Positions 1 through 64,000 of a stretch of DNA of 64,000 nt are shown here, in pieces. The notes under the pieces were generated by a model that was given only the letters and a program-made list of their open reading frames with translations, had not been told where the DNA came from and did not search any database. The translations under genes were made by a program, and so were the position numbers. Source of the DNA: an uncultured Parachlamydiaceae bacterium. GTDB taxonomy: Bacteria > Chlamydiota > Chlamydiia > Chlamydiales > Parachlamydiaceae. The DNA lies in assembly GCA_963752155.1 (NCBI GenBank), contig CAVVXH010000005.1:1-64000 (forward strand), given 5' to 3'. How positions within the stretch are numbered: position 1 is the first letter of the stretch; every line of letters starts with the position of its first letter.

Positions 1-691
1 CACGCTGGCGATCACCGTTCTTGTGGTCGCGGGCCTGATGGTGCTGAGCGAAATCGGCGTCAACATCGCCCCGCTGCTGGCCGGCGCCGGCATCGTCGGC
101 GTGGCGATCGGCTTTGGCTCGCAGAAACTGGTGCAGGACGTCATCACCGGCGTGTTCCTGCTGCTGGAGAATACCATGCAGGTCGGCGACATCGTGAAGG
201 TCGGCGACCAATCCGGTTTGGTGGAAAGCCTGTCGGTGCGAACGATCCGGCTGCGCACCGAGGACGGCTCGGTCGTGGTCATCCCGTTCAGTGCGGTGAC
301 CACGGTGACCAACATGACGCGGGATTACAGCCGGGCAGTGATCGCGGTGAACGTCGCGGCGGACGAGGATGTCGACCGGGTCATCGAATTGATGCGCGCG
401 ATCGTGCGGCAGATGCGCGAGGAAGAAGCCTGGAGCAGGATCATCCTCGACGAGTTGGAAGTGTTCGGGCTCGACCGCATCACCGACACGGCATTGCAGA
501 TCCGCTGCCGGATCATGTGCACGCCGTTCGGCCGCTGGACGGTCGGCCGCGAGTTCAATCGCCGGCTTAAGATGCGGTTCTCGATGGTCGGGATCGCGAC
601 GCCGTTCTCCGCGCTGCGGTTGTTGCCGCCGGAGCCTGAGCCGGAAAGAACCGTGGCGGAGCCGGCTGAGGAGGCCATCGCCGGGCAATGA
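1..691 (+). CDS. Small-conductance mechanosensitive channel (MscS family), 5'-partial
   Basis: Motifs LLAGAGIVGVAIGFGSQKLVQDVITGVFLLLE, VGDIV, GLVESLSVRTIRLR; the frame appears to run off the window start. Confidence 0.92.
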   Translation, partial: TLAITVLVVAGLMVLSEIGVNIAPLLAGAGIVGVAIGFGSQKLVQDVITGVFLLLENTMQVGDIVKVGDQSGLVESLSVRTIRLRTEDGSVVVIPFSAVTTVTNMTRDYSRAVIAVNVAADEDVDRVIELMRAIVRQMREEEAWSRIILDELEVFGLDRITDTALQIRCRIMCTPFGRWTVGREFNRRLKMRFSMVGIATPFSALRLLPPEPEPERTVAEPAEEAIAGQ

Positions 692-896
692 CGGCGTGCG
701 GCGATTGGATCGAGGACAGGGCGGCGGGGCCTGGTGCGTTTATTTCTGCCTCGCCAACCGGATCGTTGTGCGATACTCATGCATTGACCGGCCTGACCTG
801 CGTGCGATTGAACACTGGTCAAGGCAGCATGGTTGTTGATGTCTTATACCAACCGGCGGAAACATTGACTCTACCCGTCATGACCGGCCGCCGAGC

Positions 897-2398
897 CTAC
901 CAGATGCACACATTTCGGCTTGCCGCAAATCCCTTTGGTTTGACTCGATGGCGGCCTGATCCATCGGGAGTTCCACTCATGCCCCCTTCTCTTGGTCGGT
1001 TTGGTGACGCGCGTCGTCATGCCGCGGGTGCCGCGCTGCTCGCGCGGCTGGTGGAAGTGGGTCAATCCGGCGTTAGCGTCCGAGCCCTGGGCGGCAATCG
1101 ACCTGGCGAGGTCCGGTTCGGACGGTTCCTTCGCTGCGAAGCGGTCACGCCGGCAGAGATGATCGCCACCGCCGGTGCCCATACCCGGAGCCTGGTGGCG
1201 GGACGGCACATCCTGGCCATCCAGGACACCACCAGCTTGCGGGACGACGGGAACAAACACAGTGTCAATCTGCATCCCACGATCGCCGTGGATGCCGGGG
1301 ACGGCGCACTGCTGGGACTCGTGCACGCTGAATTGCTGATCCGGGACGGCTCCGCCGCTCAGGTTCATTCCAACAAGCGCTCGTTCGAGGACAAGGAAAG
1401 CCGCCGTTGGCTGGACGCCGCGCGCCAGAGCGAGGCGCTGCGCGTGGCCGGCGCGCGCGCGGTGACCGTCGTGGGTGACCGTGAGGGCGACATTTATGAG
1501 GATTTCGCACTGCGTCCGCCCGGGGTGGAGGTGCTGTTCCGTGCCAGTCACGACCGGGTGCTGGACGATGGGGCGCGCCTGTTCAGCAAGCCCGTCACCT
1601 GGCGTGAGCTGGGCCGGGAGACAATCTCGCTGCCGGCCGGTCCGGGCCGGCGGGCGCGCCAGGTGACACTGGCGTTGCGCGCCGGCGCGGTTGTCTTGAA
1701 ACGGCCGAAGCGCAACCGCGCGGCCGAGGCGGCGAAGCTGCCCACCTCGGTGACGGTGACGCTGATCGAGGCGCGCGAGATCGATCCGCCTGAAGCGGTC
1801 GATCCGGTGCTTTGGCGGCTGCTGACAAGCCACGCCGCCACACGCCTCGCCGAGGCGCGGCGGATTACCGGCTACTACCGCCAACGCTGGACCATCGAAC
1901 AATTGTTCCGGACGATGAAGACCAGGGGGTTCGACATCGAGGCGGTGCGCGTGGCCGAGGGTGGTCCGTTTGAGAACCTCGCCACCGCCACGCTGATCGC
2001 CGCCATCGAGGTGCTGCGGATGGTCCGTGACCGCGATGGCGAAGCCGGACGGCCGATGACCGACGTCTTCGGCGCAGGCGAGTTGCCGGCCATCAAAGCG
2101 GTCAGTATGAGCCTGGAAGGGAAGACGACCCGCCAGCGGAACCCGCACGCGCCAGGCAGCCTCGCGCACGTGGCATGGGTCTGTGCGCGTCTCGGCGGCT
2201 GGACCTGTTATTACGGTAAACCCGGGCCAGTGGTCATGCTCAACGGTATGTTGCGATTGCAGGCCATGCTGGAGGGATGGCGGCTCGCCAGCCACACCCC
2301 GGCACGCGACGCTCTCGCACCGGATCCGTCCAATAACGAATCAAACCCGCAAAACTTCCTGCTACACACAACATGATTGAGTTGTGTGAATCTTGTAG
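897..2398 (+). mobile_element. IS4-family insertion sequence (~1.5 kb)
   Basis: Terminal inverted repeats CTACCAGATGCACACA (897-912) and TGTGTGAATCTTGTAG (2383-2398) enclose a DDE transposase. Confidence 0.88.
979..2376 (+). CDS. IS4-family DDE transposase
   Basis: LGRFGDARR N-terminus, IQDTT, VGDREGDIYE, YRQRWTIEQLFRTMK (YREK motif), ARLGGW. ATG 979 chosen because the ORF-track start (688) lies outside the element. Confidence 0.93.
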   Translation: MPPSLGRFGDARRHAAGAALLARLVEVGQSGVSVRALGGNRPGEVRFGRFLRCEAVTPAEMIATAGAHTRSLVAGRHILAIQDTTSLRDDGNKHSVNLHPTIAVDAGDGALLGLVHAELLIRDGSAAQVHSNKRSFEDKESRRWLDAARQSEALRVAGARAVTVVGDREGDIYEDFALRPPGVEVLFRASHDRVLDDGARLFSKPVTWRELGRETISLPAGPGRRARQVTLALRAGAVVLKRPKRNRAAEAAKLPTSVTVTLIEAREIDPPEAVDPVLWRLLTSHAATRLAEARRITGYYRQRWTIEQLFRTMKTRGFDIEAVRVAEGGPFENLATATLIAAIEVLRMVRDRDGEAGRPMTDVFGAGELPAIKAVSMSLEGKTTRQRNPHAPGSLAHVAWVCARLGGWTCYYGKPGPVVMLNGMLRLQAMLEGWRLASHTPARDALAPDPSNNESNPQNFLLHTT

Positions 2399-3137
2399 GG
2401 CTCGGCGGCCGGTCATGACGGGTACGTCAATGTTTCCGCCGGTTGGTATCACACCTCAAACCCCTGCACCTGACGCCGAGGCTCACCGCAAAGAATATAA
2501 ACGCGACGGGCCGAAGTTGCACGGCGACGCAAAATTATCCTGTCGAATTGCATATTGGCGCGAAACGGGCCGGTCCCGCGTGGACGGTTGGACATCAGAC
2601 GGTCCGATTGGTGTCACTCGCGAGGGGCGCGATGTGTGTCGCAACGATACCGCGTCACCGTCATCCGGCGTACCGCACAGCAACGGACAGGAATAACCGC
2701 CGCACCACCGACAAAGATGGCCAACGCGGCAGCACCAGCGCCGCGACCGCCATTGCCACCGTCGGAATTCTTTACAATCTGCGAAAGCTATTGTTAACCT
2801 GTTTTATTATGCTTTTGATTTGAAGACCTTTTTTATCCTGGCACGCGATGTGCATTCACACTGCAAGACGGCCTCACAGCCCGCGACACGCAGTCCGTCA
2901 ACGGCCGGCATGGGGATGTTGCGCCGAAGCATGAGGGGAGAGTGCCTTGAGACAATTCGACGAAGTGCGCTTGCCCAGACTGCTGGCGACATGTGTGATG
3001 GGCCTGCTGATCATGGCCGCCTGCATGTTTCATTACCTGCCCAGGCAAGTTGCGATGATCGCAGTCTCCTGGGCGATGCTGTCAATCTCTGTGGGCATCT
3101 CGTTCGGCCACGTGCGTACTAAGTGAGCGCTAAACGG

Positions 3138-5100
3138 TCACACCTCATCGACCCGTTCCACACCCGGCAGGATGGTCAGCGCCTGCGCCAGCCGCGGCGT
3201 CACGCTGTAGCCGCCCGGCAACGCGATCTCGACGCTCCTGTCGTCATCGATGCGCGGCACCAGGATCACCCGTCCTCTGCCGGCACCCTGACGCGCGAGC
3301 AGATCGCGGATGTGCGGCACCGCTTCGGTCTCGCCGCAGCCAGATGCGGATCGACGCACCGGCCGAGGCGGCGGCCTGATCCAGCGACATCACGTCCTGC
3401 GCCGTCACCCGGATCGCCTCGCCCTCGACCTTCAGATCCGCCGGTAACCAGCACGTTCGAGCCATGCGCCAGGGTCTCCCGCGACCGGCTCAGCACTTCG
3501 CTGAAACAGGTGACCTCGACCGAACCGGAGGCGTCGGATATCGCGCACCCAGGCCATGCGGCTGCCGGTGCGGGTGATCCGTTCCTTGGTCGCGATGACC
3601 GTGCCGGCCAGCTTCGACCCGGCGTGACGCCTGCGCGTGCGCGGGCCTCGACTTCGTTCGCCCGCACCGCACCCAACCGCCGCAGTGCCTGGGCGTAGGC
3701 GTCGAGCGGGTGCGCGGTCAGGTGGAAGCCGATCGCCTCGGCCTCGAACGACAGCCGCTCCAACAGGCCGCCAGTCCGGCGTATCCGGCATGCGCAGCGG
3801 CTCCGGCTTGCTCGAGACGCCGCCGAACAGGCCGATCTGCCCGCTTGCTTTTTCCTCCGCTTGGCCTGAGCGCGGCGCATGATCGTTTCGGCGCCGGCAA
3901 ACAGGCGCGCGCGGTTGGCCTCCAGCCGGTCGAACGCGCCGGCCCGCACGAGGTTTTCCAGCTGCGGCGCGGCTGAGTTGGCGTGGATCGATCGCGGTCG
4001 GCGAAATCGGCGAGATCGGCGAACGGCGTGTCGCCACGCGCCTCGACCACCGCCTGCATGGCCGCGAAGCCAACCCTCTTCACCGCCGGCGAGCGCGTAA
4101 CGAATTGCCAGCCGTCCGTCGTCCAGCCGCTCGACCGAAAAATCCGCCGCCGAACGGTTGATATCCGGCGGCAGAATGGCGATGCCGCCTGACTCCGCCT
4201 CCTGCTTCAACGCCGCGAGCCGGTCGGTGTTGTTGATCGCGAGACTCATGCAGGCGGCGATGAACACTTCCGGGTGGTTGGCCTTCAGCCAGGCGGTCTG
4301 ATAGGCGAGCAATCCGTACGGCGCCGCGTGGCACTTGTTGAAGCCGTAGCCGGCGAACTTCGCCATCAGATCGAAGACTTCGGTGGCCTTCGTCGGGGTC
4401 GATGCCGCGCGCGATGGCGCCCTTGGTGAAGATGTCCCGCTGCGCCTCCATCTCGGCGGGGATCTTCTTGCCCATCGCGCGCCGCAGCAGGTCCGCGCCG
4501 CCCAGGGAGTAGCCGGCCATCGTCTGGGCGATCTGCATCACCTGTTCCTGGTAGACGATAATGCCGTAGGTCTCGGCCAGGATGTCGTGAATTTCCGGAT
4601 GCGGCGCCTCCCATACGCCGGCGTGCTTGCGGCGGCAATATTCGGGGATGCTGTCCATCGGCCCGGGACGGTATAGCGCGACGGCGGCGACCAGATCCTC
4701 GAACCGGTCGGGCCGCATCTGGCGCAGCATGTCGCGCACGCCCTGGCCTTCCATCTGGAACACCCCGCCGGCCTCGCCGCGTCGCCAGCATCTCATAGGT
4801 TTTCTTGTCGTCGAGCGGCAGATGTTTCAGATCGACCGGCGTGCCGAGTCTTCGTCAGGAAGCCCTCGGCCCGGTCCAGGATCGTCAGCGTGGTCAGTCC
4901 GAGGAAGTCGAATTTAACCAGGCCCGCCAGTTCGACATGCTTCATCGAATACTGCGTGACCAGGAAATCGGATTTTGGATCCTTGTACAGCGGCACCAGT
5001 TCCACCAGCGGCCGGTCGCCGATCACCACGCCGGCGGCGTGGGTCGAGCGCATGACGATACAGGCCTTCGATCTGCAACGCGATTTCCAGCAGCCGGGCA
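3138..5100 (-). CDS. dnaE: DNA polymerase III alpha subunit, C-terminal part; many frameshifts, truncated at the junction
   Basis: [57 protein letters not shown] and OB-fold motifs are spread across several frames. Confidence 0.93.
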
Positions 5101-5588
5101 ATTAACATCACTCCATAGTACCCATCACGCAGTTGTGAATTAAAAAATATTCCTTTTATAAGCTGAATTGTTTCAATAATGTGAGTGTAGAAATTATACC
5201 TTTCGGTCATGTATAAATTTTTAGTCGATTCTTGCTGAAACCACAAATAAAGCTTATTGATCATTTGCCACATGTTTTCACTAATCGTCTCACGGATGAG
5301 CAAGGCATTGCCTCTAGCAGCTCCAAACAAAGTTAGCAAACTATCGGGATTCAACTCTTGCCAAACACGAAAATAAGGAATCAATTCCTCATCTTTATCC
5401 TGCCCATTATAGAGCTTCGAGAAAAGAAATTGTTCTGAAGGCTGTAAGATTTGGAAAAATTCATCAAAGGAATGATCGAAGCTATCAAGGCTATAAAGAT
5501 GCGTATAAAGATAGCGACGTGCAAACAATTCTTCTCTTTCGAGATATCTGAACATCCAAAAACTTTGTTCTGCTATGCGAGAAATCAT
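5101..5588 (-). CDS. Alpha-E domain protein (DUF403), 3'-truncated at the junction
   Basis: [19 protein letters not shown]-terminus and [17 protein letters not shown]; directly downstream of a circularly permuted ATP-grasp gene. Confidence 0.85.
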
Positions 5589-7090
5589 ATATCACCTAAT
5601 ACCCATGTATCTTTTGAGCCTCCACCTTGGCTAGAATTCACAATATATGAATCTTTTACCAAAGCAACGCGTGTTAATCCTCCAGGAAGTGTCCATGTCG
5701 ATCGTCCTGTCAAGATGAACGGACGAAGATCTATACGGCGTGGACATATCATTCCATCACTTAAAGTAGGGCTAGTCGAAAGTTGCTTAAGGGGCTGTGC
5801 GATATAGTCTCGTGGATTGGCCAGAATCCGTTGTCGCATCTCTTGAAGCTGTTGTTTTGTAGCTTGTTCTCCAATCAGAATACCATATCCGCCGGACTGA
5901 TTGACTATTTTGATGACGCATGAAGGTAGATGATTCAAAACATATTCACAGGCCTTAGGATCTGTGCAAGAATAGGTTTCAACTTGAGGAAGTATTGGTT
6001 CTTCTCCTAAATAGTAGCGAATCATATCCGGAACATAAGGATAAACAGCTTTGTCATCAGCCACACCATTTCCTAGTGCATTTGCTAAGATGACATTTCC
6101 TTTGCGGTAAGCATTGACTATTCCAGGCACCCCTAAAAGGCTTTTCGGATTAAAAAATGCAGGATCGATAAATTCATCATCGGTACGACGATAAATCACA
6201 TCGACCCGTTTTAATCCTTTGAGGGTTTTTAAATAAACGATTTCATTTTCGACGATTAAATCACTGTTTTGAACCAGTGGACAGCCCATACGATTGGAAA
6301 GATAGACATGTTCAAAATAAGCAGAATTAAAGGGCCCCGGTGTCAAGAGCACCAAAAGAGGATCATTATTGCTAGAAGAGACATTGGCTAAAAGGGTATT
6401 TCTTAATCGTAAGGGGTAATCATCGATTCCTAGAACAGGTACGTCAGAAAGAATACCCGGAAATAATTGTTTGGTCATACGCCGATTTTCAAGGACGTAA
6501 GAAACCCCCGACGGAACCTTTAAATTATCTTCAAGAACTGTTAAAGAGTCGTGTTCTCGGATGAGATCTATTCCGGCAATATTGAGATAAATTCCTCCAG
6601 GAGGAGTAATTCCTCGTAATTGTGGAAGATATCCTGTCGAAGAGAGGATGATTTCTTTTGGAAGAGCTCCATCTTTTAAGGCTTGTTGTTTGCTGTAAAT
6701 GTCTAATAAAAAAGCATTTAGAGCTTGAATGCGCTGCTCCAATCCACGTTCGACTTTTTGCCATTCTTTGTGGTCAATAACGCGGGGAATGATGTCGAAA
6801 GGGAAAATTTTTTCTTGCCCATCTTGATTGGAATAGACGTTGAAGGTAATTCCTCTTTGACGAAAGAGTGCATGGGCTAATTCGTGAAAATTTTTGAAAT
6901 GTCCAAATGGCTGTTGATCGAAATAATGAATAATTTTTTGAAGTTGAGGATTTGCTAGTTTTTCTGCGCGGAAAAACTCATCATAGGCTTTAGACAAAAC
7001 TTGATAATCTTTAAATAAACCCGAATATTTAGGGACTTTCTGGGTTATTTCAGATCTCTGGATGGCTGAATCTATTAAAGCATTATTCAT
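5585..7090 (-). CDS. Circularly permuted type 2 ATP-grasp protein (DUF404/DUF407)
   Basis: FPFDIIPR, VLEDNLKVPSGVSYVLENR, LTPGPFNSAYFEH, NALGNGVADDK, GGLTRVAL, VNSSQGGGSKDTWV. Confidence 0.93.
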   Translation of the reverse strand: MNNALIDSAIQRSEITQKVPKYSGLFKDYQVLSKAYDEFFRAEKLANPQLQKIIHYFDQQPFGHFKNFHELAHALFRQRGITFNVYSNQDGQEKIFPFDIIPRVIDHKEWQKVERGLEQRIQALNAFLLDIYSKQQALKDGALPKEIILSSTGYLPQLRGITPPGGIYLNIAGIDLIREHDSLTVLEDNLKVPSGVSYVLENRRMTKQLFPGILSDVPVLGIDDYPLRLRNTLLANVSSSNNDPLLVLLTPGPFNSAYFEHVYLSNRMGCPLVQNSDLIVENEIVYLKTLKGLKRVDVIYRRTDDEFIDPAFFNPKSLLGVPGIVNAYRKGNVILANALGNGVADDKAVYPYVPDMIRYYLGEEPILPQVETYSCTDPKACEYVLNHLPSCVIKIVNQSGGYGILIGEQATKQQLQEMRQRILANPRDYIAQPLKQLSTSPTLSDGMICPRRIDLRPFILTGRSTWTLPGGLTRVALVKDSYIVNSSQGGGSKDTWVLGDI

Positions 7091-7287
7091 TTTTATCCTA
7101 ACTTTCAGGTTAAAAAAATAAGGTATTTACCTATTCCCGACATTAGTCATCGGTCCATCTGATGTCAAGTTTATTTTTAAAAGATTTACACAGAATTCTC
7201 TTGATTACTGGAGAAGTTCTCCATAGCAAGCGTAGCGTAGCTACGGAGGACAAAAAGAACCTCTTCAGAAATAAGTTGGACAGCTAT

Positions 7288-10107
7288 TTAAGACCTAGTG
7301 GATTGACTTAACTGATCTCGTAAATAGGGGTTAAAAATTGGACTTTGAAAAATCCCAAAAAAAGGTGATCTCAGCAACTTCATTTCATCTTGCTTCAAAT
7401 TCCCAGCAAAAACTCCAGCAATGTGACCTTGTTCCTTATCTCCAAGCATATTATTTACGTTTTTCCAAGCATGGTATCCGGGTAATTTGTTCTGATCACC
7501 AGCATTAAGTGAAGCGCTCACTTTTCCTGCAGCTCCCGCAGCTAATTCACAATTAGCCAACTCATTATTTGTTTGAATAGCGTCTTTACAATGAGTTAAA
7601 TTTACAGTTTCAAACTCCTGACCCGCAAAAACAACAGTAGGTTTATAATCTGGATGTTTTAACAATCGCGCAGTCACAGCATCAACAATATTTTGAGCAT
7701 ACTGTTCTTTCATTCCAGGTTCTTTTAATTGGGCACTAAAAACGCCCAAACCTATAGCACCAACATTGATTACTTCTACACCATTTTTAACACATTCATC
7801 AATGTAATCATTAAGTATGGGTTCCAAAAATTCAGTTTTGATTTTATTTACATCTACCTGGTCATTGGTTGACATTGCACTCAAAATAGCTGCATCTTGT
7901 AAATCTGGGGCACTTGCATTGCAGACAAAATGACCTGCTTCTCCTGGGATTCTTGGAATTATATTTCCTTGCACATCGAAACTTGCACGAGGGCATCTAG
8001 AAAATGTCATCACTTTGGCCATAGCTAATTTATTTTTCTCAGTTAACCCGGTTGACAAACCCGGATCACTAAAGGTTCCATTTCGTTGGCCAGCTGTCCA
8101 TGCTCGCGCTGACTCAGCCATTTCTTTAATTTCCTTTCCTGTATATGTAACAGAAGTCTTTCCATCTGTTGCAACGACGACATGTTCATCATCTTTTAAT
8201 TCGTTGAGATCTTTTATATGGGGAAGTTTAAATGATGCGTTACCAGCGACAATAAATTTTTCAACATCATCTTTTTTAGCTCCTAAATTCTGTAACAAAC
8301 CAACAAAACAATTTCCCAGATTTTGTATTTGTGGATGATCAGATGTGCCTATAAACTCTTTTAGAGGCTTTAACTTTTCTGATTGCAAATGGCTTAAGAA
8401 AGCTGGATCTGGATTTCCTTGTTGTCTTATGCTCGCTGGCTTTGTCGGTAGATCTTCATTAAGAGGCAGCATCACATAGTTTGAACTTCTTAGAGCTTCT
8501 GCTTTGGCCAATTCTGTCTCGAGGGCTTGTTTTTGAATTGGATCCCCTTTTTGTTTTTTTTGAGCTTGAAGGTCTTTAATTGTTTTATCAAGTCCAGTAA
8601 AAAATTTTGATCTATTCAATTCTTGTTTAGCCACTCCAATAGCTGACTTTAATTCATTATATTCTTTTCTATTCCTATCAAATATATCAAATTCAGCATT
8701 TCCTTCAGGAGTTTTTTTTATATTAATTTTTTCAAGACTAAACGGGCCTACATCAATCAGCTTTATAATCTTTCCATCCATTTTAATTTCAGCATTTTGA
8801 ATATCATGATTAAGTTTATTTAATCTATTTTCCATCTTCAATAATTTACTTTCTCGACCAATTCCCAATTTTGCTTTTATGTCACTTCGAATTTCTGATA
8901 GACCTTTTGATATTTTAAGTTTAGCGCTAGAGAAGAAATCTGTTTTTTTATCGGATGAACTCACTGGCTGACTTGAACTCTCTGAAGCTCTAGAAGAAGC
9001 GGAAAGATTTTGCTTTTCCTTCTCAGATGCTGCCTCTAGATTATTTAAAGGTACTGTCAAACTACTATTTTCCTCAATAAATTTATTAGCTATATTTTCA
9101 GTTTCTCTAAGAAGTTCCTCAATATCTCCCCAACCAATTTCATTTTGAACGTCAATAGATTTGTTAAAATCTTCAAAGTGATTGTCAATATTACGTATTA
9201 GTTCGTGAACATTAATTTCTACATCATCTTTCGAAGAAAGAGAATCTACAACTAATTCTTTAACTTTAACGCCTATTTCTTTGACTTCTTCTTGATCATC
9301 AATTATTAATGACTCAATAAGCTCACTTTGCCTACTTTCTTTTGCTTTTATCGAAATATCTATTTTTTTAAGATCCTCTGTTATTTCAATTACCCTACGG
9401 TCATAATAATTTTTAAGTTCTGGAAATTCTCTTGCGTTGACACGAAGCAACTCTGCACTAAGTGTCTCTTTTTTTCCATTAAGCTCTTTCAATGAATTCT
9501 CTATCTCAGTTAACTCTGGCATAATACGTGCTAATTTATTTTCTGACTTCGGAACTGCTTCTTCCGAAAGAGGAGATTTAGAAGGAATATGGGTAGGATT
9601 TTCTGGTACACTTACACTTTTTTGAGAAACAGGTTCTTTCATTTCCTTCGGTATGTTTAACTTATTAATCAAACTCCTACGCTCTTCAATCAAATCATTT
9701 CTTTCAGCTAAGACTTTTTTATATTGTTTCTCTGAAATTCGACCTTGAGTGGTAACAGTCGACTTATTTTCATAGTTTTCTTTTAATTTTTTTAATTCAC
9801 TCAACTTTGCATCTATTTTCTCTAATTTTTCTTTTTCTTTAGGGGATAATTTCGATTCATTTATAATTTGACCCGTATCTCTTCGAACAGCTTTTGCAAC
9901 GGTCTTTAAAGTGGATAATCTTGAAGAAGGACTTCCTTCTTTCATTTTATGTGAGTTTGTCGTATTCTTTTTCCTAGGACCCATACTAACGTCCAAAGAA
10001 GCATCTGCTTTAGAGATAATAGATTTGTTATATTCTTTATTACTTTTTACATCTAGATCTAAGTTACGTTGCTCTAAGTTTGATTTTGAATTTAATGGCG
10101 TATTCAT
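7288..10107 (-). CDS. Large effector-like protein: low-complexity/coiled-coil N-terminus and a putative permuted macrodomain C-terminus
   Basis: 939-aa ORF with upstream GGAGGT; K/E-rich coiled coils; C-terminal VINVGAIGLGVF ... SLNAGDQNKLPG ... QDEM. Confidence 0.7.
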   Translation of the reverse strand: MNTPLNSKSNLEQRNLDLDVKSNKEYNKSIISKADASLDVSMGPRKKNTTNSHKMKEGSPSSRLSTLKTVAKAVRRDTGQIINESKLSPKEKEKLEKIDAKLSELKKLKENYENKSTVTTQGRISEKQYKKVLAERNDLIEERRSLINKLNIPKEMKEPVSQKSVSVPENPTHIPSKSPLSEEAVPKSENKLARIMPELTEIENSLKELNGKKETLSAELLRVNAREFPELKNYYDRRVIEITEDLKKIDISIKAKESRQSELIESLIIDDQEEVKEIGVKVKELVVDSLSSKDDVEINVHELIRNIDNHFEDFNKSIDVQNEIGWGDIEELLRETENIANKFIEENSSLTVPLNNLEAASEKEKQNLSASSRASESSSQPVSSSDKKTDFFSSAKLKISKGLSEIRSDIKAKLGIGRESKLLKMENRLNKLNHDIQNAEIKMDGKIIKLIDVGPFSLEKINIKKTPEGNAEFDIFDRNRKEYNELKSAIGVAKQELNRSKFFTGLDKTIKDLQAQKKQKGDPIQKQALETELAKAEALRSSNYVMLPLNEDLPTKPASIRQQGNPDPAFLSHLQSEKLKPLKEFIGTSDHPQIQNLGNCFVGLLQNLGAKKDDVEKFIVAGNASFKLPHIKDLNELKDDEHVVVATDGKTSVTYTGKEIKEMAESARAWTAGQRNGTFSDPGLSTGLTEKNKLAMAKVMTFSRCPRASFDVQGNIIPRIPGEAGHFVCNASAPDLQDAAILSAMSTNDQVDVNKIKTEFLEPILNDYIDECVKNGVEVINVGAIGLGVFSAQLKEPGMKEQYAQNIVDAVTARLLKHPDYKPTVVFAGQEFETVNLTHCKDAIQTNNELANCELAAGAAGKVSASLNAGDQNKLPGYHAWKNVNNMLGDKEQGHIAGVFAGNLKQDEMKLLRSPFFGIFQSPIFNPYLRDQLSQSTRS

Positions 10108-10330
10108 ATCACCTCCAATTATTACAATCTAATTTTAAACTTAAATCTAATTTAATAAAAACACTCCTATATTTTTATATTATTACAATAAAGTAATTTT
10201 TGCAATTATTAATTCAGTTTTGTCAGCGCAAAACGAAAATAATCCCTTTTCAAAATAAAAATGATCCATTAGTAGTATACATAATTTCACTGATTGAATT
10301 GACTTTTTTGGTAGGAGAGAAGATGCTGGG

Positions 10331-10480
10331 ATATTAAGATACAAAGTATAGGAAAAAATTAAACGCAAAGACACGAAGGCGCAAAGAGCACAAAGAGATC
10401 TTACGTGAAGAATTTTCATTTAAAAAAACAGGTAAATTTTATTTTACATGTAAGATCTCTCTGTGCTCTTTGCGCCTTCG
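10331..10480. repeat. Short palindromic repeat module (CGAAGGCGCAAAGAGCACAAAGAGATCTTAC and its inverse)
   Basis: Inverted arms at ~10374-10404 and ~10450-10480; related copy at ~55151-55232 and fragment at ~21025-21050. Confidence 0.7.
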
Positions 10481-10483
10481 TTT

Positions 10484-10902
10484 CTCCTAAATAACAAGTT
10501 CGCGCCTTGCCATTGGTGCCTGACCTGATATTCTGACATTTGCCGATGCGATAACATTGCTTCCTAAAGGGCAAATGTCAGAATGTCAGGTCTGGAACCA
10601 AGGCTGGAACGTTACCCCCAAGATTTACGCAACTGAAAAAAACGTCGTTTTTAATTAATAACAAGATACTAAATTCTGAGAGGTAACGTTTAGCCTTGGT
10701 TCCAGACCTGACATTCTGACATTTGCCCTCCTGGGAGGTTACGTTATCATTGTAGGCAAATGTCAGAATATCAGGTCAGGCACCAATGGCAAGGCGCTTT
10801 AAAAATCTGTTATTTCCCGATAGGGGGCGCCGCTGGCAACTGTCTCGCTTTGCGTTTGATTTTTCTTAGTATTCCGCATCAGTCGATTTTGTTATTTAGA
10901 AG
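10484..10902. mobile_element. Non-coding nested-palindrome MITE-like element, family A (most complete copy)
   Basis: Ends CTCCTAAATAACAA / TTGTTATTTAGAAG; internal inverted arms GCGCCTTGCCATTGGTGCCTGACCTGATATTCTGACATTTGCC...; several further copies in the window. Confidence 0.8.
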
Positions 10903-11122
10903 AGCCATGTCCGCCATTACGAACCTTCTTTTCGAGCTGCCTCCAATCCGCTACCCGCCAATTACTGGAGGTAAAATCCCGTATAACAAGTCATGTTTGA
11001 GGTTTTCATGTATATGGGGATATTATATTTACCGGGGGGATTTCTCAATCGATGAAGAACGCCATATCTGTTTTATTCCCGCATGGACTGTTGGGTAAGC
11101 CTCTATAGATCTTTCTTATAAG

Positions 11123-11911
11123 TTAAAGCACCGATGCAATTTCTTTGATCAATGTCGACCAAACTTCATCTAATTCCTGAGCGTCTGCAAGTTCTTTCCC
11201 TTTTTTAAAGAAAACCTTCGCCCCCTCCAAGTCTCCCTTATGCAAACAACATTCACTTGCAAAAAGATAGGCTTCCATGAGATCAGGCTCCAATTCTATA
11301 GATGTTTCATAAGCCTTTAAAGCCATGTCATAATTCTCAAATCTTTGACTTGCTATCCCAAGACGGTACCAATATTCTGAATTTCCAGAATCTAAGGTAG
11401 TCAGCAATGTAAATATAGAGAGTGATGTCGAATAATCCCCTTCCTTATATTTCTCTATAGCCATCCCAAAGATCCCAGTCATCACTTCATCCGAAATATT
11501 CAACAATGTCTGAAAATTTTCTTCAACAGGTTGAGAAAGGTCCATGACTTCAAGTTTCGGAATGATTACATCAAATTCGTCGATCATCTCTTTGTAAAGT
11601 TCTGCTCCCAGATAATGTTCTCCCTCAGACCTTAAAGCCTTGAAAGCAGCCGTAATGTATCCTTCAATTTCAGGCATTTTCAAATTCGCTTTCATTTCTT
11701 CTCTGATTTGCTTCTTTTTCATTTCAGGAGAAATTAGAGTGCTCTTCCCAAACTCTTCTTCAAGATTTAAACTATCAATATACGCGTCAATCTGCTTTTC
11801 GATAGCTATATCAAAAGAATCTTTAGCTGGAGGAGGAGTGACCTCGTCAGATTTTTTATCTTTAGGAGTAAAATCTCCATGCATCATTGCTTCAAGATAG
11901 GGATCAGGCAT
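11123..11911 (-). CDS. TPR protein, SycD/LcrH class II T3SS chaperone-like C-terminus
   Basis: YKEGDYSTSLSIFTLLTTLDSGNSEYWYRLGIASQ ... YLFASECCLHKGD TPR pattern. Confidence 0.7.
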   Translation of the reverse strand: MPDPYLEAMMHGDFTPKDKKSDEVTPPPAKDSFDIAIEKQIDAYIDSLNLEEEFGKSTLISPEMKKKQIREEMKANLKMPEIEGYITAAFKALRSEGEHYLGAELYKEMIDEFDVIIPKLEVMDLSQPVEENFQTLLNISDEVMTGIFGMAIEKYKEGDYSTSLSIFTLLTTLDSGNSEYWYRLGIASQRFENYDMALKAYETSIELEPDLMEAYLFASECCLHKGDLEGAKVFFKKGKELADAQELDEVWSTLIKEIASVL

Positions 11912-12081
11912 ATTTAAATGACACTTTTTAAGTAAGATATACCAGGATGGTATACATGTTTAAATTTAATGTAATAAAAACTTCATTTATGCAAAACCAA
12001 AAACATCTCAAAATTTCAACTTGGCCTAAAATAGATAAGCTGGTGTAATGACGCAAAAGACCTCAACACAACCGAGAAAAT

Positions 12082-12732
12082 ATGGAAAATACTCCCCCTT
12101 TTACACCCCTCAATTTTTTTCAAATTAATATTGAAAGCCCACTTCTGCCCCCCAGTAAAGAGCCCCCCTTCTCACTCACCGCAAAGAACTCGGCTAAATA
12201 CCAACTCCCTAATCTCTCAGCCCTAACTGCTGAGACGATTTTTGCTGAAATTGCTTTTGGCTGGAGTTTTGAAGGGGTCGAGCTATTTGTAACTATCAAT
12301 CAACCTTATCTGAAATCGATCTTCCCACAACACGACAAAGGCGATAGCATAGAACTCTGCATCGATACGCGCGATGTCAAGACCTCCGGATACAACACTC
12401 GCTTTTGTCACCATTTTTTCTTTTTACCTGAAGCCGTTGAAGGTGTTCAAGCCGGAGAACTCACGAAATTTAGAACCGAAGATGCACACGAACTCTGCGA
12501 TCCTCAAGACCTAAAGGTGCACTCTACCTTTAAACCAAAAAGTTACTCCATGAACTGCTATATCCCCGCAAATTGCTTGCATGGGTATGATCCCGCGCAG
12601 TTCGATCGCTTAGGGATGACCTATCGGATCAACCGTGCAGGAGGCTCCCCCCAACATTTTTCTGTACTAGCAGAAGACTTTAAATTCCAAGAACAGCCCT
12701 CTTTATGGGGCAGTGTAAGGCTTTTACGATGA
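12082..12732 (+). CDS. Hypothetical protein, possibly CBM9/DOMON-like
   Basis: 216-aa ORF overlapping the gcvT start (ATGA); GDSIELCIDTRD ... FCHHFFFLP, W-rich end. Confidence 0.6.
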   Translation: MENTPPFTPLNFFQINIESPLLPPSKEPPFSLTAKNSAKYQLPNLSALTAETIFAEIAFGWSFEGVELFVTINQPYLKSIFPQHDKGDSIELCIDTRDVKTSGYNTRFCHHFFFLPEAVEGVQAGELTKFRTEDAHELCDPQDLKVHSTFKPKSYSMNCYIPANCLHGYDPAQFDRLGMTYRINRAGGSPQHFSVLAEDFKFQEQPSLWGSVRLLR

Positions 12733-13811
12733 AAACGGTCCTATACGATCAACACAAAGCTTTGGGAGCTCAATTTGTCGATTTTGGAGATTGGCAAATG
12801 CCTCTGCAGTACACCGGTATTCTCCAAGAGCACACGGCCGTACGCACAAAAGTAGGTCTATTTGATGTCTCCCATATGGGAAGAATTGCTATCGAAGGTA
12901 CGGATGCTGAACGTTTCATCGACTCCCTTTCAGCTAATAAAATTGTCGGTAAAAAAAATCTAACAGCAACCTACACAGTTCTTTGCTCAGATGCAGGGAC
13001 AGCCATCGATGACACCATTGTCTATCGCATTGATCAAACCCACTATTTCATGATCGCTAATGCTGCAAATCGACAGAAAGATCTAGCTCATCTCCAACGT
13101 TATAGCAAGGCTTTTAACGTTTCGATTATCCCCCATTATGATGAAGAAGGGATCCTCGCTATACAAGGACCCCTAGCTAAAAATATAATCACCCGACTTT
13201 TTCCAGAAAGCCATTCGCTGGAAAAAGCAATGCACTTTATGGAGATTTTCTTCCGAGAGAAAAAATTCTTTTTGTCTACTACAGGATACACTGGGGCCGG
13301 AGGCTACGAAATTTATGCTCCTCTTACGCTCATTGAGATCCTTTGGGATCTTCTTTTAACAGAAGGAACTCCTGAAAAGATTCTTCCCGCAGGCCTTGGA
13401 GCAAGAAATACTCTTCGTCTTGAAATGGGCTATGCGCTCTATGGTCATGAGATCGACGATTCGATCGCTCCTACAGAAAGTGTAGCAGCCTGGTGCGTAA
13501 AACTCGACCAAAGAGATTTTCTTGGAAAGTTAGCTTTGGTAGATTTAGAGAACTCTTCAGCTAAACGTTTCGCGTGTGGAATTGTTCTAATCGATCCTGG
13601 TGTTGCACGTGATGGTTATCTTATTTTCCAAAACGGAGAAGAGATCGGCAAAGTCACCTCAGGAACCTTTTCTCCAACGTTAAATCAATCCATTGCGCTA
13701 GCAATGACTCGGAAGCCATTAAACCCTAGCGATAGCGTTGAAGTTCAAATTCGAAATCGCTTTTGCGCCGCTAAAGTCACTCAAATACCCTTTATAAACA
13801 TCAAAGGATAA
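12729..13811 (+). CDS. gcvT: Glycine cleavage system T protein (aminomethyltransferase)
   Basis: FGDWQMPLQY, GLFDVSHMG, TGYTGAGGYE, GLGARNTLRLEMGYALYG. Confidence 0.97.
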   Translation: MKTVLYDQHKALGAQFVDFGDWQMPLQYTGILQEHTAVRTKVGLFDVSHMGRIAIEGTDAERFIDSLSANKIVGKKNLTATYTVLCSDAGTAIDDTIVYRIDQTHYFMIANAANRQKDLAHLQRYSKAFNVSIIPHYDEEGILAIQGPLAKNIITRLFPESHSLEKAMHFMEIFFREKKFFLSTTGYTGAGGYEIYAPLTLIEILWDLLLTEGTPEKILPAGLGARNTLRLEMGYALYGHEIDDSIAPTESVAAWCVKLDQRDFLGKLALVDLENSSAKRFACGIVLIDPGVARDGYLIFQNGEEIGKVTSGTFSPTLNQSIALAMTRKPLNPSDSVEVQIRNRFCAAKVTQIPFINIKG

Positions 13812-13814
13812 GGT

Positions 13815-14174
13815 ATGAAATTCACAGAATCACATGAATGGATAGAAGTAAACAACGATATCGGGACCATAGGGATCTCACAGCATGCTCAAAAAGAGCT
13901 AGGCGAGATTGTCTATGTAGAGCTTCCAGAAGAAGGGAAGCAGGTTCAGGCCGGAAAAGAAGCTGCTGTCCTAGAGTCCACTAAAGCCGCTGCAGATGTC
14001 TACTCGCCAGTTTCAGGAACCATCTTAAGCGTCAATAAAAATCTTGCCACTTCTCCGGATCTTGTCAACAGTTCCCCAGAAAAAGAAGGATGGATATTCA
14101 CCGTTAAGTTAAGCAATCCTAAAGAACTTGAGAATCTGATGACATCTGAAGCTTATTATTCCAAATTGCCCTAG
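13815..14174 (+). CDS. gcvH: Glycine cleavage system H protein
   Basis: FTESHEW, LGEIVYVELP, ESTKAAADVYSPVSG lipoyl motif. Confidence 0.97.
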   Translation: MKFTESHEWIEVNNDIGTIGISQHAQKELGEIVYVELPEEGKQVQAGKEAAVLESTKAAADVYSPVSGTILSVNKNLATSPDLVNSSPEKEGWIFTVKLSNPKELENLMTSEAYYSKLP

Positions 14175-14193
14175 CACAATGAAGTGAGCCACT

Positions 14194-15552
14194 ATGGATT
14201 TTATTTCGAACCAAAAGCCGCAGATCGAAGAAATGTTGCAGGAGATAGGCATCAGCTGCATCGAAGAACTCTTCGACGCCATCCCTCAATCTCTTAAAAT
14301 TCCTTCCCCTGTAGAAGATGACGGCCTCTCGGAATCTGAAGGACTTCAACTCATGCAGAGTCTTGCTAATTTGAATAGTTATCAACATTTTGACAACTAT
14401 CTGGGTGCCGGAGCCTATGAACACTACATTCCAGCCTTAGTGGATGCCATTTGCAGTCGCTCTGAATTTCTGACCGCCTACACCCCCTACCAAGCTGAAG
14501 CTTCTCAAGGGATGCTGCAAGCCACTTATGAATATCAAAAAGTTGTATGTGCCCTCACAGGAATGGATGTTTCTAATGCTTCTCTATATGATGGAGCTTC
14601 AGCGTGCGCTGAAGCACTTTTAATGGCCCTCCGTTTACAAAAAGGGCGTCAGGAAATTCTCATCTCACCAACATTACATCCAAGCTATCGATCTGTGATT
14701 GAACAATATCTTGGCAGTCACTCAATAGAGATCAAAACACTTCCTCAGACCCCTTCCTGGCAAATCGATTCAACTGCACTAACCCCTCTAATCAACGAAA
14801 AAACGATTGCAGTGATCGTTCAATCGCCTAATTTTCTGGGGGTCATGGAGGATGTTTCAAAGATCTCCCATGACATTAAAGACAAAGGGGCGTTGCTCAT
14901 CATGGTCTCTAATCCCCTCAGCTATGGAATCTATGCCTCTGCAAGAGAACTTGGAGCCGACATTGCCGTGGGAGATTGTCAACCTTTTGGGTTGCCATTA
15001 CATTTTGGGGGTCCTTATGTTGGATATCTAGCCTGTTGCAAAGAATTCATTCGTCAAATGCCCGGACGTTTTGTTGGAGAAACGATCGATTCGGAAGGAA
15101 AAAGAGGGTTTATACTGACATTGCAAGCTAGAGAGCAGCATATCCGACGAGAAAAAGCCACATCTAATATCTGTACAAATCAAGCTTTGGCAGCATTAGC
15201 AAGTTTAGTTGCAATTGCATGGTATGGCAAGAAAGGAATTCCGGCATTGGCACAAACAAATTTTGCCCGATGTTGTTATCTTAAAGAAAAATTACTCGAG
15301 CTAAAAAGCAAAGAGGTTCCTGGAGTTTCTCTGCTCAGCACAGGATCAAATTTCAATGAGTTTGCTATGACATTTGGAGTTCCTTTCCAACAGGTCCAAA
15401 ACCACTTCCGCAAACATCATATTGAACCTGGGCTTGCTCTAGGAGACTTTGACCGTAAATTATCGGATTATTTTTTAATTGCCGTTACAGAAACTAAATC
15501 GAAGGCTCAGCTTGATCGCTATGTAGAAATCGCTGCAACCTTGAGAGGCTAA
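14194..15552 (+). CDS. gcvPA: Glycine dehydrogenase subunit 1
   Basis: YLGAGAYEH, FLTAYTPYQAEASQG, REQHIRREKATSNICTNQAL. Confidence 0.96.
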   Translation: MDFISNQKPQIEEMLQEIGISCIEELFDAIPQSLKIPSPVEDDGLSESEGLQLMQSLANLNSYQHFDNYLGAGAYEHYIPALVDAICSRSEFLTAYTPYQAEASQGMLQATYEYQKVVCALTGMDVSNASLYDGASACAEALLMALRLQKGRQEILISPTLHPSYRSVIEQYLGSHSIEIKTLPQTPSWQIDSTALTPLINEKTIAVIVQSPNFLGVMEDVSKISHDIKDKGALLIMVSNPLSYGIYASARELGADIAVGDCQPFGLPLHFGGPYVGYLACCKEFIRQMPGRFVGETIDSEGKRGFILTLQAREQHIRREKATSNICTNQALAALASLVAIAWYGKKGIPALAQTNFARCCYLKEKLLELKSKEVPGVSLLSTGSNFNEFAMTFGVPFQQVQNHFRKHHIEPGLALGDFDRKLSDYFLIAVTETKSKAQLDRYVEIAATLRG

Positions 15553-16989
15553 ATGAATAAAACGCTCTTTGAAAAATCTCAGACAAATCAACATGCTTAT
15601 AGTCTAGCTAAAGATTGGGAAGACCTCAATAGGTATACTCCAGACCCCCAACTAAAACGAAAGACACCTCTCGATCTTCCTGAACTTTCTGAAATCGATC
15701 TCACTCGCCACTTTGTACAGCTCTCAAAACGCAACATGGGGATTGATACCAACTTCTATCCATTGGGAAGTTGCACGATGAAGCTCAATCCACGCATTAA
15801 TGAAGTGGCAGCCAAGCTCCCAGGTTTCACAAAAGTTCATCCCCTAGCACCCGATGAAGCAAGTCAGGGGTGCTTACAAGTCATTGATGAACTGATCACC
15901 ATTCTTTGTGAACTCACCGGGATGACAGCTGGCTCGTTGTTGCCGAATGCGGGTTCACAGGGGGAATTCACAGGGATTCAAATGATCGTCGCTTATCATC
16001 GACGCAACGGAGACCTTGACCGCACCGAAATGCTCATCCCAGACAGCGCACACGGAACAAACCCTGCATCTGCTACGATGTCAGGACTGACCACAAAGAC
16101 AATTCGCTCTACACCTACCGGAGATATAGATCTGGAAGAGCTCCGTAAAGCAGCCTCTTCAAAGACTGCAGGGTTGATGCTCACTAATCCAAATACTTTG
16201 GGTCTCTTCAGCCCGCAAATTCTAGAAATTGCCGCAGTCGTTCACCAAGCTGGAGGCCTTCTTTATTACGATGGAGCTAACTTAAATCCTCTTTTAAATA
16301 TTGTTCGACCGGGCGAAATGGGGTTTGATGTGATGCACATTAACCTGCACAAAACATTTTCAACACCGCATGGAGGCGGGGGGCCGGGTTCGGGACCCGT
16401 CCTGTGCAATGATAAACTCAAACCCTTTCTTCCGACTCCGCAAGTTGAAAAAAATGGAGACACCTATAAAGTTGTACGAAACAAAGAAATGAGCATAGGC
16501 TCGATGGCGAGCTTCCATGGAAACTTTGGGATCTATTTACGAGCTTATCTGTACGCACGTCTTCATGGACATTATGGACTAAGACGCATTGCAGAGAATG
16601 CAGTCTTAAACGCCAATTATCTGAAGAAAAAATTGAGTCGTTTATTGACAGATCCGTATCCACAAAATTGCATGCACGAGTTTGTATTGCAAGCGGACAA
16701 TTACGCCGATCGAAACATCAAAGCGTTGGACATCGCCAAACGCCTTCTCGATTACGGATTCCATGCCCCGACAATCTATTTTCCATTGATAGTGAAGGAA
16801 TGTCTGCTCATAGAGCCTACAGAATGTGAATCTAAGGCAACACTTGATGCCTTTGTTGCAGCGATGGAAGCAATTGTTGCGGAAATAGTCTCTAATCCTG
16901 AAATTGTGGCAACTGCGCCTCATAGTTTGCCGGTTTCCCGCCTCAATGAGGTCTATGCAGCTAAAAAGGCAATGAGTTTCGGTAGCTAA
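15553..16989 (+). CDS. gcvPB: Glycine dehydrogenase subunit 2
   Basis: FYPLGSCTMKLNP, SAHGTNPASA, HINLHKTFSTPHGGGGPG (PLP lysine). Confidence 0.96.
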   Translation: MNKTLFEKSQTNQHAYSLAKDWEDLNRYTPDPQLKRKTPLDLPELSEIDLTRHFVQLSKRNMGIDTNFYPLGSCTMKLNPRINEVAAKLPGFTKVHPLAPDEASQGCLQVIDELITILCELTGMTAGSLLPNAGSQGEFTGIQMIVAYHRRNGDLDRTEMLIPDSAHGTNPASATMSGLTTKTIRSTPTGDIDLEELRKAASSKTAGLMLTNPNTLGLFSPQILEIAAVVHQAGGLLYYDGANLNPLLNIVRPGEMGFDVMHINLHKTFSTPHGGGGPGSGPVLCNDKLKPFLPTPQVEKNGDTYKVVRNKEMSIGSMASFHGNFGIYLRAYLYARLHGHYGLRRIAENAVLNANYLKKKLSRLLTDPYPQNCMHEFVLQADNYADRNIKALDIAKRLLDYGFHAPTIYFPLIVKECLLIEPTECESKATLDAFVAAMEAIVAEIVSNPEIVATAPHSLPVSRLNEVYAAKKAMSFGS

Positions 16990-17192
16990 AGACAGGATTC
17001 AATGCCAAGTTTTGTGCCATACCTCATATTCAGCTTGCTTAGTCATAGCTCTTTCTTCAAAGATTGTGGTGTAATAGGTCTAATGTACAAAAAAAACGAG
17101 TTTATGTAGTGCATTAAAGCCTAATACACCTTAAAAACACCACAATATAGTGTATTAGGCTTAATGTACAACAAAAAATGCTATAAAAATGA

Positions 17193-17342
17193 GAATCTAA
17201 GGCAATACTTGATGCCTTTGTTGAAGCGATGGAAGCAATTGTTGCGGAAATAGTCTCTAATCCCGAAATTGTGGCAACTGCGCCTCATAGTTTGCCGGTT
17301 TCTCGGCTCAATGAGGTCTATGCAGCTAAAAAGGCAATGAGT
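17193..17342 (+). repeat. 150-bp direct duplicate of the gcvPB 3' end (16828-16977)
   Basis: GAATCTAAGGCAA...AAGGCAATGAGT repeated with about 5 substitutions. Confidence 0.95.
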
Positions 17343-17361
17343 CTAGATCTTTAAACTGTTT

Positions 17362-18534
17362 TTATTGATTGCTGGATTTACTAAAACGTAGCACTCCAAT
17401 AGCTCCAAAGAAGTTACCATGTACGTGACGGTTTATAATTCTACACGTGGAAAAACAGATATTTTTTTCTCCATCGAATTTCCTTGTAGCGACAAAGCCA
17501 ATTCCGTCAGCAAATTCTTCTTGACAATGCATAAAAGTACTATGATCAGGGTCTTTATCAGTATAAGTTTCTTTTAATATGGCCAGATGTGCAAAGGAAA
17601 CTACCGCTTCCAATGTGGTTGGTAACGTGTAGTGAACTCTATTTTCTTTAGAGATATTCATCAACCTTTCTTTTTGTTCATCTTTGGTTTTATTTCTGGT
17701 CCCATTAATAAGATCAGATCCGCCAATAATATCTTTTTTTATAAGAATCCAATATGACTTCTCATTAGGGTCCACAAATGATGATACATTTTTAGGGAAA
17801 TTTTTAGAGGTAAAAAAACAAATAGGGAAATTTGAAAAATATTTTAAAAAACTATTTGTTGTGAGATTTTCAAGACTTTTTAAAGATAAATCTTTAGGAA
17901 TTAATGTAAGTATATGGGTATCGCGCACTTTTTTAGCAGGATCTGCCGGGCAAGGTCCATTTAAGATTTGAATGATGTCATGAGGAAGTGGCGGTTCAAT
18001 TACGACATTCAAGCCCAGATATTTATGCCATTCTTTCTTGCCAAAAGTTATTTCCTTAAAAGCTGCTTTTCTTTCCTCATTGATCTTAGAAACCATTCCA
18101 TGGCATCCTTTACTGACTTGAGAAAAAGCGTGAAGATTTTTGAAATCCAAGTAGAGAGCAATTTTCAAAAAAATATCGGAATATAAAAGATCTGATTTAA
18201 TTTCCGGTGAATATGTGACTATAGAACTTATATATTGAAACCTGGAATGAAACTCGCGACAGGCGGCAATTGCGACATAGATGGCAATCACCACGACTCC
18301 AAAAGAAATACCAATACAAATAGAGAAACTAAGCTGAACTGCCAAGTTGACAGCAGAAAATTCAATACCACTGTAACATGCTGATGCTACGAGAATCCCA
18401 AATGCCTCTACAGCAACCAAAATAACGAGGTGGTTGACCTTATCTCTTCTGGTCAGATAAAAGAAGTCAGGTCGTTCATCAAACAAGGAATGCAATGTCT
18501 GAATGATTTGCTTCCCTAGATTTGCTATTTCCAT
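17362..18534 (-). CDS. F-box-like domain protein with N-terminal hydrophobic segments (effector-like)
   Basis: LLYSDIFLKIALYLDFKNLHAFSQVSKGCH resembles an F-box; two N-terminal TM-like stretches. Confidence 0.65.
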   Translation of the reverse strand: MEIANLGKQIIQTLHSLFDERPDFFYLTRRDKVNHLVILVAVEAFGILVASACYSGIEFSAVNLAVQLSFSICIGISFGVVVIAIYVAIAACREFHSRFQYISSIVTYSPEIKSDLLYSDIFLKIALYLDFKNLHAFSQVSKGCHGMVSKINEERKAAFKEITFGKKEWHKYLGLNVVIEPPLPHDIIQILNGPCPADPAKKVRDTHILTLIPKDLSLKSLENLTTNSFLKYFSNFPICFFTSKNFPKNVSSFVDPNEKSYWILIKKDIIGGSDLINGTRNKTKDEQKERLMNISKENRVHYTLPTTLEAVVSFAHLAILKETYTDKDPDHSTFMHCQEEFADGIGFVATRKFDGEKNICFSTCRIINRHVHGNFFGAIGVLRFSKSSNQ

Positions 18535-18773
18535 AAAGGCTACTCGTAATACATAAATTAATTTGTTGTTTTTTAATAGAATATCTAAACCTTAGAGTAT
18601 AACAACTGAAAGTTTTCAGTCAATTAAAAATTAAAAAGGGTGTGATTGGGTGTATTAAACTATCTTGCAAAATTTTCTACAGCTCCAAGTCTGAAGATGT
18701 CGCTTTTTAGTTTGACATCCTAAGCCAAAAAATATATATAAAATCTTTAACCTTTTGAAATTAAGGAGCCTAT

Positions 18774-19211
18774 ATGATGTCGTGTTCTGAAAACACTTGT
18801 TGTTCGTTCTCAATGCTACTTGGAAGACTTTGCCTTTGCACAATTTTTATTTTATCCGGAATCGGGAAATTTCTTCATCCCGACGCAACATCACTCTACA
18901 TGGCCGCTAAGGGGATGCCTTTAATTCCTTTTTTCTTATACAGTTCAGCTATTCTTGAAGTCTTGGGAGGAGCGCTACTGCTGTTTGGCTGTAAAATCAG
19001 GTGGACTGCATCAATCATCGCTCTCTATCTAATACCTGTGACAATTATATTTCACAAATTTTGGGGCATCAATCCTCCGGAATCTGAATTACAACTCATT
19101 GAATTCCTCAAAAACTTAGCCATTATTGGTGGTTTGCTTTATATCGCAGCTACAGGAGCGGGCAAATTAAGTATCGATTATCTATTCGGTACAGAGACCT
19201 GCAGAAGATAA
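18774..19211 (+). CDS. DoxX family membrane protein
   Basis: LLGRLCLCTIFILSGIGK, FLKNLAIIGGLL, GAGKLSID. Confidence 0.9.
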   Translation: MMSCSENTCCSFSMLLGRLCLCTIFILSGIGKFLHPDATSLYMAAKGMPLIPFFLYSSAILEVLGGALLLFGCKIRWTASIIALYLIPVTIIFHKFWGINPPESELQLIEFLKNLAIIGGLLYIAATGAGKLSIDYLFGTETCRR

Positions 19212-19230
19212 TAATGTAAATGATTGAGTG

Positions 19231-19298
19231 TCAGCAATTCCCGCTAAACTTTCGGGCACGCACGCGGGCACGGGCATGAAAATTAGCGGGAATTGCTG
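19231..19298. repeat. REP-like palindrome family C (TCAGCAATTCCCGCTAA...TTAGCGGGAATTGCTGA)
   Basis: Perfect 17-bp inverted arms; related copies at ~21223-21255, ~32008-32165 and ~47244-47295. Confidence 0.8.
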
Positions 19299-19339
19299 AG
19301 ATTATGTCAATCTCTCGAAGGAAATGAAACCATAGAAAT

Positions 19340-20197
19340 ATGATCATCGATCAAGCAATCACAGTTCTTGCACAAGATTTAGATCTCAAGGCTATCCTGT
19401 TGTACGGGTCTTATGCGCAAAATATGCAGGATGAAAAATCCGATTTTGATCTCTTGGTAATTCTCAAAACAATTCCCCTTCCAAATGCTAGACAAAATAC
19501 TTATAAAAAAATCCCCCATGCGAAGATTGTCGAAATTGCCCCATCCACTCTTCAACTGTGCAATGGTTGGGATAACTCCTGGTCACCCATTAATGATAAA
19601 CTGCTAATTCACAGTAAAAAAGTAGAGATTGGTTACAACACAACCGCTTGGGTCAATTGCGTGGTCAAAAAACTTATTGTAAAGCATCAGATTACCTTCA
19701 AGGAATTTCCCTTTAGACCTTATACCTTCCTTGGCCTTTTGGAGTCCTGTAAAATTCTGTACGATAAAAAACATTTTGTTCAAAAAATCCGATCTCAAAT
19801 TAAGCCTATTCCTCAGGCGTTAAAAGAGACGATCATTGAGGAGTTTTTTCCTATTCTTCTCGAAGCCCATGAAGAACTTAAAGATTATTCAGCAAGAAAT
19901 ATAGGAATCCTAGCTTACCAATTCCATTTGTTCCGGGGAATAGATGCGCTTATCCAAATTTTATTTGCTTATAATGATGTATATGATCCTGCTTTTAAGA
20001 GAATGGAGCCTTTTCTTTTTAAACTTAAGAAGCTTCCTCCGCATCTGGAAAGTTTTGTGCTTAATGTGCTTCCGAGATTTTTTGAAAAACAAAAAGAAAT
20101 ATCCCAATTTTTGGAAGAAGCCATCCAATTCGTACGAAGATTATCTATAACAAAAATCAAACTATGCCAGAAAGCAGAACAAGGATCCGCAAAATAG
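19340..20197 (+). CDS. Nucleotidyltransferase domain protein (Pol-beta NT fold plus helical domain, DUF4037-like)
   Basis: LLYGSYAQNMQDEKSDFDLLV is the GS...DxD NTase motif. Confidence 0.75.
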   Translation: MIIDQAITVLAQDLDLKAILLYGSYAQNMQDEKSDFDLLVILKTIPLPNARQNTYKKIPHAKIVEIAPSTLQLCNGWDNSWSPINDKLLIHSKKVEIGYNTTAWVNCVVKKLIVKHQITFKEFPFRPYTFLGLLESCKILYDKKHFVQKIRSQIKPIPQALKETIIEEFFPILLEAHEELKDYSARNIGILAYQFHLFRGIDALIQILFAYNDVYDPAFKRMEPFLFKLKKLPPHLESFVLNVLPRFFEKQKEISQFLEEAIQFVRRLSITKIKLCQKAEQGSAK

Positions 20198-20219
20198 TCT
20201 AAACCACTGTGTGAAGTCA

Positions 20220-20320
20220 TAACCTTGCCATTTCTCCCCCCCCCCCATTTCTGGATCCAAAATATGTGACTTCTAATTAAGTATGCACCCCTGATTATAA
20301 CATCCAAAAACTTTTTGGAG
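20220..20320. repeat. Repeat family B fragment
   Basis: AACCTTGCCATTTC...GGATCCAAAATATGTGACTTCTAATTAAGTATGCACCCCTGATTATAACATCC matches 41906-42000 and the inverse of 42250-42345. Confidence 0.85.
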
Positions 20321-20397
20321 CCCCCAGCGACCAGCGGGCGCTAATATCAAGAAGTAAACTCAAAAGCTTACTCAGAAGTGCTGTGGCTCTGCCCATC

Positions 20398-20612
20398 CTA
20401 TTACCCATAAGTCATATTTTTGCCTTTTAGTGCATATTTGAGTGGAAAAAAATCTTCAATAAGTTTTAGCTGATAGAAAATTTACTGGAGATTGGCTATG
20501 AGTTGGGTAGAAGATGAGATGGAAATTTGTAGATTTAGGAGACCGTCGCTTAAATCAAAGAGTCGTTAATATCCTTGAAAGATTAGGGCTTGCACTCGGA
20601 CGAAGTATACCT
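20398..20612 (+). pseudogene. IS4-family (IS50/Tn5-like) left end and transposase N-terminal remnant
   Basis: IR-like CTATTACCCATAAGT at 20398; ATG 20498 gives MSWVEDEM, then a frameshift to KFVDLGDRRLNQRVVNILERLGLALGRSIP; truncated just before a family A element. Confidence 0.75.
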
Positions 20613-20644
20613 CGTACTAAAACAGAAAAGTTTAATTTTTTTTT

Positions 20645-21019
20645 AACGCAAAGCGAGACAGTTGCCAGCGGCGCCCCCTATCGGGAAATAACAGATTTTT
20701 AAAGCGCCTTGCCATTGGTGCCTGACCTGATATTCTGACATTTGCCTACAATGATAACGTAACCTCCCAGGAGGGCAAATGTCAGAATGTCAGGTCTGGA
20801 ACCAAGGCTAAACGTTACCTCTCAGAATTTAGTATCTTGTTATTAATTGAAAAAGACGCTTTTTTCAGTTGCGTAAATCTTGGGGGTAACGTTTCAGCCT
20901 TGGTTCCAGACCTGACATTCTGACATTTGCCCTCCTGGGAGGTTACCTTATCATTGTAGGCAAATGTCAGAATATCAGGTCAGGCACCAATGGCAAGGCG
21001 CGAACTTGTTATTTAGGAG
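20645..21019. mobile_element. MITE-like family A copy, opposite orientation to 10484-10902
   Basis: Near-identical reverse complement, ending TTGTTATTTAGGAG. Confidence 0.85.
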
Positions 21020-21307
21020 AAGCAAGTGAAGGCGCAAAGGCGCAAAGAAAACTATACAACGATACAACGATAAGAATTTGTGGAATAAGTACGTCACAGA
21101 CTTCTTCTAGACTATTTCTAAACATTATTTCAAAAGGTCGTTCTACTTTGACCTCTAGGTACAAGTTTCCACCAGTATATCAGTTTTAACTTTTTCTTTG
21201 TTAGCGCAAAGTAGTTAAAATTGCAGCAATTCTCGCCTTCGGCGGGAACTGCTGCAGCCAAATCTCCTTATCGATAAAACAGGGAAATGAGTCATATTAA
21301 GATAGAC

Positions 21308-21856
21308 TCATTGTGGAATATACGGAATTGCCCGCCTAACCATTTCGGCTTCATTTACATCTATTCGATTAGGGTATCGAATTGCCTGCTCTTCCATTAA
21401 GGAAATCAAAACATGGGGCTCATGCCATTCTATGACGCTACTACCTTCTGTATCTGCAAGATTTCTGCTTTCTGGGTGCCATTCGAGCAGCTGGCAAACA
21501 ACATAAAGAGTTGTTTTTTCGAAAGCGAGTGGGGAATCGTGTAAAAATCCTGTTAATCCACCTAAGAATGCTATGGGTTTTCCTGTAGCTTCAAATTCTT
21601 CTTTTAAGCCTCGATGCATAGTCATTAAAGGAGTTTCATCATTTTCCATGCTCTCTCGCATTAAAAAGAAAACATCCTTATAACCGTAAATTTCCTTAAA
21701 GTGATGACAAGCAATGTGACCTTCTCGATCAAATAAAACAGCCCCTATAGATAAATGATAGGGCTGCGATTGCTTTTTTTGGAAAAATGGTTTAGATTCT
21801 TCAGCTGAAAGAAACAAAGACGATAAGGCCAAAACAGCAATTAAAATTACTTTCAT
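21308..21856 (-). CDS. Nudix hydrolase-like protein with signal peptide
   Basis: MKVILIAVLALSSLFLSAEE; degenerate Nudix box ENDETPLMTMHRGLKEEF. Confidence 0.7.
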   Translation of the reverse strand: MKVILIAVLALSSLFLSAEESKPFFQKKQSQPYHLSIGAVLFDREGHIACHHFKEIYGYKDVFFLMRESMENDETPLMTMHRGLKEEFEATGKPIAFLGGLTGFLHDSPLAFEKTTLYVVCQLLEWHPESRNLADTEGSSVIEWHEPHVLISLMEEQAIRYPNRIDVNEAEMVRRAIPYIPQ

Positions 21857-22471
21857 AAGATCCTCAGTTGTTAGTTGTTACAAAAAAACTATAGCTATTA
21901 CTATGTTAATCATCAAGATTAATTATCCACAATTTCATGTGCCCTGCAACCTACCCACAAACTCTTTACGCAGTGGTTTAGACTATTTAGAGGCTTCGTG
22001 GCTACACTCAACATCGGAATGATGCTTTTGACTCAATCTTTTTTCAAAGAAGGGCCTACATTAAGATGTTAGCTGCTAAGGTTCACATGAATTTAAGCGA
22101 GTTTATTCTTTCTTACGGTGCTTGCAGCACACATTCGGGCGATAGATAGAAATCGATCCTTGAGTCCAATAAACTCGACTCTTGAGACAAAGAAATCCCG
22201 ATTGATATTGGTGTGATTCCAATACGTGAATCGTTAGCAAAACTGCTTGGCTAGCGTTCTGATGCTCTTCTCTGTAATGATGAGATTTATACAGATTTTT
22301 AGTAGCGGCGTCCAACAATTCAAAATCTTGGGATTTATCGATCAAAAATTGCATTTTAATCAAAACTTCCTTAAACTGAGATTTTCCTGGAGGAATGGAT
22401 TGTACATTTTTTTATTCACTTCCTTGTCTAATGACCATATAGTTTACTGAAAATAAATCATAGGAGCTCTT

Positions 22472-24364
22472 ATGCAATATTCATCTTCTCGACGTGTACC
22501 AGAAGCCCCATTATGGGGTGATTTTTGGTTCCAGATAGATCCACAGCATCAGGAGCTAAAAAAACAGTCTTCAATAATTGGTAAAGCTTGTCTTCGAATG
22601 AAGGTGGTGAAGGGGGGAGATTTTCCCGATTTAAAGATGATAAATGAACTTTTTCACAGGATTCTCGATCTCAGTTGTAGATTGGGAGGCAGATGTTTGA
22701 ATCAAAAGAGATGGGTAATTTCGAGTTCCCAAAATGATAATGACGTTCTGCTTGTGGCAATGTTACCAAAATACAAACTTAAAATCCAATTTTTTCCTAA
22801 TTTCTTTGATAAAACGTTTCCTTATTTCCCTACGGTCAGTTCAAAATCGCGGCTAGATTTAATGACCCATCCAAATATTCAAACCCAAAAAATGATTGGT
22901 ACGAATAGCTGGTCGTCTCTTCAAAGTATGATTGATAAAATTATCGTCCCTAATAGTGATAAGAGTTCGTTGGCGCTCAATTTCCTCACGATAAAAAGTG
23001 AGTGGGATCTGTTTCTGAAAACCCTTTCTAGCTTTGATAACGATGAAGTTCTGCCAATCGCGCAACTCTTATCCAAAATATTTACAGATGAATCTGCCAT
23101 AGCTGATACCGAAAAACTAAATAATGGAAATAGGAGTGCTTATGTTCTTAATATGGTTGCCAAATCCATCGTTCCTGATATAGGTCTTATTTCTTTGGGT
23201 AAAATAGCTAAGCGTTTTGATGAAAATAATGTGGAAAGTTGGCCAATCGGTATGGCATGTTTTTTACATTTCTGTAAGCAAAAAAATTATCCCAATATTA
23301 AACATCTATCTTTCAATGACGAAGCTGAGATACTGTCTGCGTCTGGGAGATTTTTAGCAAATATTAAGGGATTTTCTTCCATAGGACTGTTATTTCATCT
23401 TAAAGCATTATGTTTGAGAAAGAAAAACCAGAGGCCTCTTACGGCTGCAAACTATATTAATATGGCTGCAAACTATACTAACATTGGAATGAGTCTGCGA
23501 GATTTAGGGTACAATGAAAAAGCTTTGGAATATTTTCAGAAAGTCCTGGATCTCAGGAAACAGTTTTCCAAAGAGGGAAATACTGTTGCTATTGCGAGGA
23601 GCTACACTAATATTGGAATGATTCAAAACGATTTAGGAAATTATCGGGAAGGCTTGGAGTCGATAAGAACAGCATTAAAGATCCAAAAGAAAAAGAACTT
23701 TTCTAAATATCCCACTATACAAAACGATAAAGCTACAAGTTATCATAATAAGGGAATAAGTTTTCGAGGTTTGAGCTTAGACGAGAAAACTTCAAAATAT
23801 TTGGAACGAAGCAGAGAATTGCGAGAAAATTCTTTTCGGGAAAACCATCCTTTGGTCGGCATCAGTTATAATGATCTTGGTATGCATCTATGGGAGATGG
23901 GAAAATTTGAGGAGGCAATGGTTAATTTGAAAAGAGCCCTAAAAATACAAGAGAATATTTTGGGAGAAAGTCATCCGTTAGTTGCAACTTGCTATAATAA
24001 TATCGGATTATGCGCAATAGATCTGAAGGATAGTGAAAAAGCTTTAGAGAATTTAAATAAGGCATTAGAAATTCGACAGCAAATCTTAGAAAAAAATCAT
24101 CCATGTTTAGCTTCAAGTTATTTGAACCTGGGAAGGTACTACAAAGAGTTTAAAGGAGAGGAATCCGAAGAGGTCTGCGACAATGATGAAATAGATAATT
24201 CTTATAATAAAGCTCTTGAATTTTTTAAAAAGGCACTTGTCATTTTTGAAACTCTTAACAATACGCATCCCTGCGTTGCAATATGTAATGAGAACATTGG
24301 ATTAACATTGATGCTTTTGAATCGATATGATGAAGCCAAGAGCTACCTTGGAAAGGTTTGGTAA
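22472..24364 (+). CDS. Tetratricopeptide repeat protein (kinesin-light-chain-type ~42-aa TPRs)
   Basis: Repeated HPxVAxxYNNIG / ALExxxKALxI motifs in the C-terminal half. Confidence 0.88.
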   Translation: MQYSSSRRVPEAPLWGDFWFQIDPQHQELKKQSSIIGKACLRMKVVKGGDFPDLKMINELFHRILDLSCRLGGRCLNQKRWVISSSQNDNDVLLVAMLPKYKLKIQFFPNFFDKTFPYFPTVSSKSRLDLMTHPNIQTQKMIGTNSWSSLQSMIDKIIVPNSDKSSLALNFLTIKSEWDLFLKTLSSFDNDEVLPIAQLLSKIFTDESAIADTEKLNNGNRSAYVLNMVAKSIVPDIGLISLGKIAKRFDENNVESWPIGMACFLHFCKQKNYPNIKHLSFNDEAEILSASGRFLANIKGFSSIGLLFHLKALCLRKKNQRPLTAANYINMAANYTNIGMSLRDLGYNEKALEYFQKVLDLRKQFSKEGNTVAIARSYTNIGMIQNDLGNYREGLESIRTALKIQKKKNFSKYPTIQNDKATSYHNKGISFRGLSLDEKTSKYLERSRELRENSFRENHPLVGISYNDLGMHLWEMGKFEEAMVNLKRALKIQENILGESHPLVATCYNNIGLCAIDLKDSEKALENLNKALEIRQQILEKNHPCLASSYLNLGRYYKEFKGEESEEVCDNDEIDNSYNKALEFFKKALVIFETLNNTHPCVAICNENIGLTLMLLNRYDEAKSYLGKVW

Positions 24365-24538
24365 TGATTCTAGTGATAGGTCTGGTTAAAAGGGTCATTG
24401 AAGTTTAAATGTCTCTGTTGTTTACATAAACAAGCTTTAGAAGAATCCTATTAGAAAAACAGGATTCTTGTGATGAAAGCCTATCTCCACGCAGGGTTCA
24501 TCCACATGTAGTTTTAATCTGAAACATGCTAATTAAAA

Positions 24539-26105
24539 ATGAGGAGAAATATTTATATGAATAGTTGGTCTTCAATTGCCACCCCTAAGCAACAACCTTT
24601 TGTTAAATTTGTTGACAACGCACTAGCTAAGCAAATTTTGGGAATAGAAGATTGGCAAAGAATTATTAAGTCAAGCGATGAAGAGAAAAAGAAAATCACC
24701 ATTGAAAAAAGCTGGGCTTTATTTAATAAGTGTGCAGCTCAACTGGAGGATGAGCAATTGTGGAAACAACATCACTTCTCCAATTTATCTATGCGACCTG
24801 AATTCTCCGAGTATTTTCTTCCCTTTTCTCTTAATCATAAGGTTGATCGTAAAATATGCTTCGAAAGTATCTGCAAAGTCAATGATTTTTTCTTAAAAAT
24901 CGATAACAAGATTAATATATTTTCACCATTGGAAGAAGTTACGTTTAAGTCGTCGATACAGTTTATGTTAAGCGAATTTCCAATAAGACCAACAGATAAA
25001 GAAATATTAGGCGATCTAGTAAAATTGTCTGGAAATCATCGGGATTGCAGTGAATATGTAATAGAGTATTTAACAAATTGCAAAATAGACGTCAAAAATA
25101 AAACTGTACAGTCGATCAAAGATCGTCTTGAAATGGGTTTAAGTTTAGCTGATATAATTCATGAAGAGAAAATAGTATATGAACGGATGCAAAATCAACA
25201 TGAAAGACAAGAGAACCGTGAGAAGGAACAACAAAATCTCGCGAGCATACCCAGTGTGGCCCAAATAGCACAGAAACATGTAAGACCACCTGAACAAAAA
25301 ATAAATTTGTTTGTGGAAAAGAATAGCATTTTCGAATCTGCCTACAAAAGATTTATAGATAAATTTATGGAACTAGATAGGAGGGGGGGGGGGTGCAATT
25401 GCGTTTCATGGAGGATATCATGGAAAAAAGAAAGAGGCTGGTCATGCCATTCTATTCGAAATTGAAAAGCAAGTAGACAGTACATACCGTCTTCGGGTAG
25501 TAAATACTGGAGAAGGTGTTACTACAACTGTAACTGAAGATTTGCAAAATGCATTGGGGTTTCTTTGGAATAAAACTTCAAGTTGGACCAATTCCAATCA
25601 AGAGGCTATCAAACCACAAGCCAAAATTGTTCGCTCTTTTATAATACCATCAAATCTAATTTTAGAAAAAGAGTTGATTAGTTTATTCTTCAATTTTGAA
25701 AATGAGAAAATAGATAAAGTGTATTCGCAGTTGGAAAAATCGTTTAAAGAGGAGGATCCATATTCAGATGATGCACAAGATTTTGGCACTTGTTCTATGT
25801 CTTCGATATGGGGATGGCTAAAATATTGTTTTAGAAATAATCCTCAAGTTCAAGTAAAAGAATTACGAATTGGTTTTTTACGAAAAAATATTAAAGATTT
25901 GATATACATAAATTATAAATACATCCGCAATAAATTTAAGTACCCTGAGCTCTTCAACCAGTATCAACTCAAGAGCAAGCCTGCAGAATTAAACCAACCA
26001 AACTTAGAGAAGGTGATTGCCTTTGGTTCGGAACTTTATGAACGAGCATCAGAAAAGAAACTAGAAGATTTAGGCTTTGAAGAACAACTTTACCTCGTTA
26101 CGTGA
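24539..26105 (+). CDS. Putative cysteine protease-like effector, split by a frameshift at a G11 tract (25383-25393)
   Basis: The frame after the G-tract is open (AIAFHGGYHGKKKEAGHAILFE...VVNTGEG) and joins ORF 25542-26105 (AQDFGTCSMSS). Confidence 0.65.
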
Positions 26106-27340
26106 GTATTTGCAAAATAAAGCAAAGTCGTTAACGTTTTGGCATCCTTAATTTCTCCAGTTTGAATCATCGTCATGATTTTGCTCTGCGATAAAACAAC
26201 GGGAAGAATCTCTTCTCCAGCATCCAAGTTCTGCCCAACAAAATTCAGCCCCCGTGCAACATAAACATGCATCACCTCATTGCTTATCCCCGGTGTCGAA
26301 TAAAACGTTGTCAACAGTTCCATCGTTTTAGCTTGATAACCAGTCTCTTCGATCAATTCCCTGTAGGCAGTAGCTTCCGGAGCCTCCTGCAGCTCTAAAG
26401 TTCCAGCTGGAAGCTCCCAAAGGGTTTGTCCAACTGCAATGCGTTGATTGCGTATCATCACAATCGATCCATCATCCATCAAAGGCAAAATGACGACAGC
26501 TCCAGGGTGAGCAATCGCTTCGTAATAAGCAGTTTTGTCATTTCTTGTTTTATACTCGCAACGTCTCACGTCAAATCGTACTCCATGGTAGACCACAGAA
26601 GATTTCTTAAAAAATGTCTCCAATCCTTCTTTTGTGGATTTAGAGAGTCTTGCTTGCTTGTGCACATCAACAGCCATGCGTAGCTGTTCCTCAAAGTTGC
26701 CGGGCTCCAACTTACCTAACAATCCTTTTGTTGCCCCTATCACTTCAAAATTAAACTTGATAACCTTCTCCACCCACCCAATAGCAGTTTGTACCAATTC
26801 CTCTGATGGAACTATTTTGTTAATCAAACCTATTTCAAGAGCTCGTTTCGCATCTATAAGCTCGCCAAACAACAAAAGTTCTCGCACAATTCGCCATGAG
26901 ACCTGGCGTACTAACAAAGTAGATACTTGGGCTGGCACTAAATCGCGTTGGATCTCCGGATAACCAATCTTAGTATTCTCTGAAGCAATGACAAAATCAC
27001 AGGCAGACATTATGCCAGCTCCTCCGGCTACAGCAGTCCCATTCACAGCTGCAACCGTAATAAGCGATGAAGTATGAATGGCAGTCAACGTCTTTGCAAT
27101 AAGATGCGTTAGAGGATCTAGATTTTTAAGGTCTGCGGCTTCTTCGAGATCCATCCCTGCACAAAAAACCGGACCGTTTCCGGTAATCAATATCGCACGT
27201 TGTCCAGGTGTATTCTCCGTTTCTTGTATTGCCGTACATATTTGCTCCAAAAGAACCATACTTAAAGCATTACGCTTTTCCGCTCTATTGAGAGTTATCT
27301 TAGTAAATTCTTCGGTTCTTTCGACTGAAATGAGATTCAT
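26090..27340 (-). CDS. Enoyl-CoA hydratase/isomerase fused to a Nudix (ADP-ribose pyrophosphatase-like) hydrolase
   Basis: LNRAEKRNALS, FCAGMDL and NGTAVAGGAG, then HPGAVVIL, WELPAGTLE...AYRELIEETG, YSTPGISNE, IKDAKT. Confidence 0.88.
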   Translation of the reverse strand: MNLISVERTEEFTKITLNRAEKRNALSMVLLEQICTAIQETENTPGQRAILITGNGPVFCAGMDLEEAADLKNLDPLTHLIAKTLTAIHTSSLITVAAVNGTAVAGGAGIMSACDFVIASENTKIGYPEIQRDLVPAQVSTLLVRQVSWRIVRELLLFGELIDAKRALEIGLINKIVPSEELVQTAIGWVEKVIKFNFEVIGATKGLLGKLEPGNFEEQLRMAVDVHKQARLSKSTKEGLETFFKKSSVVYHGVRFDVRRCEYKTRNDKTAYYEAIAHPGAVVILPLMDDGSIVMIRNQRIAVGQTLWELPAGTLELQEAPEATAYRELIEETGYQAKTMELLTTFYSTPGISNEVMHVYVARGLNFVGQNLDAGEEILPVVLSQSKIMTMIQTGEIKDAKTLTTLLYFANTHVTR

Positions 27341-27347
27341 ATTCTGT

Positions 27348-28748
27348 TTACACCATTTGAATGCGCGGATTCACAAGAGACCTTTCAATTAAACACGGCC
27401 AGTATCCAAAAACTTTTTTTAGATGAGGGCGTCCTGTCGTATAACCTGAAATACCTTGTGGGCCGCTTGTTATTAATGGAGCAATCTCTCGAGAAAAACA
27501 CTCGAGAGCTTCACGACGCGAATCAGCCACAGCAATTCTCAAAACACATTCTAAAGAATGCTTCCCAAATCCGGGAACTACTCCACCAACAACGTCGCCG
27601 GCCCCCAAACACTCGATGTGACTCTTTTCTAAATTGAATCCTGCATCGGCGACTCGATGCAAAATGATTTCTCCACACAACTTTGCTTTCAAAGCTGCAT
27701 CTACTCCAAAAATAGCAAGCATCGCTTCCGCCTTATAGCCATCAGCATAAGTTGCACTGACCTTATACGTAGATGGAGGAGGTCTTCCTTGGGCTCCGGA
27801 AACCTGAATGCGATTCACATCGATATGTTGAAGTTGAAGGCCTAGGAAGGAAACTGTTGCATCAGGACTTAAATAAGATGCTGGATCCCCAATCTCATAG
27901 AGAAGTTGTTCCTTTACAGTTTGTTCATCCACTCTCCCTCCACTTAATTCAGGCTTCGTGATAATGAATGTACCGTCAGAAGCAACTTCCACAAAGGGAT
28001 ATCCACACTTTGCAGCCTCTGAAACTGAAGTAAAGTGAGTAAGCCAATTTGTCGTGGCTCCTCCCGTCACTTGAGATCCGCATTCTATCAAATGACCTGC
28101 CACAGTCGCTTGAGCAATTTTATCGTAATCATCTAATGCCCATCCATGATGGACAACGCACGGCGCAACGGTTAAACTAGGATCTGCCACGCGTCCTGTC
28201 ACAACTATGTCAGCGCCAGCTTTTAACAACTCAATTAATGGAGCAGCCCCTAGATAGGCATTAGCTGTCATCAAACGGCTTCTTATCGTTTCTAAGGGTT
28301 CGTGGGTATCAAGATTTTTATAAACTCTATTTGCATCTTCATCCTTTTGCAAGTGATGAAAAACATCATCTCCATCGACTACACCTATTTTCAGATGATT
28401 GCACCCTTTAGCATTAAGCAACTTTCTACATTCATTAGCACAAGCTAGAGGATTAAGTCCTCCAGCATTCGTTATAATTTTAAATCTATAACCCTCAAGC
28501 CAAAAAGGAATTAGAGAACGAAGTGTTTCGATAAAATCCTTGGCATACCCTTCATTAGGATTCATTTCTTTTTGAATCGCCATAATGGAAAGACTGACTT
28601 CTGCCAAATAATCTAGAGTCAAATAATCGAGGTCTGGTTGTTGTTGCAGCAAAGAGGCTGAAGCTGTCAAGCGATCGCCCCAAAATGCTTGTGAATTGCC
28701 AATACGCACAATTGACCTTACTGACTCTTTGACCCGGTCCCTAAGCAC
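27348..28748 (-). CDS. Acyclic terpene utilization AtuA family protein (DUF1446); start may be GTG 28709
   Basis: [56 protein letters not shown]. Confidence 0.9.
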
Positions 28749-30783
28749 GTTTTTGCCTTTTAGCTAGCTCTACTTCAATTTTTTTCACTTCTGCTGCAGT
28801 GACATAGTAATAAATGTCATCGTCTGTAAGTCGGAAGATGGCAACAATGACAATTCCTAAAAAACTGATCAAAGCAAGCCAAATAATATGCCAAACGATC
28901 GCAAAGCCACAAAGCATACTCAATATTCCAATATACATTCCCATGGGTGTGTTTTTAGGCATGTGAATATCTTCATACTCCGTATTTGCAGGGTCCTTGG
29001 GGGGATTGCCATACTTGCTCTCTCCGCTTCCATTATAGGCATAACTCCGCTCGAGTTTTTGCAATTGACGTTGCTTCATTTCCCAAAAGGGATCAATTTC
29101 GTCGACCACAGGGATGAAAGCAAAGTTATAGAAAGGAGGAGGAGTTGGAACCGACCATTCCAAGGTCCTAGCATTCCAAGGATCACCTGTAACGCTATTT
29201 TTTTTGCGATTTTTAACTCCACTCAGGACTTGAAACAGCATGAGTAGCGCACCAGTAATGATGATCAACACCCCTAATCCCGCAAGAATAAACAAAGGTT
29301 GCCATCCTGTAGAGGCTTCATAATGGTCTAATCGCCTTGTGACTCCCATGAGCCCCAGTGCATACAAAGGCATAAAAGCCACAAAAAATCCAACAATCCA
29401 GCACCAAAAGGAAGCCACACCGAGTTTAAAGTTAAGTCCAAATCCAATAAATTTATTGAACCAATAAGCGAGCCCAGCAAATAAACCGAATAAGACCCCA
29501 CCAATTACCATAGAATGGAAATGAGCAATAAGAAAAAGACTATTGTGGAGTTGAAAGTCTGCTGCAGGCACCGACATTAATACTCCGGTCATGCCACCCG
29601 TTGTGAAAACAGCTATGAAGGCCAAAAACCAAAGCATCGGACCAGAGAAATAGATTCGACCACGGAACATCGTAAAAAGCCAATTAAAGATTTTCACTCC
29701 GGTAGGAATGGCGATCAACATTGTCATAATTCCAAAAAAGGCATTGACGTTTGCCCCCGCTCCCATTGTAAAAAAATGATGCACCCAAACAAGAAAAGAT
29801 AAAAATGAGATAGCGCAAAGGGCACACACCATCGAAACGTATCCAAATAATCGCTTATGTGAAAATGTAGCTACAACTTCGGAAAACACACCAAAGGCCG
29901 GTAGAATGAGAATGTAGACCTCTGGATGACCCCAAGCCCAAATGAGATTGATATACATCATAGGATTTCCACCAAAATCTGCTGTAAAAAAATGCATTCC
30001 CAAAGTGCGATCGAGGGAAATCAAAGCCAATGTGACTGTCAAAATAGGAAAAGCAAATATGACTAAGAGCATGCTATTTAGAGCACTCCAGACAAATAAG
30101 GGCATCTTCATGTAGGTCATGCCAGGACATCGCATTTTCAAAATAGTCACTAAGAAGTTAATACCTGAAAGCAAGGATCCTATTCCTGATATCTGCACAC
30201 TCCAAATCCAATAGTCAACTCCAACACCTGGATTATATTCTATCCCTGATAACGGCGGATAGGCCAACCATCCGGTATCTGAGAACTTTCCTATGATCAA
30301 CGATATATTGATCAGCATGGCACCGGCAGCATATAACCAAAAACTTAACGAATTCATGAAGGGGAAGGCAACATCTCGTGCGCCTATTTGCAGAGGCACA
30401 ATGAGATTCAATAGCCCAAAAAGAGCTCCCATCCCCACAAAAAAAATCATCGTTGTTCCATGAGCTGAAAAGAGCTCTTGGAAATGAGAAGGCTCTATGA
30501 AGCCGTGTGAATCGCCGACAGATAGAAGTTGCTGAGCCCTCATCATAGAGGCTTCCACTAGTCCTTTAGCTAACATCAAGGTAGCTACAGTGATGTACAT
30601 CATCCCAATTTTCTTATGATCTACCGAAGTTAGCCAATCCCGCCAAAGAGTCTTCCATCCACGAAAATAGAAAAGAAGAATCAATATGATGATTCCTGAG
30701 ATGATCATCCCTATACCAGCACTCATTTCGATAGGACCATGCTTTAAGGCATCCATGGACAATCTACCAAAAACGTCATTCAT
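28741..30783 (-). CDS. cyoB: Cytochrome bo3 ubiquinol oxidase subunit I
   Basis: [53 protein letters not shown]. Confidence 0.93.
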
Positions 30784-30803
30784 TCTCACACCTACTGAAT
30801 GCA

Positions 30804-30841
30804 AAATAAGCCAAGAACATTTCTATGTTCTTGGCTTATTT
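30804..30841 (-). terminator. Perfect 17-bp stem hairpin, probable intrinsic terminator of the collagen-like gene
   Basis: AAATAAGCCAAGAACAT-TTCT-ATGTTCTTGGCTTATTT just past the stop at 30846. Confidence 0.65.
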
Positions 30842-30845
30842 AAAA

Positions 30846-31922
<1,077 letters not shown>

Positions 31923-32007
31923 ACGCCTCCATATAAAGTTTCCTTGATATTAGACATATATATTAATTTTGATTATTGAGATAGAAAAATAATTGTCGTT
32001 ATTCTGG

Positions 32008-32165
32008 CAGCAGTTCCCGCTAAACTTAGGTGAATTTTACTTTATATGTAAGATCTCTGTTATTTCCCGATAGGGGGCGCCGCAGGCAACTGTCTCGCTT
32101 AGCGTTTAATTTTTCTTAGTATTCCGCATCAGTCGATTTTGTTATTTAGGAGCGGGAATTGCTGT
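32008..32165. repeat. Family C palindrome arms enclosing a family A right-end fragment
   Basis: GCAGCAGTTCCCGCT ... TGTTATTTCCCGATAGGGGGCGCC ... TTGTTATTTAGG AGCGGGAATTGCTG. Confidence 0.75.
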
Positions 32166-32190
32166 CATTCTAGTCCTTATTGACTTACTC

Positions 32191-33418
32191 TTAAGAGGCT
32201 GAAGTTTGCTTGGTAAAGTTTTCAAAGATCTGTTTTCCTGATAACGTCCGTATACAGGCTCCTGTAGGACATGTACGCAAAACAGGACAACGATTCGTAA
32301 AAGAACGCCCATAAGGACAAGCTCCTTGAAAAAAGCGATGTTGCTCTCCAACAGGAGCAAATCTAAGCCCTAATGATGCGCCAAAAATGCTAAAGGTCGA
32401 AGTTGTCGTTGTCGCAGCAAGGTGCAAGGGAAGGGAATCCATTGCCACAATCAAATCTACCATCCCCATAAGTTGCTGCAATACAGGCAGACTCACCCTT
32501 GGCAACAAAAGAGATTGCTCAAATTGACTCTGAAGAGACTGAACTTCAATTTTTTCTGTTTCTGTACCCCAAATGAATACAAAATAACAGTTAAGATGCC
32601 CTTGAAGCAAATTTAAGAACTCAACCAACGCCTGGGGGGTCAATTGCTTATTTTTCCAATTAGAACCATGACAAACCATCACCAATGGCAAATTTACTCC
32701 GACTAACCTTTCACAAATATTTTCTAGCTGAACCTGTTCATCTCCAGATAAATTGAATATGACCGGAGAGGCCCTCTGAGGCTCATGATTGTTAAACCTA
32801 GAAACGGCAGTTGAAGACGATAAATTGACGCAATCTTTTGAGCCATAATCGCTTCTGATGGGGGGCGCCTTCACCTTTTGGGAATGATCGGCCCCCATCA
32901 GCAAGCGATTCTAACTCAAAATCTTGCATCACTTTATCATCTTGAACTGCCGTTTCTAGGTTAAAATACCCTTGGACTAGATCCAAGTAAGAACTACAGA
33001 CGTTTTGATGAATAGAAGTTGAAAATCGTTTATTTGTAAAAAGCACATTGGGCCATTCAGAAACGCTATCCTTTGAAAATCCAACTTTATCACCACCTCT
33101 TGCTATTGCTGTGACCAAACCCGATTTAACATTACCTTGCAAATCGAAAATCACATCGTAACGCTTTTGACGAAGATGTTTTATAAATTGCCACATTTCT
33201 GATCGCAAAGAAAAATGAAATAGCTTCTTTCGCCAGGCCTTTGTATCTATAATAATCGTTTGATTCACTGACGGATGCGCCAAGAGAAGCGATGAAAATG
33301 ACTTCTCTACTACCCAATCGATGCACGCGTTCGGAAACTTTTTCTTGATATATCCTAAAACAGGAAAAGCATGGACAATATCTCCTAAAGCAGAAGTCTT
33401 TACAATCAGTATCTTCAT
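32191..33418 (-). CDS. waaC: GT9 lipopolysaccharide heptosyltransferase I-like, interrupted by a palindromic insert and a 1-nt frameshift
   Basis: MKILIVKTSALGDIVH, IDWVVE, YDVIFDLQGNVKS, then HGSNWKNKQL, VAMDSLPLHLAA. Confidence 0.8.
32796..32961. mobile_element. 166-bp palindromic element inserted in the waaC coding sequence, TAA target duplication
   Basis: Arms ACCTAGAAACGGCAGTTGAAGACGATAAA... / ...TTTATCATCTTGAACTGCCGTTTCTAGGT, with TAA at 32793-32795 and 32962-32964. Confidence 0.85.
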
Positions 33419-34340
33419 TTATTGGACCTATCGTTGGAGATGGATCAACAAAAAGAGATTTTGTATCGAGAGCCTGAATAAAATCAACCGGCAACGCAGA
33501 TTCCACACACACATTTTTCCCACTAACAGGATGGGTGAACTCTATTTTACTAGCATGTAATAAACATCTCTTCGGCTGATAGTCAATAGATTTGCCCCTA
33601 TGGTAAAGGGAATCCCCTAAAATGGGATACCCCATTCCTGCCAAATGAACTCGGATCTGATGCGTACGTCCGGTATGAGGATAGCAAGCTAATAAACTTG
33701 CTACTTCTCCTTTTCTAACAACTTCCCATTCTGTAATAGCTAAAGCCCCCTTTTCTTTTGCTACCTCACCCCAGAGATTCTGACCAACATAAGTTGTCGT
33801 TTTTCCCAAATAATTTATTATTCGTCCTTTTGACTCTTTGGGGATCCCTTGCACAATGGCAAAATAACTCTTTAAGATTTTTCGATTTTTAAATAACCGA
33901 GAAATGGCTTCTTTTGCCTCTTCCGATTTGATAAAAATCAACACACCAGATGTCTCTTTGTCGAGGCGATGAGCAAGCTCTAAATATGTTAAAGATCTTT
34001 TGCTTTTAAGATCTTCCAATAAGCCTGTATCTTCAGAATTCACCCCTGCAGCTTTATCGATGATCAGAAAATCATCATCTTCGTATAAAATAGGAGATAA
34101 AAATTTTCTAGAAGTGGAAACTTGAGGGGGTCTATAAATAAATTCAACAACATCCCCACGACCCACTAGAGTTGAAGCAAAACGTTCAGCACGTCCGTTG
34201 ACAAAACAAAGATTTCTTTCCAAAGATTGCTTCAAAAAACGAAGGGAACACTTTTCTTCTAACTTACTACGCAAGAACTGTAACAATCGCATCCCAGATT
34301 CTTCCCTGGTCACTTGCCATTGTTTAGAAAAACTAGTCAT
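33132..34340 (-). CDS. RluA-family pseudouridine synthase with S4-like domain; the 3' extension over waaC is suspect
   Basis: ILYEDDDFLIIDKAAG, AHRLDKETSG, TGRTHQIRVH, PILGDSLY, LLHA; homology ends near 33460. Confidence 0.88.
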   Translation of the reverse strand: MTSFSKQWQVTREESGMRLLQFLRSKLEEKCSLRFLKQSLERNLCFVNGRAERFASTLVGRGDVVEFIYRPPQVSTSRKFLSPILYEDDDFLIIDKAAGVNSEDTGLLEDLKSKRSLTYLELAHRLDKETSGVLIFIKSEEAKEAISRLFKNRKILKSYFAIVQGIPKESKGRIINYLGKTTTYVGQNLWGEVAKEKGALAITEWEVVRKGEVASLLACYPHTGRTHQIRVHLAGMGYPILGDSLYHRGKSIDYQPKRCLLHASKIEFTHPVSGKNVCVESALPVDFIQALDTKSLFVDPSPTIGPINEDTDCKDFCFRRYCPCFSCFRIYQEKVSERVHRLGSREVIFIASLGASVSESNDYYRYKGLAKEAISFFFAIRNVAIYKTSSSKALRCDFRFAR

Positions 34341-35368
34341 TAGACAGCACTAAATTGCCTTAGGAAGCGCAGATCATTCTCTGTGAGAAGACGAATATCC
34401 TTAATTCCTCTTTTAAGCATTAGGATCCTTTCTACACCCATTCCCCAAGCGTAGCCTGAGTAAACTTCCGGATCAATACCCCCAATTTTAAGCACTTCTG
34501 GATGCACTAACCCCGCTCCTGCCACTTCAAGCCATCCACTATGCTTGCAAAGAGTACAACCGTGCCCATTACAATTTAAGCAGCTCACATCGACTTCCAT
34601 ACCTGGTTCAACAAATGGAAAGTAACTAGGGCGGCAACGAAGTTGAATATCGGCATGAAATAATTTGCAAAAAAGCTCTTTTAAAGTCGCCAAAAGATCT
34701 GCAAAAGTCACATCTTTGTCAATATAAAGACCTTCAACCTGATGGAAGTAAACATGTGAACGCGCAGTAATAGTTTCATTGCGGAAAGCCTTGCCCGGAG
34801 TAACAATGCGTATCGGTGGCTTATATTGCTCCATCACACGTGCTTGAATATTGCTAGTGTGGGTTCGAAGCAAAACCTTGGGAGCAATGTAAAAAGTGTC
34901 TTGCATATCACGCGCAGGATGATCAGCAGAAAAATTCAAGGCCTCAAAATTATAATAATCTGTGTCGATATCAGGTCCAACTTGGACTGAAAATCCCATT
35001 TCTCTCAGAATTGTAAGAATCTCGTCCAGAGTTTCTGTGACTGGATGCTTAACCCCTGCAAAATAGCTCCTGCCAGGCAAACTCACATCCAAGACCTCAG
35101 CAGCAAGCTGAGCATCGAGCTCTTGATCTGCGATGCAACCAGTTGCTTCAAGTAAAGCTTGAGTCAGCGCTTCTTTCAAATCATTGATCTCTTTTCCAAA
35201 GGCTTTACGCTTCTCCGGATCAGCAGACTTCAATTCTTTCATTAAGTCTTGCACCGGACCTTTTTTTCCTAAATAGCGCACGCGCATATTTTCAAGATCT
35301 TGACTCGTTTTTGCTATCTGTAGTTCTTGTAAGAAACGGTCATGAAGTTGGCGAATATTTTGATCCAT
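34340..35368 (-). CDS. pheS: Phenylalanine-tRNA ligase alpha subunit
   Basis: HPARDMQDTFY, LRTHTS, FHQVEGL, RPSYFPFVEP, GYAWGMGVER. Confidence 0.97.
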   Translation of the reverse strand: MDQNIRQLHDRFLQELQIAKTSQDLENMRVRYLGKKGPVQDLMKELKSADPEKRKAFGKEINDLKEALTQALLEATGCIADQELDAQLAAEVLDVSLPGRSYFAGVKHPVTETLDEILTILREMGFSVQVGPDIDTDYYNFEALNFSADHPARDMQDTFYIAPKVLLRTHTSNIQARVMEQYKPPIRIVTPGKAFRNETITARSHVYFHQVEGLYIDKDVTFADLLATLKELFCKLFHADIQLRCRPSYFPFVEPGMEVDVSCLNCNGHGCTLCKHSGWLEVAGAGLVHPEVLKIGGIDPEVYSGYAWGMGVERILMLKRGIKDIRLLTENDLRFLRQFSAV

Positions 35369-35491
35369 TTGAACTGCACCCAAAAGTTTTACTCTCGTAA
35401 AATTCACTATTTTTCGGGCGCGAGCACGCGCACGAAAAATAGAGAAAATCTAGTGACCTATTTGGTTCACTTGACGGGACTTACAGACTCT

Positions 35492-35848
35492 TTAAACGAG
35501 AGCCTCTTTAGCACTTTGTACAACTTTGGCGAATCCGTTAGGATCGCGCACAGCCATATCGGCCAGCATTTTTCTATTGAGCTCACATCTTGCTTTTAGC
35601 AGACCATTGATAAATTTGCTATAAGATATCCCATTGATCTTAGCGGCTGCGCCAATACGCTGAATCCACAATCTGCGGAATTCCCGTTTTTTGATCTTTC
35701 GGTGCCTATAGTTATAAGCTAGGGCGCGCATAACGCTTTCACTGGAGAGACGTAAATGATTTTTACGATCTCCGACAAACCCCTTAGCTCTCTTATGTAT
35801 CCTTTTTTTGCGTCGATGTGAAGCTACGGCATTGGTTACACGAACCAT
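35492..35848 (-). CDS. rplT: 50S ribosomal protein L20
   Basis: [38 protein letters not shown]. Confidence 0.98.
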
Positions 35849-35911
35849 GGGTAATCTCCACTGTTGCGTCTGTCTTTAAATTTCTTTAAAATCAGACAAT
35901 TTTTAACTTAT

Positions 35912-36106
35912 TTACACACCCATTAAGCGTTTATACATCTTGAGTTGTGTTTCGCAAACTAATCCTGGACGTGAAAGCTGACGCTTACGTTTCGGAGTCT
36001 TTTTTGTCAAAATATGGCGTTTACCAGCACGAGAGCGTTTAAGCTTTCCTGTCGCTGTCACCCTGAACCTTGCGAATAAGGCTCTTTTTGTTTTCATTTT
36101 AGGCAC
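35912..36106 (-). CDS. rpmI: 50S ribosomal protein L35
   Basis: MPKMKTKR...RFRVTATGK...KRHILTKK. Confidence 0.98.
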
Positions 36107-36119
36107 GGATATTCTCCTA

Positions 36120-36662
36120 TTATTCTACCGGACTATCACTCGAGGCAGAATCTTTATTCTTTTTGACTCCCGGAGCAATCACTATGCTCATCATCCTTCC
36201 CAGTAATTTGGGGGGCATTGATTCCGGGGTTCCGAATTTATCTAAGCTCTCGCAAACTTTTTTAACATGCTTTAGACCCACTTCTGGGTGAGCCATTTCT
36301 CTACCTTTAAAAGTACAAGTGACTTTTACTTTATTGCCAGCCTCAAGAAATTCGCGAGCATGATTTATTTTTGTTTCTAGATCATGTTCGCCGATATTGG
36401 GCTTAAGCTTAATTTCTTTAACTTTAACCTGATGCTGAGATTTTTTATTCTCTCTTTCCCGTTTAGTTTGATCATAACGAAACTTGCCATAATCAATAAT
36501 TTTACAAACAGGAGGATTTGCACCTGGTACGATCTCAACAAGATCCAACCCGGCTTCATCGGCTCTTGCCAACGCTTCATAGAGCGGGACAACACCTATT
36601 TGTTCACCAGTTTGGCTTATGAGGCGCACACGTGGTGCACGTATTTCTCTATTAGCTTTCAA
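36120..36662 (-). CDS. infC: Translation initiation factor IF-3 (TTG start)
   Basis: [37 protein letters not shown]; an in-frame TAG 18 nt upstream forces a non-ATG start. Confidence 0.97.
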
Positions 36663-36688
36663 CCCGCTACTCGGCTCCTATTTATAGT

Positions 36689-38440
36689 TTATGATGCCTG
36701 CGCCTTTAGAGAACTTGAAGACTGATCATGCAACTTGCCAAGAAATGTTTTTAAGTCCATTCGTTGCGAAGTTGCCTTTTGGCCGCATTGGCGTACATTC
36801 ACTATTTTTTCTTTCTCTTCTCGATCCCCTACAATTATCGCATAAGGCACTCTAGCAGATTCAACTTCATGAATTCTACTTGCTAAAGAATGCCCTTGAG
36901 GATCACTCCTTGTATCTATTGCAACTCTATAACCTGCTTGCTGCAATTCAACTTGTAACGCCCTGGCATAGACACGCTGCCTATTACTTACTGCAATGAT
37001 ACGCACTTGTTCAGGTGACAACCACAAAGGCAACACACCTTCATTTTTTTCAACCAACAATGCAATCAATCGCTCCAGAGGTCCCATAATGGATTGCCTT
37101 ATCATAATAGGTAAGGCCCTATATCCGTTATCTTGCACATATTGCAATTGTAAACTTGTTGGCAAATGAAAGTCAACCCCCACTTCGGGTCCACTCCAAT
37201 TTTGCCCTATAACATCTTGCAACCTAGCTTCGATTTTCGGCCCAACTAACGTGCTTGCTTGCTGATTATAATTGAACTCAAATCCGCAAGCTATCATCGC
37301 CTGTTCCATCAAAGCCGATGTCTGATCCCATTGCTTTTGAGTCCCCGCAATTCTTTTACCATTTAACGAAAGAATCCACTGACACCCAAAACCTAATAGG
37401 GTAACAAATTCATTAATCATTTGCAAGGAAGAAATAATTTCCTCATAAACTTGGTCCGGTTCGCAAAAACAATGAACAAAATCAGCGAGATAGGAATCTG
37501 TTTTTAACATCCCCCATAAGCGCGTCCGCGGCATCTCAGGCGAATGAATTTCTTGTATTTCAGCATACCGAATGGGCAGATCTGCGGCATAATGCACTTT
37601 TGTTTTGTATAGAAGTGCATGGGCTTCGGCCGGAGTCTGCACCGGCAAAAGAATATCATCTTGAGCTTCAAGTGTTAATGACGACGATTCACTCTTAAAG
37701 GAAAAATTATTTTTAGAAAGAAAATCACTTTTAACAAACTTAGGGGTCTCAACAAGTTGAATGTCTAATTTTCGAAGAAGACGTTTCCATTGATCGAATA
37801 AAATGTCGCGGATGATTGTGCCCTTAGGGAGCCAAAAATGCGACACAGAACTGAATGATTGATCAAAAGCAAAGAGTTCCATTGTTTTAATCAATAAACG
37901 GTGATCATTTTCTTGCTGAAATTTTTGAAGCTTAGTAAATTTTTTCTGTTGCTGCTTATCTTTAAATGCCATGCCTGTGACACGGACGGCGGGATAATGT
38001 CCATGCTGCGGGTGATAAAGAGTAATATTCTCGATATCATAAATTTTCAAAGCGGCGACTTCATCAGTAGATGTTACATAACTCGAAGGGGCCACATCGA
38101 GAAAACCATCGAATTCTAATAAATTGACAATGTTGTAAGGGAGTAACTCGATTAAATCAGCCTTAAAAGGTTGATTACGGTGACGAAAGAGATCGGCTGC
38201 ATTTTCCCGCATCATGCTGCGTTCAGAAATGGGATGGGCTTCTTTAGCCAATCCACGCATTGTTTCTTCAAGGAGAGTAATAAATTGAGTATCTGTTGGA
38301 AGAGAGGTGGCAAAATCGTAATAAAAACCTAATTCATTCGCTCCTCCAGAAAGCAGATCTGCTTCAGGAAAAAGTCTACAAACAGCTACAGCTAATAACT
38401 CGGCAGCGGTGGAGCAAATTGCAAGTTGATCGGAATCCAT
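36689..38440 (-). CDS. Threonyl-tRNA synthetase-like protein with degenerate catalytic motifs (probable pseudoenzyme)
   Basis: ThrRS architecture (GFYYDF, NDHR, WLPKG, DLPIRYAE, GPKIE, PLWLSPEQV, anticodon-binding domain), but key residues substituted and TGS domain missing. Confidence 0.85.
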   Translation of the reverse strand: MDSDQLAICSTAAELLAVAVCRLFPEADLLSGGANELGFYYDFATSLPTDTQFITLLEETMRGLAKEAHPISERSMMRENAADLFRHRNQPFKADLIELLPYNIVNLLEFDGFLDVAPSSYVTSTDEVAALKIYDIENITLYHPQHGHYPAVRVTGMAFKDKQQQKKFTKLQKFQQENDHRLLIKTMELFAFDQSFSSVSHFWLPKGTIIRDILFDQWKRLLRKLDIQLVETPKFVKSDFLSKNNFSFKSESSSLTLEAQDDILLPVQTPAEAHALLYKTKVHYAADLPIRYAEIQEIHSPEMPRTRLWGMLKTDSYLADFVHCFCEPDQVYEEIISSLQMINEFVTLLGFGCQWILSLNGKRIAGTQKQWDQTSALMEQAMIACGFEFNYNQQASTLVGPKIEARLQDVIGQNWSGPEVGVDFHLPTSLQLQYVQDNGYRALPIMIRQSIMGPLERLIALLVEKNEGVLPLWLSPEQVRIIAVSNRQRVYARALQVELQQAGYRVAIDTRSDPQGHSLASRIHEVESARVPYAIIVGDREEKEKIVNVRQCGQKATSQRMDLKTFLGKLHDQSSSSLKAQAS

Positions 38441-38659
38441 ATGAATGCGAGTAATCTATTGAAGGTCGTGATAAAAGAATTTGCAATAAGCTGAATACCA
38501 GGCTTGGTCATAAAATTGGATTTTGTGGATGCAGATTTTTTTGTCTGTTGATTTGTGCAAAAAAAGAGACATACATGTTTGTAGGCCTTTTTGCATAAAT
38601 CAACAGCCGAAAAAAGAGGCGTTCACAAAGTCCAAGTTTATGACCGAGCTTGGTACAAT

Positions 38660-38733
38660 TGAGGCATAGCTGACTCGAACAGCTGACCTCCACGATGTCA
38701 ACGTGGCGCTCTAACCAACTGAGCTAATACCTC
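38660..38733 (-). tRNA. tRNA-Val (anticodon GAC), CCA not encoded
   Basis: GAGGTATTAGCTCAGTTGGTTAGAGCGCCACGTTGACATCGTGGAGGTCAGCTGTTCGAGTCAGCTATGCCTCA folds into a cloverleaf. Confidence 0.96.
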
Positions 38734-38895
38734 ATCATTAAGTTCGAGCTTATTGCGAAATTCTAATTGTAGAATATTTTGGTGAATTTGTACAAGCAAA
38801 AAAAACTCCCACTCTGAAATCGTAAAAACTAAAAATTTGCGCAGACTATAGCTCATCATTCGCGAGTTTAGCCACGTAGCCTCCAAGGCTATGCT

Positions 38896-40340
38896 ATGCG
38901 TTATTCTCCTAACTCCATCTATCCGGATGGCTCATCTGTCAGGCAGATCTACAACCCATGTTTTCTCACGAAAACAGAACGAATAAAAAATGAGAGTGTC
39001 GTTTACAACGCTCGCATTGAAAAATTCGACTTATCAGGAAAGCCTAAAAGAATTCATTTTCCTAAAAGTAGCGGAATTCGGAAAATGTCTTTAACAACTT
39101 CGGGAAAAATCACTAATTACCTTTACGATGGCCATGAAGAAATAGGTTCATACAATAGCGAAAGATCTAACTTAGATCTAAAGATATTGTCCGGAAATGA
39201 AGGTTCCATTCCAATTGCTGTTGAAATGGGCGAGCAAAATTACTGCCCAATCATTTCAGTTCATGGACATATTGTTGGCCTTGTTGAAATGGAAACGGGA
39301 AATCTTGCCGATAAAAGCCTTTTAACAATGTTTGGAGAAGACTTATCGGAAAAACTTCTTTCTCCGTGGAGATTTTGTGGAAAACGACACGAATCCTCTG
39401 AGCTCGGAATAATTGACTTCGGTTATCGTTTTTATCATCCGAAATCAGCTCAATGGCTAACCTTGGATCCTTTAGGTGAAGCGAAGGTCCTAATTTATAT
39501 GCCTATGTCAGTAATTGTCCAACTTGTTGCGTGGATCGCTTTGGATTATTCTTGGAGAACTTTAGCTTTAGCAGTTCTTGGAGTGATTTCAAATCCAATT
39601 GTTCTTGGGCGGGAAATCAAGCTCTTAATTACACGCTAAATAGTCCTCGCTTCATGGGTGCTGCTCAAGCTTTCGGGGGATTTACCGAATGCGCTGCAGG
39701 GATTAGCACTAGCCTTGCAGGAATAGGAACAGGAGGATTATCAACACCAATTGGTCTAGCAATCACATGTCATGGCCTTGATAATTTTATTACCGGTTTT
39801 AATCAAATGTACACCGGGAATATCCGAAATACCGCAACAGTCCAAGTCCTAGAAAAAACCGGAATGTCAAGTACTACGGCATTGGCTGTTGATGGGCTTC
39901 TTAGCTTAGGTGGGACTTCTACTTTACTACGAAATGCAGTTTCCGGCGGATCATTAAAAGCTGGATCAGAGCTATCATCTAAGACAGGAGTAGGATCACA
40001 ATTAGCTAGAACTCCACAATTTAAGTCCTTTACAAAATCGAATTACAGATATAATTTGAAGGAACTAACAGGGATTGATCCGGGAAATTTATTCGATGCG
40101 CATCATGTTTTTCCGCAAAAATACAGAAGCCTTCTTAGACGCGAAAATGTAAATATAAATATTGATGATCCTAAGTATCTTACCTGGTGGGAAAAGTCTA
40201 GTTATCAAAAAAATGCTTATGAATATAATAAAGTTTGGCGTGGGATAATGTATGATAACGTTTCACCTTTAACAACAGAACAAATTCTCCAAGAAGGAAA
40301 AAGAATCATGACTGAATATGGCATTAAAACGCATTACTAG
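38896..40340 (+). pseudogene. Truncated Rhs repeat-associated core protein with a C-terminal AHH-like nuclease toxin; frameshift near 39482
   Basis: PWRFCGKR, DFGYRFYHP, WLTLDPLG, then in the shifted frame EGPNLYAYVSNCP..VDRFGL; toxin motif DAHHVFPQK. Confidence 0.82.
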
Positions 40341-40348
40341 AATGTATA

Positions 40349-40959
40349 ATGAACGCAAATAACTTTTCCATTTTGATAGTAAACTCTTATCATCTACTTT
40401 TCAAGCTTACACTGTTGGGTTAGGTCTTGATAAAAATGGCTTGTATAATGAGTGGAATTTAATTAAAGGAATATATGAAGGAATAAATTTTCCAGTGATT
40501 TTTAGACAAGATCAAGGCAATAAGTTAACTGACATTTTAGATACAGGATGGCCTGGATTATTTTTAATTTCCGATCACTTAAAAACTATTCTAGAGGACA
40601 ATCAATTAACAGGTTGGTTAACTTATTCTATTAATCTCTACGATAAGAAGAAGAGAGAAATTAACAATTATCATGGTTTTTCAGTAATTGGAATTTGCGG
40701 GCAAATTAGTTATAAAGACTCAAAAATTATTGAAAAAAGAAGAATAGCAGAAGGACCAACGTCTAGATATTATAAAGGACTTTCAATAGGATTAAATGAA
40801 TGGAATGGTTGCGATTTTTTCACGCCAAATGACTCATATAGAACTATTATAACTGAAAAAACAGCTAACATCTTAAAAAAAGAAAAAATCACTAATCTTT
40901 TTTTAGAAAATATATCTGAAATAGAGATTCCTGTACGCATTATAACCGGTCATGAATAA
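40349..40959 (+). CDS. Putative immunity protein (Imm11/DUF1629-like); 1-nt frameshift near 40365, or start at 40441
   Basis: Immediately follows the toxin; DILDTGWPGLFLISD...LTGW...WNGCDFF; its N-terminus matches the paralog at 41080 if one T is added. Confidence 0.7.
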
Positions 40960-41079
40960 TAGGATTATCGGAATGGTTTATTAAGAGGTTAAATCACTCA
41001 AAAATTTTTTCCCAAATTTGGAAGCAAGCTCTTATCATCACATTTCAAGCAGGGCCGGCTGGATTAGGAGTGGATAGAA

Positions 41080-41643
41080 ATGCATAATTTTTTTGATTTT
41101 AATAGCAAACTTCGATCGTATACTTTTCAGGCTTATGCGGGTGAAGTAGGTCATGATAAAAAAGGGAAATATGAAGGAATAGATTTTCCAGTAATTTTTA
41201 AACATGACCAAGGAAATAAATTCACGGATATATTAGATACAGGATGGCCTAGATTATTTTTAATTTCTGATCACTTAAAAAAAATTTTAGCAGATAACAA
41301 TCTAACTGGATGGAAGACTTATCCCATTCAACTTTATGACAAGAAAAAAAGAGAAATCGATGGTTATCATGGTTTTTCAGTTACTGGAAATAGTGGACCG
41401 ATTAATTATAATAATTCAGAAATAATTGAGCGAAAATTGGTTTCAGAAGGACCTATATGAAAATTATATAGAGGTTTATATTTTAAAATTGATGAATGGG
41501 ATAAATGTGATTTTTTCACTCCAAATAATTCATATATGATAATTGTATCAAGCAAAGTCGCTAATATCTTAAAAAAAAATAAAATTAGCAATCTAAGGCT
41601 TGATGATTTGTCTGAAAAAGAAATGCCTTGCAATTTGGTTTAA
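41080..41643 (+). pseudogene. Second immunity paralog with a premature TGA at 41458-41460
   Basis: Highly similar to 40441-40959; the frame continues after the stop as KLYRGLYFKIDEWDKCDFFTPN... Confidence 0.75.
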
Positions 41644-41661
41644 GGAGGAGAATTCCCTTAA

Positions 41662-41875
41662 CTCCTAAATAACATAATCTTTGCAGCTAAAAAAACTGAA
41701 TACGAAATTTGATTTTACCGCAAAGCGAGACAGTTGCTTGCGGCGCCCCCTATCGGGAAATAACAGATTTTTAAAGCGCCTTGCCATTGGTGCCTGACCT
41801 GATATTCTGACATTTGCCTACAATGATAACGTAACCTCCCAAAAGGGCAAATGTCAGAATGTCAGGTCAGGCATG
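41662..41875. repeat. MITE-like family A partial copy
   Basis: CTCCTAAATAAC end plus CGCAAAGCGAGACAG...CCTTGCCATTGGTGCCTGACCTGATATTCTGAC. Confidence 0.8.
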
Positions 41876-41905
41876 GGGAGAAACAAAACGACGTTTTTCG
41901 ACCAA

Positions 41906-42345
41906 AACCTTGCCATTTCTTCCTCCCCATTTCCGGATCCAAAATATGTGACTTCTAATTAAGTATGCATCCCTGATTATAACATCCAAGAACTTTTTGG
42001 AGTGCTGTGGCTCTGCCACAGCGCGTGAAGAAGGTTTAGATGATAAAGCATGCAATTAAAAAAAATTTCCCTTTCGGTTGGCAAGGGTTTTGTTGTTTTA
42101 CAAATCTGTTCCTGACATACATTTATGGTCTGAATGAAGCTACGAGTAGGAGGCCTGTCATAAAGCGAGACAACATCCTATAATTTTTAATTGCATACTT
42201 TATGATTAAACCTTCTTCACGCGCTGTGGCAGAGAGCCACAGCACTCCAAAAAGTTCTTGGATGTTATAATCAGGGGTGCATACTTAATTAGAAGTCACA
42301 TATTTTGGATCCGGAAATGGGGGAGGAAGAAATGGCAAGGTTTTG
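41906..42345. mobile_element. Family B element: ~155-bp inverted arms around a ~120-bp spacer
   Basis: 41906-42062 is a near-perfect reverse complement of 42183-42345. Confidence 0.85.
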
Positions 42346-42462
42346 GACATTACGACTTCACGCAGTGGTTGAAACCACTTGGAGGCTACGTGGCTATACA
42401 ATCTGCAATCTTTTTAGCTGTTACGATTTCACAAGGAGGTTTAGACCACTTTGAGGGTTCTT

Positions 42463-43314
42463 CTACATTAAAAATAAATTGATTCCAAAAACTTTATACA
42501 TGGATTCAATCTGCAATTTCACATAATCCTTATATCGACCACTCCAATGAAATATCACGGCATCAGGATTAGCTCCTGATTCTGCAATCCAATTATACTC
42601 TCGCGAGAGATAAGTAAAACCCATTCCATGAGTATACAAAATATTGACTAAAAGTTGCTGATCTCCAAAATGAAGATGTGTATTCTCATGCACCTGATGA
42701 GCCCACTCTTGTATGGCTTTAGAACCCCTTTTATAAACAACTACACCTGAATTTAACATCAATTGTCCAGGCAAAATCATTTTTCTATTAAAATTAATGA
42801 CTTGTGAATAGTCAGCTTCAGGAGCAAGACAAATGCCAGCGTCATTCTCACACTGAGAAAAAATAGTTTCGATCGAACCTCTAACCTGGCAATCCACATC
42901 CAACCATATTGTTCGTTCATAGGGTGATAAAAGCATTGCAAAGGGCTTTTTAAACCATCCCTCACGCATTTTCCACACTTCCGGATGCATGGACTCCCAC
43001 ATAGTTGCCAAATCGACATCTACAGATTCTTTAGGTGCGATCAGGTTTTCTTCCATTTTAAGATCAATGAGATTCCCTCTTAGGCGACACCATTCGATCG
43101 CCTTTTCAGTCATATCTCCAAAATTAATAAAGGTAATAGGCAGCACATTATGTACTTGAAAATTCATCAACCACCAAGGCAAGAGCCATTCTTGATTAGA
43201 ATTGACCCCCACAATAACTCCTTGATTGGGTTGAGAAATCATATTTGATTCATTCTCTTGATTAAGTGTATCGTGCATAAGCTTAGATGTACTTTTCTGA
43301 TAAAAATATGTCAA
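42463..43314 (-). CDS. GT-A fold glycosyltransferase (GT8-like)
   Basis: WFKKPFAM, IWLDVD (DxD), NSGVV, GDQQLL, IFHW; true start probably at a downstream Met. Confidence 0.78.
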   Translation of the reverse strand: MTYFYQKSTSKLMHDTLNQENESNMISQPNQGVIVGVNSNQEWLLPWWLMNFQVHNVLPITFINFGDMTEKAIEWCRLRGNLIDLKMEENLIAPKESVDVDLATMWESMHPEVWKMREGWFKKPFAMLLSPYERTIWLDVDCQVRGSIETIFSQCENDAGICLAPEADYSQVINFNRKMILPGQLMLNSGVVVYKRGSKAIQEWAHQVHENTHLHFGDQQLLVNILYTHGMGFTYLSREYNWIAESGANPDAVIFHWSGRYKDYVKLQIESMYKVFGINLFLM

Positions 43315-43410
43315 CTTTTTAATTTTTAGTGGAATTGTTGAATTATGTCTAGATTTTCATGGTCTAATATGGTAAAGTGCAGCGGGATCAGAAAATAAAA
43401 AGGGCAAAAT

Positions 43411-43860
43411 ATGGCAATAACAATGAATCACCATATCACCAAAAGAGTTACTAGAACCGGAGTCTATGGCATTGCAAATAGAGAAGAAAAAATTTTGCTC
43501 ATCCAGCAAAGAGGAGGTCCTTACTCTGGCAAATTTGACTTTCCAGGAGGTGGAGTTGAATTTGGAGAAACCCCTGAGCAGGCTCTTAGAAGAGAATTCG
43601 TCGAAGAAGTAGCCATGGGATTTAAGTCTTTCATTCTTGTAGATAGCCTATCAGCAACTATCGATATTCCAAAAATTGATGAAAGAGAAGCTTGCATATT
43701 CTTTCAAATTGGGATGATTTATCACGTTAAAAATCTATATCTGCTAGAAAATGAAGCAGAAGCAGAGTTTGAATGTCATTGGATAGATCCAAGGGATTTG
43801 ATTCAAGACGAATGTTCAGGCCTTCTTTGGCAGTATATTAAAAAGCATCATACTCTATGA
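43411..43860 (+). CDS. Nudix hydrolase
   Basis: FPGGGVEFGETPEQALRREFVEEV. Confidence 0.9.
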   Translation: MAITMNHHITKRVTRTGVYGIANREEKILLIQQRGGPYSGKFDFPGGGVEFGETPEQALRREFVEEVAMGFKSFILVDSLSATIDIPKIDEREACIFFQIGMIYHVKNLYLLENEAEAEFECHWIDPRDLIQDECSGLLWQYIKKHHTL

Positions 43861-44352
43861 GTTTAAAGGAAATCCCATGCGAGAAAGCAACGTGCGTACG
43901 ACATGGGTGGGATGCCTTAAAAAATAAGTAAATACTTTCCAATAAGTCACTGAATCCAAATTTCTTATAATCAAAAATTGCTCATTTTTTAATGCATCGT
44001 CGAGCCATTCTCGATGAACATAAAAAAATGAAGAAGGCAATTTGTTTAGATCAAACCATTGGATATCTTGTGTTTCATTTCCGGTAGAAAAAGCCCCGGA
44101 TATCACCGAACATTCATAAAGATATGTGACACTAGTCAATCGATTGATTGGTAAATATTTGGCAACTTGTCGCTCAATCTTCACGACCAATCCTGTTTCT
44201 TCTTGAGCTTCGCGAACAGCTGCATCACCCGGAATTTCACCTGAATCAATCCCCCCACCGGGCAAAACCCACACAGGAACATCCCGCCTTTTAACAAGCA
44301 AAACACCATTTTTTTCCTGATTAAATATAATGGCAATCGCGCTATTTTTCAT
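43855..44352 (-). CDS. Nudix hydrolase
   Basis: WVLPGGGIDSGEIPGDAAVREAQEETG; start taken at MKNSAIA. Confidence 0.9.
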   Translation of the reverse strand: MKNSAIAIIFNQEKNGVLLVKRRDVPVWVLPGGGIDSGEIPGDAAVREAQEETGLVVKIERQVAKYLPINRLTSVTYLYECSVISGAFSTGNETQDIQWFDLNKLPSSFFYVHREWLDDALKNEQFLIIRNLDSVTYWKVFTYFLRHPTHVVRTLLSRMGFPLNS

Positions 44353-44466
44353 AAACAAATCTCGGCTGGCATACAAACTTATTGCAAAAGATTGGACTGA
44401 TTCTATATAATTAAAACATCTCTGATGAATTAAATCACTGAAAAACATCAAAATTTAAGGATTTTT

Positions 44467-47220
44467 ATGAAATTATTCGCTAAACTCTTATCGTTTATAT
44501 TTCTCATTCCTATCGCTCTTTCAGCACAAAATTCAGACAATTCACAAAAGGTCGATCCAATGAAAACTGAAGTTACAGCCAAAGCTATGCCTCAACCGAT
44601 TTTGTTAGCTAATTATAGACCCCCAGAGTATCTCATTAAAGAAGTTAAACTTTGTTTTAATCTCGATGATGAAAAAACTATAGTTTCCTCAAAAATGAAT
44701 GTTTATCAAAATCCCAATTCTAACTCTGATAAGACCTATCCTCCCTTAGTGCTACATGGAGAAAACCTGAAACTACTTTCTGTTAAAATCGATGGGCACA
44801 CATTAGCTCCAAATGACTATCTTCTCACAGCAGAAACTCTTACGATTCATCCATCAAATCACAGCTTTATATTAGAAATCGAAAATACAATTAACCCAAA
44901 AAATAATACTGCCTTAGAGGGACTTTATAAATCAGGAACTATTTTCTGCACTCAAAATGAACCTGAAGGATTCAGGAGAATCACTTTTTTTCTCGATCGT
45001 TCAGATGTGATGGTTAAGTATACAACAAGAATCATAGCCGATCAAAAGCTATATCCTATCCTCTTATCAAATGGAAATGAAATAGGTCGAGGAGCTCTTA
45101 ATGACGGAAAACACTGGGTTGAATGGGAAGATCCGTTTGCCAAACCTTCTTATCTTTTCGCTCTCGTCGCCGGTGATCTAGGGTCCATTCGTGACGAATT
45201 TATAACGATGAGTGGAAGAAAAATCGATTTGAGGATCTATTGTGATAAAGGAAATGAAGCGAAATGTCACCATGCTATGCGTGCTTTGATTAAAGCTATG
45301 AAATGGGACGAAGAGGTCTTTGGTCTTGAATATGACCTCGACATCTTTATGATTGTTGCCGTCGATGCCTTCAACATGGGTGCTATGGAAAATAAAGGTC
45401 TGAATATCTTCAACACAAGTTGTGTCCTTGCAGATACTGCCACAGCCACTGATGATAACTTCGCCAAAATTGAAGCTGTGGTTGCTCATGAATATTTCCA
45501 CAATTGGACCGGAAACCGCGTCACTTGCAGAGATTGGTTTCAACTCACTTTAAAGGAAGGGCTCACGGTGTATCGTGATCAAGAATTTTCTTCTGACACA
45601 TTATCTCGGCCTCTTCAAAGAATTCAAAACGTCCTCACCTTGCGAGCTTCACAATTTACAGAAGATGCCGGTCCTACAGCCCATCCCATTAAGCCTAAAT
45701 CCTACCTTGAAATCAACAATTTCTATACCGCTACAGTCTACAACAAAGGGGCTGAAGTCATCAGAATGATTCATACTTTAATAGGACCAGAAGCCTTTCG
45801 TCGTGGCATTGACAAATACTTTGAACTCTATGATGGTCAAGCAGTCACTACTGAAGATTTCGTTCATGCAATGGAATTGGCTTCCGGAAAAGATTTAACT
45901 CAATTTCAGCGCTGGTACTCTCAAGCAGGAACTCCGGAGATTCAGGTCGACACACTCTACGATCAAGATAAAAAGACATTCACATTAAAAATTGTTCAAA
46001 GTTGTGCTCCAACAGCCGATTGCAGCGAAAAAGAGCCATTTCACTTCCCATTAGCTCTAGGGCTGATTGGAAAAAATGGAAAAGATTTGCCTTTAAAACT
46101 AGCGGGAACTCTCCTAAAACGTCCTCTCATAGAAATAACTCGCCAAGAAGAGAGCTTTGTTTTTGAAGATGTGCCACAAGCTCCTGTATTGTCGATTAAT
46201 CGAGATTTTTCTGCTCCAATTAAAGTAAAACAAAAACACTCTCACCATGATTACATGTTCCTCATGGCACACGACAGCGACCCATTCAATCGTTGGGAAG
46301 CTGGACAGGAGTTAGCTTCAGAACTGATGTTAAAAATGGTAGCTGATCTTTCCGAAGGAAAATCTTTAGTCCTAGATTCAGGATTTATCGAATCTTTTGG
46401 AGCCATCCTCAATGACCCCGATTTAGATGATGCCTTCAAGGCTAGAGCCCTTATCTTACCTGCTGAATCGATTTTGGCACAGAGTTTGAATCCAATCGAC
46501 TATGATGGTATTCATTTAGTACGAGAGTTCATGGTTCACAAATTGGCAGAAACTTACAAAGAGAGTTTTAAAAAGATTTATTCAAGATTGAATACCACTG
46601 AACCCTATCATTTTGATGCCGTTTCCTCTGGAAAACGGAGCCTAAAGAATCTTTGCCTTTCATACTTATCCACCCTTGCTACACCAGAGGCCATTTCTCT
46701 CTGTGAAGAACAATTTATTAAAGCGACAAACATGACAGATCAATTGACAGCTCTAATATTGCTTGTGAATATCGATTGTCCGCAAAACGAAAAGGCGTTG
46801 AAATCGTTTTATACTCGATGGAAAGAGGATACTTTAGTCATGAACAAGTGGTTAGCAGTGCAAGCTTCATCAAAATTAGATGGGACCTACGAAAAAGTTG
46901 TTACCTTAATGAAAGACCCTATATTTGACATGTGTATTCCAAATTTGGTGCGTGCTCTTATTTTTTCTTTTTCTCAAAATGCGGTACATTTCAATCGCAA
47001 TGATGGGGTTGGCTATGCGTTCATAGCGGATCGCATACTTGAACTCGATAAACTTAACCCACAAATAGCTGCCGGCTTGGCTAGGGCCTTTAGAAGTTAC
47101 AATAAACTCGATCCGATGAGAAAGAAAGCGATGAAAAAAGAACTGGATCGAATCCTTGTCCAACCGGAGTTATCGACAAACGTCTATGAAATCGTTTCCA
47201 AGTCGTTGGCCTGGGAGTAG
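44467..47220 (+). CDS. pepN: Aminopeptidase N (M1) with an N-terminal signal peptide
   Basis: GAMENKGLN, HEYFH...KEG, NNFYTATVYNKG; MKLFAKLLSFIFLIPIALSA. Confidence 0.96.
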   Translation: MKLFAKLLSFIFLIPIALSAQNSDNSQKVDPMKTEVTAKAMPQPILLANYRPPEYLIKEVKLCFNLDDEKTIVSSKMNVYQNPNSNSDKTYPPLVLHGENLKLLSVKIDGHTLAPNDYLLTAETLTIHPSNHSFILEIENTINPKNNTALEGLYKSGTIFCTQNEPEGFRRITFFLDRSDVMVKYTTRIIADQKLYPILLSNGNEIGRGALNDGKHWVEWEDPFAKPSYLFALVAGDLGSIRDEFITMSGRKIDLRIYCDKGNEAKCHHAMRALIKAMKWDEEVFGLEYDLDIFMIVAVDAFNMGAMENKGLNIFNTSCVLADTATATDDNFAKIEAVVAHEYFHNWTGNRVTCRDWFQLTLKEGLTVYRDQEFSSDTLSRPLQRIQNVLTLRASQFTEDAGPTAHPIKPKSYLEINNFYTATVYNKGAEVIRMIHTLIGPEAFRRGIDKYFELYDGQAVTTEDFVHAMELASGKDLTQFQRWYSQAGTPEIQVDTLYDQDKKTFTLKIVQSCAPTADCSEKEPFHFPLALGLIGKNGKDLPLKLAGTLLKRPLIEITRQEESFVFEDVPQAPVLSINRDFSAPIKVKQKHSHHDYMFLMAHDSDPFNRWEAGQELASELMLKMVADLSEGKSLVLDSGFIESFGAILNDPDLDDAFKARALILPAESILAQSLNPIDYDGIHLVREFMVHKLAETYKESFKKIYSRLNTTEPYHFDAVSSGKRSLKNLCLSYLSTLATPEAISLCEEQFIKATNMTDQLTALILLVNIDCPQNEKALKSFYTRWKEDTLVMNKWLAVQASSKLDGTYEKVVTLMKDPIFDMCIPNLVRALIFSFSQNAVHFNRNDGVGYAFIADRILELDKLNPQIAAGLARAFRSYNKLDPMRKKAMKKELDRILVQPELSTNVYEIVSKSLAWE

Positions 47221-47400
47221 TTCTCAGCCTTGCAGATCTAATCGCAATTCTCGTTGAAATTTCGCTCCTTTTCGGGCAAAATAAGCGAGAATTGCTAATA
47301 AAATATAACTTGCATAAATATTAATTAAGTGATATCAGATGTATGATATCTTGCATATCAATGAAAAATTAACATAACTTTATAAATTAAAAGAGGAACT

Positions 47401-47916
47401 ATGATTACTCCAATAAATATTAATAACGGAGCAATAATTCAAAATGATAATCAAGCATTAATACTTGAAACTCTTCATGGAGTTTTCAATGTACAAGATC
47501 CAAGAAGTGATAACTCCTTAGGCAATACAGTTTTAAAAATCATTGCTGTAGTGGCAATTATATTCACTATCGCTACTGTTTTTTTTAAAAACCATGCTAA
47601 TATTAATACAAAAAAAAATATTTCAATTCAAACACCAACCAAAATATCCTCAGAAGAGGGATCTTCCACAGATGAGGAAATATCCTCGAATGAAGAATCA
47701 GGAAAAGCCTATGATAAAGAATGGAAAAATAAGAAAAAGTTGGAGAGAAAAATATATAATGAACTTTCAGCGCCCGATGATATAAATAAGTTTAATAATC
47801 TAATGGATTTATACATCCAATTAGTTGCACTTGGCAGGAACCATGAATTGAGGAAAGAATTAGAAGCTCCTTTACTAAAAGTTATAGATAAAATTGAATA
47901 TGTACTCAAAGCTTAA
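47401..47916 (+). CDS. Hypothetical single-TM protein sharing a C-terminal domain with 53979-54953
   Basis: GAGG SD; TM IIAVVAIIFTIATVFF; LMDLYIQLVALGR motif. Confidence 0.7.
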   Translation: MITPININNGAIIQNDNQALILETLHGVFNVQDPRSDNSLGNTVLKIIAVVAIIFTIATVFFKNHANINTKKNISIQTPTKISSEEGSSTDEEISSNEESGKAYDKEWKNKKKLERKIYNELSAPDDINKFNNLMDLYIQLVALGRNHELRKELEAPLLKVIDKIEYVLKA

Positions 47917-48099
47917 TTGATTTTTTTTGTCGAACGAATGACGCGCAATAAAAGTGTAGCTCGATCTGGCCAAGAGCCCGATCTTCTTTGCTCAACTCTA
48001 AAATTTCTCCTTGCTTCCAAAGAACAACCATGTTAGCCTCTCTTCCAAAGCAGGCTAACAAAAAATGGCCCTTTGGATCCTTTAAAATGAAGAGAAATT

Positions 48100-49350
48100 A
48101 TGAAATCAGGCTTTCGCTATTATCTCACCTCTCTAATCACCCTCTTATACGTATTTCTCACACAGGAGATTCTAGGTGCCCCTACACCTCACACTTTACA
48201 ACAAGCATTGGATGCGGCGATCGAGCACTCTTTAGCCCTTAAACAAGCAGATGCTCAAATTCAAATGCTCTTAGCTGACTGTTTGCAAGCTGGGCTTCGA
48301 ATTAATCCTGTGTTCATTCTTGAAGTTGACAACCTTGGTGGACGGGGAAGTCATCACGGTTTCAGTTCAAGTAGCCCTTCAGTCGCTCTTTCACAAATTT
48401 TTGAATTAGGCAATAAAAGGTCTGCTCGTCAAAATGCGGCAGCAGCACTAGCCAACATTGCCCTTTGGGATCGTGAGATTCTTAAGCAAGAGCTTTTACA
48501 CAAAGTGACTGATCTCATCATCGATGCGATCGCCAATGCTGAAAAAGTTAAGTTTTTAAACGCTGCAAATGAAAATGCAATCATTTCTCTAAAATGCATT
48601 TCAGAGAAAGTCAATCATGGCAAAGCCAATCCCATCCTTCTCAAAGAAACTGAACTGGAATTAAACAGATCTATTCTTAATCAGAAAAAAGCTGCAAGAG
48701 ATCTCTCCTCATCAATACGAGAGCTCAATCTAATCTGTGGTTGCACCTTTACATCTCTTGATGAAATAACTTTCCCTTTCTTTGATTTTTGCTCCCCAAA
48801 ACCTTTAGATGACTATCTCTGTGCTCTTTCGAATCATCCGGAAGCCTCAAAATACCGCTCCGTTGTTTTTGCTGCTAACGAAAACTATTATCTCCAAAAG
48901 GCAAACGCTGTCCCAGATCTTGAAGTCACTGCTGGCATCAGTCGAGACAATCGCCATAGAGACCACTCAATTAGTGTAGAATTTGATATAGCTCTTCCCA
49001 TTTTTGATCGCAATCAAGGCAATATTTGCCGATCAAGTTGGGAATCTCTATCTGCTTCTTATAAACTAGAAGAATTTACAAACTCATTAAAAATGGCTTG
49101 TGATAATGTTCATGACCACTTACTGAGAAGTTTTGAAACTGTCAGCATTCTCCACAATGAAAGCCTTCCTGCTGCTTTTCAGATTCTTCAAGCCTATGAA
49201 GAAGGAAACAATGAGGGTAAATATGAATGCTTGGACATTTTGTCAGCTCAAAGCCACCCTATTGAACTTCAAATTCAATTAATCGACGCCCTTGCGGAAT
49301 ATCACCACCTCAGAACAGAGCTCCAGTATTTATGTGGGAACTGTTTTTAA
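48100..49350 (+). CDS. czcC: Heavy-metal RND efflux outer-membrane protein (CzcC/TolC family)
   Basis: QAGLRINP, ELGNKRSAR, LPIFDRNQGNI; operon context. Confidence 0.82.
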   Translation: MKSGFRYYLTSLITLLYVFLTQEILGAPTPHTLQQALDAAIEHSLALKQADAQIQMLLADCLQAGLRINPVFILEVDNLGGRGSHHGFSSSSPSVALSQIFELGNKRSARQNAAAALANIALWDREILKQELLHKVTDLIIDAIANAEKVKFLNAANENAIISLKCISEKVNHGKANPILLKETELELNRSILNQKKAARDLSSSIRELNLICGCTFTSLDEITFPFFDFCSPKPLDDYLCALSNHPEASKYRSVVFAANENYYLQKANAVPDLEVTAGISRDNRHRDHSISVEFDIALPIFDRNQGNICRSSWESLSASYKLEEFTNSLKMACDNVHDHLLRSFETVSILHNESLPAAFQILQAYEEGNNEGKYECLDILSAQSHPIELQIQLIDALAEYHHLRTELQYLCGNCF

Positions 49351-49372
49351 TAAAACCAAGCGGAGAACTATC

Positions 49373-50554
49373 TTGAAAAAGACTACAAATATTCTAACGC
49401 TAAGCTTGTCAACTTTAGCCATCATTGGAGCTTTTATATTCTGGAAGGTCGATGAAGAACATAGTTCTCATGATCATCATCACGAACACGATCATGAACA
49501 TGAAGAATATGTGGTCCTAACAGATGAACAATTAGATGCTGCAGGAATCATCCTTCAAAAAGCTCAACCTGGCAATCTCCAAAAAATGATTCAATCCCCA
49601 GGAATCATCTCAATCAACAAAGACCGAATCATTCACATCTACCCTAAGCTGGAGGGTATTGCCAAAGAAGCTAAAAAAAATTTGGGCGAATCTGTAGAGG
49701 CTGATGAAGTGATTGCGCTTCTAGAAAGTCGAGAAATTGCTGAAGCTAAAACGACTTATCTTACAGCCTTAAAGAAATCAGAACAAATGACAATCCAGTT
49801 AGAGCAAGAAAAGAATTTATTAGAAAAAAATGTTTCTTCGCTTCAAGATTTTCAAAAAGTTCTTCACAAAACTGATGAGGCCTTTCTCAATTTGCAATTA
49901 GCCAATCAAAAGCTACATATTTTAGGACTGTCGGAAGTTGAGATTGCCAATTTACCCATGGCTCACCCTTCTCAACTCACCACTTATGAAATCAAAGCCC
50001 CCCTACAAGGCACCGTCCTATCCAGAGACATCACAGCAGGTGAATACCTAAAAACTGACCATGAAACCTATGTGATTGGAGACCTTTCTAGTCTTTGGAT
50101 TGACCTCAGCTTTTATCCACAAGATCTCCCCTATGTGAACAAAGGGCAAATGATCGATGTCACAGATGCAAATGGACTTCAAGGCAAAGCTCAAATTCTC
50201 TATCTCTGCCCTGTGATAGATGAAGATACACACAGAGCAAAAGCGATAGCTTCCCTAGATAACAACGAAGGCCAGTGGCATCCAGGAACATTTGTTACGA
50301 CCTCAACACCCTCAACAACTATCCCTGTCGCTCTAGCAATCACCAAAGAAAGTGTCCAAAATATTGATGGAGAAGACTGTGCTTTCATCTACACAGAAAA
50401 AGGGTTTGAAATACGTCCTATTAAATTAGGGCGTTGCGATGGAAATCATTATGAAGTCCTTTCGGGAATTCATCCAAATGAAATCTATGCCTCAAAGAAT
50501 ACGTTCTTACTTAAAGCCGACCACAAAAAAGATGAAGCTGAACACGAACATTAA
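49373..50554 (+). CDS. czcB: RND efflux periplasmic adaptor (CzcB-like), His-rich N-terminus
   Basis: HSSHDHHHEHDHEH, IKAPLQGTV, DLSSLWI, terminal EHEH; TTG start after GGAG. Confidence 0.85.
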   Translation: MKKTTNILTLSLSTLAIIGAFIFWKVDEEHSSHDHHHEHDHEHEEYVVLTDEQLDAAGIILQKAQPGNLQKMIQSPGIISINKDRIIHIYPKLEGIAKEAKKNLGESVEADEVIALLESREIAEAKTTYLTALKKSEQMTIQLEQEKNLLEKNVSSLQDFQKVLHKTDEAFLNLQLANQKLHILGLSEVEIANLPMAHPSQLTTYEIKAPLQGTVLSRDITAGEYLKTDHETYVIGDLSSLWIDLSFYPQDLPYVNKGQMIDVTDANGLQGKAQILYLCPVIDEDTHRAKAIASLDNNEGQWHPGTFVTTSTPSTTIPVALAITKESVQNIDGEDCAFIYTEKGFEIRPIKLGRCDGNHYEVLSGIHPNEIYASKNTFLLKADHKKDEAEHEH

Positions 50555-50563
50555 GGCCTCACT

Positions 50564-53500
50564 ATGATTGAAAAGATTTTAAAATTTTCCATTTATAATC
50601 GCTATTTAATCGTAGTATTGACTGCTGTCATTGCTGCTTACGGCTTTTATTCTTTAAGGAATCTGCCGATTGATGCTGTCCCTGACATCACGAACAATCA
50701 AGTCCAAATCAATGCGACTGCTCCCGGTCTCTCCCCTTTTGAAGTCGAAAAGCAGGTCACATTTGCCATTGAAAATGGACTTGCAGGGATTCCAGGTTTA
50801 GAATCCATGCGTTCTCTTTCCCGCAACGGATTTTCACAAGTCACGGCTATTTTCGAAGATCATGTGAATGTCTACTTTGCCCGTCAGCAGATCAACGAAC
50901 GACTTGCTGAAGCCAAAGAGGTTCTTCCTGCAGGCGTTGAACCCAAGATGGGTCCTATCTCCACCGGCCTTGGGGAAATCTACATGTACACTGTGGAATA
51001 TGAACATCCTCTTGGTCAGGGTGCTAAGATCCTCGATGGACATCCCGGTTGGCAAAGTGATAGAACTTATTTGACTCCAGAGAGGCATCGGCTAAAGACT
51101 AAAACTGAGCTCGCCTCTTACCTAAGAACTGTGCAAGATTGGATCATCCGTCCTCAATTGAATGGCATTCGGGGGCTAGCCGGAGTCGACTCTATCGGAG
51201 GCTATGTCCGCCAATATCACGTAGAGCCTAATATCAATAAACTCACGGCATTGGGACTCACTTTCCAAGATTTAATCACGGCTTTAGAAAATAACAATCT
51301 AAGCATTGGTGCCGGACATATTGAACACAACAGCGAAACTTATTTAGTCAAAGCCGATGGTCGTATTGAAACGTCAGATCAAATCGAAGATGTGGTGATT
51401 GATACGCGAAAAGGAGTACCGATCCACATTAAAGACGTGGCCAATGTAGCGATCGGCAAAGAGCTTCGCACCGGCAGCGCTACTGAAAACGGACAAGAGG
51501 TTGTGATTGGCACAGCAATGATGCTCATCGGCGCTAACAGTCGTACAGTTGCTTTGAGCGTTGATGAAAAGATGCAAAAAATCAACAAGACTCTTCCCCC
51601 AGATATAAAAGCTAAAACAATTTTAAACCGAACAAAACTTGTCGATGCAACAATCGATACTGTGACTAAAAATCTTTTTGAAGGGGCTTTACTTGTCATT
51701 GTCGTGCTTTTTGCCATGTTGGGAAATTTTCGTGCGGCTTTCATCACAGCACTTATCATCCCATTATCGATGCTCCTAACCGCTATTGGGATGGTCAAAA
51801 CACACATAAGCGGCAATTTAATGAGCCTTGGGGCCCTGGACTTTGGCCTTATTGTCGATGGGGCTGTCATCATCACCGAAAACTGCATCCGTAAGCTCGC
51901 CGAAAAGCAAAAAAAGCTTGGACGACTTCTCAACCTTCAAGAACGCCTTGAAGAGGTTGTTCTTTCGACCAAAGAAATGATTCAACCCACTGTTTTCGGA
52001 CAAGCTATCATTTTGACTGTCTACATTCCTCTTTTGACCTTCACTGGGGTAGAAGGTAAGATGTTTGAACCGATGGCGATGACTGTTATTTTTGCTTTGC
52101 TGGCAGCCTTAGTTCTTTCACTGACTTTTACACCAGCAATGATTGCTCTTTTTCTGACTAAAAAGATTGAAGAAAAAGAAAATAAGATCAATGAAATTGC
52201 AAAACGTTGCTATGCCCCATTACTCGAAAAAGCATTACAGGCTCCTGGGATGGTTGTAGCGTATGCTGCCCTTCTTGTAGCAGCTTCGTTGCTATTTTTT
52301 TCACACCTTGGACAGGAATTTGTTCCAGCATTGGATGAAAAGGATATTGCTTTACATGCAGTGCGTATTCCAAGCACCTCTCTTTCTCAATCGACGGCAA
52401 TGCAACTTGACGTAGAAAAGACCCTCAAGAAGTTTCCTCAAGTTGCCTTCGTCTTTTCTAAAACCGGTACAGCAGAAATGGCCTCAGATCCGATGCCACC
52501 AAACGTCTCCGATACATTTGTGATGCTCAGCCCACCAAATGAATGGCCCAATCCCTCTCTTTCAAAAAACGAGTTGATTGCACAGCTTGAAGAACAATTG
52601 AAGTTGCTTCCTGGAAATAATTATGAATTTACTCAACCCATAGAAATGCGCTTTAATGAATTGATTGCTGGAGTTCGCAGTGATGTTGCTGTGAGAATCT
52701 TTGGGGATGATTTTGACATTATGCAACGTGTTGCCGACGATATTGCCGGAACCCTTAGGAAAATCAAGGGTGCTGCAGATGTCAAAACAGCACAAACGGA
52801 CGGTCTTCCCGTCTTAGAGGTAAAGGTTAATCGTGAAGCGACAAAACGCCTTGGAATCAGCACACATGAGATATTGAATACTATTTCAATTGCAATTGGA
52901 GGAGGTAAAGCAGGGATGATCCTTGAAGGCGATCGCCGTTTCGATCTAATGGTCCGTTTACCGGAAATTTTGAGAGAAGACCCTGAAGCCCTTGGCAACT
53001 TGCCCATTGCTCTCCCAAAAAATGATGATCTAAGTGGAAAAGGATATCGATATATTCCCCTTAAGGAAGTCGCCACAATAGCAATGACAGAAGGGATTAA
53101 CGAAATTACTCGCGAAAATGGCAAACGTGCCATTATTGTTCAAGCGAATGTTCGAGGCAATGACTTAGGAAGCTTTGTGGCAGCAGCTAAGAAGAACATC
53201 CATTCTCAGGTTAAAGTTCCGCCTGGCTATTGGTTGGACTGGGGAGGACAATTTGAAAATTTAATTTCAGCACGTAACCATCTTCTGATTGTCATTCCAC
53301 TTTGCTTTGCTTTGATCTTTATCTTACTTTTCACAGCTTTGAAATCTATTAAGGAGTCATTGATTGTATTTAGCGGTGTTCCTATGGCCCTTACAGGAGG
53401 AATCATGGCTCTTTGGTTGCGTGATATCCCTTTTTCTATTTCTGCAGCTGTGGGCTTCATTGCTCTTTCCGGAATTGCTGTACTGAACGGCCTTGTGATG

Positions 53501-53833
53501 GTGACTTACATCAATCAATTGCTTCAGGAGCGAGAAAGTTTGGATAGAGACGGAAAAGTTGAAGGTATCAGGCAAACTGTCTTTCAGGGGGCTCTCACGA
53601 GGCTGCGTCCTGTATTGATGACAGCTTTGGTGGCAGCTTTAGGATTCATCCCAATGGCCTTTGCCTCCGGTACCGGAGCCGAGGTACAAAAACCACTTGC
53701 CACAGTTGTCATAGGGGGGTTGTTCAGTTCAACATTTCTCACACTTTTTGTGCTGCCCTGTCTTTACCTGCTCTGCCATCCGCAATTAGTTCAAGACACG
53801 CTATTTAACAGAAAAGTTCAATCGAAGATATAG
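50564..53833 (+). CDS. czcA: CusA/CzcA family heavy-metal RND transporter
   Basis: LPIDAVPDITNNQVQIN, GNLMSLGALDFGLIVDG, GVEGKMF, RLRPVLMTA, EVQKPLATVVIGG. Confidence 0.93.
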   Translation: MIEKILKFSIYNRYLIVVLTAVIAAYGFYSLRNLPIDAVPDITNNQVQINATAPGLSPFEVEKQVTFAIENGLAGIPGLESMRSLSRNGFSQVTAIFEDHVNVYFARQQINERLAEAKEVLPAGVEPKMGPISTGLGEIYMYTVEYEHPLGQGAKILDGHPGWQSDRTYLTPERHRLKTKTELASYLRTVQDWIIRPQLNGIRGLAGVDSIGGYVRQYHVEPNINKLTALGLTFQDLITALENNNLSIGAGHIEHNSETYLVKADGRIETSDQIEDVVIDTRKGVPIHIKDVANVAIGKELRTGSATENGQEVVIGTAMMLIGANSRTVALSVDEKMQKINKTLPPDIKAKTILNRTKLVDATIDTVTKNLFEGALLVIVVLFAMLGNFRAAFITALIIPLSMLLTAIGMVKTHISGNLMSLGALDFGLIVDGAVIITENCIRKLAEKQKKLGRLLNLQERLEEVVLSTKEMIQPTVFGQAIILTVYIPLLTFTGVEGKMFEPMAMTVIFALLAALVLSLTFTPAMIALFLTKKIEEKENKINEIAKRCYAPLLEKALQAPGMVVAYAALLVAASLLFFSHLGQEFVPALDEKDIALHAVRIPSTSLSQSTAMQLDVEKTLKKFPQVAFVFSKTGTAEMASDPMPPNVSDTFVMLSPPNEWPNPSLSKNELIAQLEEQLKLLPGNNYEFTQPIEMRFNELIAGVRSDVAVRIFGDDFDIMQRVADDIAGTLRKIKGAADVKTAQTDGLPVLEVKVNREATKRLGISTHEILNTISIAIGGGKAGMILEGDRRFDLMVRLPEILREDPEALGNLPIALPKNDDLSGKGYRYIPLKEVATIAMTEGINEITRENGKRAIIVQANVRGNDLGSFVAAAKKNIHSQVKVPPGYWLDWGGQFENLISARNHLLIVIPLCFALIFILLFTALKSIKESLIVFSGVPMALTGGIMALWLRDIPFSISAAVGFIALSGIAVLNGLVMVTYINQLLQERESLDRDGKVEGIRQTVFQGALTRLRPVLMTALVAALGFIPMAFASGTGAEVQKPLATVVIGGLFSSTFLTLFVLPCLYLLCHPQLVQDTLFNRKVQSKI

Positions 53834-53839
53834 CTTTTT

Positions 53840-53985
53840 GCGGTGCCTCTATCGGGGAATAACAAATTTTTAAAGCGCCTTGCCATTTTTTCCCCCCCAT
53901 TTCGTCTCCACAGGTCAGGCACCAATGGCAAGGCGCTTTAAAAATTTGTTATTTCTCAATAAGGGGCGCCGCAGGCAACTATCTT
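53840..53985. repeat. Palindromic family A/B mosaic between convergent genes (probable bidirectional terminator)
   Basis: Inverted arms ...AATAACAAATTTTTAAAGCGCCTTGCCATT / AATGGCAAGGCGCTTTAAAAATTTGTTATT. Confidence 0.75.
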
Positions 53986-54953
53986 GGTCTGCTTGAGAAA
54001 ACTATGCATTCAACATTACCTATATCTTGTAGTAAACGCTCTTCTAATTCTTTTCTCAATTCATCGTCCCTGCCAAGTGCAACTAATTGTATATATAAAT
54101 CCATTAGTTTATCAAATCTATTTATATCAGGGAAGAGCGCTAAAATTTCATTACGTCTCTTTTTTATCATCATTTTTTTATTTATCGATTCTTCTTCATT
54201 CTTTCTGAGTCCTTCAGTATAGGTTTTTCTCAATTCTTCATAGGCTTTTCTGTATTCTTCATCTGCAGTGAGAATTTCTTTACCTAGTTTTTCGGTGTCT
54301 AATAACCAATGCCCAAAATCTAAAACTCTCATATTTACTGTTTTATCATCAGTTTCCCTTGCAATTCTTAGCGCATCGTTAGCCAACTGATCAAATTTTC
54401 TCATCTCATCAGAGAATTGATTCGTAAATATTTTGAGTTGAGCCTTAAAATTATCATTCAGCTTATTAGTTCCTTTAGAAGCGTATTCAATAAGTCCTGC
54501 TCTAAATGCAAAAAGAAATGCATACGTTGTTTCTCTTTCTGCATATAAGTACTTAAAAATTTCAGTAGACGACTCGGCTGCCATTATAGCTCGGGATATA
54601 TTTCTTTCTCCGATTTCATCTACCAATCGACCTTTAGTCAATATTTCTGCAAGTACTTTTTCATTACCCTTTTCAGGGATTACAAGTTCATTTTTGGTTT
54701 GAATTGCTCCTTTGAATACTCTATCTACTATGGAAGATATTGAATATCGCTCCCAATCGCCTAATCTACTTATCGTATATACATTTGCTCCATTTTCGCT
54801 TCGTAAAAAGTTATTTGAATTCAGAGCATTTCGCAAAGCTTGAAGTTCTTTAATATCATTAATAACTTTTCGACGAGTTAAAATTGCCATTACTCCCATG
54901 TCGACACCACTCGTTGCTGAAATTTTTGGGATATTATTGGTATTTCCTATCAT
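53979..54953 (-). CDS. Hypothetical helical protein (orphan, effector-like)
   Basis: 324-aa ORF; C-terminus paralogous to 47401-47916. Confidence 0.7.
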   Translation of the reverse strand: MIGNTNNIPKISATSGVDMGVMAILTRRKVINDIKELQALRNALNSNNFLRSENGANVYTISRLGDWERYSISSIVDRVFKGAIQTKNELVIPEKGNEKVLAEILTKGRLVDEIGERNISRAIMAAESSTEIFKYLYAERETTYAFLFAFRAGLIEYASKGTNKLNDNFKAQLKIFTNQFSDEMRKFDQLANDALRIARETDDKTVNMRVLDFGHWLLDTEKLGKEILTADEEYRKAYEELRKTYTEGLRKNEEESINKKMMIKKRRNEILALFPDINRFDKLMDLYIQLVALGRDDELRKELEERLLQDIGNVECIVFSSRPR

Positions 54954-55150
54954 AAATTTTCCTATAATTAAAATGTTAAGACTTATAAGAGGAAAGATCT
55001 ATTATTTCTCTAAGTGACGATATAGTATCTCTTTAAATATTTGATTAGCCTCATACAAAAGATTATAGAACATATTTAATTATAAGTCAAATGTTTTTTA
55101 TTGATTTATAAACGAAAAATTCAAATTTCCGCTTTTTTATGAGATACTAT

Positions 55151-55410
55151 GATATTGAGGTATGAAGGATAGGAAAAAATTAAACACAAAGGCACGAAGG
55201 CTCAAAGAACACAAAGAGATCTTACATGTAAAGTATCGTAGCACCTCTATGGCATTGGTGCCTGATCTGGGGAGAAACGAAACGACGTTGTTCGACCAAA
55301 ACCTTCGTTTCGTTTATCCCCATGCCTGACCTACATTCTGACATTTGCCCTTTTGGGAGGTCATGTTCTTGTTTGGCAAATATCAGAATATCAGTTCAGG
55401 CGCCAATGGG
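55151..55410. repeat. Degenerate repeat cluster (copy of the 10331 module plus family A arms)
   Basis: AAACACAAAGGCACGAAGGCTCAAAGAACACAAAGAGATCTTAC; CATTGGTGCCTGA...CATTCTGACATTTGCCC...GGCAAATATCAGAATATCAG. Confidence 0.7.
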
Positions 55411-55423
55411 AATGGGTTTTCCC

Positions 55424-56098
55424 TTAAACTCTTTGAAGAAGATAACGGGCAAATTGATTTCCGAGATGTAATGTTGGTCGACTTGTGATCGTATTAAATA
55501 GAGCCATCATCCGGACGTATAAGTCAGAAGACCATTTTTTAAGTTTTGACTTCTCAATCTTTGGCTTATCTATTAACCCAGACTTCTTTGATTTTACAGG
55601 CTTGGAAGAGTTTTGGATCTCCTGAATTTTCCTATACGCCCAATTTATACCTTCAATAGTGGACTTCGCAACAGATGGCAGAGCTAATATCACTGCAGCT
55701 AGGCTGACCAAATGGCGAGGATGGCCCCAATTGGCTACAAATGTTGTATTAGGTCCAAAAACACGCTCTAACTGAGGAGCAGAAAAAATAGCTCCAGCGA
55801 GAGAAGAGATAATAAACACCCCTGGACGAGAAACACCTGCACTTAAAACAAGTGAAACTTTAGCACTAAGGATAATTGCTTTTTGGAGTAATTCAACATT
55901 TTCAGAGGATTGTGAAAAATCTTCAGATGAAATTTTCTTGCCGCGAACAATTTGATAAATATCATACAATTCTACTAGTCCAAACGCACAAGTGACTGTA
56001 CCAGCAAAATTTTTTACACCTTCTTTGACAACAGGTTGATTGAGTACTTGAACAGAAGTATTCAATGCACCTCTTAGAGCACCAGAAATGAAATTCAT
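55424..56098 (-). CDS. Hypothetical membrane-associated protein
   Basis: 224-aa ORF with hydrophobic segments; no recognised family. Confidence 0.6.
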   Translation of the reverse strand: MNFISGALRGALNTSVQVLNQPVVKEGVKNFAGTVTCAFGLVELYDIYQIVRGKKISSEDFSQSSENVELLQKAIILSAKVSLVLSAGVSRPGVFIISSLAGAIFSAPQLERVFGPNTTFVANWGHPRHLVSLAAVILALPSVAKSTIEGINWAYRKIQEIQNSSKPVKSKKSGLIDKPKIEKSKLKKWSSDLYVRMMALFNTITSRPTLHLGNQFARYLLQRV

Positions 56099-56317
56099 AA
56101 TAACTTTTCCTGTTTATACGTGTGTGACGATTGCAACTGGGTTCCCTCTTTAAAAAACCTAAATTCAAATGGTTTGAGAGCTACCCTTTGAGCTTTCTTT
56201 TAAGCTAGCAGATAGCAATTGTTTATGCAACATAAAACAAACGGATTTCAATGTTTGACTTTCTTAGAAAGATATAATATACTTAAGTTTTTTTGAATTG
56301 ATCGCACAGGCAAAATT

Positions 56318-56584
56318 ATGTTAAGAAAGTATAGCCTATATGCTCGCATATGCAGTTTAGCGACTTTGTCTTCATGTAATACCTCTCCGATGCAAAATAT
56401 AGCGGGCTCTTATTTTCCTGCATGGATGTTGTGTGCTGTGTTTGGAATTATATTAACAGTCATTATCTACGTGATTTTTGTCAAAATTCACATTGACGAA
56501 TTCATTCCAGCAAAATTACTGATCTATCTTGGGCTAGCCATTTCTCTAACATTTATTTTATGGCTTTTATTATTTGGTAACTGA
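56318..56584 (+). CDS. ytcA: YtcA family small lipoprotein
   Basis: LSSC lipobox, SPMQNIAGSYFPAWMLC; first gene of an mdtNOP-like operon. Confidence 0.85.
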   Translation: MLRKYSLYARICSLATLSSCNTSPMQNIAGSYFPAWMLCAVFGIILTVIIYVIFVKIHIDEFIPAKLLIYLGLAISLTFILWLLLFGN

Positions 56585-56612
56585 ATCTAAAAAATAGCAG
56601 TTGTAAAAACAA

Positions 56613-57578
56613 ATGAAAAATAAAAAGAACAAGCTTTTCGTTATGTGGAACCAGGCTTTATTAGGCCTGAAAAAATCAGTGGGAATTCTTATTGCACTCA
56701 CCGTGATTGCTATGTTGATCATTTCAAGCTTTTTGGTTGTATTGCGTTTGGATCAACGACCCAGGACTGATGATACCTATTTGTTGGCATACTATGCAAA
56801 TATAGCTCCACAGGTTTCTGGACAAATTATTTCTCTCAAAATTGAAAACAATCAAAGCGTCGAGGCCGGTGATATTCTTTTTGTGATCGAACCAGAACCT
56901 TTTCAATTCAAACTTGATGCTATAAAAGCTCAACATCAACTTGCTATCCTCTCTCTTGAACGTATGGAACCCCTACTTCATAAAGGATATGTGACTGCTG
57001 AAGAAATTGACCAAGCTCGTGCCTTAAAAGATAGTAGTGGTGCGAATTTCGATTTGTCGCAATGGGATCTAGTTAAGACCATTGTCAAAGCTCCCTTTAA
57101 CGGCAAAATAGTCGGGCTAAATTATGCTGTGGGCCAGTATGCCTCCACAGGCGTACCTTTATTTACAATGATTGATACTTCCAGATGGTATGCAGTGGCA
57201 AATTTCCGAGAAACCGATATCGGAAGGATGAAAGTAGGATCTGTAGCAAAAGTTTATGTGATGTCGAATCCTGAACAAATGATACAGGGACATGTAGAAA
57301 GCATTGGTTGGGGGGTCACTTCTGAAGATGCTAGCTTTGGAACAGGATTGCCGACCATTGAAAAAACATTGAATTGGGTTAGGCTGGCACAACGCTTTCC
57401 TGTGAGGATCCTCCTAGATAATCCACCAAATGATTTGATGCGTATCGGTGCCACTGCAGTCGTCGTCATTCACTGTGAACCATCTGAACATATGAGCCAT
57501 TTGTTTAGCAATCTCAGTTCTATACTTAATTATTTCGGATGGCCTAATGATGCAGATGCTGCAACAACTGCGAACTGA
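56613..57578 (+). CDS. mdtN: HlyD-family membrane fusion protein (MdtN-like)
   Basis: PRTDD, IAPQVSG, VANFRET, LNWVRLAQRFPVRI. Confidence 0.85.
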   Translation: MKNKKNKLFVMWNQALLGLKKSVGILIALTVIAMLIISSFLVVLRLDQRPRTDDTYLLAYYANIAPQVSGQIISLKIENNQSVEAGDILFVIEPEPFQFKLDAIKAQHQLAILSLERMEPLLHKGYVTAEEIDQARALKDSSGANFDLSQWDLVKTIVKAPFNGKIVGLNYAVGQYASTGVPLFTMIDTSRWYAVANFRETDIGRMKVGSVAKVYVMSNPEQMIQGHVESIGWGVTSEDASFGTGLPTIEKTLNWVRLAQRFPVRILLDNPPNDLMRIGATAVVVIHCEPSEHMSHLFSNLSSILNYFGWPNDADAATTAN

Positions 57579-59650
57579 GCTTGCGCCTAAACCAGGACGA
57601 CTCGAAAATGTATTACGGATCACAATTCTCAGTGTTATACTTGTTATTTTATTAGAAACCTTCCAAACCCCTTTACCAGCATATTCCGCCTATATTTTAT
57701 TTTTCATTTCAAAGGAAGAATCAGGTTCAACTCTATTAACAGGTCTAATAGCTGCCATATCAGTGACTATATCTGTATTTTTGACAATTGCTATTTATAT
57801 GATCTCTGCAGATGAACCTGGATTGAGATTACCATTGATGGCTATCATTATCTTTGCGGGCATGTTTGTTTCAAGGGCTTCATCTTACGGACCTTTAGGC
57901 TTCCTTACAGGCTTTCTTGTAACGACCGCATTAACCCTTATTGACTTTATTCCTTCTTCGACTCCCTTGCATTCAAGCGAAGATCTGCTTACTCGATCTG
58001 TACTTTGGTTATGGGCCATCGTCATGTTACCTGTAGTAGTCGTTGCCTTGGGAAATATTTTTACCGGACGCAATCCAGCTGATTTATTTGATCAAGGCTT
58101 AAAAGAGCAACTTGATATAGCTGCTGGGTTGCTGACTGAACAGAATAATCTAAGTGATCAAAAGCAAAGAGTTGAATATGCGGAGTCAAAGACAAGCGAA
58201 CTTTTTCGATATTTAGAAATTCCGGCTATTGTCGACAATAAATTGCAAAGAAATAAACAAGCAAACGAAGCTCTTTTAGCTCAGACGAGTCGATTAATTG
58301 TATTTCTTAATGAATGGATCGAATTAAAAGTTTTCGAACCCAAACTTGTAGATGCCGCCTCAAAGTGTGGATCGATGGTTAAAATTCTTGCGCAAGCAAT
58401 ACAATCAAGAACTGAAACCATTCCCCATTTTCATGAAACCCACTCTTGATTACGATAGAAGCTCCATTCACGAGAGAAAGGCCTCCCTTTTACTTGCTAG
58501 AATAATTGAAATTGTTGAGGCTCAGCGTGAGCTTTTACTTGCCAGGTTAATACCTAAAAGTACAACTCCACAGATTAAAACAACTCAACGACATCTTTTA
58601 GTAGCGGATGCTTTTACTAACCCAAGTTATATACATTATGCATTGAAGACTACCCTAGCTATTTTTATTGCTTACATTACTTACAATATGTTGAATTGGC
58701 CTGGAATTCGAACATGCATGATCACTTGCTTTTTTGTTTCTCTTGGTACCTTTGACGAGACAATACAGAAAATGAATTTGAGATTGAGTGGTGCTCTTAT
58801 AGGCGGGGGTTTGGGCTTAGCCACAATCATTTATATCATGCCTTATTTGACTACAATTTTGGGTTTGAGCTTGATGATTGCTACAATATCCTTTTTTGCA
58901 GCTTGGGTGGCGACAAGTTCTGAACATCTTTCTTACGCAGGGTTGCAAATTGCATTAGCCTTTTTTTTATGCGTTCTTGTTGGATATGGACCCACAATTG
59001 ATTTGACTGAGGCTCGAGATAGAGTTGTAGGAGTTCTGCTTGGTAACATGATTATTTTCATCGTATACACATTGATTTGGCCGACAACGGCACTTGAACA
59101 AGCAAAGTTTTCTTTGTCTGTAGCGCTTGTTAAATTGTCGCAAATGATCGCTCTCACACCTCAAACAGTACATGAAGAACGGTTTCAAAGAGACACATTA
59201 TTTTTTGCCTTTAGCGATGCAATCTTTCGAACAAAGCGTTATATCTCTTTCGAATCTTTGAAACCTAAGGCGATAAAGGTAGAACAAAATGCTGTGCAGG
59301 CAGTATGTGGACCTATAATGATATTAGTAGAGCAGTCTTACGCTATGCCTCTCTCTCCAACACTGACTAACGGGCTGAAAGATTATTGTCATTTGCTTAG
59401 CCTCTGGCTTTCTGATGCAGCTGAGCAACTAAAAAATGAACGGGGTTCTTTAATCGTTCTCCCTAAAACCGCCTCTCTTATTCAAAGTTTTGAACAAGCA
59501 GCCGCAAAAAATTGTGATGATCATTGGCTACTCGCTTGTAGCGATTGGTATCGAACCCTTGATGAACGCCTGCATAAGCTTGAAGGACTCATTCACCAAA
59601 CTGCTCTCTCTTTCAAACCGATTAATCAGGCAATAAAAGAAGCACAATGA
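57547..59650 (+). CDS. mdtO: FUSC-family inner-membrane efflux protein (MdtO-like), split by a frameshift near 58350-58450
   Basis: ELAPKPGR at the N-terminus; DAFTNP, WPGIRTCMITC, SYAGLQIA, RDRVVGVLLG in the second frame. Confidence 0.82.
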
Positions 59651-61155
59651 AACCCTTTATTACGCGTATTTTAAGTTTTTTTATTTGTTGTTTATTGAAC
59701 GGATGTTATCCATCAGTTCGGCATCTTGCCCCTGAATTTCCTGATCGTCCTTGGTATACTGACGACGATATTAATTCTGAGATGCCGACATGTGCACCTC
59801 TGAAATTTTCACTTCCTCCTCATGACATCCCCCCTTATCCTATTGAAGAAGGGTGCATGGATCTGGATCATGCGTACAATTTAGCTGAACTGATCGATTT
59901 GGCGCAACAAGCTAACCCAGACACACGAATTGCCTGGGAAAAGTCAAAACAAGCTGCCTTTGAAGTTGGACTTTCCTTAGCCAATTATCTTCCACAAATC
60001 AGTGCAGATGCCTTGCTTGGTTATCAGCATACAGCTATTCCATTGCCAAAATTTGTTAATCCGACTGAAAAAATTATCATTGATACAGCACAAATTTTTC
60101 CATCTTTGGTTATTCAGTGGCTTTTATTTGATTTTGGTAAACGGGATTGCATGTTTCAGGCTGCTAGGCAGAGATCCTTTGCATCCAATGTCGCCTTTAC
60201 AGAAGCGCATCAAAAATTAATTTTTAATGTAGCCCAGGCATACTTTGATTTTAATGCCGCTAGGGTTCAATTGCGTGTAGCAGAGGAAGCATTGAAAAAT
60301 ACTGAAATACTTCAAGAAGCCGCTGAATCCAGGCAAGTAAGAGGTTTGGAAAAAGCACCTAAAGTAGCGCTAGCACTTAGGGACACAGCGAAAGCTCGTT
60401 TTGATCTTGAAAAAGCAAAAGCGGATGATAATGATGCCTACCATGGCCTATTGGAGGCGATGGGATTGACTCCTACACTAAAACTCAAAATAGCAGATGA
60501 ATCGGTTAAAGTCTTGCCAAAAGAGCTTACAGCCGATGTAAATAGCTACATTAGTCGAGCCTTGGCTCAACGTCCGGATATTATTCAAGCATTTGCAGAA
60601 CTGCGTGCGAGTCATGCCGATATATGCAGTGCTGAAGCCTCTTTTTATCCAACATTCAATCTCGATAGCTTTAACTACCAAGACATCAGCGCAGTGGGCA
60701 CTAAACATGCACCGACAGCATGGGTCAATAAGCCTGCTACAGCCATTTTTATAGAATTCAAGTGGCCATTGTATGATGGCGGTATGCGTAAAAACACATT
60801 GGATATCGTTCGCTCCAAAAGTGCTGCAGCAAAGGAAGAACTGAGAAAAACTCAAGATAAGGCAATTCGCCAAGTGGCAAAGGCATACGATATGGTCAAA
60901 AGTGCTTTGGCAGAGTATGATTCTGCCATAGCCCTTGTAGCAGCATCGAACATCGCTTATGATTCAGCAATTGATTCTTATCGACAAGGAGTTGGTACTT
61001 TTACCGATGCTGCGAAAGCGACTATAGATAGAGCTCAAGCTGAATCTGTTCTTGCCAAAGCCTATGCCTCTGTACTTACTGCAGCCGCAACGCTTGCATT
61101 TTCAACCGGAGAGCTTACTTCTGGTTCTGCAGCTGCTATGCTTACTTCTGATTGA
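59647..61155 (+). CDS. TolC-family outer-membrane efflux lipoprotein
   Basis: LNGC lipobox, LIDLAQQANPDTRIAW, WLLFDFGKR, WPLYDGG. Confidence 0.88.
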   Translation: MKPFITRILSFFICCLLNGCYPSVRHLAPEFPDRPWYTDDDINSEMPTCAPLKFSLPPHDIPPYPIEEGCMDLDHAYNLAELIDLAQQANPDTRIAWEKSKQAAFEVGLSLANYLPQISADALLGYQHTAIPLPKFVNPTEKIIIDTAQIFPSLVIQWLLFDFGKRDCMFQAARQRSFASNVAFTEAHQKLIFNVAQAYFDFNAARVQLRVAEEALKNTEILQEAAESRQVRGLEKAPKVALALRDTAKARFDLEKAKADDNDAYHGLLEAMGLTPTLKLKIADESVKVLPKELTADVNSYISRALAQRPDIIQAFAELRASHADICSAEASFYPTFNLDSFNYQDISAVGTKHAPTAWVNKPATAIFIEFKWPLYDGGMRKNTLDIVRSKSAAAKEELRKTQDKAIRQVAKAYDMVKSALAEYDSAIALVAASNIAYDSAIDSYRQGVGTFTDAAKATIDRAQAESVLAKAYASVLTAAATLAFSTGELTSGSAAAMLTSD

Positions 61156-61411
61156 AGATTTTGAAGCAAGGTATGCTCTTTTATCTTTTCAATGACTGCA
61201 TCCAACTCTGCAAAAGCTCTATCTCTAGCTTCTGTGTAATCCCTATTTCGGAACATTTTTCAAATTTGACCCCGAAATCACCTCTCCTTCAATCAATAAA
61301 TACGAGAGCTTTTTTGAATTAATTCTTTCTCATTCTCGTTAAAAAGATTTTTGACTTTCTTATCAATCTCATTTGATATCTTCCGATATCTTCGATAATT
61401 AAATGTTCAAT

Positions 61412-61647
61412 GATGTCACCACCTTCTTTAATTATCGTTCCTATCGTTCTTATCGTTGCATCGTTGATTACGTCTACATATCCAACTCACAGGGTATTTT
61501 GAGCTTATTTTACTGCAATTTCATTGATGTTCACAGCTTGATACGTTCTGTTGCTACTGTAGATCAACGGTATAAACGATAAGAACGATAAGAACGATAG
61601 GAACGATAATAAGGATAAGAATGATAATTGAGGAAGGTGGTGACATC
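61412..61647. mobile_element. 236-bp MITE-like element (family D) with 9-bp subterminal tandem repeats
   Basis: GATGTCACCACCTTCTTTAATTATC / GATAATTGAGGAAGGTGGTGACATC; AACGATAAG units inverted at both ends. Confidence 0.8.
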
Positions 61648-61719
61648 TAAAAACTTGACTTCCCAATTAAAAGACGCTATGATAGCTATTATACTCAATA
61701 ATTGCACATAAAGGATGCT

Positions 61720-62034
61720 ATGATGCCTCTATTCATGATGACTCCTTACGAAGTAGCCCTATTCGTCGCTCAACAAATGCGAAATAAAAGGCTTTCTTTA
61801 AACCTAAGTCAGAAGAGTTTGTCTGAAAAGTCACGAGTCAGTTTAAGTGTTATCAAACAATTTGAAAGAACCGGGAAAATTGCCTTTGAATCATTATTAA
61901 AGCTAGCATTCTTCTTAGATTCTCTTGAAGAATTCACAACCCTATTTAAGCCGGCGCCTCCTGAAAGTTTCAAATCTCTTGATGACCTTATTAAAGAAAG
62001 CCAAGTTAAAAAACGTAAAAGAGGCCGTAAATGA
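61720..62034 (+). CDS. XRE-family HTH transcriptional regulator (HipB-like antitoxin type)
   Basis: RLSLNLSQKSLSEKSRVSLSVIKQFERTGKIAFESLLKLA; basic RKRGRK tail. Confidence 0.82.
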   Translation: MMPLFMMTPYEVALFVAQQMRNKRLSLNLSQKSLSEKSRVSLSVIKQFERTGKIAFESLLKLAFFLDSLEEFTTLFKPAPPESFKSLDDLIKESQVKKRKRGRK

Positions 62035-62074
62035 CTTTTGGCTATGTTCACTTGTACACGAGAAACTTTCGCTC

Positions 62075-62167
62075 TTATTCCTCCTCTGTGTTCTCTGTGA
62101 TCTCTGTGGTAAAAAAAATCTACCACAGAGATCACAGAGATCACAGAGAACACAGAGGAGGAATAAT
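62075..62167. repeat. Palindrome built from 9-bp CACAGAGA(T/A) units
   Basis: TTATTCCTCCTCTGTGTTCTCTGTGATCTCTGTGGTA ... TACCACAGAGATCACAGAGATCACAGAGAACACAGAGGAGGAATAA. Confidence 0.85.
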
Positions 62168-62197
62168 TGAGCGAAGAAGTGAACAAGGCTTGACTTT

Positions 62198-63199
62198 TCA
62201 TTCAATTAAAATCATATCCGAGGAACTGTAAAGCTTTGCAAAACTAACTAAATTTGCACATTCTTCCAAAGAGGGTTTGTATTCGCCGAATTTGATTCGA
62301 TCCATTAAATGCATAGCCTCTTCAATCGCTATTTTTTGCTCTTGAGTCATCGCCTGATTTGCCCTAACCTCTTCAAGAAATTCCTGTGTTGTTAATGAAG
62401 ATGAAGAAATCTGATAACGTATTTTGAAGCTATTGCGTAAACTTGTTGTGATATGATTAATAAAATCCCTAACAGTTGAACTCTGAAGACTTGGCTGACT
62501 CTTGAGTTGATTAAGAAGTTTCACTGCTTCAGCCAAATGGTCTTCTTTCAATAAAGGTTGTGGCCGAGGTTTCATTTTCTGTAAGTAATTGTATAATAGC
62601 GCCGTCCCCAAAAGGATCAATGACAATAAAAATAAACCAAACGCTATATGCCAAGGCATTTCCCGACTTTTAAAGAGTTCCACGTTATAGGCTGATTGAT
62701 CCTGAGAGAGGTATTGCCGTTCTTCAGCGGCCAATTCAACGGGAACTCTCTCTGCCAAGCCATTTAAAGGAGCAGCTTCTGCTTCAAGATTAATTGCAGG
62801 AACTTTCGGTAAAGTGACATTCACGTAAATGATTGGAGAAATAACATCAATAGGCTTTTTAACTTTAGAATCGTTGGGATGCAAAGAAATTTTATAAAAC
62901 GTCAAACCATACTTTCCTGGGAGTTGTGGTTCTAGCTGATAACTCACCCTTTGATGAATAAACAATGGATCTTTAGAAGGCAAATTTTGAGTCGTTTGCT
63001 TGACAAGAGCAAAGGGGGGTACTTGATCTATTCCTGAATTGTGCAAAAGCTGGTCAAGCATCTCTTCATTATCTAAATGATAATCAGAGGGATAAATTAG
63101 ATCAATATTAACTTCAAAATGTTTTGGTAGAGCAATAGATTGTTGAGGATCCGAAAGAGATAACACAGCGCTCAACTGTGAGGGATCGGGAGCCGTCAC
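62198..63199 (-). CDS. BatD/DUF4381-like membrane protein of a MoxR-DUF58-vWA operon
   Basis: Follows DUF58; single TM; LTTQEFL and DRIKFG motifs. Confidence 0.65.
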   Translation of the reverse strand: MTAPDPSQLSAVLSLSDPQQSIALPKHFEVNIDLIYPSDYHLDNEEMLDQLLHNSGIDQVPPFALVKQTTQNLPSKDPLFIHQRVSYQLEPQLPGKYGLTFYKISLHPNDSKVKKPIDVISPIIYVNVTLPKVPAINLEAEAAPLNGLAERVPVELAAEERQYLSQDQSAYNVELFKSREMPWHIAFGLFLLSLILLGTALLYNYLQKMKPRPQPLLKEDHLAEAVKLLNQLKSQPSLQSSTVRDFINHITTSLRNSFKIRYQISSSSLTTQEFLEEVRANQAMTQEQKIAIEEAMHLMDRIKFGEYKPSLEECANLVSFAKLYSSSDMILIE

Positions 63200-64000
63200 A
63201 AACGACGACCTCGCATTTTAAAAAACCGTTCAATTTCGTGAGAATAGGGTTTATCAGAGCGTATATCGATAAAACCACCCTTTCCCTTCTCTACTAAAGT
63301 CTTCACTTCAGATAAACGTTTCTCTGCAGCTTCCATGAAACTGCGTTGACGAGAAGATGCACCTGTATCGATAACCTGATGTTCTCCGGTTTCCAAATCT
63401 GTAAGTTCTGCAAGATTGACATTAGGGAATGACACCTCATAGGGGTCGATGACGGAAATAGCAACGACATCATGCTTTGCAGAAAGAAGTGTGAGTTCAT
63501 GTGAAAAGTCAGGACACATGAAATCGGAAATGATAAAGCAAATTGCAGGGCGACGCTGAACTTTTCCTACATAAGAGAGTGCGTTACTCAGGTCTGTTCC
63601 TCGGCTAAACGGCGGAGGGAGTAACAGTTCTCTGATGATACGTAAAGCATGCCGAGTACCCTTTTTAGGAGTCAAATAGAGTTCAGTTTTGTCTGTAAAA
63701 GTCAGTAAACCGACCTTATCCCCGTTCTTCATGGCCGAAAAAGCGATAAGAGCTCCAATTTCAGCGATCAATTTTTTTTTAGTCTGGTTCGTCGAGCCAA
63801 AGCGAGTCGACGAAGAGGCATCGACAATAAGGATCACTGTAAGTTCTCGTTCTTCTCTAAAAGTTTTCACGTAAGGATACCCCATTTTAGCTGTAACGTT
63901 CCAGTCGATGCTGCGTACTTCATCGCCTGCTTGATACTCTCGCACTTCTTCAAATTCAATACCACGCCCCTTAAATGCGGAGCGGTAGGCACCTGCCAAT
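63196..64000 (-). CDS. DUF58 domain protein (MoxR-associated), 5'-partial
   Basis: YRSAFKGRGIEFEEVREYQAGDEVRSIDWNVTAK, FIISDF. Confidence 0.92.
   Translation of the reverse strand, partial: LAGAYRSAFKGRGIEFEEVREYQAGDEVRSIDWNVTAKMGYPYVKTFREERELTVILIVDASSSTRFGSTNQTKKKLIAEIGALIAFSAMKNGDKVGLLTFTDKTELYLTPKKGTRHALRIIRELLLPPPFSRGTDLSNALSYVGKVQRRPAICFIISDFMCPDFSHELTLLSAKHDVVAISVIDPYEVSFPNVNLAELTDLETGEHQVIDTGASSRQRSFMEAAEKRLSEVKTLVEKGKGGFIDIRSDKPYSHEIERFFKMRGRRL

Follow-up and report, generated by a model that had tools for sequence, protein, structure and literature searches.

What interrupts the waaC-like gene of this uncultured Parachlamydiaceae bacterium, and is the interruption a native part of the gene or a mobile element able to settle in coding sequences? 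In the window, the whole stretch of 64,000 nucleotides analysed here, a GT9 gene is cut by a hairpin into open reading frames (ORFs) of 206 and 237 amino acids. An earlier note on this DNA had likened the hairpin to the palindromic elements of Rickettsia (RPE). RPE-1 to RPE-3 are described as palindromic inserts lying in frame in unrelated genes and in exposed regions of the proteins, some of them expressed (PMC10969869, PMC3767692, PMC3733652). The evolutionary weight of such insertions is left unexplored in the account of PMC10969869, where similar mechanisms in other prokaryotes are only suggested.

The insertion in waaC

Both halves of the interrupted gene score best with the NCBIfam model of heptosyltransferase I, at 138 and 50 bits against a cut-off of 185, so that waaC is a fair label and the earlier placing of the element between two halves of a GT9 heptosyltransferase holds (Table 1). 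The source genome has a second GT9 gene with an open frame of 364 amino acids. The arms of the hairpin are imperfect, as first noticed: outer arms of 63 nt each (32792-32854 and 32903-32965) match at 84%, and inner arms of 13 nt lie between them (32855-32867 and 32889-32901). Folded as single-stranded DNA the hairpin reaches -60.5 kcal/mol (z -14.95), a stability attained by none of 200 shuffled sequences. A search of Rfam gave no matches at E up to 1, and no sigma-70-like promoter was found in 32700-33050.

Of 40 genomes of the family, 36 have a waaC orthologue; among good-quality genomes all 23 of those counted have one. The insertion site, a variable linker between two domains, is empty in all nine orthologues that were aligned, as the earlier reading of an inserted element would have it. 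The opposite reading of the insert as a native linker is rejected, since the aligned orthologues do not contain the element. Directly downstream of waaC (window 30846-31922, minus strand) is encoded a protein of 358 amino acids with collagen triple-helix repeats.

Table 1. Features of the waaC locus in window coordinates
Feature	Position	Strand	Basis or remark
waaC-like GT9 heptosyltransferase, C-terminal half	32191..32791	-	domain and NCBIfam models, orthologue alignment
left 5-bp target-site duplication, TTAAA	32792..32796	+	
element core, non-autonomous palindromic MITE	32797..32960	no strand	164 bp in the window, 163 bp in six sisters
16-bp terminal inverted repeat	32797..32812	+	15/16 in common with IS1380-like elements
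mirrored, weaker IHF-like match	32831-32843	other strand	
G6 run	32860..32865	+	length as in sisters, not the error
central loop with CACC motif	32871..32887	+	conserved across phyla
extra base, the frame offset	32902	+	missing in all six 163-bp sisters
IHF-like site	32914..32926	+	fixed position 117 of the 163-bp form; window coordinates read from the sequence
16-bp terminal inverted repeat, other end	32945..32960	-	peptide frame enters here
right 5-bp target-site duplication, TTAAA	32961..32965	+	
waaC-like GT9 heptosyltransferase, N-terminal half	32966..33418	-	domain and NCBIfam models, orthologue alignment
upstream RluA-type pseudouridine synthase	33132..34340	-	overruns waaC by 287 nt

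Structure and distribution of the element

The source genome holds nine full copies of the element with 94-98% identity, one internally deleted form of 61 bp and a few partial ends. In a set of 106 unique copies, drawn from the source genome and its relatives, 92 are flanked by identical pentamers and 101 have a core that starts with CC and ends with GG, the termini reading CCTAG...CTAGG. The terminal inverted repeats are 16 bp long and the insertion target is W-T-N-A-W. The boundaries first drawn, 166 bp between TAA duplications, had to be moved: the core spans 32797-32960, the duplication is TTAAA, and the outer A and T of the wider version belong to the target. A length of 163 bp is found in 115 of 162 unique elements, collected with search patterns that permitted 150-178 bp, and together with the 5-bp duplication it amounts to 168 bp, or 56 codons. 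Eighteen representatives align without gaps over 163 columns, and in 31 of 50 predicted pairs both partners have changed. An IHF-like motif, identified by the IHF consensus, occupies one fixed position in 21 of 25 lineage representatives, against 3.5 in shuffled sequences. With its terminal inverted repeats, target duplication, empty orthologous site, small size, multiple copies and no transposase of its own, the element is a genuine MITE.

BLAST detects the element in 13 of 60 relatives and in neither of two genomes of the same genus, and the end pattern is matched in 10 of 401 genomes across the phylum, among them G023 with 121 matches, G148 with 23 and the nearly complete G192 with 17. A scan of GTDB gives at least 116 loci with the element. 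The titles among the matches listed comprise Chlamydiae, Parachlamydiaceae, Gammaproteobacteria, Nitrospirae, Magnetococcales, Rickettsiales, Verrucomicrobiae, Burkholderiales and Bryobacterales; if these MAG titles are taken as given, the same ends appear to be present in several other phyla. Five loci (L178, L180, L185, L195 and L234) bear the MAG titles Chlamydia trachomatis and Klebsiella pneumoniae, and are probably mislabelled environmental bins. Plasmids and viral contigs yielded no match to the element. The closest elements and the protein names point to a chlamydial source genome as well.

Copies in genes of the source genome

Six of the nine full copies lie in reading frames, all six in the same phase and orientation. 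The copies in a TPR protein (internal) and in an RND adaptor (near the start) are intact. In a PHP protein the copy sits at the start codon, and the duplication restores a start codon behind the element; the insert peptide may therefore not be made. At L026 (G000:C10:627808, G000 being the source genome) an ATGAT target lies on the start codon and ATG is regenerated behind the element. N-terminal insertions of this kind may be regulatory rather than coding.

The copies in waaC, in a Hsp70/DUF3731 protein and in an ABC ATPase are off by one base. Compared with all six 163-bp sisters, the window copy carries one additional C, at 32902, and a G instead of C at 32891, and waaC is frameshifted as assembled, which makes this locus alone a weak example. 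Both the G6 run and the one-base frame offset of the earlier note are present, but its repair of the frame by G5 is wrong, because the sisters also have six bases at this run; the base in excess is the C at 32902. The insert peptide as written there runs partly out of frame in comparison with the in-frame sister peptides.

We consider the extra base somewhat likelier to be an assembly error than real decay. Reads of one sequencing run cover the window in scattered low-depth pieces, none of which spans the insertion site. The assembly has four clean frameshifts among 58 orthologous ORFs (63.6 kb). Breaks were seen in nine ORFs; four of these were inspected, and five, with many stops or with stops but lacking a clean split, were discounted as probable shadow frames or poor alignments. 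The upstream rluA ends between -49 and +20 nt relative to waaC at 12 orthologous loci, as against an overrun of 287 nt in the window; the overrun probably reflects a second indel of one base close to the 3' end of rluA. Real decay is nevertheless a possibility, because three of six coding copies in the source genome are off by one base (~1 kb), where about 0.06 would be expected from the background. In the largest element family elsewhere, none of 16 open-phase ORF copies is broken. Under the explanation we favour, the window copy would have entered waaC in the open phase, and the extra base would be secondary.

The source genome contains an inverted duplication of several genes (L030, G000:C7:9000-18000), one copy of which is fragmented by frameshifts; each of its arms holds the 61-bp internally deleted element, and the whole looks like a fold-back assembly artefact. 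In another copy (L021 3015-3180, G000:C1) a part of one arm has turned into the mirror of the other with one base added, which suggests template switching, either in vivo or in assembly.

Phase of insertion and avoidance of stop codons

Each end of the 163-bp core contains CTAG, which, as read from the sequence, produces a stop in two of the three phases, so that a single phase is left open. ORFs of at least 200 codons hold 38 of 116 chlamydial copies; 33 of the 38 use the open phase, against 37% expected from the target sites of the source genome only, and 29 are intact. Closed phases account for 5 of the 116 copies, against 42% of target sites. The copies are related and were not randomly sampled, and the tiny p-values of these comparisons overstate the case because kin are not independent. 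The count sets aside 16 of 162 elements with short flanks, and its 15-codon margin omits two near-start copies of the source genome. In a held-out set of 18 further copies, five lie in long ORFs, three in frame and two out of frame. Outside chlamydiae, 7 of 30 copies are found in long ORFs and 1 of 30 is intact.

In the interiors of 23 representatives the open phase has 33 stops and the two other phases have 140 and 123. Shuffled sequences have 115 in the open phase (minimum 80 in 1000 shuffles), and pair-preserving shuffles 107. The deficit is also seen in six non-chlamydial representatives (13 against 33), only two of which are fully open, and it spans lineages whose interiors share as little as 25-27% peptide identity. 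In the largest family sampled, either orientation is open. Closed subfamilies have multiplied too, a 162-bp family to 11 copies and a stop-bearing 163-bp family to four. In the peptide frame pN/pS is 0.73, compared with 0.72-0.86 in five control frames, and by this measure no peptide-level selection is seen. Judged from these sequences, selection for an open frame is well supported, and we read the pattern as stop avoidance that would not involve a protein function of the peptide.

Host proteins and the encoded peptide

A profile of nine peptides recovers 293 longer database proteins that carry the peptide; these hosts are gene predictions, many from a single contig. The best 120 of the 293 include three from the source genome itself, and among their number are ATP synthase gamma (AtpG), methionyl-tRNA formyltransferase (Fmt), LpxK, peptide deformylase, a MurG-type protein (by Pfam), RecB, SucA, HemC and MenD. 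The same 120 proteins contain 131 inserts (95 internal, 29 near the N-terminus and 7 near the C-terminus), with multiple inserts in ten. The near-N-terminal inserts may be untranslated where a downstream start is used. Three proteins (P0001, P0002 and P0007) have two or three tandem copies of the peptide head to tail within a single ORF, as could result from a further insertion into the regenerated target or from unequal recombination.

A span of 54 residues, LETAV...TAVSR, is found in all 77 pattern matches, and the peptide matches no Pfam or NCBIfam model. Predicted on its own, it forms a single helix (residues 3-24) and coil, with pLDDT 56.5 and pTM 0.16; on these values a folded mini-domain is rejected. 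Two other GT9 proteins, P0085 and P0111, also carry an insert, each at its own site within the corresponding linker or immediately behind it; the first is intact at 404 amino acids, and the second stops just past the insert. In the model of P0085 both host domains are near pLDDT 90 and the insert is below 50, the alignment being without depth there.

A candidate transposase

Genes with PF13701 occur in three of five genomes searched; the source genome has none. In G021 and G023, which carry elements themselves, such genes (L143 and L144, over the cut-off) are accompanied by a single element end that matches at 13 and 15 of 16 bases, respectively, and target-type pentamers adjoin the matching ends. 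A search of the phylum finds relatives in 7 of 251 genomes. One locus, L149, is a complete IS of 1717 bp with a 540-aa frame and both ends matching the element; its flanks are both target-like and not identical to each other. The match covers 15 of 16 bases in L149, as in L144 and L154-L156. For all four transposases tested the best model is NF033539 (IS1380), at 100-158 bits against an NCBIfam cut-off of 180. Ends of the IS1380 family start with CC, as do those of the element. By these likenesses the mobiliser would be an IS1380-like transposase acting in trans.

An autonomous IS with the same ends, for which the earlier note advised a search, is represented by L149, but not in the source genome, where long elements with these ends amount to two loose pairs, one of them the C7 inverted duplication. 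A matching transposase was found neither in the source genome, which is 80% complete, or in G027, nor in the element-bearing genomes G192, G148, G016, G012 and G019; PF13701 genes of G049 lack the element's ends. Past the first 16 bp, similarity between IS ends and element arms is hardly above that of shuffles (18 comparisons; best 4/200, most 17 or more), and derivation of the interior from the IS ends, as in an IS1380 derivative, was not seen. In G023 (L274, C28) an IS1380-like transposase with a matching end has lost its front part and adjoins ORFs that resemble another transposon, presumably IS66-like.

Discussion

As a whole, the observations are probably best explained by a non-autonomous MITE that depends for its movement on an IS1380-like DDE transposase acting in trans and inserts in a frame-safe manner. 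The enzyme would bind the 16-bp ends, insert the element at W-T-N-A-W and duplicate 5 bp. The interior appears to be kept mostly stop-free in one phase, so that an open-phase insertion would add a mostly unstructured loop of 56 residues. Such insertions would often spare the gene and others would be purged, as the phase statistics suggest on the supposition that the loops are translated. A peptide without a function of its own would then act as camouflage, favoured by selection on the element. The symmetry of the hairpin and the IHF-like sites are probably of use in transposition. A stronger proposal, of 'coding-stealth' MITEs across phyla in which length and open phase are selected, which still move by an IS1380-like transposase and whose loops are translated in working essential proteins, is tentative, and we incline slightly against it. 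If true, the family would amount to linker scanning carried out in nature, and to an element like the RPEs whose mechanism of spread is open to reconstitution.

An ordinary MITE might produce much of the same picture if its 163 bp were set by DNA geometry, through end spacing and IHF bending, its open frame were an inherited accident and its in-frame hosts were mostly dead or dying genes. The fixed positions of IHF-like sites and the gapless alignment with its two-sided pair changes are in line with this, as are the single intact copy in genes among 30 outside chlamydiae, the breakage of half of the coding copies in the source genome and the lack of peptide-level selection. We nevertheless regard it as unlikely, given stop depletion even between lineages that have diverged so far as peptides and intact inserts in the housekeeping proteins AtpG, Fmt, LpxK, MurG and peptide deformylase; nor is a length of 163 bp mechanically required, since the 162-bp family also moves. 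Removal of the insert in expression, by ribosome bypass between duplicated codons, RNA processing or frequent precise excision, would leave insert-free proteins. A very stable hairpin that joins the duplicated ends and G-U-type mismatches favouring the peptide strand in 18 of 24 representatives would suit such removal, yet the bias is opposite in the other six, the lineages are related, and phase would be irrelevant, contrary to the strong under-representation of closed-phase insertions and the avoidance of stops; this explanation is very improbable.

We give scarcely any credence to the mobiliser named in the earlier note, an IS5/Harbinger-like enzyme that targets TAA or TWA, combined with a G5/G6 homopolymer error. 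IS5/PIF-Harbinger elements make a 3-bp TWA duplication, and 96 of 106 copies do have a 3-bp TNA repeat if the wider boundaries are used; trimming one base per end off the 166-bp version, however, converts it to the 5-bp repeat of 92 copies, of which the triplet is the middle. The duplication is accordingly 5 bp long, its centre can also be TCA or TGA, and the supposed terminal base follows the target. The ends match those of IS1380-like genes, and the sisters keep G6.

The preferred reading, a MITE moved by an IS1380-like transposase, can be set beside several known systems. This genuine MITE family behaves like the RPEs, with boundaries and a candidate transposase other than those first proposed. 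The analogy drawn in the earlier note is upheld by a multi-copy palindrome in frame in many unrelated proteins with empty orthologues. As RPE-1 to RPE-3 are described, both are palindromic, about 150 bp long, dispersed and in frame in unrelated housekeeping genes, with one conserved peptide and, as far as can be judged for the present element and its host, tolerant insertion regions and an intracellular lifestyle. We know of no mobiliser for RPE-1. The present element differs in its clear 16-bp terminal inverted repeats, 5-bp duplication, candidate transposase and occurrence of the same ends in other phyla. Its ends are CC...GG, whereas R. conorii RPEs are reported with a CGTC tag, and it is young and of patchy occurrence (10 of 401 genomes in its phylum), whereas RPEs are described as fixed across a genus. 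There is no sign of kinship, the peptide having no Pfam or NCBIfam match and the ends being different, in a comparison with RPEs by description only.

With the IS1380 family the element shares an AT-rich 5-bp duplication, such as is reported for ISEcp1 (PMC2887853), and the transposases beside the same ends score best with IS1380 models. It differs in having no transposase; the partner proteins are 540 amino acids long and under the NCBIfam cut-off, and the W-T-N-A-W target is strict. Intragenic or ORF-fused bacterial MITEs are known from accounts of BRE, ERIC/YPAL, BOX and QMITE1/2 (PMC3184786, PMC5896051, PMC10969869), which are likewise described with terminal inverted repeats, duplications, stable stem-loops, IHF-like sites and some in-frame fusions. 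Set against these descriptions, the present element is a fixed unit of 56 codons, inserted internally and in frame in hundreds of cases and avoiding stops to a measurable degree. It also differs in both length and duplication from QMITE1 (300-400 bp, 2-3 nt) and QMITE2 (150-190 bp, 7-11 nt), as these are reported. A search by titles and abstract openings found no publication that describes the element; subscription papers, ISfinder and supplements lie outside this search, and its unpublished status is thus unproven.

A young family with a target rule, a candidate enzyme and hundreds of sites makes spread, tolerance and selection for frame safety testable. Its insertion sites show which places in core enzymes tolerate 56 additional residues, and the peptide leads to mis-annotation of chlamydial proteomes.

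Two distant variants, of 166 bp (L198 1501-1666) and 154 bp (L248), lie in open frames, and each makes a multiple of three together with the 5-bp duplication.

Follow-up and report, generated by a model that had tools for sequence, protein, structure and literature searches.

A gene that has the fold, the domain order and the chromosomal position of a threonyl-tRNA synthetase (ThrRS), and has lost most of the active-site residues, raises the question of why its reading frame has been kept and of which gene charges tRNA-Thr. Such a gene, here called pseudo-thrS, is found in the window, that is, the whole 64,000-nucleotide stretch of DNA analyzed. Its parts and its neighbors are as follows.

36689..38440, minus strand: pseudo-thrS, a pseudo-threonyl-tRNA synthetase ORF of 583 aa, identified by sequence, profiles, alignment and model
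37907..38440, minus strand: N2 (editing-fold) domain and linker helix, residues 1-178; editing residues lost
38159..38218, minus strand: family-specific protein patch, residues 75-94 (M76, M77, N80, H87, Q90, A94)
37931..37945, minus strand: linker-helix lysines K166 and K170
37019..37906, minus strand: class II catalytic-core fold; motif 1 (dimer) residues kept, residues of the zinc, ATP and amino-acid sites lost
37398..37435, minus strand: predicted internal sigma66-type promoter facing infC
36728..37009, minus strand: anticodon-binding domain, residues 478-571; dispensable within the pseudo-thrS family
38659..38734, minus strand: tRNA-Val(GAC), first gene of the conserved cluster
36120..36662, minus strand: infC (IF3), TTG start, named from sequence and gene order
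35912..36106, minus strand: rpmI (L35), named from sequence and gene order
35492..35848, minus strand: rplT (L20), named from sequence and gene order
34340..35407, minus strand: pheS, named from sequence and gene order

As stated in the original prediction, pseudo-thrS is an intact ORF with the ThrRS domain order in the usual thrS slot: it has no internal stop, and infC-rpmI-rplT-pheS follow immediately after it in the same orientation. Pfam recognizes tRNA-synt_2b and HGTP_anticodon in its product, and neither TGS nor tRNA_SAD. The NCBIfam thrS model (TIGR00418) scores it at 320.4 bits, below the cut-off of 383.65. The AlphaFold2 model (mean pLDDT 94.0, pTM 0.92) contains the three parts of the ThrRS fold, N2, class II core and anticodon domain, and matches ThrRS over its whole length with 24-27% identity in the structural alignment; its core superimposes on the E. 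coli and Salmonella catalytic domains with an rmsd of 2.1-2.4 Å, the full chain with 5.8-12.6 Å. Close homologs carry the names Parachlamydiaceae and Parachlamydia, and homologous genes are often annotated as threonyl-tRNA synthetase. The prediction that TGS is missing holds, and its meaning can be refined: TGS is likewise missing from six of the eight active ThrRS rows in the PVC-type group, so the absence is probably ancestral and not a sign of decay.

Seventeen active-site positions were compared with E. coli ThrRS, in whose sequence the residue identities were checked; we take C334, H385 and H511 to be the zinc ligands, R363 and R520 the motif 2 and motif 3 arginines, and H73, H77, C182 and H186 the editing residues. 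Two histidines and one cysteine form the ThrRS zinc site (PMC7373986). Pseudo-thrS keeps five of the 17 positions (K156, D180, E365, H385 and R520, the retention of E365 being dependent on the alignment) and has lost H73, H77, C182, H186, C334, R363, F379, D383, Y462, Q479, Q484 and H511. The zinc-ligand motifs had been thought altered; C334 and H511 are indeed gone, and H385 is still present as the only one of the three.

The losses extend through the family, of which 127 rows were aligned with 94 active ThrRS rows. No family row has all three zinc ligands (C334 is found in 3/127, H385 in 50/127 and H511 in 2/127). R363 (6/127), D383 (3/127) and Q484 (4/127) are rare too, as are the editing residues H73 (8/127), H77 (5/127) and H186 (17/127); each of these nine residues is present in 94/94 active rows. 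C182 is kept in 43/127 rows, R520 in 106/127, and D180 at a frequency of 0.65. Motif 1 is well conserved (G270 at 0.96, L253 at 0.85, W266 at 0.80). Pseudo-thrS is thus almost certainly dead as a ThrRS, as far as its residues can tell and in agreement with the original prediction.

The true thrS was expected elsewhere in the genome, and a canonical gene is present on another contig (C7:70242-72175, minus strand), whose N terminus has TGS length and whose DNA still spells out every canonical motif. It has two 1-base insertions relative to a related genome (G002). These are probably assembly errors, given that four of the 33 testable genes of this genome are frameshifted, that the assembly is rated 80% complete, and that both same-genus genomes possess an intact canonical thrS besides pseudo-thrS. 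One of the four frameshifted genes is a heptosyltransferase-like gene of the window (waaC by gene order, 32191-33418), which is split over two frames; beside it, at 30846-31922, a 358-aa protein has a signal-peptide-like start and collagen-like GPT repeats. The canonical copies of 34 relatives have 17/17 active-site residues in 33 cases and 16 in one. They usually lie away from infC, in most relatives ahead of two conserved genes, the first of which is presumably ParA-like (L001 6709-10176 in this genome). The combination of an inactive site with an active synthetase in the same genome, one mark of a synthetase-like pseudoenzyme subunit, is found here. A different pairing is seen in a Fimivicinus record (L139 2294-6159), which has two tandem full-length ThrRS-like ORFs of 641 and 647 aa.

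Syntenic orthologs are widespread. The slot before infC was examined in 81 chlamydial genomes, a first set of 41 and another 40 chosen for family spread. Pseudo-thrS stands between tRNA-Val(GAC) and infC in 65 of these, is absent from 15, and could not be assessed in one; in two of the 65 loci a stop or frameshift interrupts the gene, and in two a contig end truncates it. The gene occurs in 29 of the 31 coded families, and thus in most chlamydial families examined. It is missing from all three genomes of f20 (1.0-1.3 Mb; inferred to be Chlamydiaceae), from the single f3 genome, and from some genomes of f5, f19 and f24. Eighteen further loci had been picked for a match and are left out of this count. 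Among the matches listed in a search of the phylum, all were genomes of the same order. A scan of a genome collection gave 80 loci, namely 79 non-chlamydial ThrRS and one Waddliaceae member of the pseudo-thrS family, and the hits in the ESM Atlas were a hypothetical cluster of 127 members, rich in Chlamydiota, and ThrRS clusters, without a functional lead. Family members range from about 310 to 600 aa and always keep N2 and motif 1. In two genomes that have lost pseudo-thrS, unrelated ORFs with hydrophobic stretches lie between tRNA-Val and infC (L090 1378-2088 and L114 1303-1755).

The order tRNA-Val(GAC)-thrS-infC with an active thrS is found in 11 of 79 non-chlamydial loci, including records of the PVC group, Kiritimatiellia and Brocadiia, which indicates that the slot is ancestral. 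A tree of 51 rows under a mixture model puts the active chlamydial ThrRS in one group with six other rows, four named Woesearchaeota and two unnamed (SH-aLRT 97), and pseudo-thrS with rows of Verrucomicrobiota, Kiritimatiellota and Lentisphaerota (SH-aLRT 84); a further tree places both similarly. A first FastTree of 90 rows left the position of pseudo-thrS open. A single clade of both chlamydial genes is rejected by the AU test on 38 rows (p-AU 0.023). The trees are unrooted and were searched quickly, each with a subset of the 90 rows; pseudo-thrS has a long branch in them, support for its place is below 95, and the patterns by which the outgroup was retrieved had been derived from the pseudo-thrS family. 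In N2, motif 1, core and anticodon domain, pseudo-thrS has a higher mean identity to PVC-type ThrRS than to the active chlamydial rows; in the linker the order is reversed. Taken together, the sequences make it likely that pseudo-thrS is the displaced native PVC-type thrS and not a duplicate of the active gene, an aspect absent from the original prediction, and suggest that the active chlamydial thrS is an import.

Part of the strongest conservation in pseudo-thrS, likewise missed in the original prediction, is a signal at the DNA level. Synonymous constraint was measured at 440 codons in 64 loci, one per genus, and 11 of the 16 most constrained codons fall at 336-350. Here Leu339 is TTG in 56/56, Ser338 TCC in 39/40 and Phe341 TTC in 42/45, and the background use of these codons (78 loci) is 19%, 15% and 24%; the p-values of the test are overstated because related genomes are not independent. 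The element itself spans codons 336-348, the first six of which also encode the second family motif, ISSLQF. In the window it reads, on the minus strand, as a -35 hexamer TTGCAA (37426-37421), a 17-nt spacer and a -10 hexamer TACCCT (37403-37398), with a conserved pyrimidine-rich stretch just upstream. This -10 is a weak variant, and a plain consensus scan of the window left the promoter unlisted. TAnnnT follows the first hexamer by 17 nt in 56 of the 64 loci, and TTG and TAnnnT occur together in 55. Downstream of the promoter no synonymous constraint was detected in these loci. Verified sigma66 promoters of Chlamydia trachomatis have the same hexamers and spacing, as listed in Table 1 of PMC2743672. 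The segment ELISSLQF had been considered as a protein interface, a candidate dropped after the codon test.

A matrix built from 70 sites scores the promoter at 36.7 bits in this genome, which is in the training set, and the next best of 6.26 million positions at 15.4; leave-one-out matrices still give at least 20 bits in 68/70 sites. A strict form of the pattern matches once in 17 of 61 genomes and never twice, with no match in the control. In 23 loci with an active thrS, including that of E. coli, the element was not detected (best score 6.5 bits). It lies 225-753 nt before the ORF stop, and it outlives the ORF in three of 14 ORF-less loci (G117, G075 and G081), where it is found 44-202 nt before infC; G117 has lost the ORF, and its genus mates G085 and G092 keep both ORF and element. 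No match was found in the other 11 ORF-less loci, nor in G101. Conversely, eight of 78 pseudo-thrS loci have the ORF without the element. Promoter and protein can thus each persist alone, and the promoter does not explain the ORF. On these sequence patterns, codons 336-348 very probably carry a promoter that faces infC.

Transcript data are available for two relatives. Contigs from four RNA runs over the G089 locus (L203) start their cover at 3404, 3188, 3290 and 3547, the predicted start being at about 3310; a 165-nt piece lies in the 5' part in one run, and the 5' half is largely without cover. Since neither start sites nor levels can be read from assembled contigs, and carried-over DNA may contribute, this cover is uninformative for the promoter. 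In Protochlamydia amoebophila, pc0701 (thrS_1) was taken as the pseudo-thrS counterpart by position: it is followed by infC, rpmI, rplT, pheS, a pseudouridine synthase gene and waaC, as in the window, and the anticodon domain is its only Pfam hit in supplement file 2 of PMC5451489. According to the same source, log2 RPKM values are 14.5-15.6 at all time points for pc0701, 11.3-12.1 for infC and 8.9-10.3 for the active thrS_2; the EB proteome included InfC, RplT, PheS and the active ThrRS, and the pc0701 product went undetected. The main text of that paper makes no mention of pc0701. The high RNA value of pc0701 could be an inflation caused by overlap with tRNA-Val or by an internal transcript. 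The supplements of a Waddlia ChIP-seq paper (PMC4989314) contain no thrS or infC entry.

Other candidate control elements around the gene were surveyed. A 160-nt imperfect palindrome (38496-38655; fold z -7.8) lies between tRNA-Val and pseudo-thrS. At least five other near full-length copies with 92-94% identity and many partial ones occur in this genome, and it looks like a miniature inverted-repeat element; as a dispersed repeat, this hairpin was rejected as an operator. In Rfam searches of positions 33000-40000 only tRNA exceeded the gathering score, and no leader was found. The leader after tRNA-Val is at most 30 nt in 50 of 62 loci. A short leader also precedes active thrS in outgroups and is therefore no sign of a new regulatory design. 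On the far side of the tRNA gene, inspection by eye shows RHS-like ORFs whose frames overlap and, after them, two small ORFs that resemble each other (38896-41460), possibly a polymorphic toxin/immunity pair. The infC start codon at 36660-36662 is TTG, as in 60 of 67 related loci, with CTG in four. IF3 of E. coli regulates its own synthesis through a weak start codon, and the conserved weak start seen here would suit such autoregulation.

The protein is under purifying selection of its own, a further mark of a synthetase-like pseudoenzyme subunit. As predicted for a gene selected without aminoacylation, dN/dS of pseudo-thrS is 0.09-0.19 in the five of 18 within-genus pairs with dS below 1, which represent two genera only. 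This genome and G002 give 0.16 at a dS of 1.29, and the remaining pairs are near or at dS saturation. The active copy gives 0.03-0.095, so pseudo-thrS evolves two to three times faster. N2 and linker alone give 0.04-0.20 in five pairs. Residues characteristic of the family cluster on N2 and the linker: M76 (125/127 in the family, 7/94 in active rows), N80 (117/127, 0/94), H87 (94/127, 0/94), Q90 (98/127, 14/94), A94 (103/127, 7/94), K166 (119/127, 45/94) and K170 (117/127, 10/94). The short members retain them as well. Synonymous codon use at the patch M76-A94 and at K166 and K170 is the same as in the rest of the gene, which indicates that the constraint there acts on the protein. It is fairly likely, then, that the protein has a binding function of its own; that its partner belongs to the translation apparatus is a tentative proposal, with odds somewhat short of even. 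A scaffolding or regulatory-subunit role, as had been suggested, would be plausible. A complex prediction of N2 plus linker against two cores, run without controls, scored 0.00 and speaks neither for nor against an interaction. Zinc ligands conserved together with the motif 2 arginine, a sole thrS and neutral evolution, the computable outcomes that the original prediction named as contrary to it, were not what was found.

The account that we favor, with confidence slightly better than even, is that pseudo-thrS was displaced, died as an enzyme and was kept as a non-catalytic binding subunit and promoter carrier. An original TGS-less PVC-type thrS would have occupied the ancestral slot between tRNA-Val and infC. 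An early chlamydial ancestor would, judging by the trees, have acquired another thrS, of separate descent, and this gene would have taken over the charging of tRNA-Thr. The old gene lost the synthetic and editing chemistry, as its sequence shows. Its DNA may have been retained for the infC-rpmI-rplT promoter, whose motif is present and whose activity is predicted. The folded protein, probably a dimer through motif 1, may have been retained for the newly evolved N2/linker surface (M76, N80, H87, Q90, A94, K166, K170); the conservation of this surface is observed, and it would bind a partner. The gene cluster and the precedent of mL39 point to the translation apparatus as the most likely source of this partner, whether RNA or protein, and pseudo-thrS would act as a regulatory or structural non-catalytic subunit, comparable to HisZ, SLIMP or mL39. 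Against this account stand the absence of the gene from 15/81 genomes, the shrinkage of members to about 310 aa, the faster evolution relative to the active copy, the restriction of the unsaturated pairs to two genera, the undetected pc0701 product, the limited tree support for the place of pseudo-thrS, the weak -10 in this genome and the 11 of 14 ORF-less loci that have no promoter match. A more specialized form, in which the native ThrRS became a dedicated translation factor through the new N2 surface, either ribosome-bound like mL39 or a feedback regulator of the IF3-L35-L20 genes, has perhaps one chance in a handful.

A low but similar weight goes to the possibility that the DNA was kept for the infC promoter only, with the frame held open against polarity or a misfolded product and the protein left without a job. 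The promoter is the strongest DNA constraint in pseudo-thrS and outlives the ORF in G117, G075 and G081, the gene has been lost from 15/81 genomes, the pc0701 product is undetected in the EB proteome, and infC of E. coli also has two promoters inside thrS (PMC6511841). This reading leaves unaccounted for the new protein-level invariants M76, N80, H87 and K170, which lie some 170-260 codons from the promoter, and the part that is always kept is the N2 domain, upstream of the promoter; eight of 78 loci moreover hold the ORF without the element, and an in-frame ATG is found 7-29 codons before L16 in 63/78. That pseudo-thrS pairs with the active ThrRS as a heterodimer, as in SLIMP/SerRS or Anabaena T1-T2, and tunes its activity or stability is rather unlikely. 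ThrRS heterodimers exist (PMC4787780, PMC9437257), motif 1 residues are kept, and most relatives with pseudo-thrS have the active copy; motif 1, however, is more similar to PVC-type ThrRS (identity 0.32) than to the chlamydial active enzyme (0.27) and so gives no sign of convergence on the latter, the new invariants fall outside motif 1, and, unlike T1, pseudo-thrS has no editing site to offer.

Binding of tRNA-Thr or of an anticodon-mimic operator, by which E. coli ThrRS controls translation of its own mRNA (PMC7373986), had been proposed as a core role and did not hold up well. The gene does lie within a translation cluster, and where the anticodon domain exists E600 (88/91) and R609 (83/91) are kept. 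The domain itself, however, is dispensable, being absent from 36/127 rows (a few database rows may be partial), which disfavors this role; R583 is kept in 5/91 and replaced by His in 68/91 rows with the domain, the acceptor-stem hairpin residues W206 and R207 are lost (2/127 each), and neither an Rfam leader at 33000-40000 nor synonymous constraint downstream of the promoter was found. We regard this role as very unlikely. Less probable again is a new enzyme or trans-editing factor with a remodeled site: the polar residues N80, H87, Q90, K166 and K170 are conserved, as are D180 (0.65) and R520 (106/127), but both old pockets vary freely among members, with H73, H77 and H186 kept in 8, 5 and 17 of 127. 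Only the two 1-base insertions in the assembled canonical gene would speak for pseudo-thrS as a divergent active ThrRS and the sole intact one of this genome. The frameshifts in 4/33 tested genes of an 80%-complete assembly, the intact canonical gene alongside pseudo-thrS in both same-genus genomes and the loss of two zinc ligands and R363 make this practically out of the question.

If the favored account is true, pseudo-thrS represents a bacterial family of pseudoenzymes derived from ThrRS, spread over most of the chlamydial families that were examined, and a rarely documented fate in which a housekeeping gene displaced by a foreign copy is retained and reused instead of lost. It would also pinpoint, in a form open to testing, the promoter of the IF3-L35-L20 genes in environmental chlamydiae and single out a few residues for mutagenesis, and it corrects the threonyl-tRNA synthetase label on these genes. 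A literature search confined mostly to freely accessible papers found none on this family, and the family does not appear in the table of duplicated synthetases in a 2022 review (PMC9437257).

Among known systems, bacterial ThrRS (TIGR00418; PDB 1qf6, 1nyq and 6vu9) shares with pseudo-thrS the fold, domain order, motif 1 and the slot before infC; pseudo-thrS differs in lacking the zinc site, motif 2 arginine and editing site, in its optional anticodon domain, in its new N2 invariants and in its score below the cut-off. The E. coli infC gene is likewise transcribed from within the upstream frame, from promoters P0 and P0' inside thrS (PMC6511841), whereas the chlamydial element is undetected in thrS of E. 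coli and 22 other active-thrS loci and is fixed at codons 336-348. Anabaena T1/T2 and archaeal ThrRS-cat/ThrRS-ed also place two ThrRS-like genes in one genome (PMC7373986, PMC4787780), but there each copy keeps synthetic or editing activity and pseudo-thrS has neither site. HisZ, the HisRS paralog that serves as regulatory subunit of HisG, is a bacterial class IIa fold without adenylation activity (PMC9437257), as pseudo-thrS appears to be; it has another parent enzyme, and pseudo-thrS keeps an editing-fold domain and adjoins no partner enzyme gene. SLIMP is a near full-length inactive paralog beside an active synthetase (PMC9437257). It keeps tRNA binding and heterodimerizes, whereas pseudo-thrS, known from sequence and model, appears to be a displaced native gene and not a duplicate. 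The mitoribosomal protein mL39 is, like pseudo-thrS, non-catalytic and derived from ThrRS N2, and the family profile matches it with an E-value of 4e-07 at profile positions 39-143. The match covers the N2 region only, and mL39 is a eukaryotic ribosomal protein, against which stands a bacterial family described so far by its sequences and a model.
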